64,000 nt of DNA from a virus (lineage: Duplodnaviria > Caudoviricetes): the IMG/VR virus record IMGVR_UViG_2808606532_000002, positions 1 to 64,000 of that record, one strand, 5' to 3'. Made by a program: the position numbers and the translations under genes. The notes under the pieces are model-generated. The model ran no database searches. It saw nothing but the letters and a program-made list of their open reading frames with translations, and was not told the origin of the DNA. Position 1 is the stretch's first letter. Each line of letters starts with the position of its first letter. Below are positions 1 to 64,000 of the stretch, one piece after another.

Positions 1-987
1 TTAGTTCTTATCATTTAATAGTTCATAAGGTGTAAAAGTAATCACTGTTTCACCAAGCCAATGATTCACTTCTTCTAGGCGCTGTTGTAGTGGCTTAATC
101 TCATTGATAAAAAAGACTTTCCCAGCCTTTTCAACATCGCCAAAACCAGCCGCATTTGTTGGGATAATCCCCATTAATTGCGGTGGCACTCTATGAGCCG
201 CTAATATATCGTCACGGCTAGAGTTCTTAATATTCAAAAATTCATCTTTAGCAACAATATCTGAAAGCGGAATAACTTGAATACCGTCCTTTTTACCATT
301 TGGCGCATGAATAAATAAATTCTTAAAGTTTCCTTTTCCTTTGGCTTGGCTTAATTGCTCTTTGATAGCCAAAATATCATCTTCATTTTGCATCGGATCC
401 GTAAGATACAAAATCGCCCCAGCATGTGCGCCATTTTGATAATATTTGCGACGGAATAAAGTGGCGCTCTCGTTTAGCAAAGCAGATTGCAACGAAGAAA
501 AATAATCAGGTAAGCCATAAATTTCCTGATTAATATCGGGATTAATTAAATGAAAAATGCTATCTTTTGCAAACTCATGTTCATTAAAATTATGCAAGAA
601 GTAAAACATACCTTGCTCAATCCCCTTACGCACATACTTAGCCAACGGCACATCAAGCGCAATAGTTTTACCCCAAGAATTAGTAATTTTTTCTAGGTAA
701 GCATTACCAAAAATCAAATAGTCATTCACTAACTTCTCAAGTGTCGTACGTGGTAAAAGTGCGGTCGTTTTACAAGTAGAAAGTAAAATATTCTTCTTCA
801 CAGTGATAGCGCTCTGATGATGCGCAGCAGAACGATAAGCACGAGATAGCCCATTAAAATCAATGGGTGGCGTATAATATTTATCATGTAGCAACACACT
901 TTCAAAGTAATTCAGAATATCAGCACCTTCTAAAACAGGCACAGGGTCACCAAAAGTAAAGGCATGTACAGATTTAGATTTATCCAT
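1..987 (-). CDS. Q: P2-like portal protein (PBSX family)
   Basis: FGDPVPVL, YGLPDY, SALLNESATLFRRKYYQNGAHAG, AHRVPPQLMGIIP motifs of P2 gpQ. Confidence 0.95.
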   Translation of the reverse strand: MDKSKSVHAFTFGDPVPVLEGADILNYFESVLLHDKYYTPPIDFNGLSRAYRSAAHHQSAITVKKNILLSTCKTTALLPRTTLEKLVNDYLIFGNAYLEKITNSWGKTIALDVPLAKYVRKGIEQGMFYFLHNFNEHEFAKDSIFHLINPDINQEIYGLPDYFSSLQSALLNESATLFRRKYYQNGAHAGAILYLTDPMQNEDDILAIKEQLSQAKGKGNFKNLFIHAPNGKKDGIQVIPLSDIVAKDEFLNIKNSSRDDILAAHRVPPQLMGIIPTNAAGFGDVEKAGKVFFINEIKPLQQRLEEVNHWLGETVITFTPYELLNDKN

Positions 988-1000
988 TTTGTATTAGATC

Positions 1001-2733
1001 CTATTCAAAAGTAAAAATAGTAGATTGGCTACGATGATTACCGCCGCCGTAATTCTCGTTCAAAATACAATGCATAATTGCCCAAGCTAAATCGCCATGG
1101 CTTGCATCTTGCGAACGGTCAGAAACATAAGTCATCTGGCGTCCAGTTTTCGTTGCTTGACGTTTAATTGTCATAAAACTATTAATAATTTCCTTCCCAT
1201 CCCATTTAATCCGTCTTTTCTGCACCAAGTTTAACGTCTTCAGAACCATCTCATTTTTTAAGTTCAAGTCATAAGTTAGCCCCACTGCAGAAGGAAAGAA
1301 TTTCTTGACCAACTGAAAAACACCATCGCCCATACCTGTTCTATCAACAGTAATTTTAGTGACATGATAATTTTTACAATAATCAGCAATCTTACTTGCC
1401 TGTTGCTCATAATCTAAGCCATGGAAAGTATCGTAATGTAAAACACGAAAATCAGCGCCTTCAACTCTAGGCGGAGCAACAATCGCTAATGCGGCACGGT
1501 CACCCGTAAAAGCAGGATCATAACCAATCCAGACTTCACGATTACCAAAAGTTTAAAATCTTGCCATTCCTCATAGCTATCAACTTGGCAAGCCTGTAAA
1601 TCAGCAAATTTAAAAATACTGGTATTATCATCAGCAAACTGACACATAAATAACTGGTCAAATTCTTCCGTTGAGTTCTCAAAGCGCAATTCTTCAATAT
1701 CAAATAAATCACAACCGCCCTTTTGTGCATCATAAATCGTGACAATTTGTTTCCAGTGCCTATCCGCACAAAGCCGCCCTGATTGCAAATTCTTATGGCT
1801 AATATCAAATTCAGCTTTATCTTCATTGGCACGGCGTTTATTAAATAGCTCGCCAGACCAAAATTTATAAGCATCAGATGCTTTTGTGGTAGGTGTAGAA
1901 AAGTAAGTTTGACGATATTGCTTTTGTGCGGCCATAGCACTCGCCACCTTGCGCATCTCCCCGAATTTAGGCACCCAAAAGTATTCATCAAAATATAAAT
2001 TGCCATGATAACTTTGTGCCGTAGCAGAATTTGTTCCTAAAAAAATCAGCTCAGCCCCATTGGGTAATAAAATCGTTTCGCCTTTAAGTTCTAAATCTGC
2101 TTTTTCTTTGGCATAAGCCGTAATATAAGAACGGAATTGCAAAGCCTGTTTTTTACTTGCTGATAAAAAAATCTGATTACGCCCCGTTTTTAACGCATCA
2201 ACAAAAGCCTCACGAGCAAAATAATAAGTCGCTCCAATTTGGCGACTTTTTAAAATTTCCCGAATGCGATAATGATTACCCGCATCAAACCAATGGCGCT
2301 GATACTGAAAAATACCATCAAAAAAGCCATTAATCAGTAATTCTTCTTGCTCTGCGGTAATCGGATTTTTATCTCGATATTTCCGTTCTGCGCTATAACG
2401 TTTTTCTAATTTAGGGTTTAAATCAACTTCATTACCGCCGCCATTGGAATATTTCTTAATTCTTGCCATTTTTTCCATTTGGCGCCCAAGTAAATCAATT
2501 TCCTTAAAATCATGGCCCGTTTTATTCTCCTTCAGAATAAGTAAATTCATCCTTGCTTCTAACGTATTTTCAACCCGACCAACGGGCGCAATATCGTCCC
2601 ATTTCTCCCTATCTTTCCAACTTGAAATAGTAGAAACAGGCAAGCCTAATTTCTCGGCAATATCCGTAATACGCCAACCAGCAAAGTAAAGCAAACGGCT
2701 TTCACGCTTATTATCCAAAGTAATCTCAGTCAT
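1001..2733 (-). pseudogene. P: Terminase ATPase subunit, frameshifted near 1550
   Basis: KSRQIGAT Walker A and YFDEYFW Walker B in 1486..2733; the C-terminal part (FGNREVWIGYDPAFTGD...SHGDLAWA) continues in another frame from ~1550 to 1001. Confidence 0.9.
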
Positions 2734-2801
2734 CTATTAATCCTTGATTTTGCTTAACTGCATAATAAGGAAAAGCAAAGAAATGAATGATCGCTGTTCA
2801 C

Positions 2802-2820
2802 TGTCAAACAGCCTTTAACA
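2802..2820. promoter_or_regulatory. Putative late-activator (Ogr-like) site TGT-N13-ACA between divergent P and O genes
   Basis: TGTcaaacagcctttaACA; same spacing recurs upstream of V and FI. Confidence 0.55.
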
Positions 2821-2869
2821 TAGCCAAGAAAATGACAACAAAAAAGAACTTACGCAATATGACAACAAT

Positions 2870-3727
2870 TTGAAAAACAAAAATAGGAATAAGTCCATGT
2901 TTAAAAAATTTAAATCAAGATGGTTTGTTGTAGCGACTGAAGGCGCAACGACAGACGGACGTAATATTGCTCGGGTTTGGATTGAACAAATGGCAGAAAG
3001 CTACAATCCTAAAACCTATGGCGCACGCATTAATTTAGACCATATCAAAACATGGCTTTATCGCAAAGATGAGCCACATGCCCAAGCCTACGGCGATGTA
3101 CTTGCACTTAAAACGCAAGAAAATGAAGAAGGTAAATTACAGTTATTAGCACAAATAGATCCAACTGATGACCTTATTGCGCTAAATAATAAGCGCCAAA
3201 AAGTGTACACCTCCATTGAAGTAGATACCAATTTTGGCGAAACAGGAAAAGCCTACCTCGTCGGATTAGCCGTAACAGATAACCCAGCTAGTTTAGGCAC
3301 AGAAATGTTGCAATTTGCTGCAACGGCACAAGCCAACCCATTTAACGCACGCAAATTAAAAGCTGACAATTTATTTACGGAGGCAGTAGAAACCATTTTG
3401 GAATTTAACGAAGTAGAACCAGAAAAACCAAGTCTATTTGAGCGCATTGCGGCTATGTTTGGTCAAAGAGAACGCACTGAACAACAACGTTTTGCTGATG
3501 TAGATAACGCAGTCATGTTACTTTCCGAAGAAGTACAAAACATCAGCCAAAAATACACCGCACTTGAAACGGAAAATCAAACACTAAAACAGCGACTTGA
3601 TGAATATTCAGCAAAAATTACAGAACACAGTGAAAAATTTGCTGAGTTAGAAAAACAGCCAGCAGAAAATTATCGTAAGCGACCTTTAGCGAATGGGGAT
3701 AGCGTTAACGATGGGCGTTTCTTTTAA
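2870..3727 (+). CDS. O: Capsid scaffolding protein
   Basis: ATEGATTDGR, YLVGLAVTDNPASLGTEML motifs; true start probably ATG 2897. Confidence 0.93.
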   Translation: MKNKNRNKSMFKKFKSRWFVVATEGATTDGRNIARVWIEQMAESYNPKTYGARINLDHIKTWLYRKDEPHAQAYGDVLALKTQENEEGKLQLLAQIDPTDDLIALNNKRQKVYTSIEVDTNFGETGKAYLVGLAVTDNPASLGTEMLQFAATAQANPFNARKLKADNLFTEAVETILEFNEVEPEKPSLFERIAAMFGQRERTEQQRFADVDNAVMLLSEEVQNISQKYTALETENQTLKQRLDEYSAKITEHSEKFAELEKQPAENYRKRPLANGDSVNDGRFF

Positions 3728-3750
3728 TCAATAGTTAAGGATTTTAAAAT

Positions 3751-4788
3751 ATGAAAAAAACAACCGCAGTAACATTAATGAATTACCTACAAGGCATTTC
3801 ACAAGATAACAAAGAAGATTTTTCTCGAATTGCCATGGGTGCAAAATTTACGGTTGAGCCAAGTGTTCAACAGCGCCTTGAAAATGCAGTACAAGAAAGT
3901 TCAGATTTCCTCAAATTGATCAACATTGTGCCAGTAGATGAACAACAGGGCGAAATCTTGGGCTTAGGGGTTGCAGGTACAATTGCAGGGACAACAGACA
4001 CAAATTCTGCAGGACGTAAAACGCAAGCAATTCATGCTTTAAGCAAAATTCCATATCACTGTCAACAAATTAACTATGACACACATCTCAAATATGCAAC
4101 CTTAGATATGTGGGCGAAATTCCCTGATTTTGCTAAACGTATTGGTGCATTAAAAGCAGAAAGAATGGCGTTAGACCGAATTATGATTGGTTTTAATGGA
4201 ACAAGTCGTGCCGCAACGTCAAACAGAGTAAGTAATCCATTATTACAAGACGTTGCTGTAGGCTGGTTGAAAAAAATCGAAGATAACGCACCTGAGCGAG
4301 TAATGAAAGAAGAAACAAGAGATAGCGGAAAAATTGAAGTCGGTGAAGGTAAAACCTATAAAAATTTAGATGCCCTTGTTTTCTCAGCGGTTAGCGACTT
4401 AATTGCCCCTCAATTCCAAGATGATACAAAATTAGTTGCCATCATGAGCCGTGATTTACTAGCGGATAAATATTTCCCTCTGGTCAATCAAAGTAAGGCA
4501 AGTGAACAAGTGTCTGGCGATATTATTATGAGTACAAAACGAGTAGGCGGATTACCAGCAGTACAAGCTCCATTTGTACCAAAAGGCACAATCTTAATTA
4601 CCCGACTTGATAATCTCTCCATTTATTATCAATCTGGTGCAATGCGTAGAACATTGAAAGACAACGCAGAATATGATCGCTACGAAGATTACACATCTTC
4701 TAATGATGACTTTGTTGTTGAAAATTATGAAAGTGTTGCATTGCTAAAAAATATCAAGATGGTTGATGCTCCGCAAGGAGATAGCTAA
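3751..4788 (+). CDS. N: Major capsid protein, P2 family
   Basis: ALDRIMIGFNG, NPLLQDVAVGWL, ITRLDNLSIYYQ. Confidence 0.95.
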   Translation: MKKTTAVTLMNYLQGISQDNKEDFSRIAMGAKFTVEPSVQQRLENAVQESSDFLKLINIVPVDEQQGEILGLGVAGTIAGTTDTNSAGRKTQAIHALSKIPYHCQQINYDTHLKYATLDMWAKFPDFAKRIGALKAERMALDRIMIGFNGTSRAATSNRVSNPLLQDVAVGWLKKIEDNAPERVMKEETRDSGKIEVGEGKTYKNLDALVFSAVSDLIAPQFQDDTKLVAIMSRDLLADKYFPLVNQSKASEQVSGDIIMSTKRVGGLPAVQAPFVPKGTILITRLDNLSIYYQSGAMRRTLKDNAEYDRYEDYTSSNDDFVVENYESVALLKNIKMVDAPQGDS

Positions 4789-5450
4789 TGCGACCAACCC
4801 AAAGGCATTTTCTAGAGGCATCAGCGAAAAAGGCGCATATGCAAGAAGAGCACTTACTCGCTGGTGCCACGGAATACGAAAAAATGCTCTATCTTCTTGC
4901 TCGTCATAAAAAGGATTTAAAAGAAATTCATTCTATGGAGCTAAAGGCAGAATATAAAAAGAAAATTCTGCCTGATTACCTACCATGGATAGAAGGCGCT
5001 TTAAGTAGTGCGAGTGGTAAACAAGATAATGTCTTAATGACATGGTTAATTTGGTCAATTGACTGTGAGCAATATCATCTTGCGTTACAAATTGCCGAAT
5101 ATGCTATTCATCAAGGGCTTGTATTGCCAGAAAACTTTAACCGCACATTATGTTCTGCGCTTGTGGAAGAATTTGCGGATAAAGCCAAAATTGCACAAAA
5201 ACTTAACCGCACTTTTGACGTTGCCTATTTAGAGCGAATAGCGAAACTCACTGATGAACAAGATATGCCAGACGAAAGTCGGGCAAGACTTTACCGTGAA
5301 ATCGGCTTATTAAAGCTCACATCAGAACCAAAAACTGCCTTAACCTACTTAGAACGGGCATTAGAGCTAAATTTAAATATTGGTGTACAAGGGGAAATCA
5401 AAAAATTGCGCAAACAGCTTGAGCAAGAAAATAAACCCAACGACCAATAA
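4788..5450 (+). CDS. M: Terminase endonuclease subunit
   Basis: LPDYLPWIEG, QDNVLMTWLIW, DMPDESRARLY; synteny. Confidence 0.92.
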   Translation: MRPTQRHFLEASAKKAHMQEEHLLAGATEYEKMLYLLARHKKDLKEIHSMELKAEYKKKILPDYLPWIEGALSSASGKQDNVLMTWLIWSIDCEQYHLALQIAEYAIHQGLVLPENFNRTLCSALVEEFADKAKIAQKLNRTFDVAYLERIAKLTDEQDMPDESRARLYREIGLLKLTSEPKTALTYLERALELNLNIGVQGEIKKLRKQLEQENKPNDQ

Positions 5451-5547
5451 ACAGAGCAAAGCGCAGCACGCCAAGCGAGGCGGAAAGTAACGGCTTTTTG
5501 CCTACTCACTTTCCTCACCTCGCTTTTTTTACAGTTTAAGGAAAATC

Positions 5548-6060
5548 ATGAGTAATACCATTGCCATAAATAAAGTCAAAAATTACGCCATGGACGACTT
5601 AAAACGCCATGCAGATAAACAAGCAATAGATAATGAATTTATCCAAAATAACGGATTTTTCCCAGATATTAGCGTGCTTGATGTACGCAACACCATGCGC
5701 CTAGACGGCACAGTCACAAATGAACGGCTCAAAATGGAATTAATTGAGGCAATGGCAACCGTAAACCATGCTTTAAAAAATTACCAAAAACGCATAAAAG
5801 AAAAAGGGATAGATAGCCTTGATGATATTGATGAAGAACAAATCAACGGTGAAAGTATCGTAATCAACCGCTACAAAAGAGCCGTCTATTGTCTCACGAT
5901 TGCCAACTTAAACGAACGCTATCGTTCGTATGACACCACAAAGCAAGGCGCAGAAAAAGCACAAGAATTTGAAGAAAGCGTAGATGATTTAAGACGAGAT
6001 GCTCGTTTCGCTATCCGTGACATATTGGGACAGCATCGCATGACAGTGGAGTTAATTTAA
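5548..6060 (+). CDS. L: Head completion/stabilisation protein
   Basis: FFPDI, YKRAVY, RFAIRDILG...VELI. Confidence 0.9.
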   Translation: MSNTIAINKVKNYAMDDLKRHADKQAIDNEFIQNNGFFPDISVLDVRNTMRLDGTVTNERLKMELIEAMATVNHALKNYQKRIKEKGIDSLDDIDEEQINGESIVINRYKRAVYCLTIANLNERYRSYDTTKQGAEKAQEFEESVDDLRRDARFAIRDILGQHRMTVELI

Positions 6061-6275
6061 TGCCAAGAGTGATTTACGCACAGCAAAACGACACACTTGA
6101 TGCCATTGTTTACCGCTATTTTGGCAAAACACTCGGCTTAGTGGAACAAGTATTAGAACGCAATCCACATCTTGCCAAGTTACCTGTATTAGCCATTGGC
6201 ACAGAAGTCATCTTACCAAATATAGAAGATATACAGCCAACGACCAACAAAACAACCTTGAGCTTGTGGGACTAA
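6060..6275 (+). CDS. X: Tail protein X
   Basis: QNDTLDAIVYRYFG...NPHLA...LSLWD. Confidence 0.9.
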   Translation: MPRVIYAQQNDTLDAIVYRYFGKTLGLVEQVLERNPHLAKLPVLAIGTEVILPNIEDIQPTTNKTTLSLWD

Positions 6276-6503
6276 ATGAGAGGAAAAGGAATGTTAAAAA
6301 ATAGCGAAACGACAGGCGCATATTTTGGATCCGTAGTTGCTATTTACAGCGGACTCACCTTAGCAGATTGGGCGGCTATCTTTGGTATTTTATTTGGTTT
6401 ATTTACCATGCTGATCAACTGGTATTACAAACATAAAGAAATGCAATTAAAAGAAAAAGCTCTTAAACATCAAATTGACTTAACGGATACAGAGAATGAA
6501 TAA
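6276..6503 (+). CDS. Holin (HP1-family)
   Basis: Hydrophobic segments ending INWYYK, directly upstream of the lysozyme. Confidence 0.85.
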   Translation: MRGKGMLKNSETTGAYFGSVVAIYSGLTLADWAAIFGILFGLFTMLINWYYKHKEMQLKEKALKHQIDLTDTENE

Positions 6504-7023
6504 ATTAACAAAATGGAGTGCAGGGGCTATTTGCAGTGTGGCCACAATTATTGCCCTAGTAAAAACAACGCATCAAGACTTGCGAATTAGCCAACAAGGT
6601 TTAGAAATTATCGGACAAGCAGAAGGTTGTCGCAGAGATCCATATCATTGCCCAGCTGATGTATTAACCGTTGGCATAGGCTCAACTGCAGCGAGTGGCG
6701 AACCAATTAATCCGCAAAAACGTTATAACGACACAGAAATAGCGCAACGCTGGGCGCATGATTTACGCCGAGCAGAACAATGTGTAAATCAATATGGCAA
6801 CGGAAAAAATCTACCGCAAGGCGCTTTTGATGCCCTCGTCTCCCTAACCTTTAATGTCGGTTGTGGAAAAATGCAAAAAAGTACCTTATTCAAACAAGCG
6901 CAACAAGGCTTTAAGCCCCAAATGTGCCAACAGTTTGATCGCTGGGTTTATGCAGGCGGGCAAAAATTAAATGGCTTAATCAAACGCAGAGCAAAAGAAA
7001 AAGTACTCTGCTTAGGATTGTAA
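6496..7023 (+). CDS. Endolysin, GH24 lysozyme with SAR-like N-terminus
   Basis: AEGCRRDPYHCPADVLTVGIG catalytic E/D/T pattern; GLIKRRAKE. Confidence 0.92.
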   Translation: MNKLTKWSAGAICSVATIIALVKTTHQDLRISQQGLEIIGQAEGCRRDPYHCPADVLTVGIGSTAASGEPINPQKRYNDTEIAQRWAHDLRRAEQCVNQYGNGKNLPQGAFDALVSLTFNVGCGKMQKSTLFKQAQQGFKPQMCQQFDRWVYAGGQKLNGLIKRRAKEKVLCLGL

Positions 7024-7033
7024 GGGAATAATC

Positions 7034-7486
7034 ATGAGTAAATTTGAAACCTTTTTTATCGGTGCATTTAGCAAAGCCATGATAGCAGCAGTATTAATTC
7101 TGGTCAGTGTTAATGGCTATTTATGTTTTAGTAACAAAGTGAAAGAACAAAAGTTAATCAACGCAAGCGAAATCATTAAGCAAGAAAAAGCCACAAATCA
7201 GCAATTAAGCTATCAATTAGAACATGCACAAAGGCAAATAAACCAATATCAAGCGCAAGTTAAAGCGCTACATGAAAATGTCCTAAACCATTTACAACAA
7301 GCAGAGAATAGAACCAATGAAATTATGCAAGAATTACAAAATGTTACCACTTGGAGCAATCAGCCTGTGCCTACTAACATTATCCGCCTGTTCGACAAAC
7401 GAACCCGTGCGATTAATCAAGCCCACTCCCCTACTTTGCCCAATGGATCAACTGTGCCAAATGCCGCAGATAAAACTAAAAAATAA
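7034..7486 (+). CDS. Inner-membrane spanin (Rz/LysB-like)
   Basis: N-terminal TM, coiled coil, WSNQPVP motif, follows endolysin. Confidence 0.8.
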   Translation: MSKFETFFIGAFSKAMIAAVLILVSVNGYLCFSNKVKEQKLINASEIIKQEKATNQQLSYQLEHAQRQINQYQAQVKALHENVLNHLQQAENRTNEIMQELQNVTTWSNQPVPTNIIRLFDKRTRAINQAHSPTLPNGSTVPNAADKTKK

Positions 7487-7613
7487 CAGTGATCTCGTCT
7501 TAGCATTAGATAAATCACTGAACGCCATTGAACAATGTCGCCTTAAAGAACAAGCACTTACGCAATGCATAGAAAATTACAACCGCACTTTACAGGAAAA
7601 AAACAATGACTGA
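7317..7613 (+). CDS. Outer-membrane spanin lipoprotein (Rz1/LysC-like)
   Basis: Lipobox LSAC, Pro/Cys-rich, overlaps the i-spanin in another frame. Confidence 0.8.
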   Translation: MKLCKNYKMLPLGAISLCLLTLSACSTNEPVRLIKPTPLLCPMDQLCQMPQIKLKNNSDLVLALDKSLNAIEQCRLKEQALTQCIENYNRTLQEKNND

Positions 7614-7821
7614 TCAATTTGACCGAGCAAGTGAAATAGAAGAACAAATGCGCCAACATGCAATCCGCAAACAACAGCAACAAATGACAGACAAAAGTGC
7701 GGTGCGATTTTGCTTAGATTGTGATGAAGAAATTCCAGTAATCCGTCAAAAAATGGGGTGTTCTCGTTGCGTAAATTGTCAAATCATTTTCGAAAAACAC
7801 CAACGCATTTATCGAAGATAA
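7606..7821 (+). CDS. TraR/DksA-type C4 zinc-finger protein
   Basis: DQFDRASEIEE...CLDC...CVNCQ. Confidence 0.85.
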   Translation: MTDQFDRASEIEEQMRQHAIRKQQQQMTDKSAVRFCLDCDEEIPVIRQKMGCSRCVNCQIIFEKHQRIYRR

Positions 7822-7843
7822 GGTAAAGAAAAGGAAATAGAAA

Positions 7844-8332
7844 ATGCTCAAAGCCGAATTAATACGCAGTCTATTACAACAAGTTTCAGAAGATCTACGC
7901 AAAAACCCAGATAAATTAGAGCTATTTATTGATGAAGGGCTTATTGTTGGTGCTGGCGCCCATTCCGCATCTTATGAACTCCAATATACCTTAAATATTA
8001 TCGTAAATGATTTTACTGGCTCACCTAATATGATTTTTGCGCCCCTAATGGACTTTATCCGCGAAAACCAACCCGATTTAGTGGATAACCCAGAAAGAAG
8101 AAAAGACGGTTTCCGCTTTATCGCAGACCATAACAACCACGACAGCATAGATCTATCTATTTATCTAAAACTTACAGAGCGAGTGCTCGTAAAAGAAGAA
8201 AACGGAAAAAATATCATTAAACACCTAGATGAACCACGCCTAAATGAATACCCAGACATTACAGAATGGCAATTATTTATTGGTAATAACCTAGTGCAAA
8301 CATGGCAAACAGAAAATAAAGAGCGCCCATAA
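7844..8332 (+). CDS. R: Tail completion protein R
   Basis: NPDKLELFIDEG, DLSIYLKLTERV, HLDEP. Confidence 0.88.
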   Translation: MLKAELIRSLLQQVSEDLRKNPDKLELFIDEGLIVGAGAHSASYELQYTLNIIVNDFTGSPNMIFAPLMDFIRENQPDLVDNPERRKDGFRFIADHNNHDSIDLSIYLKLTERVLVKEENGKNIIKHLDEPRLNEYPDITEWQLFIGNNLVQTWQTENKERP

Positions 8333-8790
8333 TGGACGAAATGTTACAAGTCAAAACGGCTTTTGATACCTTATTAAAAAATATCTCAAAAGAACGCCGC
8401 AGATTGCTCTACCAACAAATCGGACGAGCACTTGCACAAAGTCAACGCAGACGCATAAAAGCACAGCAAAATCCCGACGGTTCTGCTTATGCACCTCGCA
8501 AGAAAAAAGTGCGGTCAAAAAAAGGCAGAATAAAAGCGCAGACCATGTTCAAAAAAATTAGCCAAGCCAAACACATGAAACTCCGTTACCAAAAAGAAGG
8601 CATTGAACTCGGCTTTAGTGGTAATACCGCCTATATCGCCAATATTCATCAGTACGGCTTAAAAGCAAGAGTAGAACGGAACAAGGCACATAAAGTGCAA
8701 TACGCCCAGCGTGAACTACTGGGCTTTACAGAACAAGATAGAGAAATGATAGAAGATTTTGTGGTTAAGGCGTTGGCTGATGGAATATAA
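8332..8790 (+). CDS. S: Virion morphogenesis / tail completion protein S
   Basis: QQNPDGSAYAPRK, IHQYGL, YAQRELLGF. Confidence 0.9.
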   Translation: MDEMLQVKTAFDTLLKNISKERRRLLYQQIGRALAQSQRRRIKAQQNPDGSAYAPRKKKVRSKKGRIKAQTMFKKISQAKHMKLRYQKEGIELGFSGNTAYIANIHQYGLKARVERNKAHKVQYAQRELLGFTEQDREMIEDFVVKALADGI

Positions 8791-8793
8791 AAA
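8590..8793 (+). repeat. Direct repeat copy 1 (3' end of gene S)
   Basis: 204 bp, matching 9384..9587 except for 2 substitutions seen. Confidence 0.95.
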
Positions 8794-8817
8794 AACGGTC
8801 AGAGTTGACCGCTGTAT

Positions 8818-9261
8818 TTAGCTGTTTTGATATTCTTTATAGGCGAAATAGCTACAACCAAATAAGAATACACCAAATAAAGAAAGTGTAAGCAAAGGAT
8901 TATCTGTTGAAGTAACAATAAATACGAACGGAGAAATAAGTAAGGCTAGTAGGAAAATAGCAACAGCTCCAACCAAAGGTAAAACGACAAAGGATAGCCA
9001 GAGATTTTTTGTGAGACTTACAGCCAGTTTAGTTATAGCTGGGAACTGTTGAGTAATTGCTGATGAGGCAAAATTTAATAAATAAACAACGAAACCAATC
9101 GCTGATAACACAATAATAGCCGCAATAATATAAGGAATTACTGAAATTAACTCAGTAAATCCAACTACAATAAAAGGTAATGTCACTAAAAAGCTAACAA
9201 CACTCACTATACTAAAGAATATTGTAAAAATAGCCATAATATCCTCCTTTTTTAGCATCAT
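8818..9261 (-). CDS. Moron membrane protein 1 (about 4 TM)
   Basis: Very hydrophobic ORF; likely start ATG 9237 after AAGGAGG; own TTGACA (9281-9286, minus strand). Confidence 0.75.
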   Translation of the reverse strand: MMLKKEDIMAIFTIFFSIVSVVSFLVTLPFIVVGFTELISVIPYIIAAIIVLSAIGFVVYLLNFASSAITQQFPAITKLAVSLTKNLWLSFVVLPLVGAVAIFLLALLISPFVFIVTSTDNPLLTLSLFGVFLFGCSYFAYKEYQNS

Positions 9262-9310
9262 AAAACGACAGTTAATTATCTGTCAATAAATAATCAATCT
9301 AGGAATAAAT

Positions 9311-9390
9311 ATGAGTAAAGATTTAAAAATTCAAATTATGTTATCTGCAATGGATAAATTTACAGCTCCAATGGGACGAGCTGCAAAAAG
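9311..9390 (+). pseudogene. Orphan 5' stub of a tape measure gene
   Basis: Encodes MSKDLKIQIMLSAMDKFTAPMGRAAK, homologous to MSQNLKIQVLLNAIDKLTAPFRSASK at 10572; fused to the gene S duplicate. Confidence 0.85.
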
Positions 9391-9587
9391 AAGGCATTGA
9401 ACTCGGCTTTAGTGGTAATACCGCCTATATCGCCAATATTCATCAGTACGGCTTAAAAGCAAGAGTAGAACGGAACAAGGCACATAAAGTGCAATACGCC
9501 CAGCGTGAACTACTGGGCTTTACAGAACAAGATAGAGAAATGATAGAAAATTTTGTGGTTAAGGCGTTGGCTGATGGAACATAAAAA
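9384..9587 (+). repeat. Direct repeat copy 2 (duplicated 3' end of gene S)
   Basis: Near-identical to 8590..8793. Confidence 0.95.
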
Positions 9588-9620
9588 GCAGTCAGATCAA
9601 TAACTACTCTGAAACGAGAA

Positions 9621-10013
9621 TTAACCCAGAACCCAATAACCAAATAACAACAGAAAAAGGGTAAGCGAAGCACCCATTTCCATGCTAAAACCATAATTAG
9701 CTTGTGCATCAAGGTCACAATGTCCTGTTTTTTTCTGGTAAAGCATTAATAGAAAATCAAATAGCATCATCACAGGCACAAAGGCTAAAGCTAAAAACAA
9801 ACAGGCAAGCCCAATGGGAATCATCAAAAAAAGAGAGATAACGGATGTCGCTGCTAATTTTGACCAAGTAAGATCGGAGAAATCCAAGGCATAATGTCCC
9901 ATAATCAAACAGGCAATCAGCGTAAACAACATAGAAATATGCATAATATGCCCAAGCCAAAATAGTGTAAAGTTTTCCTTGTTCTGTTGAGAAGAAAAAT
10001 CAGACTGTAACAT
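9621..10013 (-). CDS. Moron membrane protein 2 (3-4 TM)
   Basis: Hydrophobic ORF, AAGGGG RBS, TTGACA-17-TAAGTT promoter on minus strand (10061-10066 / 10038-10043). Confidence 0.7.
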   Translation of the reverse strand: MLQSDFSSQQNKENFTLFWLGHIMHISMLFTLIACLIMGHYALDFSDLTWSKLAATSVISLFLMIPIGLACLFLALAFVPVMMLFDFLLMLYQKKTGHCDLDAQANYGFSMEMGASLTLFLLLFGYWVLG

Positions 10014-10162
10014 AACAACCCCTTATTTATTTTAGGTAACTTAATTCCTTTTTTATTGAATGTCAATACGGATTAAACGAACTAAGTGCCTAGCATTCTT
10101 AGCCAATAAATAGATTATTCCACATCAAATGGGAGAAAAAGAATGAACAAAAATTTAGATGC

Positions 10163-10230
10163 GTAGGGTGCGCTTTAGCGCACCAATTAAATTAATCTAT
10201 TTGATAATGGTGCGCTAAAGCGCCCCCTAC
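10163..10230. repeat. GTAG-type REP doublet (REPIN-like)
   Basis: GTAGGGTGCGCTTTAGCGCACCA ... TGGTGCGCTAAAGCGCCCCCTAC inverted pair with AT-rich spacer. Confidence 0.8.
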
Positions 10231-10234
10231 TAAA

Positions 10235-10495
10235 CTATCGAAGGGAATTATAGTTAGGCCCGAATTTACCAATAAAAAACAATGTAGCAAGGATGCAAAT
10301 AACACTCAACAGCCAACTATCAATATAAATAAAAGTTAGGAGTAAAACACTCACTAATAGCCCAATATGCCAATGTTTTATACAAAAATAAAGGGTTTCT
10401 AAGAGTATAGAAAGAAATGAGATACCAATGGATAAGGTAAAGCAGAGAGCCAAGAATATTAAAATAGGTACTAATAAGATAAATAGTCCAGACAT
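10235..10495 (-). CDS. Moron membrane protein 3 (about 3 TM)
   Basis: Hydrophobic ORF, AAGGAGG RBS, TTGACA at 10541-10546 on minus strand. Confidence 0.72.
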   Translation of the reverse strand: MSGLFILLVPILIFLALCFTLSIGISFLSILLETLYFCIKHWHIGLLVSVLLLTFIYIDSWLLSVICILATLFFIGKFGPNYNSLR

Positions 10496-10571
10496 ATATC
10501 CTCCTTTTTTTGAAAGAGATTACGCCATTTTTATTAGATATGTCAATTATTATTGATAAAGAGAGAAAACC

Positions 10572-13221
10572 ATGAGTCAAAATCTAAAAATACAAGTATT
10601 GCTGAATGCGATTGATAAATTGACAGCTCCTTTTCGCAGTGCATCAAAACAAATAAAATCAACATCATCAGCAATAAAAGCCAATAAAAACTTATTAAAA
10701 AAATTAGAAAGTGCGCAAGAACGAGTTAAAAAAACAGGTTTACCACAAGCGCAAGAAAGGCTAAAAAATAAAATTGAGCAAACCACTCAAGCGATAAAGA
10801 AACAAAACCAAGCACTTGATAGATTAAATAAACAAGCCAAAAAGCAAGCTCAATATGATGCAAATGTAAAATTACTAAAAAAGGCGAACCAATTTACTTC
10901 TAACTTTGGACAGAGTTCAATGATGCATGGCGCAGCGGTATTAGGAGGTGGTTCATTTGCAATGAAACCAGCTTTAAATTTTGAAGAAGAATTTTCCAGA
11001 GTGCAGTCGCTGACTAGACTCGATAAAACAAAAGACGCAGAAAAAATAAAACAACTACGCGACCAAGCTAAGCACTTAGGTGCAACAACATCTTTTACTT
11101 CTGGTGATGTGGCAGCAGGACAAAGTTATTTAGCAATGGCTGGGTTTAACCAACGTCAAATTTTAGATTCTATGCCGTCAATACTAAATATGACTAAAGC
11201 TGCTGGAATGGAAATGGGACGAGTATCTGATATTAGTTCTGATATATCTTCCGGATTTAAGATACCAGCAGAAGAAATGAATAGAGTTGCTGATGTGCTA
11301 ACTTTAACTTTTACGTCATCGAATACAAATCTTGAATTATTGGGTGAGACAATGAAATATCTCGGCCCAATCGCATCATCAACAGGACAAGATTTTGAAA
11401 CGATGTCTGCTATGGTTGGATTACTGGGTAATGTGGGGATAAAAGGTTCTCAAGCTGGTACATCGTTGAGAGCGGCAATGTTGCGATTGGCGGGTCCTCC
11501 TAAACAGGCTAAAGAGGCATTAGATAAGTTAGGTGTATCCGCTAAAGATGCAAAAGGTAATATGCGTTCAATGACGGATATTTTAATTGATGTCAGCAAA
11601 AAAACCGAAAAAATGGGTAGTGCTAAAAAAATGGAGTACTACAAAGCCATTTTTGGAGCTGAAGCAGCCACGGCAATGGTTGAATTAGTAAATCAAGCAG
11701 GGACAAAAGGAATTCAAGAATTTGCAGAACAATTAAAAAATGCGTCTGGAACAGCAGAAAAAGTAGCTAAAACAATGTCAGATAATGTCATTGGTGATTT
11801 AAAAAATTTACAAAGTGTAGCTGAGTCTATCTCAATTTCTATTTTTGATGAAACAAATAGCGAAATTAGAGAAATGATCCAGCTGTTAAGTGGAGCCTTA
11901 AGGGAGATCAATGAATGGATAAAGCAAAATCCCAAACTTACCGCAACTATTATGAAATGGTTTGCTGGATTAGGCTTAGGGCTAGTTGTAATTGGTGCTT
12001 TAAACTTAGCATTGAGTTATTTGTTTTATCCTGTTTGGCGGATGATTTTACTTTTAAGCAAATTAAGCGAGGCATGGACATTTGGTAAGGTATTATTATT
12101 CGGCAAAACCCTAGCAGATGGTTCAAAGAAAGCAGGCTTATTTGCAAAAGCGGGCAATTTATTAGGGCGAGTTTGGAAAGCGGTTCCTAAAGTATTTTCT
12201 ACCGCATGGAAATTTGTGGTAATGCTTGGACAAAATTTCGTTAAATATATCCTACTCTTTGGCAAAACCTTAATTAGCGTGATACCTAAAATTATGGCAT
12301 TTAGTGCCGCTCTCTTCACTAATCCAATCTTTTGGGTTATTGCGGGAATTGTTGCCTTAATCGCTGGATTATATTTACTTTGGAAACATTGGGACAAAGT
12401 CAAAAAAGCCTTAATTGCTGGTTGGAATTGGGTTAGCCAAATCTTTGAACAAAATCCGATTTTAAATGTGTTATTCCCAATTGTGCCACTTATTAAAGGT
12501 ATTATCTGGGTAATTCAAAATTGGGGGGGTAATTGTTGATACAGTAAGTAATGCAATCAGCGGTGCTTGGGAAAAACTCAAAACCAAAGCAAGTGAGGTA
12601 TGGACAAGTATTAAAAATTGGTTTGCAGATGCCTTAAAACCGCTTGAAAGTCTAAAAAGTGGTGTGCAATGGCTTATAGATAATCTCAGTAAAATTTCAT
12701 GGGACGGCATTAAGCAAGGTGCAAAAGACCTTGGCAATAACATCAAAAACTATGCTGATGAAAAAGCGACTCAGGCAGGTAATTGGGCTCGTGACAAATG
12801 GCAAAGAACTAAAGATTTTTTTAGTTTTAGCTCGGGTGGTTATACTGGCAACGGTGGCAAATACGCCCCAGCTGGTATCGTACATAAAGGCGAATATGTC
12901 ATGACCAAAGAAACAACATCACGCCTTGGTGTACCTCTACTTAATGCTCTTAACTACGGTAAAAAAGCCATGCTGACGGCTGGCGTGGGAATGACGGTTG
13001 CCACGGCACAACCTTTTGTTATTGATAACAGACCGCCATTAAATCCAAGCGCCACGCATAATCCACAAAGCACAAGCCAACCGATGCAAGTGACTATTAA
13101 TATCAATGCAACGACAGGACAAAGTGCTGTAGATATTGCAAGAGAAGTGGAAAAAGCCTTAGTGCGTATTGAGCAACAAAAACAAGCTCGTGTAAGATCC
13201 AGTTTAAGAGATAGAGATTAA
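10572..13221 (+). pseudogene. T: Tail tape measure protein (TP901-core type), frameshifted at a G7 run
   Basis: LGATTSFT, LAMAGF, GIKGSQAGTSLR; C-terminal GYTGNGGKYAPAGIVHKGEYV; removing one G from 12523-12529 fuses 10572..12539 with 12664..13221. Confidence 0.88.
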
Positions 13222-13223
13222 TT

Positions 13224-13246
13224 AAAAGGGCGAAAGCCCTTTTTTA
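13224..13246 (+). terminator. Intrinsic terminator after tape measure gene
   Basis: AAAAGGGC GAAA GCCC followed by a T run. Confidence 0.85.
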
Positions 13247-13285
13247 TTGAAAAAAGTCTTTATTTCATAGAAAAAATCAAGTAAT

Positions 13286-13921
13286 TTGTTGCTCAAGGAG
13301 CCGAAAAGCTATAATATTGTGCAAATTTTTGGGGGAACAATGACAAATTTTTCATTAAATCCTATTTTTGATGGATTAAAGCCGATATTTGCACAATGCA
13401 AAATAGCCGTGATGTCCGTTTTTATTCTCTCTCCAGTGGCATTTAGTGCCACTCAAAGCAACGTTGTTGAAAATAAACCTATTCAAATTCGTGGCATTAA
13501 TGCAATATCGCAACATACCAATACTGAATTAAATCAGTTTATTGATAATATGATTGGGTTAATTAATACCATTAATCCTTTTATTGATTTTACTACCCAA
13601 ATTGCCTATGAAATGGGGGCATTAATTACCGACCAAGATTTAATTGAGTTGGAACAAAGATTAAAAGACTTTAATCAAATTACACAACAAATAAAAGTGA
13701 ATATGCCACAATCTATTGAAAAAAATAAAATCTTTGTTGAAAAGTTGATGTCTCTTAGCCAAAAAATGACAATATTCTCTCAAGTTGTTAAAAGTGTAAA
13801 GTATAAAGCCATATCAGATAAAGTTGTTTCTACTCGCATTTATCAGGGAGAAGAAAGTATCGGTTATAGATTTAATGCCGAACATAATTTTGATGAGTTC
13901 AAAAAATTGATATTAGCGTAG
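13286..13921 (+). CDS. Hypothetical moron protein (possible partner of downstream toxin-like gene)
   Basis: AT-rich ORF; probable start ATG 13340 after GGGGGA; 5 bp from next gene. Confidence 0.65.
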   Translation: MLLKEPKSYNIVQIFGGTMTNFSLNPIFDGLKPIFAQCKIAVMSVFILSPVAFSATQSNVVENKPIQIRGINAISQHTNTELNQFIDNMIGLINTINPFIDFTTQIAYEMGALITDQDLIELEQRLKDFNQITQQIKVNMPQSIEKNKIFVEKLMSLSQKMTIFSQVVKSVKYKAISDKVVSTRIYQGEESIGYRFNAEHNFDEFKKLILA

Positions 13922-13926
13922 CAATT

Positions 13927-14367
13927 ATGGCTGAGATGATAATTGACTTATCTGGAGAATTTAAGGAAGGGCGTTTGAATACGCCTTTTTTTAAAGACGT
14001 TCAGTATATGAATGAGGATGAATTAAAAATCCTTTTCCAATTTATGCAAGATGTGGGGACATGAAAACCATTACGGGGTAAAAATAAACCATCTTGGCTC
14101 AATGATAACCTTGATAGACTTCCTAATACTGAATTTTATGAACAACATAACATTTGGCATTATCATTGTGGTCCTTATCCTGAAAGCACTCGCTTAAACC
14201 AAATCCGCCATTTAAAATTTAATTTGAATGGAGAAACATCAAGCGCAGTTATTCATTATCAAAAAATAAGTGATAACCATATCTTTATATTAGCTTATTC
14301 GCCACAGCATGAGCCTTTTCCTAAAGAAAGTGATATACCTAATCCATTATTACAAAGATTAAAATAG
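13927..14367 (+). pseudogene. WHYH-motif toxin/nuclease-like protein with in-frame TGA at 14062-14064
   Basis: Hand translation: MAEMIIDLSGEFK...QDVGT*KPLRGKNKPSW...IWHYHCGPY...SSAVIHY...LAYSPQHEPFP; missing from ORF track. Confidence 0.7.
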
Positions 14368-14375
14368 ATTCATAT

Positions 14376-14609
14376 TTGTCTGCTCAATCAAATAGTGTTA
14401 GGATTGTGAAAATTAAAGCGGAGGTTTATATGTTGCTGAAAGAAAAAGGCTATGATGATTTTGTCAAAGATTGCGTACAAAAAGGGCGTGATGAATTAGA
14501 TGCAGGACTAGGTGTTAGTCTAGAACAGGCAAAAGAAAGTTCACGTAAACTGATTGAACGTAAAGCAAAAGAATTAGAAAGCCTTAACGGAAAAGTGGCT
14601 TATGCCTAA
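14376..14609 (+). CDS. Antitoxin of RelE/ParE pair
   Basis: Small ORF (likely start 14430) with GRDELDAGLGVSLEQA motif, overlapping the toxin start. Confidence 0.75.
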   Translation: MSAQSNSVRIVKIKAEVYMLLKEKGYDDFVKDCVQKGRDELDAGLGVSLEQAKESSRKLIERKAKELESLNGKVAYA

Positions 14610-14886
14610 AGTTATCATTCTTCCACAAGCCTTAAATCAAATTAATGAAATCATTGAAAATGTTATTGAATTTACAGGCTATGAAGCAAGTGGCATTCGT
14701 TTATTTGAAGATATTTACGATAAAATAGATCAAATTGCATTTATGCCTCTTGCGGCAGGTCGCTTAAGAGATGATGGAACTAGAGAGGCTTTTGTTAGAC
14801 GTTATCGTATTGTCTATGAAATTAAAGAAAATCATATTTTTATCTTAACTGTTATCCATAGCAGCCGAATTTACCCTCAACCATAA
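14602..14886 (+). CDS. RelE/ParE family toxin
   Basis: GTREAFVRRYRIVYEI...ILTVIHSSR. Confidence 0.88.
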   Translation: MPKVIILPQALNQINEIIENVIEFTGYEASGIRLFEDIYDKIDQIAFMPLAAGRLRDDGTREAFVRRYRIVYEIKENHIFILTVIHSSRIYPQP

Positions 14887-14906
14887 AGCGAGATTTACTC
14901 GCTTTT

Positions 14907-14925
14907 TGTTATCTCCATTTTAACA
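14907..14925. promoter_or_regulatory. Putative late-activator site TGT-N13-ACA upstream of V
   Basis: TGTtatctccattttaACA. Confidence 0.55.
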
Positions 14926-14999
14926 ATTCCCCATACTACTCAAGTACGCTTAAATTTCTCAAAATGCTCTTTATTTCATATTGAGAAACGGTAATTGCG

Positions 15000-15578
15000 A
15001 TGCAAGCGGAATTTAACCGAAAATTAGAAAATATTGTGCGCTACGGTGTCGTAGCGGAAGTGGATCATGAAAAACGCCGTGCAAAAGTAAAAACGGGCAA
15101 TATCTTAACAGATTGGTTGCCTTGGTGTGCCCTCCGTGCTGGAACCACTAAAATCTGGTCACCAGTAACAAAAGGCGAACAAGTTATTCTTATCTCCCCA
15201 GCTGGCGAAATTAATAGCGGTTTTATTTTATCCGCTCTCTATACTTTTGAATTTGATACGCCGAGCTATTCACCCGATGAACATGTTATTCAATTTGCTG
15301 ATAATGCAACAATTCAGTACAACCAAGCCACAGGCGAACTAAAAGTCAGAGGAATAAAAACCGCACTTATTGAGGCTAGCACCAGTGTAACCCTCAAAAC
15401 GCCATTAGTTCATTGCACGCAAGATGTAAATGTTGACGGTAATGTCAATATTAAAGGTTCTGTTTCTGCACAAGGTGACATTCAAGCACAAGGCGACATA
15501 ACCGCAGGCACAGTATCGCTTAAAAACCATACTCATCAAGGCGATAGTGGCGGCATAACAGGAGCGCCAAATGGATAA
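15000..15578 (+). CDS. V: Baseplate spike protein V
   Basis: LTDWLPW, RAG, GEQV, C-terminal HTH (His-x-His) iron motif. Confidence 0.93.
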   Translation: MQAEFNRKLENIVRYGVVAEVDHEKRRAKVKTGNILTDWLPWCALRAGTTKIWSPVTKGEQVILISPAGEINSGFILSALYTFEFDTPSYSPDEHVIQFADNATIQYNQATGELKVRGIKTALIEASTSVTLKTPLVHCTQDVNVDGNVNIKGSVSAQGDIQAQGDITAGTVSLKNHTHQGDSGGITGAPNG

Positions 15579-15927
15579 AAATACAGGGCGTTATTGCGAT
15601 AACGAAAATGCACATCTACGGCAATCCATTTCAGATATTTTACTTACGCCCATTGGATCACGTATTCAGCGACGTGATTATGGCAGTTATATTTTTGAGC
15701 TTATCGACCGCCCTATTTCAAAAGCCTTAATGTTGCAACTGGCTGTGGCATCTGTCATTGCCTTAAAAAAATGGGAACCTCGCATAGAAGTGACTCGCTT
15801 TTATGTCGATATTGAACCAGAACAGGCCAAGATAACGGCGAATATGGACTTTATCCGCAAAGAAGACAAAGAAAAAATAAACTTTAATCAAATTGTATTA
15901 GGGACAAGAAATGAGCGAACTCGTTGA
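15571..15927 (+). CDS. W: Baseplate wedge protein W (gp25-like)
   Basis: HLRQSISDILLTPIGSRIQRRDYGS, WEPRI. Confidence 0.93.
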   Translation: MDKNTGRYCDNENAHLRQSISDILLTPIGSRIQRRDYGSYIFELIDRPISKALMLQLAVASVIALKKWEPRIEVTRFYVDIEPEQAKITANMDFIRKEDKEKINFNQIVLGTRNERTR

Positions 15928-16825
15928 TTTATCTAGGTTAGATGCGCCAAAAGTCCTAGAAAATCTGGATTTTGAACAACTTCTTGCGCAACGCAAGGCG
16001 CAATTTATCGCCCTCTATCCAGCGGATAAACAAGCCTATTGGCAAACAGTGTTATCTCTCGAGAGCGAACCAATTAACAAACTATTGCAAGAAAATTGTT
16101 ATTTACAGTTATTGGAGCGCAAACGTATTAATGAGGCAGCAAAAGCAACCATGCTAGCTTATGCAACAGGCTCAGATCTTGACGTTATTGCCGCTAATTT
16201 TAACGTGAAACGCTTGGTCATACAGGAGGCAGATTACAGTGTTAATCCGCCAATAGAACAAGAACTGGAAAGTGATACTGACTTACGTTTACGTTGCCAA
16301 TTGGCATTTGAAGGCTTATCTGTTGCTGGTCCTCGTTCTGCTTATGTGTTTCATGCGTTATCTGCCCATGCTGATGTTGCCGATGTTTCTGTTGTATCGC
16401 CTTCGCCAGCCAATGTGACAGTGACAATTTTAGCCAAACAAGGCAATGGTACCGCCAATGAAGACGTATTAAACGCAGTTACTAAACGGCTAAATGATGA
16501 AAGCATTCGCCCTATTGCAGATCGTGTCATGGTGCAAAGTGCAACTATTCATAATTACCAAATTCATGCCAAGTTACATATTTATCGTGGTCCAGAATAT
16601 GAACCCATAAAAAAAGAGGCGCAAGCAAAAATCCAAAAATATACCGAAGATAAGCGCAGATTGGGGCGAGATATTACCTTATCGGGTATCTATGCCGCCT
16701 TACATATCGAAGGGGTACAACGAGTGGAATTATTACAACCACAAGCAGATATTGTCTTACCGAATAATAAAGCGGGCTTTTGCAATAACATCAACATTGA
16801 ACTGGTAACCGCAGATGATTATTGA
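15911..16825 (+). CDS. J: Baseplate assembly protein J
   Basis: VDLSRLDAP, ESDTDLRLR, LSVAGPRSAY, RPIADRV. Confidence 0.93.
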   Translation: MSELVDLSRLDAPKVLENLDFEQLLAQRKAQFIALYPADKQAYWQTVLSLESEPINKLLQENCYLQLLERKRINEAAKATMLAYATGSDLDVIAANFNVKRLVIQEADYSVNPPIEQELESDTDLRLRCQLAFEGLSVAGPRSAYVFHALSAHADVADVSVVSPSPANVTVTILAKQGNGTANEDVLNAVTKRLNDESIRPIADRVMVQSATIHNYQIHAKLHIYRGPEYEPIKKEAQAKIQKYTEDKRRLGRDITLSGIYAALHIEGVQRVELLQPQADIVLPNNKAGFCNNINIELVTADDY

Positions 16826-17369
16826 TGAAACTATCCCAAAAGTAACCGCACTTTTGCCTTTAGGCAGTAGTGAATTAGAGCGTAAGGCAGCCGAAGTTTT
16901 ACAGTTCGCTGTCCGCAATCCCATTATTATTGCAGATTTAATTAATCCAGAACGTTGCCCTGTTAATCTTTTACCTTATTTAGCTTGGGCATTTAGCGTC
17001 GATAAATGGGACGAACATTGGACAGAAGAAGTTAAACGCATTGCCATTAAACAGGCTTTTTTAATCCACAAATACAAAGGCACGATTAGCGCCATTAGAC
17101 GAGTCGTTGAGCCAATCGGCTATTTAGTGGAATTAAAAGAATGGTTCAATATGCAACCGCAAGGCACTCCGGGAGCATTTAGTATCACAGTTGAGGTATC
17201 TGAAAGCGGATTAAATGAACAAACCTATAACGAATTAGTGCGACTTATTGATGATGCGAAACCTGTATCACGCCACTTAATTCAACTCGCCATTGCTATA
17301 TCACCAACAGGCAATTTAAATCATTTTATTGGGCAATATAGTGGCGAAATTATCACAATCTATCCATAG
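16815..17369 (+). CDS. I: Tail protein I
   Basis: CPVNLLPYLAWAFSVDKWD, KGTISAIRR, AKPVSRHL. Confidence 0.93.
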   Translation: MIIDETIPKVTALLPLGSSELERKAAEVLQFAVRNPIIIADLINPERCPVNLLPYLAWAFSVDKWDEHWTEEVKRIAIKQAFLIHKYKGTISAIRRVVEPIGYLVELKEWFNMQPQGTPGAFSITVEVSESGLNEQTYNELVRLIDDAKPVSRHLIQLAIAISPTGNLNHFIGQYSGEIITIYP

Positions 17370-17386
17370 ATAACCAAGGAAAGAAC

Positions 17387-19582
17387 ATGGCAAAAACCTA
17401 TTATTCTGTATTAACACAATATGGTACACAGCTGATTACCTCCGCTATTGCCCAAAAACAGCCTTTGCAATTATTAAAAATGGCAATTGGTGATGGAAAT
17501 GGACAAGCTATCACGCCAGAACCCAGTGCTACAAGATTAGCACGACAAGTTTATAGCAATAATGTTAGTGCAATCTCGGTTGATCCAAGAAATAACAAAC
17601 AAGTCATCTTTGAATTAACCATTCCAGAAACAGAAGGCGGTTTCTGGATTAGAGAAATTGGGCTTTTAGATAATCAAAATAGACTTGTTGCTTATGCAAA
17701 TTGCCCAGAAAGTTTTAAACCCACGGTATCAAGCGGTAGTGGTAAGGTGCAAGTTATTCGCTTAATTTTAGCCGTATCATCATCTGATGCTTTTGAATTA
17801 AGTGTAGATAATACGGTTATCTTTGCCAAAACAGGACAGGTTAGCCCGAAAAAAATTGATGCGACCAGCCAAAATACCGTTGATGATAATGGGCATGCTC
17901 ACGCCATTGCACAAGCTAGCACAAGTGAAAAAGGAATTGTGCAACTCACTAACGACACAGGCTTAGACAGCGAAAACCTAGGCTTAACCGCAAAAGCGGG
18001 TAAGATTTTAGCCCAAGGGATAGCCGCATTAAGGCTTGCGTTAAATAATTACATCCCTAACAGCAAAAAATCCGATGCAACCGATAGCAATAGCTCCGAT
18101 ACAGTCGCTACATCAAAAGCTGTCAAAGAGGTTAAAGAAATCGCTGAAAGCAAACAATCCCCAGCAACAACCCTAGAAGGCTACGGCATTGCTAATTTTA
18201 AAATCGAACAAAGCACGGGCAATGCCAATGACTATAAAACTGACGGTAATTATTATTTTGCTAGCGGTCAAAATTTGCCAGATAGCAATGCTTGGCATAT
18301 TGAAGTGGTAAGCGGTGGACAGGCTAATGCCGTGCGACAAATCGCCAGAAAAGCTAATGACACAAAAATCAAAACCCGCTTTTTTAATGGCTCAAGTTGG
18401 AGCTCTTGGAAAGATACTGGCGGTGATGGCATACCTATTGGGGCTATTGTAGCATTCCCCAAAGAGGTAACTAATCCACAAGGATTTTTGTTAGTAGAGG
18501 ATTTAACATTTAATCCACAAACCTATCCCGATTTATACCGCACTTTAGGCAATAAAAACAAAGTGTCTAATATCAAGCGGTCAGATGTGGGAATGTTGGC
18601 GTATTTTCCAACGGATAATATCTCTGATGGTTGGATTGACTTTGATAGCATTCGCACCACGGTCACACAACAAAATTATCCAGAGCTTTATCAGCATTTA
18701 GTGGCGAAATATGGTTCAATCAATAATGTCCCGTTGGCTGAGGATAGATTTATTCGCAGTGTAGGACGAGGCTTAACAGTTGGACAAATACAGGATGACG
18801 AACTGAAATCTCATACTCACAGATATCCCTTATCTCATCCTGAGTCATCTAATGGTATTAATCAATCCAATTGGACAGATAGCGTAATTAAAACGATAGA
18901 TATAACTTTAGGTAAAGATCCTGAACCATCAGATAACAGATGGGCACGCTCAACACAAGCTGAAGCCTATGAAGGCGGAAGTGAGACTCGCCCTAAGTCA
19001 ATCGTATTTAAGCTCTGCATCAAGGCAAAAAATAGTTTTGATGATGTGCGTTTTTGGATTAAGGCATTTGGCGAAGTAGTCAATATTGGCGAATTAGATG
19101 CTGGTAGATTGGCAGTTAGCATTCAAGAAATACGCAAAGAAAATCAGGTATTGCAACAAACGCTAGAGCAAAAAGGCGAAGAAATCAAAGGAGAGGTTGA
19201 CTCACGTGTTGAGACACGACTGAAAAAGCTTACAACAGACTTAGTCAAAGCAAAACAGCCTGAGGTTGTTTGGAAAGGTAACGCACAACAAAACGACTCA
19301 ACAATAATCACTTTGTCTAAATCAATTACAGACAAAACGGTTATTTTATACTTACAAAATAATGCAAATGCGACAAATTGGTGGCAACAAGGCGAACTTC
19401 ACTCGGTAAGTTTTTATTTGGACGGTTGGTTTGCATTAAAAGAAGTAACCGCAAAAAAATATATAAACACAACGGCTCATATTAACGGCTGGAATACTTT
19501 CAAAATTGAAATAGTAAGCCAAAATCAGATCCGTTTGATTGATATTGGCGGCTTATATTTAAAACAAATCTCAGCAATTTAG
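17387..19582 (+). CDS. H: Tail fibre protein H
   Basis: gpH N-terminus (GGFWIREIGL, ANCPESFKP), fibre repeats (KGIVQL, ATSKAVK), collar-like domains. Confidence 0.92.
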   Translation: MAKTYYSVLTQYGTQLITSAIAQKQPLQLLKMAIGDGNGQAITPEPSATRLARQVYSNNVSAISVDPRNNKQVIFELTIPETEGGFWIREIGLLDNQNRLVAYANCPESFKPTVSSGSGKVQVIRLILAVSSSDAFELSVDNTVIFAKTGQVSPKKIDATSQNTVDDNGHAHAIAQASTSEKGIVQLTNDTGLDSENLGLTAKAGKILAQGIAALRLALNNYIPNSKKSDATDSNSSDTVATSKAVKEVKEIAESKQSPATTLEGYGIANFKIEQSTGNANDYKTDGNYYFASGQNLPDSNAWHIEVVSGGQANAVRQIARKANDTKIKTRFFNGSSWSSWKDTGGDGIPIGAIVAFPKEVTNPQGFLLVEDLTFNPQTYPDLYRTLGNKNKVSNIKRSDVGMLAYFPTDNISDGWIDFDSIRTTVTQQNYPELYQHLVAKYGSINNVPLAEDRFIRSVGRGLTVGQIQDDELKSHTHRYPLSHPESSNGINQSNWTDSVIKTIDITLGKDPEPSDNRWARSTQAEAYEGGSETRPKSIVFKLCIKAKNSFDDVRFWIKAFGEVVNIGELDAGRLAVSIQEIRKENQVLQQTLEQKGEEIKGEVDSRVETRLKKLTTDLVKAKQPEVVWKGNAQQNDSTIITLSKSITDKTVILYLQNNANATNWWQQGELHSVSFYLDGWFALKEVTAKKYINTTAHINGWNTFKIEIVSQNQIRLIDIGGLYLKQISAI
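18052..18756 (+). repeat. Long inverted repeat A, copy 1 (fibre mid-section)
   Basis: 705 bp highly similar to the reverse complement of 23942..24646. Confidence 0.93.
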
Positions 19583-19584
19583 GA

Positions 19585-20181
19585 GTGAAAATGAACGTTT
19601 ATTTTTTGAAATCAAATCTTAAGCAATATCAAATAGAGCCTATTCCCTCAAACCTTGCGGACTTTGTGGAGACAGAGATGGATTATTCAGACTTAGACCG
19701 CTTACAGATGATTAAATACCAAGGCGAGTTTATTTTGGTAAAAAAACAGCCTTCTGAATTGCATATTTGGAACGGTAAAGAGTGGATAATTGATAGTGAA
19801 ACATTGGCAAAACTCAAAGCCGAACAACAAGCGCAAATGTGGGAGAAAATCAAGCAGCGTCGCTATGATAACGGCTTACGGGGCGTGTATGTAGCACGGG
19901 TGGATAAGTGGTTCCAAACAGGCGAAGAAGAGAAGACTAAATATTTAGGTTTGGACAAAGTGATTGACAAGCTAGGAAAAATTCAATGGAAGACTTACGA
20001 CAATTCTTTTGTTGAATTAGACCGCACTTTGCTTGATGAAATCTTCTTGCAAATGGTTGTCACCGAAAATGCCGACCATATCAACGCAGAAAAGCACAGA
20101 ATGGCGATGATGAGCGTAGAAAATCCGCTGGAATATGATTATTCGAGCGGTTGGGCGGAAATCTATGAGGAGGGTAAATAA
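19585..20181 (+). CDS. Tail fibre assembly/chaperone protein (DUF4376-like C-terminus)
   Basis: Follows the fibre; PSELHIWNGKEW, KWFQTG, WKTYDNSFV, YDYSSGW. Confidence 0.8.
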   Translation: MKMNVYFLKSNLKQYQIEPIPSNLADFVETEMDYSDLDRLQMIKYQGEFILVKKQPSELHIWNGKEWIIDSETLAKLKAEQQAQMWEKIKQRRYDNGLRGVYVARVDKWFQTGEEEKTKYLGLDKVIDKLGKIQWKTYDNSFVELDRTLLDEIFLQMVVTENADHINAEKHRMAMMSVENPLEYDYSSGWAEIYEEGK

Positions 20182-20435
20182 TGGAGAAATTAAAAAATTA
20201 TTTTTACCATGTTTTTGTGGGACTTGACCAATTTTTAAATGCAGTCGCTGGCGGTGCCGCAGATGAAACCTTTTCAAGCCGTTGCTATCGTGGTGCAGTT
20301 TTAGCCAAACAGCCTAAAAAGCGTTGGCGATTTTGGTTTCATTTTGTCAATGGTTTGTTTTTTGACAAAAAACATTGCGAAATGGCCTATGAAAGCGAAG
20401 TAAAAAGACGGCAATATCCGCCTGAGTTCTCTAAG
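20021..20435 (+). repeat. Long inverted repeat B, copy 1
   Basis: 415 bp near-identical to the reverse complement of 22245..22659; begins at a USS. Confidence 0.93.
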
Positions 20436-20447
20436 GTTGAGGGTTGA
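20181..20447 (+). CDS. Conserved small phage protein (DQxxN...DETxSSR...HC motif)
   Basis: Near-identical paralogue at 22236..22499. Confidence 0.75.
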   Translation: MEKLKNYFYHVFVGLDQFLNAVAGGAADETFSSRCYRGAVLAKQPKKRWRFWFHFVNGLFFDKKHCEMAYESEVKRRQYPPEFSKVEG

Positions 20448-20475
20448 AAAAGAAAGAGTAAGGGCATACAATATA

Positions 20476-20665
20476 GGAAAGGGATGAACCGAAGTCCGCC
20501 CCTTTTGGTTGGTTGCCTATCTTGCGATAGGGGTATCTGCAGTCAGCAAGCAGATAATGATTAAAATCAGTAGTATTTTAAACCATTTCACACATAATCA
20601 CCTCCTTAGATCAGTAAGATTCGGAGGATGTAGCTAACCCGAGTGCCAGTCGGGTTAACTACAAC
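20476..20665 (+). ncRNA. Putative Sib-like antisense antitoxin RNA
   Basis: TTGAAA(20444)-17-TACAAT(20467) promoter facing the peptide ORF; hairpins at 20478-20506 and 20631-20661; 3' end uncertain. Confidence 0.55.
20517..20591 (-). CDS. Ibs-like type I toxin peptide MKWFKILLILIIICLLTADTPIAR
   Basis: AAGGAGGT RBS before GTG; TTGAGG-17-TATACT promoter (20708-20713 / 20685-20690); 24-aa hydrophobic peptide. Confidence 0.7.
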   Translation of the reverse strand: MKWFKILLILIIICLLTADTPIAR

Positions 20666-20753
20666 ACCCGACCAACCGTTTAGTAGTATAACAAAAGCCG
20701 CCTAGTACCTCAATGTACGGGCGGTTTTGCTTTTATAGGCTATCTTTCTGTAC

Positions 20754-20772
20754 TGTAAATTCCCTTTTCACA
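20754..20772. promoter_or_regulatory. Putative late-activator site TGT-N13-ACA upstream of FI
   Basis: TGTaaattcccttttcACA. Confidence 0.55.
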
Positions 20773-20859
20773 TCTCCAGCAAATAGACCACACTTTGCGA
20801 ACCTTGCAAAATATCCAAGATTTAACCTAAACCGAAGATTTAACCAAAAGGATCTGATT

Positions 20860-22041
20860 ATGGATTATTTACATGGTGTTCGAGTTATCGAAATTAATGA
20901 AGGTACTCGCACAATCAAAACCGTTGCTACTGCGGTTATTGGAGTCGTTTGTACTGCCAATGATGCCGATGCACAAACATTCCCTCTTAATACACCCGTC
21001 TTACTTACTAATCCTTTAAACGCTATTGGCAAAGCAGGTAAACAAGGTACCTTAGCGAAAACCCTTGAGGCAATTAGTGACCAAGTGAATACCTTGACTG
21101 TTGTTGTGCGCGTGGAGCAAGGCGATGACGAAAGTGATGAAGGTGCACAAACAACAGCGAATATTATCGGTACGGTCACAGAACAAGGGCAATACACTGG
21201 CATGAAAGCCTTATTAGTTGCGCAAAGTAAAGTTGGGGTAAAACCTCGTATTCTGGGCGTGCCTTATCTTGATAACAAAAATGTGGCGACGGAATTAGCT
21301 AGCATAGCGAAAAAACTCAATGCTTTTGCTTATATCTCTGCGCATGGTTGTGCAACTAAAGAACAAGCGGTGCAATATCAAAAAGGGTTTGGGCAACGTG
21401 AAGTCATGGTTATTCATGGAGATTTCTTAGCCTTTGATGTCAATAGCAAACAAGTTAAAGAAGAAAGTGCGGTTGCTCGTGCTTTAGGTTTGCGTGCTTA
21501 TTTAGATAAAACAGTAGGCTGGCATAAAACTATTTCTAACGTGGTTGTCGAAGGGGTTAGCGGTGTAAGTCGTGATATTACCTTTGATATTCAAGATACC
21601 AGTACCGATGCAAACTATCTAAACGAAAATAAAATTACCGTGCCAATTAATTTTAATGGCTATCGTTTATGGGGTTCTCGTACTTGTTCTGATGACCCGT
21701 TATTCCAGTTTGAAAACTATACCCGAACCGCTCAGATTTTGCGTGATACGATTGCAGATGCGCACGCTTGGGCAATTGATAAACCGATGACACCGACATT
21801 AGTCAAAGACATTATCGAAGGGGTAAATGCAAAATTCCGTGAGCTTGTGGCGTTGGGCTATATTGTTGATGCAAATTGTTGGTATGACGCGGAAATCAAT
21901 ACCAAAGATACTTTAAAAGCCGGTAATTTGTATATCGATTATGACTATACGCCTGTGCCGCCTTTAGAAAACTTAAATTTCCGTCAACGTATTACTGACC
22001 GTTATTTAACTGAATTTGCTGCCAAAGTAGCGGCAGCCTAG
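20860..22041 (+). CDS. FI: Tail sheath protein FI
   Basis: MDYLHGVRVIEINEGTR, GVKPRILG, GWHKTISN, LWGSRTCSDDPLF, YDYTPVPPLE (ORF track start 20713 is too early). Confidence 0.95.
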   Translation: MDYLHGVRVIEINEGTRTIKTVATAVIGVVCTANDADAQTFPLNTPVLLTNPLNAIGKAGKQGTLAKTLEAISDQVNTLTVVVRVEQGDDESDEGAQTTANIIGTVTEQGQYTGMKALLVAQSKVGVKPRILGVPYLDNKNVATELASIAKKLNAFAYISAHGCATKEQAVQYQKGFGQREVMVIHGDFLAFDVNSKQVKEESAVARALGLRAYLDKTVGWHKTISNVVVEGVSGVSRDITFDIQDTSTDANYLNENKITVPINFNGYRLWGSRTCSDDPLFQFENYTRTAQILRDTIADAHAWAIDKPMTPTLVKDIIEGVNAKFRELVALGYIVDANCWYDAEINTKDTLKAGNLYIDYDYTPVPPLENLNFRQRITDRYLTEFAAKVAAA

Positions 22042-22051
22042 GAGATAAAAC

Positions 22052-22190
22052 ATGTCTTTACCGAATAAATTAAAATTGATGCATTTACATCAAGATGGCC
22101 ACAGTTATTTAGGGCAAGTTAACGAGGTTACTCGCCCGAAACTTGCGATTAAAGCTGAAAGTTATCGTGCTGGCGATATGTTAGGCGGAA
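22052..22190 (+). pseudogene. FII: Tail tube protein FII, truncated after ~46 codons
   Basis: MSLPNKLKLMHL...YLGQV...PKL...YRAGDMLGG is the FII N-terminus; similarity stops abruptly. Confidence 0.88.
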
Positions 22191-22235
22191 CCGCCCTTCA
22201 ATTCAATCTAAAGAGCGACTTGTTTTGTTATTCAT

Positions 22236-22499
22236 CTAGGATATCTTAGAAAACTCAGGCGGATATTGTCGTCTTTTTACTTCGCTTTCATAGGCTGTTT
22301 CACAATGTTTTTTATCAAAAAACAAACCATTGACAAGATGAAACCAAAATCGCCAACGCTTTTTAGGCTGTTTGGCTAAAACTGCACCACGATAGCAACG
22401 GCTTGAAAAGGTTTCATCTGCGGCACCGCCAGCGACTGCATTTAAAAATTGGTCAAGTCCCACAAAAACATGGTAAAAATAATTTTTTAATTTCTCCAT
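22236..22499 (-). CDS. Conserved small phage protein, paralogue of 20181..20447
   Basis: Near-identical translation. Confidence 0.75.
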   Translation of the reverse strand: MEKLKNYFYHVFVGLDQFLNAVAGGAADETFSSRCYRGAVLAKQPKKRWRFWFHLVNGLFFDKKHCETAYESEVKRRQYPPEFSKIS

Positions 22500-22659
22500 T
22501 ATTTACCCTCCTCATAAATTTCCGCCCAACCGCTTGAATAATCATATTCCAGCGGATTTTCTACGCTCATCATCGCCATTCTGTGCTTTTCTGCGTTGAT
22601 ATGGTCGGCATTTTCGGTGACAACCATTTGCAAGAAGATTTCATCAAGCAAAGTGCGGT
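22245..22659 (-). repeat. Long inverted repeat B, copy 2
   Basis: Reverse complement of 20021..20435. Confidence 0.93.
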
Positions 22660-23122
22660 TCATTTTGACGAAAGAATTATCTGCACATTTCCAATCAATC
22701 TCGCCTAGCTTGTCAATGACCTTATCTAAGCCTAGGTATTTTGTTTTCTCTTCTTCGCCTGTCTGAAACCATTTTCCGACCCGTGCGATATAAACCCCGC
22801 CTAAGCCATTTTCATAGCGTTTTCGTTTTATTAGTTCCCAAACTTGCGCCTGTTGGTCGGTTTTGAGTTGGGCTTGATGCTCTTTTGAAATCACCCATTG
22901 CCCATTCTCAAAATGATGTAAAGGGCTAGGCTGCGGTTCAGCAAGTTGCGGATAGCCTTTTTCGTCCGTGACGATTTGTTTGCCTTCTGATTGTCCTTCC
23001 AATAAAGTGCGGTATAAATCTTCGGAGATTTCCACCGCATTTTCGGGAATTTGCTCGTGAATATCGCTGATATAAAATCCGTCTTTAAAATAAATTGTCA
23101 TCTCATCGCTCCCTATTTCCAT
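22499..23122 (-). CDS. Tail fibre assembly protein (DUF4376-like C-terminus)
   Basis: GFY...IPENAVEISED...GKQIVTDEKGYP N-terminus; C-terminus shared with 19585..20181. Confidence 0.82.
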   Translation of the reverse strand: MEIGSDEMTIYFKDGFYISDIHEQIPENAVEISEDLYRTLLEGQSEGKQIVTDEKGYPQLAEPQPSPLHHFENGQWVISKEHQAQLKTDQQAQVWELIKRKRYENGLGGVYIARVGKWFQTGEEEKTKYLGLDKVIDKLGEIDWKCADNSFVKMNRTLLDEIFLQMVVTENADHINAEKHRMAMMSVENPLEYDYSSGWAEIYEEGK

Positions 23123-25140
23123 CTACCAATTCCAATAATATTTACTTGTAGATTATTGGTGTTATATGAACCTTCGAAAAGCCAATATTTCACTTTTGCA
23201 TTAGTAGTCCCACTTTTATTAAAAGTAATCCAGCAATCCCTAACTTCATCTAATTCTGAATGTACAGTTCCACTTAATACTGGAGTAGAGACAAATGTTT
23301 GTGCCCAATTAAAAGTAAATCCCAAAACATTATTATTATGATTTGCTACTTGATTGCTTCTATAAGTTTGAATCATCGTCCCATCTGGGAACTTATAGAT
23401 TTCAAAATTAGCTATTTTTTGATAACTGAACGCTGCATTTATTAATTGATTTGTAGTTTGATTAAAGTTTGTGATTTGACTCGTGGTATGGGTATGATTT
23501 GCATCAGCTTTACCTTGCAACTCTTGTGCTAATCGACTTGCATCTAATTCCCCAACATTTGCCACTTCGCCAAAAGCCTTAATCCAGAACTTAACATCAT
23601 CAAAGGTATTTTTTGCCTTTATACATAGTTTAAAAGCAATGGATTTAGGGCGTGCAACCCCCACCAAATGACCTGTTGAGTTCGGGTTTTGTGCCGCTGG
23701 GGATAAGTCTTCATTTTTATTTTTTGGTACCCACTCACCCTGTGCCCAGCCTAAGCCCGCATCATAAGATGACATTTCGTTTGCATTGATAATATCCAAT
23801 CCGACTTTATTTGCGGTCTCTGCATAGCTAGCACCTATTGTTTTAACATAAGGCGAAAAAGGCGCACCGCCATCGGTTGAGTCTGCGGCAATTAATGAGC
23901 CTGTTTGCTTCTGCCCAACCGCTAAACTGCCATGCGCATTACGAATAAATCTATCCTCAGCCAACGGGACATTATTAATTGAGCCGTATTTATCCACTAA
24001 ATGCTGATAAAGCTCTGGATAATTTTGTTGTGTGACCGTGGTGCGAATGCTATCAAAGTCAATCCAACCATCAGGGATATTATCCGTTGGAAAATACGCC
24101 AACATCCCCACATCTGACCGCTTGATATTAGACACTTTGTTTTTATTGCCTAAAGTGCGGTATAAATCGGGATAGGTTTGTGGATTAAATGTTAAATCCT
24201 CTACTAACAAAAATCCTTGTGGATTAGTTACCTCTTTGGGGAATGCTACAATAGCCCCAATAGGTATGCCATCACCGCCTGTATCTTTCCAAGAGGTCCA
24301 ACTTGAGCCATTAAAAAAGCGGGTTTTGATTTTTGTGTCATTAGCTTTTCTGGCGATTTGTCGCACGGCATTAGCCTGTCCACCGCTTACCACTTCAATA
24401 TGCCAAGCATTGCTATCTGGCAAATTTTGACCGCTAGCAAAATAATAATTACCGTCCGTTTTATAGTCATTGGCATTGCCTGTACCTTGTTCAATTTTAA
24501 AGTTAGTAATGCCGTAGCCAGCTAATGTATCTGCTGGGGATTGTTTGCTTTCGGCAATATCTTTAACCTCTTTGACGGCTTTTGATGTAGCGACTGTATC
24601 GGAGCTATTGCTATCGGTTGCGTCGGATTTTTTGCTATTAGGAATGCGGTCATTAAGGCTACGAGAGTTGCTATCTATTAAGGCTTTTAATAAATAAGCT
24701 GTTTTAGGCGTTAAAGCTAAATCTTCTCTCTGGCTGTCATAGCCTGTGTAAAGTTGTGCTAAGCCTTTTTGTGATAAGGTGGCGTACGGAATTTCGTCTA
24801 ATGCAAAGCCCCAACGAACCCAATAAGCAGAATCAGGAGTATCTGGTTGATGATTGGTGTTTTGTTGCAAACTGCGGTAGGTTTTACCGTTATATTGCAC
24901 ATAAGCACCTTGTGGGTATTCTAATGTTGATGACCATTCTGCTAGACCTCGTTGAGCAAGGTAAAGCATGTGTTCATCAATGCGTTTGAATAATCCGTTG
25001 AACCATTCCATCGGAGGAATGCCTGCGGTTTGCTCAAAGCTAATCCCCCAACCTCTGGCAATATTGGGGAAATTTTCGGTTTCTCTTGGTTTTGCTTGGC
25101 TAGCAAAGACCTTTTCATCTAATTTGTTGTAAACTGTCAT
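23113..25140 (-). CDS. Tail fibre protein
   Basis: PPMEWFN baseplate-anchor N-terminus, shared mid-section, distinct tip (FPDGTMIQ...IGIGRWK). Confidence 0.9.
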   Translation of the reverse strand: MTVYNKLDEKVFASQAKPRETENFPNIARGWGISFEQTAGIPPMEWFNGLFKRIDEHMLYLAQRGLAEWSSTLEYPQGAYVQYNGKTYRSLQQNTNHQPDTPDSAYWVRWGFALDEIPYATLSQKGLAQLYTGYDSQREDLALTPKTAYLLKALIDSNSRSLNDRIPNSKKSDATDSNSSDTVATSKAVKEVKDIAESKQSPADTLAGYGITNFKIEQGTGNANDYKTDGNYYFASGQNLPDSNAWHIEVVSGGQANAVRQIARKANDTKIKTRFFNGSSWTSWKDTGGDGIPIGAIVAFPKEVTNPQGFLLVEDLTFNPQTYPDLYRTLGNKNKVSNIKRSDVGMLAYFPTDNIPDGWIDFDSIRTTVTQQNYPELYQHLVDKYGSINNVPLAEDRFIRNAHGSLAVGQKQTGSLIAADSTDGGAPFSPYVKTIGASYAETANKVGLDIINANEMSSYDAGLGWAQGEWVPKNKNEDLSPAAQNPNSTGHLVGVARPKSIAFKLCIKAKNTFDDVKFWIKAFGEVANVGELDASRLAQELQGKADANHTHTTSQITNFNQTTNQLINAAFSYQKIANFEIYKFPDGTMIQTYRSNQVANHNNNVLGFTFNWAQTFVSTPVLSGTVHSELDEVRDCWITFNKSGTTNAKVKYWLFEGSYNTNNLQVNIIGIGRWK
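23942..24646 (-). repeat. Long inverted repeat A, copy 2
   Basis: Reverse complement of 18052..18756. Confidence 0.93.
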
Positions 25141-25149
25141 AAAGATACC

Positions 25150-25725
25150 TTATTGAATTTCATAGTGGATTTTAACCCCAGCTTGATGGGGTAAAATATC
25201 GAGGTGATCGACCGCAAACTGCTTGAATTGCGTGATATGTTTTCGTGGGATTTGTACAGTAACGGTCATATTGTAGTTATCAATAACAATGCTCTCGTTG
25301 CCAAAAATAAAATGGCACGCTTCAATGATGTTATCTAGCGTGCCCGTTTGGTAGTTTTTTAAAATTCGGCATTTAATCAGAAAGCGATAATCTTCATCAC
25401 TTAATCTTACCGAGTCAGAAAGCGGATCGCGTTTTCGATACCATTCTCCGCCACCTTTTCGCTGTTTGCCAAAACTGAGGGTGTGCGGAGAACCTCTAAA
25501 TCCGAAAAATTTACGCAGTTGGTAGCCGTTGATTACCCTGAATTGCCCTACATGCTTACCAACAAGATCGAGTTGATGTCCTGTTGCCTGATCAATATTA
25601 AGTACGTTCTGCAGGTGATATAAATCAATAAACCCCTGCGTGAGAACTCGCTCAATGAGTTGGCAAGTGGATAAGGCTTTGGGCTTGTGTCGATATTGCC
25701 AAATTAATAAATCTGCATATGCCAT
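25150..25725 (-). CDS. Baseplate protein (DUF2612-like)
   Basis: LIWQYRHKPKA, GHQLDLVGKHVG, LSDEDYRFLIK, DNYNMTV. Confidence 0.82.
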   Translation of the reverse strand: MAYADLLIWQYRHKPKALSTCQLIERVLTQGFIDLYHLQNVLNIDQATGHQLDLVGKHVGQFRVINGYQLRKFFGFRGSPHTLSFGKQRKGGGEWYRKRDPLSDSVRLSDEDYRFLIKCRILKNYQTGTLDNIIEACHFIFGNESIVIDNYNMTVTVQIPRKHITQFKQFAVDHLDILPHQAGVKIHYEIQ

Positions 25726-26870
25726 TATTCCACCTCGATGTGAATATCACCGTTTAAAATCCGAGCTAGTTCTCTAGGCTGAATAGGAATATTAGCCGCT
25801 TGGCGAGATTGTCCTTTTTTAGCGATTTTTAAGGTTTTTACCCAGAACCCACCAACCGTATTAATCGGGGAATAAAGCCTTGAAAGTGAAATGAACTGAC
25901 CGATTTTGAATTGAAGTGCGGTTAAAATTCGCTTGATTTCGTCTTTATCTATTTCGGTAAAATCTTCGTATCGAACGAGGGTCATTTCAATCTCTACATC
26001 GACAGGTGTAGGGCGGTCAAAACGGATTTCTCTTTGTCTGCCAAATCGATTTAAGATAACAGTCTGCCGACCTTGCAAGCCCACACCCGCTCCTTTGTTG
26101 TTGTAAATCATCTGAGCGATTTGATTATCATCACCGCCATCAACAATAACATTTAAGCTATGTGCTTCAACGCCAAACTTATCTGTTTTGTTTGTATTAT
26201 TTTCTAGCACGACAACTTGTTTTACATCGGCAAGATCGCTGATTTCGCCTTCGATAGCTTCTGCTGAGTTTTTGGCATTTTTCGCTCGGCTTTTAACAAA
26301 ACGCTGTCTTAATTCAATATCAGTTTCTTCTTCTGTGCCAAGTTCAGATTGCGTGCTTGTTGTGGCATTATTTAAACCTAGTGTCACTGTTTCGATATTA
26401 AGCTGAGTAGATGATTGAACGGGGTATGCACCTAATAATTCACTTCTGAAATCTGCTCGCGCAGAGCCACTTTCATTGAGTTGAGTAGGGCGGATTAACT
26501 GCCATCTGATTTTATTAGGGTCAGATAAGGTAAGTTGATGAATTTCGGTGTGTGGATCTCCCGTTAAAATAACCGACCTTAAATAACTGTAGCTGGCTTG
26601 GCGGCGAATAAGTCCAGCATAGGCGACACGCTGCTCTAGCCAAGCTCCCGTGGCTAAATCAGGATCTAATTGCTTGTAAACCATCTCTGCCAACTCTTCG
26701 TAATCGGCTCGGATTTGAGCGATTAGCCCTATCATCTGCCCATCAGGGGTATCAGGGGCAATATTAATATTTTGTCCGTAGATTTTTTTAAAGCCTTGTT
26801 CCAAGGTTAAAACAATCTGATCTAAACGTTCGATAATAATGCCATTATCGGTTAGGGTTGCCATTATCAC
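25725..26870 (-). CDS. Baseplate J-like protein
   Basis: TPDGQMIG, DPDLATG, GTEEETDIELRQR. Confidence 0.88.
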   Translation of the reverse strand: MIMATLTDNGIIIERLDQIVLTLEQGFKKIYGQNINIAPDTPDGQMIGLIAQIRADYEELAEMVYKQLDPDLATGAWLEQRVAYAGLIRRQASYSYLRSVILTGDPHTEIHQLTLSDPNKIRWQLIRPTQLNESGSARADFRSELLGAYPVQSSTQLNIETVTLGLNNATTSTQSELGTEEETDIELRQRFVKSRAKNAKNSAEAIEGEISDLADVKQVVVLENNTNKTDKFGVEAHSLNVIVDGGDDNQIAQMIYNNKGAGVGLQGRQTVILNRFGRQREIRFDRPTPVDVEIEMTLVRYEDFTEIDKDEIKRILTALQFKIGQFISLSRLYSPINTVGGFWVKTLKIAKKGQSRQAANIPIQPRELARILNGDIHIEVE

Positions 26871-27222
26871 CTCCTATATAGCGACCTTGATGCATATTTT
26901 GGTAAATATCCTCATACTCAATTTGAATGTTCAGCTGTCGAGTATTTGGATCTAAAAAGGCGTGGTAATTTGTTATTTTCACCACGCCTTCAGTCTCTAA
27001 AACTTGCCGCTTAATTCGTATTTCAAGTTGTTCTAAATCCCCATTTCGCCCCATCTCTTCCAGCCAAGGCAAGCCATGCTCTAAATTTAAAAACCAGTCT
27101 TTTTCAAAAGACCAGAGTCTTGTTTGTACATTCTGAGCGATAGCTTCAGACTCGGTAGCATAACTGTTAAAACCTTGCCCGAATGTCCAGTCGTGATTTT
27201 TGTCTAAGCGTCTTACTTTCAT
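26845..27222 (-). CDS. Baseplate wedge subunit
   Basis: RRLDKNHDWTFGQG, AQNVQTRL, WFLNLEHGLPW; synteny. Confidence 0.75.
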   Translation of the reverse strand: MKVRRLDKNHDWTFGQGFNSYATESEAIAQNVQTRLWSFEKDWFLNLEHGLPWLEEMGRNGDLEQLEIRIKRQVLETEGVVKITNYHAFLDPNTRQLNIQIEYEDIYQNMHQGRYIGGDNGNPNR

Positions 27223-27235
27223 TTTTCACCTCAAA

Positions 27236-27865
27236 TTAGGAAGGTTTAGAGCTGCTACCATGGACGTGGTTTTTACCTGAAATACCAGCGGATAGCACAT
27301 CAGTGCTACTTGAGATTGTTCCTGTTGCACTAATCTCACCTTGTTGTGTGGTATTGCCTTGAATATCTATATCTCCTTTGATAAAAATACCGCTCTTTGT
27401 AAGGCGAATATAAATACTGCCATCTAAGGTTTGCAGAGATAGCCCATCAGCAAAAAAGTCTTTTATTACTTGAGGAACCGAGCAAATACCCGGAACAAAC
27501 ATCGCATCAGATAAATCATGAAAACGATAATCTAACGGCTCTTTTGCATCGCCTGATTGCCACCAACCGTCAATACAACGCTCAGAAAAAATAGCCATAC
27601 CTTCATCACCAGCTTTCAGCGGAAAAGTCACTGCAAAACCGCCACCACGAGAAAAGCTGACAGGCACATCAACTAAGGGCGGAATTTGCAGGGTTTTGCC
27701 TTCTGATAGAATTTGTTTGACTTGCAATGCCAGTACGACAGTTTGATTTTGAGAATTAAAGCTCACGACTTTTGCGGGCAAGGCAGTATGAATATTTTTT
27801 TGCAGTTGCAAAATTTGCTGATCTACTGAGGTTTCTGCACTTGCAGTATGAAGATCATAGTTCAT
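27236..27865 (-). CDS. Baseplate central spike (Gp138-like)
   Basis: HTALPAKV, GDEG...FSERCIDGW, RFHDLSDA, C-terminal HVH. Confidence 0.85.
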   Translation of the reverse strand: MNYDLHTASAETSVDQQILQLQKNIHTALPAKVVSFNSQNQTVVLALQVKQILSEGKTLQIPPLVDVPVSFSRGGGFAVTFPLKAGDEGMAIFSERCIDGWWQSGDAKEPLDYRFHDLSDAMFVPGICSVPQVIKDFFADGLSLQTLDGSIYIRLTKSGIFIKGDIDIQGNTTQQGEISATGTISSSTDVLSAGISGKNHVHGSSSKPS

Positions 27866-28698
27866 TATTTTTCTCCGCTTTTGACTTTTTCAAATTTTCC
27901 GCCCACCACGGTTAGTTTGCTCACCCAGTCACCGCCTAAGCCGTCACCTTGATGAGATAATTTCACGATTTTGTACTGTCCATTAAAGTAGTCCAAAATT
28001 GACCGCACTTCGACTAATCCGCCAATTTGTAAGGCTGGATTAAGCAGACAACTTAATTCTAAGCCGTCATCGGTTTGTTCAGGCGAATTGATCATGCCTG
28101 TTTCTTGTGATAATAAAACCACCTCATCACCTAATACTTTGTCACGAGGTAAAAAGACTAAATTACCATCTTGGATTGACCAATCAGCGTTATTATTCTT
28201 GGCTATTTTGCTGATAATTTCTCTGCTATCGCCATTTAATACTCGCCCTCTAGGTAATTTACGTTTATTAGGCACATCAATAGTTCCCGCCTGAACTGTT
28301 GGCATGGTTTGCTGTAAGGATTTAATAATATCCTCATCTGTCGCACCTGATTTAAGGGTAGTTTGTGCCATAGATTGCGTATAGGCTTGATGTCCGTCTG
28401 AACATTCTAAGAACAAAATAAAATCAAGATTATCTCGCTTAACTTTGACCTTAGTGATTTCGCCTAGATAAATTTGCCGTAAAGTTTGATAACCCACAGA
28501 TAAGGCAATTTTTTTAAAGGATTGGCTTAATAGTTGGTTGATATGATTGCGGTTTAAATTCCAGATCTGGAATGTAGCTGGATTAGGTTTGTCATTAATA
28601 GTTTTGTCAATTTCAAAAGCTACTCTTAGACTATCAATAATCAAGGTTTCGCTATCGTTACTTATGGCAACTTGCCATTGTCGTCCAAATTGTTTCAT
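27865..28698 (-). CDS. Baseplate hub protein
   Basis: PNPATFQIWNL, LPRGRVL, WSIQDG, GMINSP, CLLNP. Confidence 0.78.
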   Translation of the reverse strand: MKQFGRQWQVAISNDSETLIIDSLRVAFEIDKTINDKPNPATFQIWNLNRNHINQLLSQSFKKIALSVGYQTLRQIYLGEITKVKVKRDNLDFILFLECSDGHQAYTQSMAQTTLKSGATDEDIIKSLQQTMPTVQAGTIDVPNKRKLPRGRVLNGDSREIISKIAKNNNADWSIQDGNLVFLPRDKVLGDEVVLLSQETGMINSPEQTDDGLELSCLLNPALQIGGLVEVRSILDYFNGQYKIVKLSHQGDGLGGDWVSKLTVVGGKFEKVKSGEK

Positions 28699-28727
28699 AA
28701 ACTCTTACCTAAAATTAACTTGCTTTT

Positions 28728-28747
28728 TGTAGTGCATAACACTACAA
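28728..28747. promoter_or_regulatory. Palindromic operator upstream of higBA-1
   Basis: TGTAGTGcataaCACTACA. Confidence 0.6.
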
Positions 28748-28774
28748 TAAATTATTATTATCTGAGGGCGATTT

Positions 28775-29053
28775 ATGATTATTTCGTTTAAACATAAAGG
28801 GCTAGAAAAGTTTTATTTAACAGGCAGTAAAGCAGGCATTCAAGCTAATCATGCCGCGAAACTTAGTAGAATTTTAGCTAGATTAGAAGTAGCAAAAATA
28901 CCTCAAGATATGAATATTCCAGGCTGGAATCTTCATTCATTAACAGGCAATCTTGCTCAGCATTGGAGCGTAAAAGTCAACGGAAATTGGCGTGTTACTT
29001 TCAAACTAGAAAATGGCCACGCTGAAATTGTCGATTATCAAGACTATCATTAG
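28775..29053 (+). CDS. higB: HigB (RelE-superfamily) toxin 1
   Basis: MIISFKHKGL...WSVKVNGNWRVTF...DYH. Confidence 0.93.
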   Translation: MIISFKHKGLEKFYLTGSKAGIQANHAAKLSRILARLEVAKIPQDMNIPGWNLHSLTGNLAQHWSVKVNGNWRVTFKLENGHAEIVDYQDYH

Positions 29054-29062
29054 GAGAATATT

Positions 29063-29368
29063 ATGACTATGTTTAACCCTCCTCATCCAGCAGAAATTCT
29101 CAGAGAAGATATTTTGCCAGAATTGGGATTAACAGTTACAGAAGCAGCTAAACAGCTTGGGGTTAACCGTGTTACCTTATCTCGCCTATTAAGCGGAAAA
29201 TCTGCAATTAGTGCTGATATGGCATTGAGATTGCACGCATGGTTAGGCGAAAATAGTCCAACACCTGAAAGCTGGCTGCATCAGCAAGCTAATTATGATT
29301 TATGGATTGCCTCTCAAAAACAGCAATTTAAGATCACACCTACGCAATCATTGAATTATTCTTGCTAA
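29063..29368 (+). CDS. higA: HigA antitoxin 1
   Basis: PPHPAEILRE, HTH, ISADMALRL, WLHQQANYDLW. Confidence 0.93.
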   Translation: MTMFNPPHPAEILREDILPELGLTVTEAAKQLGVNRVTLSRLLSGKSAISADMALRLHAWLGENSPTPESWLHQQANYDLWIASQKQQFKITPTQSLNYSC

Positions 29369-29700
29369 ATTTTCTCACCAATATACAAAAAACATCTTGA
29401 TCCTAAATCGTTCAAACTCATAGGATCAAGATTTGCTCCGCTTTCATCACTTAGCCATAAAAAATAAGGCTGCGTAGTACGTTCAAGCAATTTCACCCCA
29501 CAAACTAAGGCTAACCCTTGGCAAATTTGTTTTTGGTTGATTGGCTCAAAAACGTCCATAACCCAACAATTTCCAATGCTATTAAATCGCAAGGTAATTC
29601 TGATCTTGCGGTTTAAAAATTCAATAGTTTGTTCCTGAAAAGGTGCATTTGTGATAGGGATTTGATGTAGTTGCATATTTTTACCCATAAAAAACCCCAC
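29365..29700 (-). CDS. Baseplate plug-like phage protein
   Basis: Synteny in baseplate cluster; LRFN...WVMD, LYIGE. Confidence 0.65.
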   Translation of the reverse strand: MGFFMGKNMQLHQIPITNAPFQEQTIEFLNRKIRITLRFNSIGNCWVMDVFEPINQKQICQGLALVCGVKLLERTTQPYFLWLSDESGANLDPMSLNDLGSRCFLYIGEKI

Positions 29701-29886
29701 GAATATCGTAGGGTCTTAGATACTAAGTTCGATGTTTATTTTATTTTCTGTAAGAGTTCACTGCTAGATATTTTAGAGTAATTATTTTCCTGTACTTTTT
29801 TGTAAACAAAATACATATCAGCCAACCACCATATAATACTGATAGGTAAAATTGGAAGGCATAGCAATTTAATCAATCCCTTTCTC

Positions 29887-31201
29887 GAGCCTCTCCCATA
29901 ATTTGTGTAAATACCTTTTTCTGAGATAATACATCTAGATACAGGCATTTTATTATGAACGAAAAACAACTTCACGCCTTGGCAGCGGAATTTGCCAAAA
30001 CCCTAAAAACCCCAGAAGACCTTAATCAGTTTTCACGAATGCTCAAAAAAATCACGGTAGAAGCGGCGTTAAATGGTGAGCTGACAGACCACCTTGGCTA
30101 TGAAAAGCATCAGCCCAGAAAAGGCAAAAATGCACGTAATGGCTACACATCCAAGACTATCATCTGTGATGAAGGTGAGATAGAAATTGACACCCCTCGT
30201 GACCGCGATGGCAGCTTTGAGCCACAACTTATCAAGAAAAATCAAACCCGTATTACCGGGATGGATGAACAGATTATTGCCTTATATGCCAAGGGCTTAA
30301 GCAATCAAGAAATCGTTGAAATGTTCAAAGAACTCTATGATGCGGATGTGTCAACAAGCCTGATTTCTCGTGTGACAGATTCTGTAAAAGAACGCGTAAT
30401 AGCATGGCAAAGTCGTGCACTTGATGCAATTTACCCGATTGTTTACTTGGATTGTATCGTGGTGAAAGTGCGTCAAGATGGACGAATTATCAACAAATCC
30501 GTGTTTGTGGCATTAGGTGTCAATCTGGAAGGACATAAAGAACTTTTAGGGCTTTGGATTGCGGAGAATGAAGGGGCGAAGTTCTGGGCTAATGTGCTCA
30601 CTGAATTACAAAATCGTGGCTTGAAAGATATTTTTATTGCTTGCGTAGATGGTTTAAAAGGCTTTCCAGAAGCTATCAATGCGGTTTATCCGCAAACAAA
30701 GATTCAGCTTTGTATTGTGCATTTAGTGCGTAACAGTTTGAAATATGTCTCGTGGAAAGATTACAAAGCGGTGACAGCAGATTTAAAGGGAGTTTATCAA
30801 GCGCCAACGGAGGCTCAAGCACGCGAAAATCTGACCGCACTTTCGCAAAAATGGCAGGCAAAATACCCGCTTGTGGCGAAATGTTGGGAAGATAACTGGG
30901 CAAATATTGCGACCTTTTTTGATTATCCCAACGATATCCGCAAAGCGATATATACGACGAATGCAGTGGAATCGCTTAATAGTGTGATTCGTCGTGTAAT
31001 TAAAAAACGCAATGTGTTTCCAACGGATGATTCGGTGTTCAAAGTAATTTGGCTTGCGATGAAAGATGCCTCAAAAAAATGGACAATGCCGATTCAAAAC
31101 TGGAAACTGGCGATGAATCGATTTATGATTGATTTTGGTGCTCGCTTAGACGAGCACCGTTAAGTTGAAATGGGTGTTTACACAGAATTTGGGATGGGGT
31201 C
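29887..31201 (+). mobile_element. IS256-family insertion sequence
   Basis: Imperfect TIRs GAGCCTCTCCCATAATTTGTGTAAATACC / GGTGTTTACACAGAATTTGGGATGGGGTC; 8-bp TSD CCTTTCTC at 29879-29886 and 31202-31209. Confidence 0.95.
29955..31163 (+). CDS. IS256-family transposase
   Basis: PRDRDGSFEP, YPIVYLD, CVDGLKG, QLCIVH, YTTNAVES. Confidence 0.96.
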   Translation: MNEKQLHALAAEFAKTLKTPEDLNQFSRMLKKITVEAALNGELTDHLGYEKHQPRKGKNARNGYTSKTIICDEGEIEIDTPRDRDGSFEPQLIKKNQTRITGMDEQIIALYAKGLSNQEIVEMFKELYDADVSTSLISRVTDSVKERVIAWQSRALDAIYPIVYLDCIVVKVRQDGRIINKSVFVALGVNLEGHKELLGLWIAENEGAKFWANVLTELQNRGLKDIFIACVDGLKGFPEAINAVYPQTKIQLCIVHLVRNSLKYVSWKDYKAVTADLKGVYQAPTEAQARENLTALSQKWQAKYPLVAKCWEDNWANIATFFDYPNDIRKAIYTTNAVESLNSVIRRVIKKRNVFPTDDSVFKVIWLAMKDASKKWTMPIQNWKLAMNRFMIDFGARLDEHR

Positions 31202-31790
31202 CCTTTCTCCTATCTTTGATTAAAAATCTATCTATACCTAACCAGCCAAAAAAGAGAGAAATATATATCATCCCCACAGCATTTTTCAGTCCTAAGTTTT
31301 TTGATAGTTCTTTATAATCTTCATTGGTATAGCCTTGTGTAAGTGTTTCTATCTGCAGGCGATATTTCTTTGGAATTTTATAGAAAAACTCTTCTTTTTC
31401 TGCATTTTTTGTATAATCTTCAATCCTTTCCATTAGACCCTTTTTATTGGTCTCTATAGGTTCCAAAGATACATCCGCTTCCTCTACAGATACTTTTTCT
31501 TCCTTGGGTTGAGTGCCTTTTAGCTTGGTTCGAGTGTAAATACCCGTTCCAGGTAAACCAGCATTTAGATATGTTCCATCTTTACCAAGATTAACAGAAA
31601 GACCTTTAACCCCCACCGTTGTACTAATTCCAGATTTACTTAAATTAATTGATATTCCAGGTGCTATTTTTATTCTCTTTCTAAATTTAAATGGATTTTT
31701 AAATGAATTTCTAGCCATATCAAGTTCCCCCTATTTAATTCTAGGTAGAATTATACATCTTACAGAACTGTTATCAAAAAAATGATGTGA

Positions 31791-32594
31791 TTATTTCAAC
31801 GCCTTTTTTAGCCCCTCACCGATATATCTTGCAAGCCCACCTTTCTCCACAGGCTTTGTCTGTGTTGCTCCCTGTTGGGTTTTAGGGGCGGATTGAATTG
31901 CTGCACGTCCGCTTTTTTGTTTGCCAGCTACGCCATTTTTGCTCTTGTTAGGCTGAGAGGTTGTAGTAACGGTATCAACAATTAAAACCTCACGGGCAGA
32001 GATGGTAAAGGTGGCACTACCGTCTTGAGATTGCACTACTGAAACTGACTCAATCAGCATATTTTTGTACAGATGAATGCCTGTTTGAATATCAATAGGT
32101 TCACCTGACTTTTGACTTGCAACCAAATCAGCGTAGCATTTTTGAATGCGATTGCTGCTTTCTGAACTATCTAAAAAACCACCCAAGCCAAAATCTGGCA
32201 AGAATGGAGCGATTGCCCTAACCTTATTGATTTGGTCTTGTGCCATTTGAACCGCACCTGCTGCTTGGCTTAACACTCGAGTAGCTTTCGCTAAGGTTTG
32301 TGCGGTTTGTGTGACAACTTTAACAGGTAAGGGGAACTGATTAAGAAAATCCGTCACCCCTCGAATATTTCCCAGGTAAGGAAGATTAGCACCAAAACCA
32401 CCATGATCATGTTCAACCATAACACCGACAATAGTGACTGATTTAGGTTTTAGCACCGCATGATCGGCAATAACCGCCCCTGACTCAATTGGGTTTTCAC
32501 TAATATCAAGATTGGATTGGTGATCTTCGTTTGTCACTACATCCAAGGTAATTTTACCAATTCTGCGGTTTGTGATTTGAGCAAAATTAAACAT
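31791..32594 (-). CDS. Tail-tube initiator / baseplate (Dit-like) protein
   Basis: ENPIESGAVIADH motif; follows tape measure gene. Confidence 0.72.
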   Translation of the reverse strand: MFNFAQITNRRIGKITLDVVTNEDHQSNLDISENPIESGAVIADHAVLKPKSVTIVGVMVEHDHGGFGANLPYLGNIRGVTDFLNQFPLPVKVVTQTAQTLAKATRVLSQAAGAVQMAQDQINKVRAIAPFLPDFGLGGFLDSSESSNRIQKCYADLVASQKSGEPIDIQTGIHLYKNMLIESVSVVQSQDGSATFTISAREVLIVDTVTTTSQPNKSKNGVAGKQKSGRAAIQSAPKTQQGATQTKPVEKGGLARYIGEGLKKALK

Positions 32595-32603
32595 AAAATC
32601 CCC

Positions 32604-34769
32604 TTATTGAACAAATGCCGATCTTGTATTTTGAATGGTTTGGTTATAGCGGTCTGCTATCAATTTAGCATCTTTATCCGCATAACCTGAGCCATTGAGA
32701 TTAATAGTAGTCGTGTATTTGTTATTGCTGTTTTGCATACTATGATCTGCATTGTTGGTTGTTAATGCTTGTGCGGGTAAACTCATTGCTTGCATAGACA
32801 TATTCGCCACCTTTTCAGCATTGTTATCACCACCAAAAAACGAGGTCACACTGTCCCACGCTCCTTTAGCTTTATCTGAAATGCCATCTGCAATCTTTGA
32901 TGGAGAGAAATTTTTCACTGCATCAATAATAGGTGCAATATAGGTATCATATTGCAATTTCACCCAGTCAAAGGCTGATTTAAATGGCGACATAATCCAG
33001 TCGGTTACTTGAGCAAAGCCTTGCTCGATAACAGTTAAATCAAGCTGTGAGCCTGTAAAGGTTTCCCATAAGCTATTGACATAGTCAAGGGCAAATTGGA
33101 AAGGTGTTTTAATGTAATCAATGACTAAATCAAAAATCGCCCCTATTGGATCAACACTAAAGTTATCGATAAATTTTGCCCATATTGCTTTTATACGATT
33201 GAATGCATTAATAAATGGTCGGCTCATTATCGTAAAAATACGTAGCAAAATTTGTTTTAATTTTCCTACCGCACTTTTAGCATAATCAACGATATTTTGC
33301 CAAAGTCCACTTAACCATTTCACCGCCTTTTGAGCAAAATCTGAAACCGCTTTTTTAATTTTGTCCCAGTTTTTTATTAATTGGTAAATGGCAAAACCAA
33401 GTAAAGCAATAATAGCAATAATTGCACCAACAGGGTTAGCCACAAACGCCATGCGAATTGCCATTCCTACGGATTTGATAATCCCGATTAATTTTCCTCC
33501 CCAACCAATAACCGAAGAGAATAGCCCTGACATTTTGCCGATTGCACTAAAAGCCCTGACAAATCCCATAAATTGCCCAGACATAGAGGCAATACCACGA
33601 CCGAATAGGGCGACTATTAACCCAATACCCAGTAAGATTTCATCTCGATATTCATTCCAAAACGCTACCGCACTTTCAAGATAACGAGGAAAATCCGCAA
33701 TCAGTCCTTGTACCCATCGCAAACCTTTGGCGAAAGGCTCCCAAAATGCCCCTAAATAGCTTGCTGCCTCGCCATCTTCAAGGTAAATAATAAAGTCTTC
33801 GACCAGTGCGATAAGTGCAACTAATCCAGCTACAATCCACACAAAAGGGTTCATGGCAAAGGCTTTTATCATTTGACGATTAGCCCAAAGCGATACGGCT
33901 GCTAAAATCATCATGGCGTTTTTCCAGCCTACCGTAGAGCGAATAACGCGATCTACTGCCGATATAAAATAACCAAAAAAAGACATTACTCGCTGAATTA
34001 TCCGAGCAAAGCTGGTTAATCCATCTTTAATAAAGGCATTATTGACAATAAACCAGTTTTTAAAGCGTGCGATCACATCTTGAATAGAGGGAGCAAATTG
34101 TAGGCTTAAAAACTCTCTTACCCCTTTGAGCATTTGCCCCATTTCTGTCATTGAGTCTTTAAAACTAGCAGCAATTTCCACATTTTCCGCATTAGCCACA
34201 CCTAAAGATAAGGCTTCTGCGTTTTGCATTGCCTCTTGCATTTCTGCGTTGGTGAGGCGTAAGGTTTGGATCATACTGCCGTCAATGCCTAGCTTGGATA
34301 ACATCGCAATCTGTTGCTGATTGCTCATACCCACCATACGCTGACGGATTTCCTCGAGTATTTCAGATGAACTTTTGATCTCACCATTGGCTTTTTTGGC
34401 ACTAAAGCCATAATTTTCAAACGCCCTTGCCCCTAAACCTACGCCATTAGCAGCTTCACCAATCGCCTTAGAAAGTCCCTCAATAGAGGCTTGAGCAGCT
34501 TGCGAAGACGATCCATTTACCTCAGCAACCTTGTCTAATAAATAGATTTTATCCGCTGCCTCGCCTGTTACCTTTGAAAGCTGTCTCACCTCATCAAGTG
34601 CGGTCAGATTACTGTTTACAAAGGCGGTTAGCCCAGCCACAGCACCAGCAAAAGCACCGCCTAAAAGTGCGGTAGCTTTTCCGATATTTTTTAAGCTCAC
34701 CTCAACATCTAGAAGCTTTTTAAGGTCAGCTTTTACGCCAATCTTGATTAATAAATCATTTAGTAGCAT
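32604..34769 (-). CDS. Tail tape measure protein
   Basis: Long helical, Trp-periodic protein with TM segments after the chaperone genes. Confidence 0.85.
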   Translation of the reverse strand: MLLNDLLIKIGVKADLKKLLDVEVSLKNIGKATALLGGAFAGAVAGLTAFVNSNLTALDEVRQLSKVTGEAADKIYLLDKVAEVNGSSSQAAQASIEGLSKAIGEAANGVGLGARAFENYGFSAKKANGEIKSSSEILEEIRQRMVGMSNQQQIAMLSKLGIDGSMIQTLRLTNAEMQEAMQNAEALSLGVANAENVEIAASFKDSMTEMGQMLKGVREFLSLQFAPSIQDVIARFKNWFIVNNAFIKDGLTSFARIIQRVMSFFGYFISAVDRVIRSTVGWKNAMMILAAVSLWANRQMIKAFAMNPFVWIVAGLVALIALVEDFIIYLEDGEAASYLGAFWEPFAKGLRWVQGLIADFPRYLESAVAFWNEYRDEILLGIGLIVALFGRGIASMSGQFMGFVRAFSAIGKMSGLFSSVIGWGGKLIGIIKSVGMAIRMAFVANPVGAIIAIIALLGFAIYQLIKNWDKIKKAVSDFAQKAVKWLSGLWQNIVDYAKSAVGKLKQILLRIFTIMSRPFINAFNRIKAIWAKFIDNFSVDPIGAIFDLVIDYIKTPFQFALDYVNSLWETFTGSQLDLTVIEQGFAQVTDWIMSPFKSAFDWVKLQYDTYIAPIIDAVKNFSPSKIADGISDKAKGAWDSVTSFFGGDNNAEKVANMSMQAMSLPAQALTTNNADHSMQNSNNKYTTTINLNGSGYADKDAKLIADRYNQTIQNTRSAFVQ

Positions 34770-34989
34770 TGGCTTTTCTCTCCATTTCGTTTAATTCCAG
34801 CACGACTTCATGAAATGACAAAAGGTCGCCTAGGGAGTAGAGCGACCTTAATTCATTTAGCGTGCAAAATTGTTTAACTATCGGGGTAAAAATAAACCAA
34901 TCTACTTGAGATTGGCTTAGGCTTTGCTGTTTGTTGTCGGACTGGTTGCGATGATACCCTTCAGCAATTCGCCCCCACCGCTGAAAAAA
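34756..34989 (-). CDS. -1 frameshift extension of tail assembly chaperone (G-T type)
   Basis: Slippery T TTT TTC at 34989-34983; -1 frame open to ...VDWFIFTPIVKQFCTLNELRSLYSLGDLLSFHEV...ATK*. Confidence 0.72.
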   Translation of the reverse strand, partial: FFQRWGRIAEGYHRNQSDNKQQSLSQSQVDWFIFTPIVKQFCTLNELRSLYSLGDLLSFHEVVLELNEMERKANATK

Positions 34990-35345
34990 TCTCCGAATTG
35001 GTACTTTAACCCCTCCATTAATACAGGGATTAAATGGGAGCGGTAGCGGTTGAAATGACGATCTGGATTATCAGATAAGCGTTGATTGCCTTGCTCGCCT
35101 TGGCAGACGGTATGCTTTAACACAATCTCTTCAAGGGCTTTGACACTTGGATCGCCTAAGTTACCCAATACCGTAGAAATTAAACTTGCGCCCAATTCTT
35201 CCGCCTTGCTACCTGTCATTTGGGTTAAATTAACCCCTTGCAATAAACGTAAGGCATTTTTTAATGCTTGCCATGATGACATTGCATTAGCAGGCGTCAT
35301 TAAGTAGGTTACACCGCCATATTCAAATTGATGTTGTTCTTGCAT
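34917..35345 (-). CDS. Tail assembly chaperone
   Basis: Between tube and tape measure genes; ends near GDFF slippery site. Confidence 0.75.
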   Translation of the reverse strand: MQEQHQFEYGGVTYLMTPANAMSSWQALKNALRLLQGVNLTQMTGSKAEELGASLISTVLGNLGDPSVKALEEIVLKHTVCQGEQGNQRLSDNPDRHFNRYRSHLIPVLMEGLKYQFGDFFSGGGELLKGIIATSPTTNSKA

Positions 35346-35776
35346 TATGCCACTCCTTTCTCAAATTCTGTGTTCATTTGCTCAAAGACGATAGTCCATT
35401 CTTCCGCATTATGCCCTTGCCCACGGGTAAAGGCTGGAGGCGTGGTGAAATACCCTTTTGTCGCTGTTACCACATCACCATTGAGTAAATCTCGAATAGA
35501 AAGAGTCATTGGCGTAAAGGTTTTAATGCTGTTTTTCTGTTGATTGCGTAACTTGCTTAAATACGCATTATCTTCAGAATGTTGTTTGATTTTCAGCACT
35601 AACTTGCCTGATTTGTTGGTATTTGAAATAAATACACCTGTGCCATTTGCACCAATTACATATTCGCCATCATCAGTTTGAAAGGTCGCACTAATTACAT
35701 CTGAGCCGTCTGACCAGTCGCTAATTTCACGACCATCTAACAAAACAATGACTTCTTTTGGATCGAAAACTGCCAT
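35345..35776 (-). CDS. Tail tube protein (DUF3277-like)
   Basis: FDPKEV, IGANG, follows sheath. Confidence 0.78.
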   Translation of the reverse strand: MAVFDPKEVIVLLDGREISDWSDGSDVISATFQTDDGEYVIGANGTGVFISNTNKSGKLVLKIKQHSEDNAYLSKLRNQQKNSIKTFTPMTLSIRDLLNGDVVTATKGYFTTPPAFTRGQGHNAEEWTIVFEQMNTEFEKGVA

Positions 35777-35787
35777 TTTATTTTTCC

Positions 35788-37338
35788 TTATCGGTTGTAG
35801 TTGATAATCACATCGCTAAAGTGGATTGCTCCAGCGAGTTTGACTGCGGTCTGAATTGGTGTGGCTCGGCGTTGCTCTCGGTCACTATCGGAAAGCGTGT
35901 CCATTGGTGCCGCCCAGACATAGTAGCCTTTTTCTAAGTAGTCGCCTGTTTGTAGCGAGCCGAAACTATCGCCATTCCATTGACCCGGTGCAAATGCCCC
36001 GTTGTTAATGCCTTCTAAGCAGACTTTTTCCACTGCAGCAATTAACACCGCTTGACCTTTATCGGTAAGCGGTAGTTTTGTTGGTGATTTATACAAACGA
36101 GCAAAAACTTCTTTTTGTACCGCATCAGTGAACCAGTCTAAAATCACAATTTCATCGGCAAATTTACCGCCAATCACCGTACCTTCCGCTAGCATCGCCA
36201 CATCATCGTAATAGGTGTAAGTGTTGATACCTAAGCGTTTTGCTTTGTTATGCTCGGTTGCGGTTACATCATCTGCGGTAATGCCCGGTTGAGTTTTAAA
36301 CTTAAGCGTAATGGTTGAGTTGTTGGCCGCAAAATTAACCGCCAATAAGCGAGCGAGTGCGGAAGAGCAAGCGTAGAGATCGTCTTTGTCATAAATCGCT
36401 AAAGTATGATCTAACTGTGCATCGGCTAATTTTTTATAGACATTGTCATTGGACCATTCTAATTGAGCTGGGCGAATGACATTTGCCCCGAATAATTTGG
36501 TGTTTGCCTGTGCATATTTTGCTGCCGTCATCACTTGATCATCGGTAAGTTGTGCGGCAAACGTAAAGCCATACCAGTTGTTATTGATTTCAGCGAGATT
36601 AAATAAGGCTTGCCCTACGCTTTCCGCTTTAACACTTGACGAGGATTTACCAATTACTCGGGTTGCTTGCCCGTCTTCTAATCGCAACAATGAGCCAAGA
36701 TATTCGCCCTCTGTTTCGTCCGAATAGGCGTAGAAAATCAAGCTAGATTTATCCTCACCCGCACGAGAAGCTGTCAATAAAATACGATTGCCTGTTGGGT
36801 CATAACTGGCTGTCACTGATTGTGCGGTCAGTTTTTCGGTAATTTTGCTGGCTACGGCATTAAAGTCGGCACACTTAGTCAGATTTAGCCCTGAGACCAC
36901 CACTTTGCTTGAGCCAATAGTTAGCACAAAATAGCCATTTGCCACTTGCTTAAATTCTTCTAATGGATTAGCAAGAGTTGCCCCTTGTAAAGCATTACTC
37001 GTTGCATTAATCGTTGCTTGGGTTTTCTGCCAACGAGCAATAACAAGCTGTTTCGCACGTGGACGTTGAGCAAAAAACGGAAAACTCGCCTTAGCGGTTT
37101 CAGAGTCAGAACCGAATAATTGCTCAACTTCTCGCTGGTCATTCACATACACATAGCGAGTTTTATCATCATTGAACACATTGCCTGCCTCTGGGGTAAA
37201 CAATGCCACGACGCCAAAATCTTTACGTGCAGCCGATTTTGGTACGGTATTAAGTTGCACATTGACAACATTGGAAATGGATAATGCCATTTGCTTGTCT
37301 CCTGTTTGGATAATAAAAAACCGCACTTGATTGCTCAA
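35788..37338 (-). CDS. Tail sheath protein (DUF3383-like)
   Basis: ITLKFK, LDWF, KLPLTDKG, KLAGAIH; likely start 37290. Confidence 0.85.
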   Translation of the reverse strand: MSNQVRFFIIQTGDKQMALSISNVVNVQLNTVPKSAARKDFGVVALFTPEAGNVFNDDKTRYVYVNDQREVEQLFGSDSETAKASFPFFAQRPRAKQLVIARWQKTQATINATSNALQGATLANPLEEFKQVANGYFVLTIGSSKVVVSGLNLTKCADFNAVASKITEKLTAQSVTASYDPTGNRILLTASRAGEDKSSLIFYAYSDETEGEYLGSLLRLEDGQATRVIGKSSSSVKAESVGQALFNLAEINNNWYGFTFAAQLTDDQVMTAAKYAQANTKLFGANVIRPAQLEWSNDNVYKKLADAQLDHTLAIYDKDDLYACSSALARLLAVNFAANNSTITLKFKTQPGITADDVTATEHNKAKRLGINTYTYYDDVAMLAEGTVIGGKFADEIVILDWFTDAVQKEVFARLYKSPTKLPLTDKGQAVLIAAVEKVCLEGINNGAFAPGQWNGDSFGSLQTGDYLEKGYYVWAAPMDTLSDSDREQRRATPIQTAVKLAGAIHFSDVIINYNR

Positions 37339-37352
37339 AGTGCGGTGGGTTT
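37318..37352. terminator. Inverted USS pair forming a hairpin
   Basis: ACCGCACTT gattgctca AAGTGCGGT. Confidence 0.75.
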
Positions 37353-37423
37353 AGTGTGTAAAATAATAGTTTACATTTAGTGATTTTGCTGTATAGTATT
37401 ACTATACGAAAGGGTAAGCCATT

Positions 37424-37702
37424 ATGATCATTTCATTTAAGCACAAAGGTTTAGAACAGTTCTTTAAAACTGGATCAACAGCAGGTATTCAAGCCAAACA
37501 CGCAGATAGACTTAACATTATTCTGACTGCCCTCAATGCGGCGACTGCGGCTCAAGATTTAAATCGTTCGGGTTGGAACTTGCATCGTCTCAAAGGAGAA
37601 CTTGCCGAACATTGGAGTGTAAAAGTTAATGGAAATTGGCGAATTACCTTTCGATTTGAAAATGGCAATGCTGAAATCGTCAATTATCAGGATTATCACT
37701 AG
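37424..37702 (+). CDS. higB: HigB toxin 2
   Basis: Paralogue of 28775..29053. Confidence 0.93.
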   Translation: MIISFKHKGLEQFFKTGSTAGIQAKHADRLNIILTALNAATAAQDLNRSGWNLHRLKGELAEHWSVKVNGNWRITFRFENGNAEIVNYQDYH

Positions 37703-37712
37703 GAGAAACTCA

Positions 37713-38009
37713 ATGAAAATGTACAATCCAGCTCACCCTGGCAAAGTATTAAAAGAATTTATTGCTGACTTTACTATCACTGAAATCGCACAACGTCTTG
37801 GTATAACTCGTGTAATGCTTTCTCGTATCATCAACGAAAAAGCACCGATTACGCCTGATATGGCAATTCGTTTAAGTCAATTACTCGAAACAAGCTCTGA
37901 GTTTTGGTTAAACCTACAATCTCAATATGACATTTGGCAACTTGAACAACAACCACGTTTTGAAGTGAAGCCTTTATTCAAGTCAGAGCCTGTCGCCGAT
38001 ATTCGCTAA
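37713..38009 (+). CDS. higA: HigA antitoxin 2
   Basis: MYNPAHPGKVL, ITPDMAIRL, FWLNLQSQYD; start after AGGAG. Confidence 0.92.
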   Translation: MKMYNPAHPGKVLKEFIADFTITEIAQRLGITRVMLSRIINEKAPITPDMAIRLSQLLETSSEFWLNLQSQYDIWQLEQQPRFEVKPLFKSEPVADIR

Positions 38010-38518
38010 TCCGTTTCGTCAATTTCCGCCAAAATTGAACCGCTTACTTTCACTTTATCCATGCGATTAAGCGGTGTTTCGACAATATGATGATGGGAGA
38101 TGATGCAATCAAATTGCCCTCGCTCTTGGTAATCCGCACCCACTGTTGCGGTAAGATTGCGAACATCAGAAAATCTGACAATATGGGCTTGCATTGCTTT
38201 TAAGACGTCAATCATTGCAGAGCTTTGCAACAGATTTTTAAGCTTGGTTGCCACTCTCACACCATTATTGCCGTAGCAAGAAATGCTCACTGTACTCAGT
38301 AAACTACTGATGATGGTTTCTGTTTCTTTTTTACCCTCAAATTTACGTTGCGATTGCCCGATTTCTTGTTGGCTCATCATATCTACCGTAATAAAAGCAG
38401 AGAGTTTATTTTCAGGCAACCAACCGCCAATCACTGCTTCATCAGGTAATTGTAAAGCCTTGGCTATCGCTCTTCGCAGTTGGGAGATGTCGAACTCCAA
38501 TTTGGTGGTAGTATCCAT
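38006..38518 (-). CDS. Neck/tail terminator protein
   Basis: Position upstream of sheath gene. Confidence 0.62.
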   Translation of the reverse strand: MDTTTKLEFDISQLRRAIAKALQLPDEAVIGGWLPENKLSAFITVDMMSQQEIGQSQRKFEGKKETETIISSLLSTVSISCYGNNGVRVATKLKNLLQSSAMIDVLKAMQAHIVRFSDVRNLTATVGADYQERGQFDCIISHHHIVETPLNRMDKVKVSGSILAEIDETD

Positions 38519-38777
38519 AATCGCTCCAGTTAGCTAAGATTTTAATACAGTAGTCTATGCCTTTGTATTGCACTAAATCACCACGCTCAAGGGGTTCATT
38601 TGTGAATAATTTTAGCGAAGGTAAATAACGCTCACTTTCAGGCAAAAGCAACACATCATTAGGACTTGTGGGAATAACAATGGCTGTCATTGAAAGGATT
38701 TGACTTTGTCGCCTCACTTCAATTTGTTGTTTAAAACGACTGTTGCGTAGTCGTCCAGATTGGTTGATTAAGCTCAT
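38442..38777 (-). CDS. Head closure / head-tail adaptor
   Basis: LLPESER, GDLV, WSDYGYY; synteny. Confidence 0.65.
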   Translation of the reverse strand: MSLINQSGRLRNSRFKQQIEVRRQSQILSMTAIVIPTSPNDVLLLPESERYLPSLKLFTNEPLERGDLVQYKGIDYCIKILANWSDYGYYHQIGVRHLPTAKSDSQGFTIT

Positions 38778-39220
38778 TTGATAACTCCTGTAATAGATTG
38801 ACGTAACCGCCCTGTGTCAATGAGTGGTTTGCTCGATCCTTTTCGTTTAATCGTGCTTGGTGCATTAGCCACCCAGTCGCCTTTCACTATATTTTCTTGC
38901 ACATCGCCTTGTGCCACCAAGGCAATCTTTTGCATTAATTGCACATAATCTTCGCCATTATTAATCCCTTCAGCAAAAAGAGCGGTGTATTTTTGTTGAT
39001 TTTCTGCAAGGGTCTGACGTAGAAATGGACGGCTTGGAATATGTTGATTGCCGAACTCTAAAACCGCTGCTAAACTCGCTAGATTAAACTGCTCAGCACC
39101 TTCAACGTTGCGATTTTCTGACGCAGGAATACCTACATACACATCTTTGGCATTTAAGCCTTCAAGTTGCTTAATGAGTTGCTCTAACCCATTTTTTGTA
39201 CTGGTTAAACTGACTGACAT
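38776..39220 (-). CDS. Neck / tail completion protein
   Basis: EFG...IPSRPFLR, NAPSTIKRKGSSKPLIDTG. Confidence 0.78.
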
Positions 39221-39577
39221 TTACGCCACCATTACCCCAAACCCAACCAGCCGCTTAAGGCGGAGATATTCCTGTCCGTAAGCGGTGGTTTGGTAATCTA
39301 AATTGGCATCTGGCATAGGGGCGACATAACTTACCGATAATTCACCCGCACTTTCAGAGGCAAGTGGGCGAGTTGCGTCCCCACCTGTTGCATTGCTTTC
39401 TTCTCGTAGCTTGAGTAAATGTGCAGTTAATGCCATTACGCCACGCTGATAGAATTTTCCCCAGCGTTTCTCGCTAATTTCAGTTTGTGCGTCCAATAAA
39501 AAAAGCTCGATAATTTCTTCGTCGAGCTTTTCAAATTCGGGATAACGTACCAGAAAATCCAGCCTTAACTGCGACAT
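39221..39577 (-). CDS. Head-tail connector (DUF4054-like)
   Basis: YPEF, TAHLL, GELSVSY, TAYGQEY. Confidence 0.82.
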   Translation of the reverse strand: MSQLRLDFLVRYPEFEKLDEEIIELFLLDAQTEISEKRWGKFYQRGVMALTAHLLKLREESNATGGDATRPLASESAGELSVSYVAPMPDANLDYQTTAYGQEYLRLKRLVGFGVMVA

Positions 39578-39587
39578 ATTTTACTCC

Positions 39588-40493
39588 TTAATAATCTACG
39601 TAGAGTGTGGCTTGTGGCTCTTTGAAGTTTACGCCACCAAATACCATGGTTAAACCTGATTGATAAGTTACCAAGTCTTTTTTGCCTGCACCAATCACTG
39701 TTGGCGATTTTGGTACATTCATTTCAACGTAGTTTTTATCGTTGCTGTAAATCAAGGCTCGGGTTTTGCTTGCTTTGGCAATTTTTGCGAAGTTAGATGG
39801 CAAGGCTTGGATTTTAATATCTTTGCCAGCAGCACCTTTGAGCTTTTCTTCTAGCCATTCAAGGGCGGATTTATCCGAATTTGGACGTTCTAACAACGCC
39901 AAGTGGGCTTTATCTGCACTGTCAATCGCAAAGGTATCAGGCACCGCAATGCGGTAGGTTTTTTCTACTGAGCGTAAGAAGATTTCTTCAAAGAATTTAA
40001 CGGCTTCCGCATAATCCATTGCACTAATAGCTTTTTTGACTTTAGGCTCAAATACTTCAATGCCATCCGCATTTAACAAACCTTTTAAGCGAGTATCTAA
40101 GGCGTGACCTAAGAATGCTACTTTTTGCAAGGTTTGATGGGCGTTTTGGTTAAGGGCGTAAAGTTTTTCAGTATTAACTTGAACACCTAATACCGCCGCT
40201 TTTTTCAGTTCAAAATCGTGCCATTCAACCAATTTCATCCAAGTGACTAATGGCACTTTTTTGTGGTTGAAAGTTACACCAACCTGATCGAACACGCTAG
40301 TGTTCATTGAAATCAAACCGCTGTCTAAGTCGCCCGTAATATCTGCACTGAAACTTAAAATTTCATCGGCAAGTTCGCTCCCTTGTGAATTGATATGCAC
40401 AAACTGCGGGAACACAATATCAGGGTATTTTGTGTGGTCGATGCCTGATTGCACCTCGGTCAATGCCGAACGTAAAATATTAATATGTGGCAT
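39588..40493 (-). CDS. Major capsid protein (DUF2184-like)
   Basis: AFLG...GLLN, FGGV...YVDY; synteny. Confidence 0.82.
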   Translation of the reverse strand: MPHINILRSALTEVQSGIDHTKYPDIVFPQFVHINSQGSELADEILSFSADITGDLDSGLISMNTSVFDQVGVTFNHKKVPLVTWMKLVEWHDFELKKAAVLGVQVNTEKLYALNQNAHQTLQKVAFLGHALDTRLKGLLNADGIEVFEPKVKKAISAMDYAEAVKFFEEIFLRSVEKTYRIAVPDTFAIDSADKAHLALLERPNSDKSALEWLEEKLKGAAGKDIKIQALPSNFAKIAKASKTRALIYSNDKNYVEMNVPKSPTVIGAGKKDLVTYQSGLTMVFGGVNFKEPQATLYVDY

Positions 40494-40512
40494 ATTATTT
40501 TATTCCTTTTGG

Positions 40513-40965
40513 TTATAAACGAGTGATTTCTGCAATGTTGCCCGCTACGGTAATCACAATGTAGTCGGTTTCAATGCAGTTGGTTGTGTCTTTGGCTTTT
40601 TGGATAGTGCCCACTTCTTTAGAAGCGTTTGCTACAGCGACAACGTGAACTTTATCGCCACGTTTGAGGTCATCTACACCTTTAGCAATATCTACCCAAA
40701 TGCTATCAGCAGTGCCAATGTGCATTACATCACAAAGCTGACCTTGTGGCGTTTCGTCTTTAATTACATTACGCACCACCACACCAGCAAGGGTATCGGT
40801 TTTAGCTGATAAGGCTTTTACGCCTTTTTCAGATAACGCTACAAAGCGTCCTGCCACTAATGCAGTTTTGCCTTCGTTCATATAAGCGATGGCTTTCGAG
40901 TTAGCTAATCCGCCTTTGCCAATGTTGCCAGCGGTTGCCACTGCGGTATTAATTGCAAATGCCAT
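40513..40965 (-). CDS. Head decoration / cement protein
   Basis: Between protease/scaffold and capsid genes. Confidence 0.65.
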   Translation of the reverse strand: MAFAINTAVATAGNIGKGGLANSKAIAYMNEGKTALVAGRFVALSEKGVKALSAKTDTLAGVVVRNVIKDETPQGQLCDVMHIGTADSIWVDIAKGVDDLKRGDKVHVVAVANASKEVGTIQKAKDTTNCIETDYIVITVAGNIAEITRL

Positions 40966-42059
40966 TATTTTGCTCCTTGGTTGTAAGAGTTGAAATCAAA
41001 GCGTGGTGCTGGTTTTGCATCACCAATTAACACACGCCCTAGGTTTTGGTCTGCGAGTTTTTTCGCTGTGGCTTTCGCTGCCACATAAGCGCCTGCCATT
41101 TCCGCATCAGAAAGAGCTTTTGCTTCGTCTTCGCTAAAAATGCCTGTCGAAACTACCGCACTTTGCTGAATTTCACGTACCGTTGCTTTATCGGCAAAAG
41201 TAACATCAGCAAAATGTACCTTGGCATCTGCCAATAATGCGGTGCGTTTGTTTTCTTCTTCTGTGGATTTTTGAGCATCTTGCAACTGTTTAATTTGTGC
41301 TTTCAGTTGCTCGTTTTCTTGCACTAATGCAGCATCATTCACTTTGGTTTTCTCCTTTGTTTTTTTCTCTTCGTCCTCGTCTTTTTCAACGGGTTTTTCA
41401 GGTTTGGTTTCAGGTTTAGAGGGCTGTTTTTCGCCTTCTTCTTTCTTTTCTTCCTCTTCTACCTTTTGCTTTTGCTCATCTGATAACTTAATACCAAATA
41501 CACCAAGCAAGGCATCAAGGAATTTCACGCTTTTACTCATAATGGATTTATCCTCATCGGCGAATTTAACAGTTGGCCCACATCGCCCTTTCGCCACAAT
41601 AGCGACGTGGTTGCCTATCATAGGCGACATTTCAAAATCAGCATCTTGAACTGTTGTGGTAACAATATCGCAATCGTAACCACAGGAAAGCTCTTCAATG
41701 CCTTCATCTTGAATTAACTTAATGGCGTTTTCGTCATATACCCAAGCTTCAGCCGCTAAAGTATCTCCCACCCGTTTTACATTTCGCACCACGCCTACGG
41801 ATAAATCTTTCCAGTTTTTTGCATTTACCCCTTGTTCTGGGTGTCCAATGGTTAAAGGCACACCCTCAAAACTGGCTAAAGTGCGGTCTGAAAAGAGGGA
41901 GTTTTCCGTACGAGCAACTTTTTTTACTGTGCTGTCTTGCAACCCTAATTCGCTTGCGTGGTAGTCAAATACGCCCACTTTAGAAATGGTTGCAGGCACC
42001 ACCAAATAGCCGTCTTTTGTTACCGCTCTTTGACTTGAGCCTTTGTCTGTGAATTTCAT
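40965..42059 (-). CDS. Prohead protease/scaffold (DUF2213-like)
   Basis: DGYL, PLTIGHP, ELSCGY, NHVAIVAKGRCG, acidic scaffold tail. Confidence 0.88.
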   Translation of the reverse strand: MKFTDKGSSQRAVTKDGYLVVPATISKVGVFDYHASELGLQDSTVKKVARTENSLFSDRTLASFEGVPLTIGHPEQGVNAKNWKDLSVGVVRNVKRVGDTLAAEAWVYDENAIKLIQDEGIEELSCGYDCDIVTTTVQDADFEMSPMIGNHVAIVAKGRCGPTVKFADEDKSIMSKSVKFLDALLGVFGIKLSDEQKQKVEEEEKKEEGEKQPSKPETKPEKPVEKDEDEEKKTKEKTKVNDAALVQENEQLKAQIKQLQDAQKSTEEENKRTALLADAKVHFADVTFADKATVREIQQSAVVSTGIFSEDEAKALSDAEMAGAYVAAKATAKKLADQNLGRVLIGDAKPAPRFDFNSYNQGAK

Positions 42060-42062
42060 TTG

Positions 42063-42293
<231 letters not shown>

Positions 42294-42298
42294 CTAAT

Positions 42299-42670
42299 TT
42301 AGCTGCTTAACATAGACGCTATAATATGTGTTGCAACTTGTTTTATGCTTTCAAAAGACAAATCTAAACTCTTTGTCTTAATAAATGTTTTTAAATCATT
42401 CCATACCGTTTCATTGCGGATTTTGTCTAAAAACTCGTGACCTTGCCAAGTTAAGCTACGTGCAACAAGGGTTAATTCGTTCATTGAAGAATAATCAACC
42501 GCTTCAATTAACCCTGCATCAGATAGCAATTTGAAATGATAAGAGACAGTTTCAGGAGAGTAGCCCACAAAACCATTATCTTTTAACAATCCTCTTGCAT
42601 TCGCTTGTCGCTCTAGTTTTAGTAAAATCTCTCGGATTAAATCCCAGTCTCGTTTCATTTTTTGCTCCAA
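42299..42670 (-). CDS. DUF2513-like protein
   Basis: MKRDWDLIREILL...LTWQGHEFLDKIR. Confidence 0.82.
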   Translation of the reverse strand: MEQKMKRDWDLIREILLKLERQANARGLLKDNGFVGYSPETVSYHFKLLSDAGLIEAVDYSSMNELTLVARSLTWQGHEFLDKIRNETVWNDLKTFIKTKSLDLSFESIKQVATHIIASMLSS

Positions 42671-42739
42671 TAAAAAACCTAGCGGTTGGCTAGGTTTGTA
42701 AAAATTGCTTTAGATTAAGAAATAATCTATACTATAAGC

Positions 42740-42844
42740 ATAGCCATAAATCGATAGGGCATAGGGACGTTTCGGACGTATGCGGATGCAAATCTTTAAG
42801 ATTGGGAATTACGCACTATGTGAGATTTATGGCTTTTTCTTTTT
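42740..42844 (+). ncRNA. Putative structured sRNA convergent with the MuF-nuclease gene
   Basis: TTGCTT(42705)-17-TATACT(42728) promoter; 11-bp closing stem AGCCATAAATC/GATTTATGGCT, internal stems, T tail. Confidence 0.62.
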
Positions 42845-44125
42845 GGATTTTTTCCTAATCCACATTGTTTTCATTGTTAATTTTTTGTGTTTTTTACGCA
42901 CCTCTTGAACAGTAAAGATCTCATCATCAATTTCTTTTCGGATTAAGAATGTATCATTACCTAAGTCGCTAGGTCCAGCATATTCAATGCTATCAAAATT
43001 AGAAATAATCATTGGAAGCAATAAAATATCAGCTTTAGTAACTGCTCGCTGTCCTCTTGCCTGTTCTGTTTTATCGTTACCATGGTGTTTAAATGTGTGG
43101 CGAATACCTGATTCATCTACATTATGTTTCCAGTCTGATATATCTAAACCTATGCTTTCTTTAGCTAATTCAACTAAATCAAATCTAACCACGCCTATAT
43201 CGCTAAATAATTTATTCCCACCGCCACCTATGGATTGTTCAATTAAATCAGCCAAATCCCTTTTACCAGAGATATATCCATTGGATTTTTCTGTTTTTTC
43301 TTCGGCTTGAGGTTTTAGGTTGTCATCCAACACTGGTATCTGCACACACCGACAGTTAATTTCATGCCCTGGATGTCCTGTTTCAGGCGGATCGTCATAG
43401 CTAAAAATCTTGCCGTCATTTTCTGCGTGACTGGTTCTCACTCGTTCATCGCCTGATGTACTCCAGCGGTATTTCTTAATACCAACATCTTGATAGCGAA
43501 CTTGGGTGAGGGTAGCGTTGAGTTTTGATGACTGATCACGAGCAATTAACCTTGCTCTACTTTCAGTTACATTGCCAATTTGTCTAATCTCTTTGGCTAA
43601 ATCCGCATTGAGCTTACCCGTCATAACTGATTGGGTTACTGCGGTTTGCACTTTGTCTAAATACTGATTGCTAATGGATTTAATTAGCTGTGTGTTAGCT
43701 GTGGTGAGCAAATTTACCTTTTCCAGTAGGGCAGGGCTATTGCCTAGAAAACCTTGCAAATTTACGCCTGTTTGACGTTGTAAATTCGCAGTAACTTCTC
43801 GTGTGTTTTGTTGATTACCACGTTTTACAAACTCTTGAGCAAGATTTTCAGCCGTTAAAGAGCGGTCATTTTCCGCTAATTTTTTGACAACGGCTAAAAA
43901 TCGTTGAGTGTCAAAAACCTTGAAACCATTGTCGCTATCCATTAAAAAAGGGGATTGCGGTTGTTGCAATGCCCCTTCTACTTGTTTTCTTAATGCCCCG
44001 ACTAAACCGAGCAACTGGCGACTATACCAAAATTCCGTCTGTTTACTCGTTTTGTTCGGTTTGAACTTGCGTATTTTCGGTTTGTTCTTCTGGTTCTTCC
44101 AAATCTCGGGTAAGTTCATCAACAT
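42827..44125 (-). CDS. MuF/SPP1 gp7-type minor head protein with C-terminal PBECR-type nuclease domain
   Basis: RARLIARDQ, WSTSGDERVRTSH, PGHEINCRC; extension IRHTFKHHG...RGQRAVT...DILLLP...QEVR...MKTMW. Confidence 0.85.
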   Translation of the reverse strand: MLMNLPEIWKNQKNKPKIRKFKPNKTSKQTEFWYSRQLLGLVGALRKQVEGALQQPQSPFLMDSDNGFKVFDTQRFLAVVKKLAENDRSLTAENLAQEFVKRGNQQNTREVTANLQRQTGVNLQGFLGNSPALLEKVNLLTTANTQLIKSISNQYLDKVQTAVTQSVMTGKLNADLAKEIRQIGNVTESRARLIARDQSSKLNATLTQVRYQDVGIKKYRWSTSGDERVRTSHAENDGKIFSYDDPPETGHPGHEINCRCVQIPVLDDNLKPQAEEKTEKSNGYISGKRDLADLIEQSIGGGGNKLFSDIGVVRFDLVELAKESIGLDISDWKHNVDESGIRHTFKHHGNDKTEQARGQRAVTKADILLLPMIISNFDSIEYAGPSDLGNDTFLIRKEIDDEIFTVQEVRKKHKKLTMKTMWIRKKSKKKKP

Positions 44126-45368
44126 TCGCTTGTTCCTCTAACTTGGCAATATCTTCCGCAGAAATTGAGGCAAATAAACCGCTCTCTTTCAGCTCATTTG
44201 CCACTTGAATTTCGGTTAATACGCCACCTTGCACTAATGCCATTGATGCGGTAGCAAAAGTGCCTAGCATCGTAATTTGTTGCTCTTGTTTTAGCTCTTG
44301 TAATGGTAAAAACTCAAACCACCAATCTTGTGGCATTCCACCAAACGCCATTTGGCAGAGTAACGGGTCTAAGCGTTCTAATGCAGGGCGTAAGCGTGCT
44401 TCTTGTAGGCGATGAATGCTTTCGTGGTAGTTTTGGATATCTTCTTCGCCACTAGCAAAACCTGCCGCACTTTGCCCGAATAAAATCGTTACTGGCATAT
44501 CTGCCGCACCTGCCACCGCATTGCGAAACTCAATCAACAAATCACGCAAGCCACCAAAGGCAAGTTCTTTTTGTTCATATTCGTTTTCGATATCCAACAA
44601 TAAGCTATTAGTTGCAGATTTAATCGACTGCACCGAAGAAATCACCTTGGCTACATCATCTTCAAAGCCTGCGGCGATTTTGTCGGAAAGTCCTGCAATT
44701 TTGAACACATCGACTTTGCTCTCGAAAATCAAGTCGCCGATATTGGTGCTTGCTCCGTCAAAGCGTTTAAGTGCGGTTAAAACAGGCTCTAAATCAGAAA
44801 GCCCCCATATCGTATCTTCCGACAAGGGGGCTTCTTTGGCATTGATGATAATCAGTCGGCTGTGATGAATATTAACCGAGCTTTGATTGCCACTAATTTG
44901 ATACTCGGTATATTTACCGAAATTATCCGATAAGATGTTTTCATCTCGCTGACCACTCAAGCCGATTTTCGATTTTGGCAAAATCACTAACCGCTTGAGT
45001 TGTTCGGTTGGTTGCAATGGTGTGGAGAGATTGAATTTATCTGTCACAATCAACACGCCAACCGAGCCATACAAACTCGCCCAAGATAAGGCTTTAGTAA
45101 GTGTTTCTTTGAGCTTGAGTGAACGCTCTAATTTCTCAAAGGTTTCTAATTGCTCTGCGTCTAAATCATTGGAATAAACCTCACGCCAACGTCTTGTCAT
45201 ATCTTGAGGGCGTTTAATGCAGATTTTTTCTGCTACCCAGTTATCCGTCCAGAGTGTATCAAGCTGTTGAGTATCTTGGGTGAGCATTTCACCACGCTGA
45301 TAGCTCGTTGCTTGCTGTTTAAACCCTAATTTAAGAGCAAAGGAACGTAAATCATCTAAAATTTTCAT
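44043..45368 (-). CDS. Portal protein (DUF1073-like)
   Basis: IHHSRL, GAADMPVTILFGQSAAGF, DIQNY; follows terminase. Confidence 0.87.
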   Translation of the reverse strand: MKILDDLRSFALKLGFKQQATSYQRGEMLTQDTQQLDTLWTDNWVAEKICIKRPQDMTRRWREVYSNDLDAEQLETFEKLERSLKLKETLTKALSWASLYGSVGVLIVTDKFNLSTPLQPTEQLKRLVILPKSKIGLSGQRDENILSDNFGKYTEYQISGNQSSVNIHHSRLIIINAKEAPLSEDTIWGLSDLEPVLTALKRFDGASTNIGDLIFESKVDVFKIAGLSDKIAAGFEDDVAKVISSVQSIKSATNSLLLDIENEYEQKELAFGGLRDLLIEFRNAVAGAADMPVTILFGQSAAGFASGEEDIQNYHESIHRLQEARLRPALERLDPLLCQMAFGGMPQDWWFEFLPLQELKQEQQITMLGTFATASMALVQGGVLTEIQVANELKESGLFASISAEDIAKLEEQANVDELTRDLEEPEEQTENTQVQTEQNE

Positions 45369-45371
45369 ACA

Positions 45372-46826
45372 TTAACAGTCCAGTAGGGATTTTGACTTAC
45401 CAAGTAAATCAGAAATAGCCATAACTAAAGCATCTACTTGATCATCATGCTTATGACTATCTGTTGCGGTAAATGCCTCACATTCAGCGATAAAATCAGC
45501 TACCCATGGAGCATTTTCAGGCAAGCAAACATAGCCACTTTCGATATAACCTTGCACACCAAGCACTCTAGTATATTTATCGCTATCAACCTGAACAGGG
45601 CTGATAGGAATGCGACTATTTCGTCTGATGTTCTGAATTAAACTTGTGCCACTCGATTTATCTTCTATGTTTGCCTTTGTTAGCACACCAGTTTCACGAA
45701 TAGCAGAGTGTTTAGCCCACACATCTTTTAGCGTGCGTTCTAAATCAGGTGCTTCCCATTTACCACGAATTAAATCAAGAATATAAACCTTGCCATCATT
45801 ACCTTTACCAGCAACTAAGAAAACAGAGTAGTCGTTATGCTCTTTGGTTTTTTGTGCAGTATCCGCATAAATTGCCTTAATTCGAATAATTGGAGGGATT
45901 TTATAGCGTGCAAACCAATCGCCTTTAATTAAACCACCACCTTTTAAGGTAGGGCGTTGTTGATAAAGTGCGGTCCATGTGTGCGAACCTACCGCATTTT
46001 TGATTTTCATGAGTCGTTCTAAATCAAAACGCTCAGGGTGCAATGGCTCACCTTCTTTTCGATATTCCTCATCTTGCTCTGCGATTGCTGGAAATGAAAT
46101 AACACGCCATTGATCACCGCCATTTTCCATTTCTTGCAACAATCGCCCAGCTAAATCATCTTCGTGCCATCGGGTCATACCTAATAACACACCGCTTTTA
46201 GGTGATAAGCGAGTATAAAGGGTAGTGGTGTACCAATCCCACACGCTATCTCTTACCGTTTGAGAATTAGCTTCTTTGGCATCTTTAACGGGGTCGTCAA
46301 TGATGGCAATATCTGCCCCCATCCCTGTAATACCACCACCCACACCAGCAGAACGATAAGCACCTTTGTGTCCTATAATTTCAAAAATCTCACTATTTCT
46401 AAGAGCTTGACCTGAAATTTTTGCAATTCGTTTATTATTTAACGAGGATTGAGGAAAAATATCGAGGTAACTTTCATCATCCATAATCCGTTGCACATCT
46501 CGGTTCATTCTGCTAGCTAAATCAGCAGAATAAGAACAAGCAATCATCTGTAAATCAGGATTTTTGCCAAATGCCCATGCTGGAAAGCGACGACTAAATA
46601 ATTCACTTTTACCACTTCGAGGAGGGGCAAAAATCATTAAGCGAGGCTGTTTGCCGTCAACAATATCTTGGTAGAATTGTTGTAGCTCACGAGCAATAAT
46701 TTTGTTAAACCAGCCTGTAATGAAATCGGGGTTGGTTTGTGTAGTGAAATCAATCAAATTTCTACGAGCTAACTCATTACTAAGGTTGCTTTCGCTTAAG
46801 CTCTCTAAGAAGTCTAAGTTCATCAT
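45372..46826 (-). CDS. Terminase large subunit
   Basis: PPRSGKSE, IIDDPVKD, MTRWHEDDL, HDDQVD. Confidence 0.93.
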   Translation of the reverse strand: MMNLDFLESLSESNLSNELARRNLIDFTTQTNPDFITGWFNKIIARELQQFYQDIVDGKQPRLMIFAPPRSGKSELFSRRFPAWAFGKNPDLQMIACSYSADLASRMNRDVQRIMDDESYLDIFPQSSLNNKRIAKISGQALRNSEIFEIIGHKGAYRSAGVGGGITGMGADIAIIDDPVKDAKEANSQTVRDSVWDWYTTTLYTRLSPKSGVLLGMTRWHEDDLAGRLLQEMENGGDQWRVISFPAIAEQDEEYRKEGEPLHPERFDLERLMKIKNAVGSHTWTALYQQRPTLKGGGLIKGDWFARYKIPPIIRIKAIYADTAQKTKEHNDYSVFLVAGKGNDGKVYILDLIRGKWEAPDLERTLKDVWAKHSAIRETGVLTKANIEDKSSGTSLIQNIRRNSRIPISPVQVDSDKYTRVLGVQGYIESGYVCLPENAPWVADFIAECEAFTATDSHKHDDQVDALVMAISDLLGKSKSLLDC

Positions 46827-47289
46827 CTGAATACACCGAAAGATCGATTTCTTTTTTCATTTCAATTTTTACCGCACTTCCATCTACACCTGAAATTTCT
46901 TGAGTGACTTTATCGCCATATTTTTTAGGAGCAACTTTAGTAATGTACCACTTGCGGCTATCCACTCTTAATTTAGCAATTTGTACGTCTTCAGGCGTAG
47001 CACAATCGGCAATATCTAAAATTTCATCAAGCAAAAAATCTGCTTGGCTCTCGCGCGCACGCACGTACTGCTCCGAAAATTGATCATTTTCTTGCAACCA
47101 TAGATAAATTGTAGATTGAGCAGGCATACCTGGTCGCTCACAAATCTTGCGTAAACTCTCTCCTTGGGAAAGCAACATACAAATATCATCTGCAACTTCT
47201 TGCATATAAGATGATGGTCGCCCTGTTTTCTTTTTATTGTTCTCACCACGCCCCTTAGACGTGGATTTAACCTCGTCTTTCTTTGGCAT
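46780..47289 (-). CDS. Terminase small subunit
   Basis: GRPS, GESLRKIC..PGMP, LRVDSRKW...PKKYGDK. Confidence 0.9.
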   Translation of the reverse strand: MPKKDEVKSTSKGRGENNKKKTGRPSSYMQEVADDICMLLSQGESLRKICERPGMPAQSTIYLWLQENDQFSEQYVRARESQADFLLDEILDIADCATPEDVQIAKLRVDSRKWYITKVAPKKYGDKVTQEISGVDGSAVKIEMKKEIDLSVYSDDELRLLRELKRKQP

Positions 47290-47304
47290 TGTGGTTAATC
47301 CTTT

Positions 47305-47460
47305 TTACTTTAAAGCATTTAATAAATTTGCAATCGCATTTACAAGTTTAGGGGAAACGAAAGCCAAAATAGGCAACGTTACCGCAAGGCTTATTTGCCA
47401 TAAACCATATTCCATAAGTATCTCCTTGATGGTTACGGTTAAAAATGTAATAATTTCCAC
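47305..47460 (-). CDS. Small dual-start membrane peptide (51 aa from GTG 47460, or 36 aa from ATG 47415)
   Basis: RBS AAGGAACGA and ATCAAGGAG; same layout as 42063..42209. Confidence 0.62.
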   Translation of the reverse strand: MEIITFLTVTIKEILMEYGLWQISLAVTLPILAFVSPKLVNAIANLLNALK

Positions 47461-47533
47461 ATCTCGTTCCTTCTTGTATAGGAAGTTGGAATGAAAAACC
47501 CTAAACACCGCAAATGTTTAAGGTTTATTTTTT
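47461..47533 (+). ncRNA. Putative antisense sRNA to the peptide leader (second copy)
   Basis: TTGATG(47426)-17-AATAAT(47449); terminator-like hairpin 47496-47532. Confidence 0.45.
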
Positions 47534-47538
47534 ACCTC

Positions 47539-47862
47539 TCAATGCTGTGCATTCTCAATCCGCCATTCTCGAATTTTATCAATCTGACTTGCACATAAAT
47601 CTCTTTCAGCCATGACCTTAATTAAATGCTCAATAGCATCACCATAGGTCCTACCACTAAAATCTGACCGCTCACAAGGGATTGTGTAGGCTTGTGGTGG
47701 GAATAAATACTGCGTTTTAACCTGGCTACTGCAACTGCTCAATGACACCGCTAGGCAAGTCAGTGTTAGCACATTGATTGTCTTTAAAGATAACTCTAAC
47801 TTTCTCACGCTTGCTCTCCGCTTGGCTTTTGAATTGATTTGCCAGTTCTCGCTGTTGTTCAA
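47539..47862 (-). CDS. Outer-membrane spanin lipoprotein (Rz1-like)
   Basis: Lipobox LSSC, PPQAYTIPC; true start near 47780. Confidence 0.78.
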   Translation of the reverse strand: MNNSENWQINSKAKRRASVRKLELSLKTINVLTLTCLAVSLSSCSSQVKTQYLFPPQAYTIPCERSDFSGRTYGDAIEHLIKVMAERDLCASQIDKIREWRIENAQH

Positions 47863-48085
47863 TAGCTTTTTGCTCTGCGATAAGCTGATTGTTCAATTGT
47901 TCATTCGTTTTGTTCAATTGCTCAATAGTTTGGGCTTGAGCTTGGTTCGTAGCCTGTAAGCTACTTATCATCTGAGACTGTCGCCACGACCATACCCCCA
48001 AGCCCAAAATCACCGTTAGCAATACAATAATTATTCTATGCGACACGGATAAACCAACAGTCCTAAAAATAGAAACCATCCCCAT
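47726..48085 (-). CDS. Inner-membrane spanin (Rz, DUF2570-like)
   Basis: TM + coiled coil + CANTDLP. Confidence 0.8.
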   Translation of the reverse strand: MGMVSIFRTVGLSVSHRIIIVLLTVILGLGVWSWRQSQMISSLQATNQAQAQTIEQLNKTNEQLNNQLIAEQKAIEQQRELANQFKSQAESKREKVRVIFKDNQCANTDLPSGVIEQLQ

Positions 48086-48153
48086 GGTCCACCTCCTTTT
48101 ATTGCCATATAACCTGCAAATGCGAATAAACAGACACTCGGTAAATAATTCAT
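48031..48153 (-). CDS. 40-aa hydrophobic peptide within lysis cassette
   Basis: MNYLPSVCLFAFAGYMAIKGGGPWGWFLFLGLLVYPCRIE; ATGA overlap with the endolysin stop. Confidence 0.5.
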   Translation of the reverse strand: MNYLPSVCLFAFAGYMAIKGGGPWGWFLFLGLLVYPCRIE

Positions 48154-48692
48154 CTTATCCCCTTAAGGCATAATGACCGCTCTTTCTCACGTCTGATTTC
48201 AAGACCTCGTAATTTACGACCGCTTGAATAAACCCATTTAGATAATTCATTACAAGCTCCAACATAATCACCTTTGCGGATTTTGCGAAACATAGTGGAT
48301 TTACTCGTAGCACCACAACCCACATTAAAAGTTAGTGATGTAGCTGCATCAAATACACCTTGCGGAATGTAATAGCCCTTTGCATATTGATTAACGCAAC
48401 GCTCCGCAATCTTAATATCGTTCTTCCAACGTTCTGCAATTTCTAAATCTGAATAACGTTTATTAGGATTAATGAGTTCTCCGCTATATTCGGTCGACCC
48501 AAGACCAACGGTTAAAACATCAGCAGGGCAAATATAAGGATCACGTCTGCAACCTTCGGCATTGCCAATAATTTCTAACCCTTTTTCACTTGTACGAAAT
48601 TCATTACCAAACTGGTGCTGCATCAAGCCAATAATGGCAACAACAGAACATACACCAATGCCATATTTACCCGCTGTTTTTAATCGGCTCAT
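48150..48692 (-). CDS. Endolysin, GH24 lysozyme
   Basis: AEGCRRDPYICPADVLTVG, GLEIRREKE. Confidence 0.92.
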   Translation of the reverse strand: MSRLKTAGKYGIGVCSVVAIIGLMQHQFGNEFRTSEKGLEIIGNAEGCRRDPYICPADVLTVGLGSTEYSGELINPNKRYSDLEIAERWKNDIKIAERCVNQYAKGYYIPQGVFDAATSLTFNVGCGATSKSTMFRKIRKGDYVGACNELSKWVYSSGRKLRGLEIRREKERSLCLKGIR

Positions 48693-48966
48693 CTCGCAAC
48701 CCTCTTTGTAATTGTTGTTTTTTCAACTCACCCAACTCTCTAAGCTGTTGCATTTCAAGTCGGTGTTTTTCCTCTTCCCTTTCTTCTTGGCGGAGTTTGA
48801 TTTTTCTTTCTTTGAATTTTGAATACATATTCACAAGAGCGGTTAAAATCCCCAATGCCAAACTAATCAACATTAGATTTTGCTGATCACCAAGCCATGC
48901 AAGCCAACCAGTTAAACCATTCCATAAATAACTTTGTGTAGCCGAATCTCTCATAATATTACTCAT
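48667..48966 (-). CDS. Holin
   Basis: TM segment plus charged tail directly upstream of the endolysin. Confidence 0.75.
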   Translation of the reverse strand: MSNIMRDSATQSYLWNGLTGWLAWLGDQQNLMLISLALGILTALVNMYSKFKERKIKLRQEEREEEKHRLEMQQLRELGELKKQQLQRGLRDEPIKNSG

Positions 48967-48991
48967 ACATCACCTCGCTTTTTTGAGGTAA

Positions 48992-49102
48992 TAAAAAGCC
49001 CCAAGCATTTCTGCTCAGGGCTGTGAAAATTCATTCGGTGAACATCACTTATACGATGTCCAGCATTACGGATATATTATATGAATTCACCACCAAATTC
49101 AA
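48992..49102 (-). promoter_or_regulatory. Late promoter pR'-like with short leader and terminator
   Basis: TTGAAT-17-TAATAT after Q; hairpin AGCCCTGAGCAGAAATGCTTGGGGCTTTTT before the holin. Confidence 0.65.
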
Positions 49103-49109
49103 TACCTTT

Positions 49110-49571
49110 TTACAAGTTAAAAGCATATTTTTGCAATTTAGCGACATCTTTGTGATTTTTAATAGCAAGATCGAGAAACTTAGCAACAACCCATTCTGAG
49201 TCTTTTATACTTTCTGTAACTCGCTTATACCAACCATTTCGAGAAATTGATTTATCCTTTTGCCACTGATACTTCGCAATCGCATACACCGACAACCCAT
49301 ACACATATTTAGCTTCGAGATACTTAAAATCCTGCGGGCAAGGATTTTTAATACAATAACCAATCACCGAGCTAATCACCAAGCCCAAATCATCATCGCA
49401 CATCTCACGCACAGGCACAGTAATACGATTTGGATCGGCTTTCATCATCAGCTTAGCTAACATATTCATACGACTATCAAAATCCAACCCACTAAACGCC
49501 CAAGCCCCCCAAAGGTTCAGCAAGTTCTCAATCCATTCCTGTTTTGGCTCTTCTAACAATCTATCTGCCAT
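49110..49571 (-). CDS. Q: Late antiterminator Q-like protein
   Basis: LNLWGAWA, MCDDDLGLVIS; position between nin and lysis genes. Confidence 0.78.
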   Translation of the reverse strand: MADRLLEEPKQEWIENLLNLWGAWAFSGLDFDSRMNMLAKLMMKADPNRITVPVREMCDDDLGLVISSVIGYCIKNPCPQDFKYLEAKYVYGLSVYAIAKYQWQKDKSISRNGWYKRVTESIKDSEWVVAKFLDLAIKNHKDVAKLQKYAFNL

Positions 49572-50178
49572 CCTGCAACTCCCTTACCTTCGCCTTATAA
49601 ACCTTAATTAACGCCTTAATCTCATCAACTGAGAGCTTTAATGGCGGATGATCTTTTCTATCCAAACGTTCAACTTCTTCTTCGCCAATTTTTCTGATCA
49701 AATTGAGACGATATTCCGTTAAATTACCGCTTTTATAATTGTTACAAACAGAACATTGCTTATGGACGTTCATCTCATCAAATCGCAACCCAGAATAATT
49801 TCCAGCAGCTCGATAATGCCCAGCGTGCCATTGCCCTTGGTGATAGCGACCGCATGAAATACAAGGTAAATCCTTATCTCTCAAGCGGATAAACTGATTA
49901 AAAACCTTCTGCAAATCCTTAAGCCATTCAGCACGACTTTTTAACCGCTCTTTAACCGCCTTAATTCGTGCCTTATCCTCTTTCTCACGTTTTAACCTTG
50001 CTTTCTCCCTTTCTTTCTCCACTCTTATTTTAGCTAAAGCAACACCGCACTCTGCCGAACACCATTGCACATTGCTAAAATTCGTCTTGAATTTATTTCC
50101 ACAAATCTTGCATTTCCGATTAAACGGCTTATTTCGCCCAAAACTCATCTCACCCCCAATGTAAAAACAAAATTCCAA
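49561..50178 (-). CDS. ninG: NinG/Rap recombination endonuclease
   Basis: FIRLRD..PCISCG, HAGHYR, LRFDEMNVHKQCSVCN. Confidence 0.9.
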   Translation of the reverse strand: MEFCFYIGGEMSFGRNKPFNRKCKICGNKFKTNFSNVQWCSAECGVALAKIRVEKEREKARLKREKEDKARIKAVKERLKSRAEWLKDLQKVFNQFIRLRDKDLPCISCGRYHQGQWHAGHYRAAGNYSGLRFDEMNVHKQCSVCNNYKSGNLTEYRLNLIRKIGEEEVERLDRKDHPPLKLSVDEIKALIKVYKAKVRELQDGR

Positions 50179-50238
50179 CTGCGATTAAAACAAGGCTTAA
50201 GTAGCCTAATAATTCATCTTTTATGTTCATTTCTTACT

Positions 50239-50517
50239 TTACATTGTTTCATTCATAAAAATACTTAAGTCAGAATAAGCATTAAAATAGTGCAGAATTT
50301 CTGGGGATTTATGCGAATGATTTAACTGTTTAAGTCTGCCTTGTATTTCTCCTCTAATAATCTTTTGAGTATCTTTACTTAGATTTTTGTAATATTTTTT
50401 GATTATTTTTATATACTTGCCAGTTTGGTAATTTTTACTTCTGATTAGCCATCTCACACAACAAAGAGCAAAAACATCTAATTCATTTTCCATTATTTCT
50501 ATCATTAGCGACTCCAA
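50239..50517 (-). CDS. Hypothetical protein
   Basis: Co-oriented ORF in the nin region. Confidence 0.5.
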   Translation of the reverse strand: MESLMIEIMENELDVFALCCVRWLIRSKNYQTGKYIKIIKKYYKNLSKDTQKIIRGEIQGRLKQLNHSHKSPEILHYFNAYSDLSIFMNETM

Positions 50518-51153
50518 TTAATAAAACCCAATTAACTGATTAATCTTGTTATCTAACGCCCACTCGTTTTCATATACATTGCACAACGTTTCATTCCAGA
50601 TAACCACATAAACACCTTTATACACCTCGTTAAACTTCTCTTGGCTCATATTCGCAAAGGATATAGACCAACGTTCTTTCACTGTTCCACCGTCTTGGAT
50701 TGGCTTTAAATCGTAAAATCCCGCCTTTTTCATTACATGGTTCAAGTAGGCTTCAAGCGTTTTCATTCCTTCGTAATCCAGCTTGTTTTCACGATTTTTA
50801 CGCACTCTTTCCAGCACCTTGTCAGCGATTGGTTTAGTTACGTTTTGATAAAGCTGTTCATCATTCGCGACTACAGCGATTTCTTTCGCTACCGCTTGAG
50901 CTATCCATTCTTCCGTCTCTGACAACACACTAAATTCAGGTTGCCAATACTCAAATCCAGCATCAAGCAAAGCAAAAAACTTCTTATGATGTTGATAATT
51001 ACGGTTGTTTTTAATAGGGGTAATCTTAACCGCACAACCAATCGCCAAGCCTTTAAGCAGATTGCTGTCATATTCTGTTTCTGCCACTACCGCTCCGTTG
51101 GGGTATTTAACTGCGTGAATAACGGTTTTTTGTTTGGCTTGACTTGTACTCAT
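50518..51153 (-). CDS. DUF1367-like nin-region protein
   Basis: RNYQHHKKFFALL, AGFYD, SISFANM. Confidence 0.82.
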   Translation of the reverse strand: MSTSQAKQKTVIHAVKYPNGAVVAETEYDSNLLKGLAIGCAVKITPIKNNRNYQHHKKFFALLDAGFEYWQPEFSVLSETEEWIAQAVAKEIAVVANDEQLYQNVTKPIADKVLERVRKNRENKLDYEGMKTLEAYLNHVMKKAGFYDLKPIQDGGTVKERWSISFANMSQEKFNEVYKGVYVVIWNETLCNVYENEWALDNKINQLIGFY

Positions 51154-51395
51154 ATTTTTTTATCCACCAAAATCAATCTCAAAATCGCACCACTCTTACG
51201 CTTGCGGAAATAACAACGTGCTACGCCTTTTGTTTGTCTCAACTTGCGGATCATCTCAAGGCTAAATTGTGCATCATGTCCACATTTGTAGGTGTATTTA
51301 ATCCGGTTATACTGCAACTCAGGCAAACCTACTTGTGTATCTAGTACGATTCTTAGTTGTTGATAATTACTCATCATCTTGCGGTATATCCTCAC
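51150..51395 (-). CDS. Hypothetical protein
   Basis: Translationally coupled ORF in nin region. Confidence 0.5.
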   Translation of the reverse strand: MRIYRKMMSNYQQLRIVLDTQVGLPELQYNRIKYTYKCGHDAQFSLEMIRKLRQTKGVARCYFRKRKSGAILRLILVDKKI

Positions 51396-51522
51396 ACTTC
51401 ACCCAATAGCCTTCAAAATCATACAGCCACACCGTGCCATCGTTGCATAATGCGGTTAATTCCCCTCTTGCCGTGGTAATTTGAATGATTTTTCGCTTAT
51501 TCTGTTCTTGAAATTGGTTCAT
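51367..51522 (-). CDS. Small phage protein (ALCNDGTVW motif)
   Basis: Hand translation MNQFQEQNKRKIIQITT...ALCNDGTVW...; ATGA coupling to dam. Confidence 0.6.
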   Translation of the reverse strand: MNQFQEQNKRKIIQITTARGELTALCNDGTVWLYDFEGYWVKCEDIPQDDE

Positions 51523-52052
51523 TCCCCACACTCTCTCACAAAATCCAAGCTCACCTGACGAGTCACAAACCCTCGCATAAACGGATCGAACACCGCCACC
51601 ATTGAGCCTTTGTTATTACCTTTCACCTCTTCGCCTGTTACTGGGTGAATGAAGTTGATACGCCCACCGATAATATCGATCACTTCCGTGGCATTATCTT
51701 GGATTACCTTGTACCACTTGGTTGATTTATCCGCTGGTAACAACATCACAACTAAATGACCTGCTTTCATCAGCTCCGCTGCACGCTGCACAAATGGCAA
51801 AGGGTTGCTGTAAGGTGGATTGACGAAAATACGTAATAGGTCCGCTTGATCAACCACTTCATCAATCAAGCGTTCAAGTAAATCATCTGCCAGAAAATCT
51901 TCTGCAATGTGACTACCTTTGCCAATCCAACGATGGCACATGGCATCATGTTCATTCGCACAGCCGTCTAAATGGAACCAGTAAAACAAGCGTTCTAGCC
52001 ATTTAAAAACATAACTTGGCGTGCGGTAAGCGTCTTTGTCAAAATTCATCAA
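51519..52052 (-). CDS. dam: Phage N6-adenine DNA methyltransferase (Dam-like)
   Basis: YRTP, LDGCA, NPPYS, LLPADKSTKW, GRINF. Confidence 0.88.
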   Translation of the reverse strand: MMNFDKDAYRTPSYVFKWLERLFYWFHLDGCANEHDAMCHRWIGKGSHIAEDFLADDLLERLIDEVVDQADLLRIFVNPPYSNPLPFVQRAAELMKAGHLVVMLLPADKSTKWYKVIQDNATEVIDIIGGRINFIHPVTGEEVKGNNKGSMVAVFDPFMRGFVTRQVSLDFVRECGE

Positions 52053-53485
52053 AAATCCCCCTTCGGATAACTTTTCTGCTTAGGTGCTGGCTTACCTATC
52101 ATGGCTCTACGTTCAGCATCTTGTTGGTCACAATTAAACATTGCGCCAAAACGTTGAACGGCATAAACCACACCTGTTCCGCCATGACGATTTAACCGTA
52201 CAATCACTTCTGTGAGTTGTTTGTCAGCATCTGGGTTATAAACGCTTTCTTTGTACAACCCGAACCAATAATCACAATCTTGCTCTATTTGACCTGTATC
52301 ACGACTATCACTTGGCTGTGGGCGTTTATCCGCACGATTTTCAAGATTTCGATTAAGCTGAGTAAGCAACAAGACTACACAATCCATTTCACGAGCAAGC
52401 GCTTTTAATTCCTTAGTGATTTTCCCGTAAGCTAAATCGTTGCGCTCTGCCTCTTCCGCTTTCATCAAGGTCAAATAATCCACCCCAATTAAGCCTATCT
52501 CGCCACGCTCACGTTTAATACGACGACATTCATTGCGAATATGTGCCATTGACACATTAGGCGTATCATCGATATACAACAAATCATCTTGCACTAATTG
52601 ACCCATAGCACCTGTGACTTTGCCGAATAACTGCTGTGTCGTCATGTTATATTGCGCAAGTTCTTTGTCGCTGAGATAAAACACATCAGTGTTGACATTA
52701 GTGGTCTGCCCTAACATACGCTCAAGAATTTGTGTTGCAGACATCTCAAGGCTAAACAGCAAGGCTGCTTTTTTCTCACGCATGACGCAGTTGCCCGCAA
52801 TCAACGAATAAAACGCTGTTTTCCCTGCCTTTGGTCTTGCACCCACCACGGCTAAAGATTGCTTAACCAGCAATTTTTTACCCAACAAATCATCAAGTGC
52901 GGTCAATCCTGTGGACAATCCACCTACTAATTCAGGCTCATTGCGACGTAACTCAAATTCATTCAGCCACTCATTGCCCACCTCACGAGATGAACGTAAT
53001 CCACCGGATTTTCCAGTGCGTCCATAGTCAGCAATTTCCGCCATTAAACGACTGATAGCATCGATGCGTTCTGTGGCAGATAAGTTACTTTGCGCAAACA
53101 TCAACGCCTCACAATCCTGTAATTTTTTAATCGCAAAACGCTTAATCGCGGCATCTCGCACCAGGGCTGCATAGGCTAAAATATTGGCTGCGCTTGGTGT
53201 ATTGTTGGCAAGCTCTGCAAGGTAAGCAAAACCGCCTAATTGCTCCGCATTGCCTGTTGCTGTCAAGCGACTATCCATGGTCATCAAATCAATAGGCTGA
53301 TTATTTTTTGCCAGAAACAACATCTCAGAAAAAATCTTGCCATGCTCGAAGGTATAAAAACTTTCAGGTTTCAACATCGAAAAAACTTTTGCAGCACGCT
53401 CACTTGTACTATCCAACATCAAGCCACCCAGTACCGCTTGTTCCGCATCAACATTGTTCGGGATAATTTTTGCTAACGTCATCAC
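52049..53485 (-). CDS. dnaB: Phage replicative helicase, DnaB family
   Basis: AEQAVLG, GARPKAGKT, FSLEM, VDYL, QLNR, IEQDCD. Confidence 0.93.
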   Translation of the reverse strand: MMTLAKIIPNNVDAEQAVLGGLMLDSTSERAAKVFSMLKPESFYTFEHGKIFSEMLFLAKNNQPIDLMTMDSRLTATGNAEQLGGFAYLAELANNTPSAANILAYAALVRDAAIKRFAIKKLQDCEALMFAQSNLSATERIDAISRLMAEIADYGRTGKSGGLRSSREVGNEWLNEFELRRNEPELVGGLSTGLTALDDLLGKKLLVKQSLAVVGARPKAGKTAFYSLIAGNCVMREKKAALLFSLEMSATQILERMLGQTTNVNTDVFYLSDKELAQYNMTTQQLFGKVTGAMGQLVQDDLLYIDDTPNVSMAHIRNECRRIKRERGEIGLIGVDYLTLMKAEEAERNDLAYGKITKELKALAREMDCVVLLLTQLNRNLENRADKRPQPSDSRDTGQIEQDCDYWFGLYKESVYNPDADKQLTEVIVRLNRHGGTGVVYAVQRFGAMFNCDQQDAERRAMIGKPAPKQKSYPKGDF

Positions 53486-54390
53486 AATGCTTCCTCACGT
53501 ACTTTCACGACGGTTTCACCACGAATAGCCCAATCAAAATTAGCTCTCCAACCGCGTTCACCTTCGCCAACATGAAACGGGCGCAAAAGCTCAAATAACC
53601 GCTCAAAATAATTCACTGCATATTCCAGCGTTGGCTTGCTCAAGTGCTCAGTGAGTAATTTTTTCATGGCTCGCTTTCGTTTTTCCGTCAAGGATTGAGC
53701 ATAAGGCAACCGACCACCCGTCTCGCTATTCGCTTGGTTGTAAGCATCCATCACAGCTTGATAATCGATTTTGATTGGGGATTTTTTGCCATGAGATTTT
53801 TTATCCAAGACCAAGACTGAATTTTCAGGAGATTGATTTTGTGTCTGAACTTGAATTTCTTCAGAAACGTCAAAATTCTCGACTTGTTCCTCAGGCAAAA
53901 CATCGGCTTTTGCCGATTTTTTTATTAATTCATCGCTAGATGAATTAATATTTTTTATGTTATGTAATCTAGTGTTGTAATCTAGTGTATTAACGAATGT
54001 ACTTTTCGGGCTGTCTCCAATGTCCCTTTCGGGCATTGGGGAATGTTCATCTTGTTCATTCGCCAATGTAGCTAAAAGTTCATCAAGTTTTTCCATATCA
54101 ATCTTGAAATAAATGCGATGTTCAAGACGTTTATGCGTTTCAATTAATACGCCACGTTCACGCAGCTTTCTACGTGCTGTCTCCTGTTCTTTACGAGTTA
54201 GCCCAGTTTCTTCTTCAAGCTCTGCTTGCGTTTTATAAACGCCTAGCGCTTCGTTTTCCGCTTTATCTTGCCAATAAAAAATCTGCTCAAAGAAAATTTC
54301 TGCGGTTACACCGCCAAATAATTTAGCTAGCTTTGGTCTATATGCGATAGATCGACCTGTTTGTTTTAAAAGTTCACTTGCCTTCATCAA
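53482..54390 (-). CDS. Phage replication initiator (O-like)
   Basis: N-terminal wHTH (EEETGLTRKEQETARRKL), C-terminal GWRANFDW; upstream of helicase. Confidence 0.8.
   Translation of the reverse strand: MMKASELLKQTGRSIAYRPKLAKLFGGVTAEIFFEQIFYWQDKAENEALGVYKTQAELEEETGLTRKEQETARRKLRERGVLIETHKRLEHRIYFKIDMEKLDELLATLANEQDEHSPMPERDIGDSPKSTFVNTLDYNTRLHNIKNINSSSDELIKKSAKADVLPEEQVENFDVSEEIQVQTQNQSPENSVLVLDKKSHGKKSPIKIDYQAVMDAYNQANSETGGRLPYAQSLTEKRKRAMKKLLTEHLSKPTLEYAVNYFERLFELLRPFHVGEGERGWRANFDWAIRGETVVKVREEAL
53940..54045. repeat. Candidate replication origin inside the initiator gene
   Basis: Tandem TGTAATCTAGTGT x2 (53963-53988), TTTCGGGC x2, adjacent AT-rich tract. Confidence 0.55.
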
Positions 54391-54529
54391 AAATCTCCTT
54401 ATCGAGCTTTGCTAACCTTGCGTATAAAACACGTTCTATATAATCTTGGATTAATACATCAATTCGTACAGGTCGATTAAATCGCCCATTCTGCGATTGA
54501 CTTTGTTTTTCATTAAGATTAATATTCAT
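54374..54529 (-). CDS. Hypothetical 51-aa protein
   Basis: RBS AAGGA, ORF MNINLNEKQSQ...; overlaps the initiator start. Confidence 0.5.
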   Translation of the reverse strand: MNINLNEKQSQSQNGRFNRPVRIDVLIQDYIERVLYARLAKLDKEIFDEGK

Positions 54530-54604
54530 AGCGATTTTTCCTTAAATCATTGCCACTGCGCCAACAGTGGCTTTTTATATAAATTGCTTACCATAAACTG
54601 ACTA

Positions 54605-55027
54605 TTGATGAGGTTTTTTATGGATATTGCGACCATTTTCTCCTCCGCTAAAACTACTCTTGATATCCTCTCTGGAATGGAAACTAACAGCGTCTTGGCT
54701 GAGCGTGTTGCTCTCCTCAAGGATCAGATTGAAATACTCCGATATACCTACGAATCGACTCAAAAAGAACTGACCGAGACTAAAGCAAAATGCACCGCAC
54801 TGGAGAATGAAATAGCGAGTTATCGCACAGCGGAACAATTTATCTTTGAACATGGTGCGGCATTTAAAAAAACCTCCACTGGCTACATCAAAGCGGTGTA
54901 TTGCCCCAACTGTTTCAAAGTTGCTAGTGCGAGTTTTGTTCGTTTCCCTTTCCAATGTGGAAGCTGTAAATGGTCCAGCATGTTTAAAATGGGTGAATTT
55001 GAACGTATTTTTAATTCGTTGCCCTAA
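54605..55027 (+). CDS. Moron: coiled-coil plus Zn-ribbon protein
   Basis: Opposite strand to operon; RBS GAGG before ATG 54620; CPNC...CGSC. Confidence 0.7.
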   Translation: MMRFFMDIATIFSSAKTTLDILSGMETNSVLAERVALLKDQIEILRYTYESTQKELTETKAKCTALENEIASYRTAEQFIFEHGAAFKKTSTGYIKAVYCPNCFKVASASFVRFPFQCGSCKWSSMFKMGEFERIFNSLP

Positions 55028-55061
55028 CCGCATTTAATTTCTCCGTTTGTTCAGAGGCTTT

Positions 55062-55514
55062 TTATTGCCCTAAATCCCATTTCAAACACTGCACGCTATC
55101 TTGCAAGCGGTTCAAAATGTCTAATAATGTTCGTTTTTCTGATATGGATAACTGCTCGCCTAAATCTGATTCTGCAGAAATGGAACGACTATATTCGCCA
55201 CACAATTTCCCCGCTTGAGCGGAAAGGCTTAACACTTCTTTAAGCTTATCCATTCCTGAACGCTGACATTCAGGGATGGGTACAAGTAAATAACCTTGCT
55301 CCGCTGCAATCGCTGCTAAAGTGGCACGACTACGCACCATTGCCATCAATTCCAAGCCTTCAATAAAGCTCAACTGATTTTGCTCACAATCAATATTTAA
55401 CTTATTACTTAAGATATTCGGGGACTTATCCAACGCATAAGCAAGGGACGTAATTCCACCCGAACTATTCTTACAATCTCGGTGTAATAACCGCTGGATC
55501 TCTTTGCTATTCAT
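55062..55514 (-). CDS. CII-like / YmfL-family regulator
   Basis: GGITSLAYAL...LSNKLN; directly after cro. Confidence 0.72.
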   Translation of the reverse strand: MNSKEIQRLLHRDCKNSSGGITSLAYALDKSPNILSNKLNIDCEQNQLSFIEGLELMAMVRSRATLAAIAAEQGYLLVPIPECQRSGMDKLKEVLSLSAQAGKLCGEYSRSISAESDLGEQLSISEKRTLLDILNRLQDSVQCLKWDLGQ

Positions 55515-55562
55515 TAAAATTTGTTCCTTTTCTTGAAGATTTATTCAAAGAGTGGGAGTAGA

Positions 55563-55769
55563 TTAGTTTTCAGCGGGGAAAACATAATCAAGAGAAACGT
55601 TTGAACCTAAATCATTAAGTGCTTTTACAATACGTCTTGCATCATTTAATGATGGTTTTCTAAGGTTTAACTCATAATTAGCAATTCGGCTTTGACTAAA
55701 TCCAACCTCTTGACCAAGTTTGGCTTGAGTTATTCCAATAGCCTCCCTCGCTCTAGCAAGATTATTCAT
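55563..55769 (-). CDS. cro: Cro-like repressor
   Basis: Short XRE HTH divergent from cI. Confidence 0.85.
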   Translation of the reverse strand: MNNLARAREAIGITQAKLGQEVGFSQSRIANYELNLRKPSLNDARRIVKALNDLGSNVSLDYVFPAEN

Positions 55770-55799
55770 TCAAATCTCCTTTTGTGATTAAAACAAAGA

Positions 55800-55870
55800 A
55801 TATTAAATCACATCAAGTGATAACAATCAATCACATTGTGAATTTTTTATTTCATAACGTAACGTGATAT
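55800..55870. promoter_or_regulatory. OR operators and pR
   Basis: 15-mers ATCACATCAAGTGAT (55807), ATCACATTGTGAATT (55830), ATAACGTAACGTGAT (55854); minus-strand TTGATT-17-TTTAAT. Confidence 0.7.
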
Positions 55871-55899
55871 TATTAGCGAGAATATAAGAGAGGTAATTT

Positions 55900-56559
55900 A
55901 TGACTACATTGGGTCAACGTATTAAAGAATTAAGAATAAAAATGGGCGTTAATCAGAAAGAGTTTGCAGAAATGTGTGGACGCTTGGATAAAAGAGATCG
56001 TGCGTGGGGTCAATCTCGCATAGGAAATTATGAAACAGATGCAAGAGAGCCTAGCTTAGAAGATATTGAGGTGCTAGCAAAAGCTCTTGGCATTACAGCC
56101 GCAGAATTAGCATTTAGTAATGCAATTCCAGTAGAAATAATTAGATCTTTTCACTACCCACTGCTTAGCCCTGTACAAGCAGGTTACTTTACAGAAGTCA
56201 ATTTACTGACAAATACCGATGAAGAAAGCCTATATGAGATGATCTCCTCCCAAGTCAAAGCAAGTAGCAACGCATTTTATTTAAAAATTGTCGGAAACTC
56301 TATGGCTCCACGCTTTCAAGAAGGGGATATGGTATTAATCGATCCTGATATATACCCAAATCCAGGGGATTTTGTTGCCGCACTTAACGAAGATGGCGAA
56401 GCCACATTTAAAAAATACAAAGAAACGGGCGAAGTGGACGAACACGGGAATAAACATTTTAACCTCGTTCCCCTAAATGATAGCTTTGGCACATTAAGCA
56501 GTAAAAGCAATAAGATTAGTATTATCGGCAAAGCCGTTGAGCATAGGAGTTGTTTGTAA
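55900..56559 (+). CDS. cI: CI repressor (HTH + S24 peptidase)
   Basis: HTH, VQAG cleavage site, GNSM catalytic Ser, ATFKK Lys. Confidence 0.94.
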   Translation: MTTLGQRIKELRIKMGVNQKEFAEMCGRLDKRDRAWGQSRIGNYETDAREPSLEDIEVLAKALGITAAELAFSNAIPVEIIRSFHYPLLSPVQAGYFTEVNLLTNTDEESLYEMISSQVKASSNAFYLKIVGNSMAPRFQEGDMVLIDPDIYPNPGDFVAALNEDGEATFKKYKETGEVDEHGNKHFNLVPLNDSFGTLSSKSNKISIIGKAVEHRSCL

Positions 56560-56634
56560 AGTAAGGTTGGGGTTTATTGGTTAGTGGAAATGTGGCTTGA
56601 ACTATTCCTATAATATGAAATTAAGGTTCTAAGA

Positions 56635-57153
56635 ATGATGCATCACACAGCAAGAATGGAACAATTTAATGTCGCTGTTATAAGAGCAATAGCATCTGCT
56701 TGTGGTTTTAATACTGCAACATTGGAAGTAGATGATGATAGCGTTGATATAGAAATTTGTGCGAAATATCCCTTTGAGTTAGGGAAAGCGTCACGCTCAA
56801 GGGTTTCCATCCAATTAAAAGCCACATCAGCACTACAAAAGCAAGGTGAATATATCTCCTTTACATTGGATCGTAAAAACTATGACGACTTACGTATCTG
56901 CGATAGTGATCCAAGATACCTGTTTGTACTAGAGCTTCCCAAGAAATGCTCTCAATGGATAAGGCAAAAAAAGAAATTTTGTGCTTTTAAATATCGTTGC
57001 TATTGGCTATCATTACAAAATTTTAAAGATTTACCAGTTGGGCAAGGAACAAAAACAGTAAAAATTCCTACTAACCAAATTGTTGATATCCATTCTTTGC
57101 CTAAATTATTAGACTCTGCTCGTTCGGGAGAAGCTTATGTTCATCAACAGTAA
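56635..57153 (+). CDS. DUF4365-like PD-(D/E)XK-fold protein
   Basis: DDDSVD, IQLKAT, NYDDLR, YWLSL. Confidence 0.8.
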   Translation: MMHHTARMEQFNVAVIRAIASACGFNTATLEVDDDSVDIEICAKYPFELGKASRSRVSIQLKATSALQKQGEYISFTLDRKNYDDLRICDSDPRYLFVLELPKKCSQWIRQKKKFCAFKYRCYWLSLQNFKDLPVGQGTKTVKIPTNQIVDIHSLPKLLDSARSGEAYVHQQ

Positions 57154-58273
57154 GATAAAAGCAAAATTAGAGAATATCTCTATTGCTCTATTCTCTCAAT
57201 ATCTAACAAATAAAAACTGGAGCAATCCAAGCAATTTAGAAAAAGCAAGCCTATGGTACACAGCTGATAAATCTGATGGATTATCATTACCACTAAATGA
57301 AAACTTAGAAGATAAAACCACATATCTTCGACATATATGGAATGCATTAAAAGATTTATCTGATATTGAACAACGCAGTATTGATCAAATCATTAATGAT
57401 ATATTGATAAGCTATGAGGATAAAATCTATATCCGAGTCCAAGATGAAAGTGTCAAAGATGGAACTATTCCTTTATCCGATGGCGTTATCTTATTTGAAA
57501 ATGCGAAAAACCTTATCCACTCTATCGCACAATCAGCTAAAAACCCAAAAGTGAATTACAGAGTTAATGAAGGTGGTCAATCAGTTAAAGATTTTATGAA
57601 CAATGTTAGACTAGGGCAAACTAGCATTGGAAGTTATATCATAGAATTATCCTACCCAGTTGAAAATGTTCAAAGTAATCAGATAGAAAACTCAGAATTT
57701 AGTACTTCCTTCTCATTTGCTCGCGGGGTAACGCATAATTTACTAAAAAGTATAAGTAAATTAAAAGAAGCTATTTCAGAGTTTGATAGAGATCCAACTA
57801 TCTTTGCTCCGTTAATTACCGACGGAGTAAGTTACAATCTATGTAATGCTCTTGCAAAGTTAAGTGGTTCGCACATGCAGAGAAAAGTGGAAATTTCTCT
57901 TAAAGCAGGTGATATTATCGACCCAAATATCAACTCGGATTTCAGTGTTAATTTCAGTAAAGATGAAATAGAAATTGTAGATATTGCTGCGAAATATTAT
58001 CGAGAAGAGTTCACATTGCCAAATGTAGATATTATAGGGACAATTATAAGCAATACCTCAGCTCATTTAGAACAAGGTGGTTTTATCTTAATCAGCACGT
58101 CGATCCAAAACAAAAATAAAACTATTCGGATAGATTTAAACGCGGAACAATACCAAGCGGCAATAAAAGCCCACTCTGAAGGTAAGAAAGCACGATGCAT
58201 CGGGAAAGATTTACATATAAATAAAAAGAACGGTCGATTGCAAAACTTAACATCATTTAGCGTTTTAAGCTAA
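57137..58273 (+). CDS. Uncharacterised 378-aa partner of DUF4365
   Basis: Overlapping start; GTIPL, LGQTSIGSY, GVSYNLCNAL, C-terminal OB-like region. Confidence 0.7.
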   Translation: MFINSKIKAKLENISIALFSQYLTNKNWSNPSNLEKASLWYTADKSDGLSLPLNENLEDKTTYLRHIWNALKDLSDIEQRSIDQIINDILISYEDKIYIRVQDESVKDGTIPLSDGVILFENAKNLIHSIAQSAKNPKVNYRVNEGGQSVKDFMNNVRLGQTSIGSYIIELSYPVENVQSNQIENSEFSTSFSFARGVTHNLLKSISKLKEAISEFDRDPTIFAPLITDGVSYNLCNALAKLSGSHMQRKVEISLKAGDIIDPNINSDFSVNFSKDEIEIVDIAAKYYREEFTLPNVDIIGTIISNTSAHLEQGGFILISTSIQNKNKTIRIDLNAEQYQAAIKAHSEGKKARCIGKDLHINKKNGRLQNLTSFSVLS

Positions 58274-58280
58274 GAACATA

Positions 58281-58304
58281 CAACCGCCCTTGTGGCGGTT
58301 TTTA
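58281..58304. terminator. Intrinsic terminator
   Basis: AACCGCC CTTGT GGCGGTTTTT. Confidence 0.8.
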
Positions 58305-58368
58305 TTTCCCTAAAATCTACTATTAACTACTCCTTACTACTATAAACCTAGCAAAATCCCACCGCACT

Positions 58369-58659
58369 TTAAGCATAGTTTGATACCAAAAGATAAGGTG
58401 TAACAAGGCTTGTTCTATGCTGTTTAATTTCCCACAAATCATACTTTGTTTGTAGATTTAACCATAACTTAGCACTGCCAATACCTGCCTCCTCTAAACT
58501 CAATGCCAGGTTTGTTGTTATTGGTGTTTTTCCATTTAAGACTCTTGATAACGTTTCTCGTGAAAAGCCTAAATGTTCTGCCAAATCTTTAATTTTTATA
58601 TTGTTAGGCTCAATAAATCCATCAAGTAATATTTGACCTGGATGTGCTGGTTTACGCAT
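58369..58659 (-). CDS. higA: HigA antitoxin 3
   Basis: PAHPGQIL, HTH, WLNLQTKYDLW. Confidence 0.92.
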   Translation of the reverse strand: MRKPAHPGQILLDGFIEPNNIKIKDLAEHLGFSRETLSRVLNGKTPITTNLALSLEEAGIGSAKLWLNLQTKYDLWEIKQHRTSLVTPYLLVSNYA

Positions 58660-58669
58660 AATTTCCCCC

Positions 58670-58944
58670 TAATGATAATCTTCATAATTTAAAATATAGG
58701 CATCACCATTAATAAATTCAAAAGTAATCCGCCAGTTACCATTGACGACCATGGAATAAACACCTTTTCGATCACCTTTTAATTCATGGCACTGATAAAA
58801 TGGCATAAACTCTTCCACAGTTTCAGCACAATCAATTAAATCAAGGATACCATCTAATTTACGTTGGTGTTTTTGCTGAATGCCTTTTGTAATACCTTTT
58901 TCGAAATAAAGTTTTAAGCCCTTATGCTTGAAACTTTTAATCAT
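58670..58944 (-). CDS. higB: HigB toxin 3
   Basis: MIKSFKHKGL...HELKGDR...VNGNWRITF...YEDYH. Confidence 0.92.
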
Positions 58945-59104
58945 AATGATAAACCCACCTATTAAACGTGATGTAAATATATCACAAATAAAAGAATAAG
59001 GCAAAATCCCTACCGCACTTTCTTTTTTTCTGTGATCTTGCTCACATTTTCAGCAATTAATCAAAAAATTTTAAAAATAAATTTCCTTGTAAATCAATAA
59101 AATA

Positions 59105-59177
59105 ATCACAAATCGAAATAAATAAATAAAAATAATCACATATTGTTGTTGACATATAAATCACAAACAGTGATAAT
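59105..59177 (+). promoter_or_regulatory. OL operators and pL
   Basis: ATCACA-initiated 15-mers at 59105, 59135, 59160; TTGACA(59149)-17-GATAAT(59172). Confidence 0.75.
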
Positions 59178-59207
59178 AACCACATCAAAACAAACGGAGA
59201 AGACAAG

Positions 59208-59456
59208 ATGAACAAAGTAACAGAAACAGAATTAAATAGTGCAATGGCTGAATTTAAAGATTTTGAGAAAACTATGAGCATTGGTTGCAAGAAAGACAAT
59301 TTAAAAATGATTGAAATTATAAAAAACATGCTTGTGTTACTTAATGCCACTCCAGCAGACAAAATTGCAGAATTGATTATCAGTAGTGTAGGAATTAAAT
59401 CTTATTTTGAAAGACGATTAAATGGATTTGAATGGTTAGCTCAACATTCTCACTAA
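59208..59456 (+). CDS. Hypothetical early protein
   Basis: RBS GGAG; first ORF after pL. Confidence 0.6.
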   Translation: MNKVTETELNSAMAEFKDFEKTMSIGCKKDNLKMIEIIKNMLVLLNATPADKIAELIISSVGIKSYFERRLNGFEWLAQHSH

Positions 59457-59552
59457 GAATTTTTATCAAAGCCCTTAACTCAAGGGCTTGAGTAAAGGTT
59501 CTAAACCTAAAATAACAACCGCACTTATTTTAACAAAAAGGCGGAAGTTAAA

Positions 59553-59725
59553 ATTGCTCTTTAACAGATTGAATAAGTAGGTCAGCGTTATGGTTAGCCC
59601 CTACCTACGGCGGAAAGCACCGCAGAAAACCACCGATTTGCTATTACACAGTGCATTTACGGACACCAAAGAGAAAGCTAGCTCTCGATGAGAACGTTAG
59701 ACAAATGTGCTGTGTAATAGCTAAT
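59553..59725 (+). promoter_or_regulatory. boxA (nut-like) and long leader hairpin (RNase III-type)
   Basis: TGCTCTTTAACA; stem GCTATTACACAGTGCATTT / AAATGTGCTGTGTAATAGC. Confidence 0.65.
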
Positions 59726-59736
59726 AGGAGACGAAT

Positions 59737-60003
59737 ATGAGCAACAGTAAATTAAAAACCTTGCGTGGCATAGGTTACAACAAATCCACAAAAGCACGCA
59801 GAGCAAATCAGAAAGCAATGCAAATCAACCTCAAAGCACCAAACCGAGTTGAAAGTGCTTGCAATCAAGCGACTATTTGCGGATTTATCAAATCTCGCAA
59901 ACGAGTTGATATTACCAATTACAACTGCAACAAGAAAACAAATAAAGCGCCAACAGTGCGAGCAAAAGAAAAACGCAGATTAGGCTTTAAAGAGCCGAGA
60001 TAA
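59737..60003 (+). CDS. Basic early protein, possible N-type antiterminator
   Basis: Arg/Lys-rich (STKARRANQK), downstream of boxA and leader hairpin. Confidence 0.5.
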   Translation: MSNSKLKTLRGIGYNKSTKARRANQKAMQINLKAPNRVESACNQATICGFIKSRKRVDITNYNCNKKTNKAPTVRAKEKRRLGFKEPR

Positions 60004-60035
60004 AGATTTAATGGCATAAAAAGAGGAAACTAACT

Positions 60036-60227
60036 ATGAAAAATAATGAACAATCAGGAAATCCTGAAAATTTGGAATTAGTGGTAGTAAAAAACAGCCT
60101 ATCTGAATGTGATAAAGAACAAATCAAAGAGGCTGTATTGAAAAATGCTATCAATTTAACTTGTTTATATTCAAGTGAACTTGCTAAAGACTTGATTGAA
60201 GCAATCAAGCTAATTAATCAAGCTTAG
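60036..60227 (+). CDS. Hypothetical protein
   Basis: RBS GAGG, co-oriented with early operon. Confidence 0.5.
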   Translation: MKNNEQSGNPENLELVVVKNSLSECDKEQIKEAVLKNAINLTCLYSSELAKDLIEAIKLINQA

Positions 60228-60411
60228 GTATATTGTTAAATTCAGAAAGGTTGCTTTCAAAATTTTTAGCCAATGCAGAAATGAAATTGCTTAGCTGTTT
60301 AGCCTTATCTTCAAGATTGAAGCTGCTATCGTTAAAAATAGTTGTTGGGCTATTTTCAATAATTTTGTTAGCAAATTGGATAGCTAGCTTTTCTGACATT
60401 AATTTATTCAT
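60214..60411 (-). CDS. Small antisense moron protein
   Basis: RBS AAGGA; upstream GTGTTGTGAGAG direct repeat. Confidence 0.5.
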   Translation of the reverse strand: MNKLMSEKLAIQFANKIIENSPTTIFNDSSFNLEDKAKQLSNFISALAKNFESNLSEFNNIPKLD

Positions 60412-60700
60412 AATTTAATCCTTATTTTGTGTTGTGAGAGATTAAATTATATTCCTTAGTGTTGTGAGAGACAATAAGGCGAGTTTTGCGGTTCTCGTAA
60501 AAAAACCGCACCGAATTGACATAGTAAAACTCCGTTTGCCCACCTAAGACGTGGGCTTTTTTATAAGGAAAGAAAAATGAACATCCTTTCAAGTGAAGGG
60601 GCTATTTTTATTAGCTCAGTATTAGGTTTTTTATTTGGCTGTTCGCTTATGATTCTATTATTTGCAATATTTTGTTTTTTAAAAAAGAAATAAGACTTAT

Positions 60701-61696
60701 CTATTTTTTTAAAATATCTAACATTTTACTTAAATAGTCTATTGAATATTTTTCTTGCTCTTTTTCTCTATATTCCGGTTTGTTTTTTTCAAAAGAGATT
60801 AGATTATTAATACAATTTTCTATTGATGTATCTTTTCCCTTAGAAAAAAGAGCAATCTCAATTGCAATAAATCGATGCTCTATACTAGTGGCTTCATTAT
60901 GAAAATATTTAACATCTTCAAGCCCTTTTTTATATAATCTCAGAAAAAAGAAAGAGAAAAACTCAATAATCAATACAATGGAAAACTTAGGTAATCCTTC
61001 ACTAGCAAATTCCAATAAACTAATATATGTCTTAGTAGGAAATAAAGTGAGATAAAAAGCTAATATTCCAATGCCTATAATTCCAGATGAGATACCTAAC
61101 AACAAATTAACTAATGACTTTCTATTATGCAATTCAATAGCATCATAAACTCGACTTAAAGTTTTTAATTTATTTTCTCTAAAATTCTCAAGAGATACAT
61201 CGTTCACAAACTGTTTTTTTAAATCATCATTTATGAGCTCTTGAGCTTTACTTAAAACAAGATTTTTTATATCACCATTTTCTATGGCATTAATTCTTTC
61301 TTGGGTATGCGAAATTTCTTTTGAAATCTCAGATAAAGAGATAAATATATTCTCTTTGCTTTTTGAATCAAGATTTAGAAATGCATATACTTTATTAACA
61401 ATAAAGTTTAATGTTATGAACAAGACAAGAATAAAGCATACTCCTAATATAGGAGATGTAAGCTCTCGGCGAACAGAAAAAAGAAATAAATCTAAACTAT
61501 TCACCCCCTTATAAAACATTGTGAAATCTAATAATATAATCAGGAGTGAAAATGAAAATAGTGAAAAGCATAAAAATGGTACAAAATTATCAATGAGATG
61601 CTTTTTAGAAAAAGACATTATGATCTCCTTGTTGTAAAGAATGATGAATGAACACCATAATTCTAACACTTGGAGATCATATTTACTATTTGACAC
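60701..61696 (-). CDS. Low-GC moron membrane protein (about 4 TM + coiled coil)
   Basis: Likely start ~61618 after AAGGAG; FFFLRLY...YFHNE.T.IE motif. Confidence 0.72.
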   Translation of the reverse strand: MSNSKYDLQVLELWCSFIILYNKEIIMSFSKKHLIDNFVPFLCFSLFSFSLLIILLDFTMFYKGVNSLDLFLFSVRRELTSPILGVCFILVLFITLNFIVNKVYAFLNLDSKSKENIFISLSEISKEISHTQERINAIENGDIKNLVLSKAQELINDDLKKQFVNDVSLENFRENKLKTLSRVYDAIELHNRKSLVNLLLGISSGIIGIGILAFYLTLFPTKTYISLLEFASEGLPKFSIVLIIEFFSFFFLRLYKKGLEDVKYFHNEATSIEHRFIAIEIALFSKGKDTSIENCINNLISFEKNKPEYREKEQEKYSIDYLSKMLDILKK

Positions 61697-61837
61697 CCAC
61701 CGCCCTTTGATTTAGGATATACCCACTTTCAACAGAAAGTCCGATTAGTGACAGTAATCATTTTGTTCTTTGCAACAATTTAGATTAAAGAAATAGCTTG
61801 CCAAGTAAACTTGAGCAGGCTTTTTTAGTCTAAAAAG

Positions 61838-62152
61838 GTGACGATGATGAAAAAATATAGAAAATTAATCCGCTGCATGGCTTACAAAAAAGGCAATCTC
61901 TATATTGCCATATGTCTCGATCTCTCTTTGGCAGCACAGGGCGATACAATGGATGAAGCAATTGAGAAACTAGACGGACAAATCAAGGATTTTATTGCAG
62001 AAGTTAATGCTGAACCTCAACATGCTAGCCAGTTACTTAATCGTCCTGCTCCACTCTCCTTATGGGTAAAATATTATTGGTTTAAATTTTTATCTGCTAA
62101 AAACGGTAATAAAAAAGGCGTATCATTTTTTGAAGAGGATTGTTACGCTTAA
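61838..62152 (+). CDS. hicB: HicB-like antitoxin
   Basis: YIAICLDLSLAAQGDTMDEA. Confidence 0.78.
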   Translation: MTMMKKYRKLIRCMAYKKGNLYIAICLDLSLAAQGDTMDEAIEKLDGQIKDFIAEVNAEPQHASQLLNRPAPLSLWVKYYWFKFLSAKNGNKKGVSFFEEDCYA

Positions 62153-62400
62153 TGTTTACCCGAATTACGCCACTGACCTATAAAGAAGTAACCAGTGCAT
62201 TGAAGCGGTTAGGTTTTGAAATCAAATCCAAAACAGCTACCGCACACGAGCAATGGATTAGAGTGGACGATAGAGGGAAATTTTTAGTAACGGTAGATAA
62301 GCATATATCGCCCTTTGATAAAGTCCTCATTCAAGCCATGGCAAGACAAGCTGGATTATCTACCAAAGCGTTTTTTAAAGAATGTAAGAGTAAGAAATAA
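62140..62400 (+). CDS. hicA: HicA-like toxin
   Basis: EVTSALKRLGF...AHEQW...VTVDKH...MARQAGL. Confidence 0.82.
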   Translation: MLRLMFTRITPLTYKEVTSALKRLGFEIKSKTATAHEQWIRVDDRGKFLVTVDKHISPFDKVLIQAMARQAGLSTKAFFKECKSKK

Positions 62401-62425
62401 GCCTGCACCACGCAGGCTTTTTTAT

Positions 62426-62454
62426 TTGACACCGCCCCCTATTCAGATTAGACT
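62426..62454 (+). promoter_or_regulatory. Antirepressor operon promoter (near-duplicate at 61690-61718)
   Basis: TTGACA-17-TAGACT followed by CCACTTTCAACAGAAAGTC. Confidence 0.7.
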
Positions 62455-62618
62455 ATTACCACTTTCAACAGAAAGTCGGGATTTGCAGTCCTGAATTAGT
62501 ACTAGGCGGTTAGAATGATAGGTCGCCTTAATGGTGGCTTTTTTTATAGCCGAAAATCAGTAAGTCAAACCTTTCAAAAGGTATGGGCAATTTGCCCCAC
62601 CCTTTCAAAAGTAGTCAA

Positions 62619-62696
62619 TGATGAACTGATTAAGGGGATCGAAAGATCCACCGTTTACCTAGTACAACGGCACTGCAAACCTTGATCAGTTCATCA
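62619..62696 (+). ncRNA. C4-type antisense RNA
   Basis: Stem TGATGAACTGAT/ATCAGTTCATCA with GATC-GAAA-GATC arm; loops CCTAGTAC and ACTGCAA complement targets TTGCAGT/GTACTAGG at 62483/62499 and 62704/62737. Confidence 0.88.
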
Positions 62697-62754
62697 CCAG
62701 TTATTGCAGTGGCTAGTGATGAGTTTTTTAAAACTTGTACTAGGAGCAGTCAAA

Positions 62755-63378
62755 ATGACTACATTAACTTTTCAAACTACTACTCTTTCGGTTATCAATC
62801 AAAACAACCAAACTTATTTCACAGCTAACGAAATTGGGCAAGCATTAGGTTATCGCAATCCAACAAGTGATGTTAAACGCATCTATGAACGTAACATTGA
62901 CGAATTTACCCCAAATATGACCGCACTTGTGGATATGCAAACCGCTGGCGGAATACAAAAAGTCAGAATTTTCAGCTTGCGTGGTTGCCACTTAATCGGA
63001 ATGCTTAGCCACACCAAAGTCGCCAAAGAGTTTCGCAAATGGGTACTGGATATTTTAGATCGTGAAACCGCACAACCAAAACAGCTCTCCTTACCCGAGC
63101 CTGAAAAAACCTACGACACCAACACAACGGCAAAAGAAATCCACGATTTAGTGTGGTTACTTTACTCACACAATGAAATGAATTTCTTGCTCGGTAGAAT
63201 GTGCGAACCTTTACGAGCTATCGGCTCTCACTATTACGCAGATATAAAAACGCACTACGTTGAATACAAACGCCACTACGACAAATGTCTGCCCATTCTC
63301 AAACGCTTTGTCGAGCAAATCAAAGCCGACAACCCAAAAGCGTGGGAAGGTCTGCAATACCGCCTAACCGCTAAATAA
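62755..63378 (+). CDS. Antirepressor (Bro-N type)
   Basis: IGQALGY, IYERNIDEF, VRIFSLRGCHL, AKEFRKWVLDILD; RBS overlaps C4 target b2. Confidence 0.88.
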   Translation: MTTLTFQTTTLSVINQNNQTYFTANEIGQALGYRNPTSDVKRIYERNIDEFTPNMTALVDMQTAGGIQKVRIFSLRGCHLIGMLSHTKVAKEFRKWVLDILDRETAQPKQLSLPEPEKTYDTNTTAKEIHDLVWLLYSHNEMNFLLGRMCEPLRAIGSHYYADIKTHYVEYKRHYDKCLPILKRFVEQIKADNPKAWEGLQYRLTAK

Positions 63379-63463
63379 TTAACCCAAAAACCGACCGCAC
63401 TTTTCCAGTGTGGCGGTTTCGCTCAACCTAAATTCAGTAAATTGATTAAAAAGGAAACAGAAA

Positions 63464-63655
63464 ATGAACTCAACAACGCATATTCAGCACGTTAATTTTC
63501 ACGGAGATATTCATATCCATTTTCACTCAGCTCATGAAAATAAAACGTGGACACCACCTAATCATTGGCTTGAGACTGTCGATTATGCTCCTCAATCTCA
63601 ATCAACTTCGCAATCTCAAATGTTTCCCAAATCAAACGGGAATAAAGATGTTTAA
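63464..63655 (+). CDS. Hypothetical protein
   Basis: RBS AAGGA; overlaps an antisense ORF. Confidence 0.4.
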   Translation: MNSTTHIQHVNFHGDIHIHFHSAHENKTWTPPNHWLETVDYAPQSQSTSQSQMFPKSNGNKDV

Positions 63656-63770
63656 GGTTGGGACTTTCTCCTGCATTTGTGAGAGCCAATCGCAATGTTT
63701 CGGCTATTTGTTCTTTAGGAAGAATGCTTGCAGCCAATTGCAAACGCTCAAAATCAGTTAATTTTTTCAT
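63558..63770 (-). CDS. Small antisense moron protein
   Basis: RBS AGGAG; MKKLTDFERLQLAA. Confidence 0.5.
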   Translation of the reverse strand: MKKLTDFERLQLAASILPKEQIAETLRLALTNAGESPNLKHLYSRLIWETFEIAKLIEIEEHNRQSQAND

Positions 63771-63862
63771 AGATTTCTCCTATGTGTTGGTTGAAAGAAA
63801 CACAAGGATACCACGTTTGCGGTCGTGGCTAAATAAACCGCAATTTAAGAGGAAACAGAAAA

Positions 63863-64000
63863 ATGAACAAATTCTTCACCGCACTTTGCCAATTAATTGG
63901 CTCAATCATCGTCATTATCGCCCTTATTTTTGCCACACTTATCGGCATGAGCTACTACCGCCCAGCCTTTGCTCAATACGGTCAACTCTCCCCAGATGCG
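63863..64000 (+). CDS. Hypothetical membrane protein, truncated by window edge
   Basis: RBS GAGG, hydrophobic N-terminus. Confidence 0.45.
   Translation, partial: MNKFFTALCQLIGSIIVIIALIFATLIGMSYYRPAFAQYGQLSPDA

Follow-up and report, generated by a model that had tools for sequence, protein, structure and literature searches.

The gap between the tail completion gene S and the tape measure gene (TMP) holds three genes for small predicted membrane proteins that are unrelated to each other, although this cargo slot usually takes one. The window, by which we mean the whole 64,000-nucleotide stretch of DNA that was analyzed, contains this prophage of the P2 family from a dog-associated Pasteurellaceae bacterium. 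The three genes very probably are a stack of morons built by recombination. An anti-phage function, argued from analogy, falls just short of even, and exclusion specificity acting through the TMP is unlikely. The proposal as a whole, a moron slot with stacking by misaligned recombination and a likely exclusion role, is one that we favor slightly. The features of the locus are as follows.

7844..8332, plus strand: gpR, tail completion gene (Pfam PF06891, E 3e-39)
8332..8790, plus strand: gpS, tail completion gene (Pfam PF05069, E 5e-39); last gene of its own late operon and left anchor of the slot
8794..8813, minus strand: hairpin, then T7 run (terminator scan: 8 pairs, tail TTTTTATATT); cassette 1 terminator, also at the end of the S operon
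8818..9237, minus strand: cassette 1 (C1), 139-aa all-hydrophobic protein (ORF and hydrophobicity)
9257..9286, minus strand: candidate sigma-70-like promoter of C1 (TTGACA, 18 nt, TATGAT; 11/12 matches)
9311..9400, plus strand: TMP stub 1, a 29-codon ORF whose codons 1-26 are an MSKDLKIQ-type TMP start (tblastn; junction read from the sequence)
9384..9587, plus strand: duplicated S 3' end (S codons 87-152 and stop) with no in-frame translation (repeat D1, 204 nt, 99%)
9621..10013, minus strand: cassette 2 (C2), 130-aa predicted membrane protein (ORF and hydrophobicity)
10061..10066, minus strand: TTGACA, 53 nt upstream of the C2 start; no full promoter from the scan
10143..10160, plus strand: doubtful "stub 2" (ATG and five codons), alternatively the U-tract of the C3 terminator (sequence)
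10156..10237, no strand: REP-like palindromic doublet (inverted repeat I1); long minus-strand hairpin right behind the C3 stop
10235..10495, minus strand: cassette 3 (C3), 86-aa predicted membrane protein of the slot's commonest family (ORF and family comparison)
10541..10546, minus strand: TTGACA, 51 nt upstream of the C3 start and 26 nt before the TMP start codon
10572..12539, plus strand: TMP, first 655 codons, right anchor of the slot (Pfam PF10145, E 4e-55; phrog_28, E 2e-144)
12517..12523, plus strand: G7 run that shifts the TMP frame (G6 in locus L063, with an intact 882-aa TMP)
12664..13221, plus strand: TMP C-terminal part in a different frame (phrog_24 and other TMP PHROGs; 100% identical to the L063 TMP end)

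The three reverse-strand genes reported between S and TMP in a preliminary description are present as ORFs, and all are strongly hydrophobic, with hydrophobic stretches across most of each protein. For C1, the 139-aa frame at 8818-9237, which starts behind AAGGAGGA, is likelier than the 147-aa frame at 8818-9261 with a start at 9261. The proteins had been described as lacking evident mutual similarity, and indeed, pairwise Smith-Waterman z scores of −0.8 to 0.5 against shuffles indicate that they are unrelated. Structure models were all-helical with a pTM of only 0.34 to 0.38, and structural comparison of the cassettes returned no match. Moreover, Pfam, PHROGs, NCBIfam, and PADLOC gave no family above cutoff for C1 to C3 and 20 other slot proteins, described exclusion and defense families included. 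When compared to 5.8 billion proteins, C1 matched only itself, and it is weakly like cassettes of Caviibacterium and H. parahaemolyticus. The C2 family has 3 credible representatives among 1.84 billion and is present in 2 of 236 Pasteurellaceae genomes, while the C3 family is found in 16 of the 236, and C3 itself is 30% similar over 87 aa to its counterpart in locus L009. GC content is 32.1% in C1, 36.9% in C2, and 31.4% in C3, versus 41.4% in S and 37.7% in TMP; low cassette GC may merely reflect hydrophobic codons. C1 to C3 most likely are expressed in the lysogen and located in the inner membrane.

Each cassette had been credited with its own TTGACA promoter, and a perfect TTGACA does lie 49, 53, and 51 nt upstream of the start codons of C1, C2, and C3, respectively. 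The motif count was 4 versus 1.8 expected, a number reached in 19 of 200 shuffles, and the common spacing alone is notable. The rest of the promoter claim fared less well, as only the C1 promoter passed a scan for −35 and −10 elements (11/12) and promoter-like sites were not enriched (5 versus 7.9 expected). As is typical of morons, C1 and C3 have terminators of their own, in the form of the hairpin and T7 run behind C1 and the REP hairpin with a U-run behind C3; C2 is followed by no more than a degenerate S hairpin copy. C1 also is missing from L063 at 99% flank identity, and the GC content of C1 and C3 is unlike that of the flanks, two further marks of morons.

The slot is conserved among relatives. 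We surveyed 41 PHL101-like loci of Pasteurellaceae, collapsed to 22 distinct loci, and all 22 had at least one reverse hydrophobic ORF: 18 hold one, 2 (L007 and L027) hold two, and 2 (the window and its type-strain twin, L063) hold three. The slot of locus L065 also holds one. Slot proteins fall into about 12 families of 33 to 174 aa, very hydrophobic and with few charges, and mini-ORFs of 22 to 33 aa are present in slots as well. Purifying selection acts on the families, as expected of real genes: of 23 pairs compared in 7 families, 21 had a dN/dS of 0.08 to 0.47 and 2 were undefined, and the C2 family gave values of 0.2 to 0.38. On the right flank, TMP residues 8 to 20 are nearly invariant even as TMPs overall are 23 to 63% identical. 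As in P2 and PHL101, the cassettes come after the S terminator and ahead of the gene that opens the next late operon, and they are read from the opposite strand. We conclude that the S-TMP gap is a conserved cargo, or moron, slot of the PHL101/Baylorvirus-like branch of the P2 family.

C1 and C2 of the window are separated by a scar. Positions 8590-8793 recur as a direct repeat at 9384-9587 (204 nt, 99%) that begins at S codon 87, at CAAAAAG. There, the 26 TMP codons of stub 1 run into S codon 87, and the frame of the stub is not that of the S copy. The start of stub 1 matches the resident TMP N terminus (56% over 27 aa, tblastn E 3.6e-4, small database). The TMP stub is that of a diverged allele and is fused at CAAAAAG to a duplicate of the S 3' end, as the preliminary description had it. 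The duplication is not an assembly artifact, because the independent assembly L063 carries it letter for letter. Moreover, contigs of public runs X1 and X6 continue stub 1 past 9390 as an open TMP-like frame, and therefore a parent in which C1 adjoins an uncut TMP of the stub-1 allele probably exists. A second TMP stub, MNKNLD at 10143, had been proposed as well, but it is 18 nt long, indistinguishable from chance, and 82 nt from its TTGACA, versus 22 to 32 nt at real TMP starts. On the minus strand, these letters form the U-tract that trails the REP hairpin downstream of C3. The second junction is not demonstrable.

Scars of the same type occur in the two-cassette loci. In L007, the junction is at GCATCAA, where a stub of about 24 codons meets S near codon 105, and the left part of the locus is 91% like L009 while the right part is 99.6% like L025. 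In L027, an 11-codon stub of the L028 allele is joined to a copy of the S terminator. Both loci are chimeras of identifiable parents that share the TMP-stub/S-flank scar, and therefore the stacks arise by unequal recombination at microhomology. Single cassettes also swap through the conserved flanks: the window and L063 are 99.3 to 99.8% alike on both sides of a 495-bp segment containing C1, which is replaced in L063 by 142 bp with a 33-aa ORF. Mismatches cluster at the edges of the swap, at 8586-8691 and 9316-9340. Array content differs in L063 and in runs X2, X3, and X6. That the cassettes were captured from different P2-family relatives is supported by sequence comparison, each belonging to its own family with relatives in this slot or in remnants.

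We propose that the slot, lying between the end of one late operon at S and the start of the next at TMP, usually takes one reverse gene that encodes a small protein of the inner membrane and comes with a sigma-70-type promoter, a Shine-Dalgarno site, and a terminator of its own. Phages would trade this cargo by homologous recombination, with the S 3' end and terminator as one flank and the first 20 or so TMP codons as the other. Occasionally, a misaligned crossover at microhomology may fuse the 5' end of TMP to the S 3' flank of a different genome, and the product would keep both cargos with a TMP stub and an S 3' copy left between them. This would have happened at least once, and probably twice, in the lineage of the window to give three cassettes, with C1 swapped again later. 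The proteins, made in the lysogen, would then keep related phages out, either by superinfection exclusion at DNA entry or by abortive infection at the membrane. Keeping related phages out is, by analogy, the most probable role of the cassettes, and superinfection exclusion in particular is plausible.

The analogies come from several systems. In P2, S is followed by a terminator, the reverse nonessential orf30, and then the pV site. Three moron regions are known in P2-like phages, the S-V region among them, and the cargo there, directly behind S and its terminator and before the next late operon, is likewise reverse, nonessential, and variable among relatives (PMC6823313). The present slot differs in that the next operon opens with TMP, the cargo is always a small, predicted multipass membrane protein and is up to three deep with recombination scars, and the TGT-N12-ACA activator site was not found at the locus. 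The gp15 moron of HK97 is also a self-contained gene directly before the TMP gene and encodes a small inner-membrane exclusion protein (PMC3594210). The prophage expresses it, and whether an incoming phage is excluded reportedly depends on the tail/TMP region of that phage (PMC3594210, PMC10883804), as hybrids with HK022 tail tube and TMP genes escape (PMC10883804). For TP-J34, TMP changes are described that overcome the block (PMC10883804). HK97 differs in being a siphovirus with a single such gene of no sequence relation to the cassettes, which lack a Pfam match and whose role is only predicted. The phage of the present locus is contractile-tailed. The TMP-linked exclusion proteins described to date act on long non-contractile-tailed phages (PMC10883804), a contrast that counts against the exclusion reading. 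SieA of P22 resembles the cassettes as a small inner-membrane protein in divergent sequence types, being about 160 aa with three predicted transmembrane segments, less than 30% identical between types, and able to block DNA injection (PMC10883804); its sequence is unrelated, and its genome position and phage type are different. Finally, a described phage hotspot also shows high gene turnover in small loci between two conserved phage genes, sometimes with more than one system, but it lies beside cos and holds larger, recognizable defense systems, whereas the slot between S and TMP holds only tiny predicted membrane proteins (PMC9122126).

Whether each membrane protein blocks DNA entry of phages with "its" TMP type, such that stacking widens the range of exclusion, can be weighed against the distribution of families. 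The family of the TMP-adjacent cassette covaries with TMP body identity (r = 0.66, and still 0.66 after S is partialed out; permutation p about 2e-4) but not with S identity (r = 0.12; p = 0.07), in loci that are phylogenetically related and not independent. With near-identical loci collapsed, same-family pairs show 55% versus 34% TMP identity and 63% versus 61% S identity, and the cassette follows TMP rather than S in three contrasts (L007/L025, L027/L041, and L001/L047). Moreover, the stubs of L007 and L027 carry the TMP allele that usually accompanies their cassette, the TMP C-terminal region is hydrophobic, and TMP-linked exclusion has the precedents above. Covariation, however, is predicted by linkage alone, because in a divergent TMP only the short conserved start is available for recombination. 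The pairing also has exceptions: the MSKDLKIQ-type start has family B as its neighbor in 8 loci, but in the window lineage it has C1, the 33-aa ORF, and probably a third sequence; the L027 TMP N terminus has 38 of 40 residues in common with L022 and 37 of 40 with L072 despite a different cassette family; and family A adjoins TMPs only 28 to 34% identical. Cassettes resemble their own TMP no more than other TMPs (cognate rank 1 to 14 of 15, mostly 6 to 14), and the same specificity of two compared SieA types argues against simple type-for-type pairing (PMC10883804). Thus, the expected covariation of family and TMP allele stands for the TMP body, but cognate pairing is an improbable account of it. 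In polymorphic toxin systems, orphan immunity arrays grow by recombination in a conserved flank and leave truncated copies of the neighboring gene between small membrane or immunity genes. The window is alike in its growth and its truncated copies, but an orphan immunity unit keeps the variable domain of the neighbor with the cognate gene, and here the stubs are only 11 to 26 codons (6 to 26 if "stub 2" is counted) of the nearly invariant TMP start, with no variable domain and no toxin. The locus therefore does not fit that class, and with the pairing exceptions and the lack of a defense-family match, the earlier reading of allele-specific exclusion in the manner of orphan immunity arrays was not upheld. 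That slot genes and TMPs are coevolving cognate pairs in a contractile-tailed family, with each protein halting the DNA that one TMP type guides through the inner membrane, and that from these pairs prophages and remnants build multispecificity "exclusion arrays" by misaligned recombination as a phage-versus-phage counterpart of orphan immunity arrays, seems less probable still.

Two readings without exclusion deserve consideration beside the exclusion role that we prefer. The cassettes might be membrane-acting toxins, abortive-infection proteins, or lysis-timing proteins (RexB-like, holin-like, or type I toxin-like) controlled by antisense read-through of the late operons. Their size, hydrophobicity, and scarcity of charges would fit, as would the mini-ORFs in slots and the position of the cassettes, antisense between two late operons and 1.3 kb from the lysis genes. 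Nevertheless, we doubt this strongly, as the Pfam, PHROG, NCBIfam, and PADLOC searches matched no holin, Hok/Gef, or other toxin family, a search for a partner antitoxin or RNA family found none, and the lysis cassette is complete (holin, lysozyme, and Rz) without slot genes. Alternatively, the stack might be neutral debris of a decaying prophage, in which relaxed selection keeps junk recombination products and hydrophobic ORFs without present function. The element indeed looks defective, as its TMP is frameshifted (G7 versus G6), its tube gene breaks off at position 50 of a 165-position profile, and gpD was not found in the 72-kb record; a second prophage also abuts it. The scars may therefore persist simply from relaxed selection. 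Debris is nonetheless very unlikely to account for the cassettes: the three ORFs are intact in two strains, with C2 and C3 99 to 100% conserved between the window and L063, the families are under purifying selection, and stacking also occurs in L007 and L027, where the TMP ORFs are uninterrupted. Moreover, C2-like genes outlive their prophage, as C2 relatives lie at two prophage remnants in two species with a dN/dS of 0.2.

The locus is a clean, dated record of the growth of a prophage cargo slot, in which the scars name both recombining partners and the microhomology used, and the type of event recurs in three lineages. About a dozen families of very small predicted membrane proteins, unstudied so far, are also defined here; they invariably lie next to the TMP gene and follow it in their evolution. 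Should they prove to act in exclusion, no earlier exclusion protein would have been linked to TMP in P2-type contractile phages, and their natural variation in specificity could be used to study the passage of phage DNA across the inner membrane. Otherwise, the interval from S to the TMP start still serves as a convenient anchor in the search for cargo genes of Pasteurellaceae prophages.

The REP doublet noted in the preliminary description was confirmed. It is an inverted repeat with 30-nt arms (10156-10185 and 10208-10237, 87%) and a minus-strand hairpin with a predicted fold of −44 kcal/mol (z = −8.1). As a REP/BIME-like repeat would, the palindromic unit recurs in the Canicola haemoglobinophilus CCUG 3714 genome, though in low copy number: 3 loci have it, one as a like doublet, versus 0 loci for the reversed pattern.

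The gap between the tail gene S (gpS) and the tape measure gene (TMP) is a P2-family moron slot in which small membrane morons adjoin the TMP. Loci were fetched with gpS as the anchor (59 viral and 35 genome loci), and S followed by TMP was found in 41 loci, counting the window and Mannheimia phage PHL101. Collapsing left 22 distinct loci, and all 22 carried a reverse-strand hydrophobic open reading frame (ORF), or cassette, in the gap. A single cassette was present in 18, with gaps of 247 to 499 bp. Arrays of differing length, which the preliminary description suggested looking for, also occurred: two cassettes in loci L007 and L027 and three in the window and L063, its near-twin in Canicola haemoglobinophilus CCUG 3714. 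In L065, where the TMP is cut by the contig end, the slot held one ORF of 174 aa. The slot is already known in kind, since in P2 the gene S is followed by a terminator, by orf30, which is reverse-oriented and nonessential, and by the V operon activator site, and since an excerpt counts the S-V region as one of three classical sites of morons in P2-like phages (PMC6823313). A limited literature search returned no description of a TMP-adjacent slot filled by tiny membrane proteins in this branch, and a term search of the comparison paper on Mannheimia phages returned no mention of the S-TMP slot (PMC4553209).

The provirus record containing the window is 72,105 bases long, and a P2-family prophage, represented by its left part, fills bases 1 to 22,200 of the window. 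Before gpR, the head and lysis genes are, in order, portal, terminase, scaffold, capsid, small terminase, head completion, holin, lysozyme, Rz, and a DksA-like zinc finger protein. From gpR on, the features are as follows.

7844-8332: gpR
8332-8790: gpS, with the slot region directly after it
8818-9237, reverse strand: cassette 1 (C1), small membrane ORF
9621-10013, reverse strand: cassette 2 (C2), small membrane ORF
10235-10495, reverse strand: cassette 3 (C3), small membrane ORF
from 10572: TMP, then a 211-aa ORF, a ParE-family ORF, gpV, W, J, I, fibre, and sheath

The direct passage from S to TMP is the gene order of PHL101 (genus Baylorvirus), which is annotated as S, terminator, reverse 92-aa ORF14, and tail protein T. 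Phage HP1 was rejected as a model for the locus, as its gene order differs. The window region has a 99% identical copy in L063. The interval from the TMP to gpV holds further cargo at 13286-14886, namely, the 211-aa ORF (phrog_18778, with relatives in several loci) and the ParE-family ORF, and PHL101 carries a "toxin" ORF at the matching position.

The preliminary description of the slot was largely right. Three minus-strand ORFs do lie between S and the TMP, although C1 more likely starts at 9237, behind AAGGAGGA, than at 9261 as proposed. Each ORF is hydrophobic over almost its full length, with only 5 to 12 charged residues, and the three indeed lack mutual similarity (z of -0.8 to 0.5). 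The reported direct repeat at 8590-8793 and 9384-9587 is 204 nt long and 99% identical and begins exactly at S codon 87, CAAAAAG. The reported TMP fragment, stub 1, is an ORF at 9311-9400 in which 26 TMP-start codons run on, out of frame, into the S copy for three codons before a stop. The inverted repeat at 10156-10237, described as a REP doublet, is also present, and three loci in the Canicola genome carry its palindromic unit, one of them as a very similar doublet (the reversed pattern, used as a control, gave 0 matches). As minus-strand RNA, the doublet folds with -44 kcal/mol (z of -8.1), and since this hairpin immediately follows the C3 stop and is itself followed by a U-run, it can serve as the C3 terminator. 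Rfam returned only two sub-threshold miRNA-family matches for the hairpin, which we ascribe to chance. The exception is a doubtful second TMP fragment, stub 2 (at 10143, an ATG followed by five codons), which lies 82 nt from its TTGACA, versus 22 to 32 nt at real TMP starts, and which coincides with the U-tract of the REP hairpin.

Each cassette was also said to have its own promoter. A perfect TTGACA box precedes each start, by 49 nt for C1, 53 nt for C2, and 51 nt for C3, but only the C1 promoter passes a -35/-10 scan. Promoter-like sites were not enriched (5 observed versus 7.9 expected), nor was TTGACA itself (4 versus 1.8 expected, with at least 4 in 19 of 200 shuffles). A search for a P2-type activator site, TGT-N12-ACA, found none. 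We note that the depositors of PHL101 placed the promoter of its reverse ORF14 at 4856-4885 of locus L001, within the first TMP codons. If they are correct, a cassette of that kind could stay expressed after stacking only if it retained a TMP stub.

How the stack arose is suggested by its joints. Three independent stacks, that of the window and L063 and those of L007 and L027, bear a scar of one kind. In the window and L063, TMP codon 26 is fused to S codon 87 through the 7-nt microhomology CAAAAAG. In L007, the left part (S, a family A cassette, and the TMP start) is 91% like L009, and the sequence from S codon ~105 on is 99.6% like L025, whose single cassette is of family I and whose TMP is the same; the two parts meet at GCATCAA, behind ~24 TMP codons. 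In L027, the order is a Mannheimia-type cassette, an 11-codon TMP stub, a copy of the S terminator, a family B cassette, and the TMP. That stub is exactly the TMP allele paired with the Mannheimia-type cassette in PHL101 and L028, and the L027 TMP is 69% like that of L041, another locus with family B. Thus, every internal junction is a TMP 5' end fused to an S 3' flank, at differing points in the three stacks. Junctions of this form are what would remain if two genomes paired at the slot and crossed over out of register.

Logan contigs bear on the parents of the window stack; they derive from mixed samples and were matched at 90% likeness, and regions without contig cover were not counted as absent. 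Contigs of two public sequencing runs, X1 and X6, continue stub 1 beyond 9390 in an open TMP-like frame, and because of this extension a parent with C1 beside an uncut TMP of the stub 1 allele probably exists. In a contig of X6, the S terminator is fused directly to the REP doublet before C3 (shorter side of 52 letters; that of X1 is only 29), a hint that the slot also exists with one cassette, as S, REP, C3, and TMP. Joints with sides under 31 letters were discarded (9390>10157, 9577>10579, 10234>10630, and 8813>10153 of X1). The proposal that the cassettes came from different relatives is therefore supported, both by the L007 and L027 scars with their identifiable parents and by the X1 and X6 contigs.

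Single cassettes are swapped as well. The window and L063 are 99.3% identical to the left of C1 and 99.8% identical to the right, and the 495 bp that carry C1 in the window are replaced in L063 by 142 bp carrying a one-helix ORF of 33 aa, a form of the slot also found in run X2. Mismatches cluster at the edges of the exchange, with 5 of 7 on the left at 8586-8691 and 3 of 9 on the right at 9316-9340. The S copy is the same in both, and the full S of L063 has a patch resembling the S fragment of L074, a prophage remnant. Because TMP residues 8 to 20 are nearly invariant although the TMPs are 23 to 63% identical overall, the TMP start is well suited as the right-hand recombination arm. TMPs of the H. 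influenzae type (L009, L010, L011, L016, L019, and L069) match the N terminus of the window TMP twice, at aa 3-45 and aa 19-197, which suggests an internal N-terminal repeat.

Selection argues that the cassettes are real genes, as dN/dS was 0.08 to 0.47 in 21 of 23 pairs across seven cassette families (two pairs were undefined). The 48 slot ORFs form 12 BLAST clusters. C3 falls in the largest, sharing 30% identity with the H. influenzae type across 87 aa, and its family profile matched in 16 of 236 Pasteurellaceae genomes. The only relatives of C2 are one protein from a metagenome and genes of two prophage remnants, and its family profile gave four matches, three of them credible. C1 is weakly but collinearly like cassettes of Caviibacterium and H. 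parahaemolyticus (E of 3e-5 and 0.007 as single comparisons; z of 6.7 and 5.4) and gave only two marginal matches across the 236 genomes (E of 0.002 to 0.007). Word-based homologue searches with C1, C2, and C3 each found the query alone. In the phage database, blastn with the region matched nothing beyond the S gene in 10 Mannheimia phage records (7% query coverage), and tblastn with family A had no match. No cassette scored above a family cut-off in Pfam, PHROG, NCBIfam, or PADLOC, and the top Protein Atlas score for C2, 0.83, was at chance level. AlphaFold predicted long helices and no reliable fold for C1 (pLDDT of 80, pTM of 0.38) and C2 (pLDDT of 63, pTM of 0.34), and Foldseek against viral models gave nothing at an E of ≤0.001.

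Whether cassettes are matched to tape measures is less simple. The preliminary description proposed allele-specific exclusion, in which each cassette is tied to a TMP type, and predicted that the two would co-vary. The outcome agreed with this prediction. Among 21 distinct loci, which are related by descent, sharing of the TMP-adjacent cassette family correlated with identity of the TMP body (r of 0.66, also 0.66 as a partial correlation on S; permutation p of ~2e-4; AUC of 0.91) and did not correlate with S identity (r of 0.12; p of 0.07; AUC of 0.60). The window (same as L063, TMP frameshifted), L023 (488-aa TMP ORF), and L065 (TMP cut) were left out. When near-identical loci were collapsed, 16 remained, and TMP identity was 55% for the same family versus 34% otherwise, compared with 63% versus 61% for S. 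The correlation is in line with allele-specific exclusion but is not decisive, as exceptions exist and linkage suffices. Linkage alone yields the asymmetry because S is conserved and recombines freely, and a divergent TMP crosses over only in its short conserved start. As to the exceptions, the TMP start type MSKDLKIQ accompanies family B in eight loci but C1 in the window and the 33-aa ORF in L063. The N-terminal TMP residues of L027 agree with those of L022 at 38 of 40 positions and with those of L072 at 37 of 40, and the cassette family nevertheless differs. Moreover, family A sits beside TMPs that are just 28 to 34% identical. Finally, the stubs retain the conserved TMP N terminus alone and thus are scars, not displaced alleles. 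Allele-specific exclusion is regarded as a minority reading. A separate idea, that a cassette is a decoy mimicking its own TMP, was rejected, as cognates ranked anywhere from 1 to 14 of 15 and did not score above non-cognates.

What the cassettes do may be approached through their moron character. They appear to have the marks of morons both in signals (a constantly spaced -35 box, strong Shine-Dalgarno sequences at C1 and C3, and terminators behind C1 and C3) and in content (GC of C1 and C3 below that of the flanks, presence or absence among near-identical genomes, and antisense orientation to late genes). C2-like genes are kept in two prophage remnants with a dN/dS of 0.2, and this purifying selection favors a benefit to the host. 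One remnant (L074, 5412-6950) belongs to the Canicola type strain, where it adjoins tRNA-Arg and tRNA-Pro and is flanked by host genes on both sides. Besides the C2-like gene, it contains a reverse-strand membrane ORF of 121 aa, a hydrophobic mini-ORF of 22 codons, and a fragment of S (aa 59-139, with 90% identity). The other (L108, 6930-7830, in Histophilus somni) stacks an S fragment, a second copy of the prophage's own family G cassette, and the C2-like gene just beyond the head-gene end of the resident prophage. By analogy, the closest functional precedent is the HK97 moron gp15, described in an excerpt as an inner-membrane exclusion protein encoded directly before the TMP gene, with a block that depends on the tail region (PMC3594210). 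Other membrane defenses reported, again in excerpts, to meet the injection machinery are P22 SieA and the TMP-dependent blocks of TP-J34 and HK97 (PMC10883804) and SNIPE, a TMP-associated nuclease (PMC13190303). All of these precedents, however, concern tail types other than that of the window phage. Given the moron marks, the retention of C2-like genes, and precedents from other tail types only, an anti-phage role for the cassettes may be given slightly less than an even chance, and specificity for the TMP seems unlikely.

The phage itself may no longer be the beneficiary. The window TMP is frameshifted by a G7 run at 12517-12523, which leaves 655 aa and 185 aa, whereas L063, 99.8% identical, has G6 at the same run and an intact TMP of 882 aa; the G7 could reflect an error in sequencing or, alternatively, a change that inactivates the gene or is phase-variable. 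The P2-type tube gene (22061-22210) ends after 50 of 165 profile positions, gpD was found nowhere in the 72-kb record, and a second, different myovirus-type prophage starts at ~22.5 kb (22499-58300), convergent with the P2-type element. On these grounds, the P2-type element in this genome is probably defective, and the cassette stack may now be of use to the host instead of the phage. Elsewhere, the TMP ORF of L005 and L066 (6837-8759) has 640 aa, is 93% identical over that length to the 975-aa TMP of L012, and may be another broken tape measure gene.

The second prophage encodes a fibre, baseplate J, a TMP, a DUF3383 sheath-like protein, capsid, portal, terminase, DnaB, and an S24 repressor. 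A DUF4376 gene lies beside the fibre gene in both prophage elements, the two facing each other. The tail region of the second prophage contains a Mutator-family transposase gene (PF00872; E of 2.5e-117) at 29955-31163, and its Mu F-like head protein (42827-44125) has a C-terminal PBECR3 nuclease-type domain (E of 2e-21).
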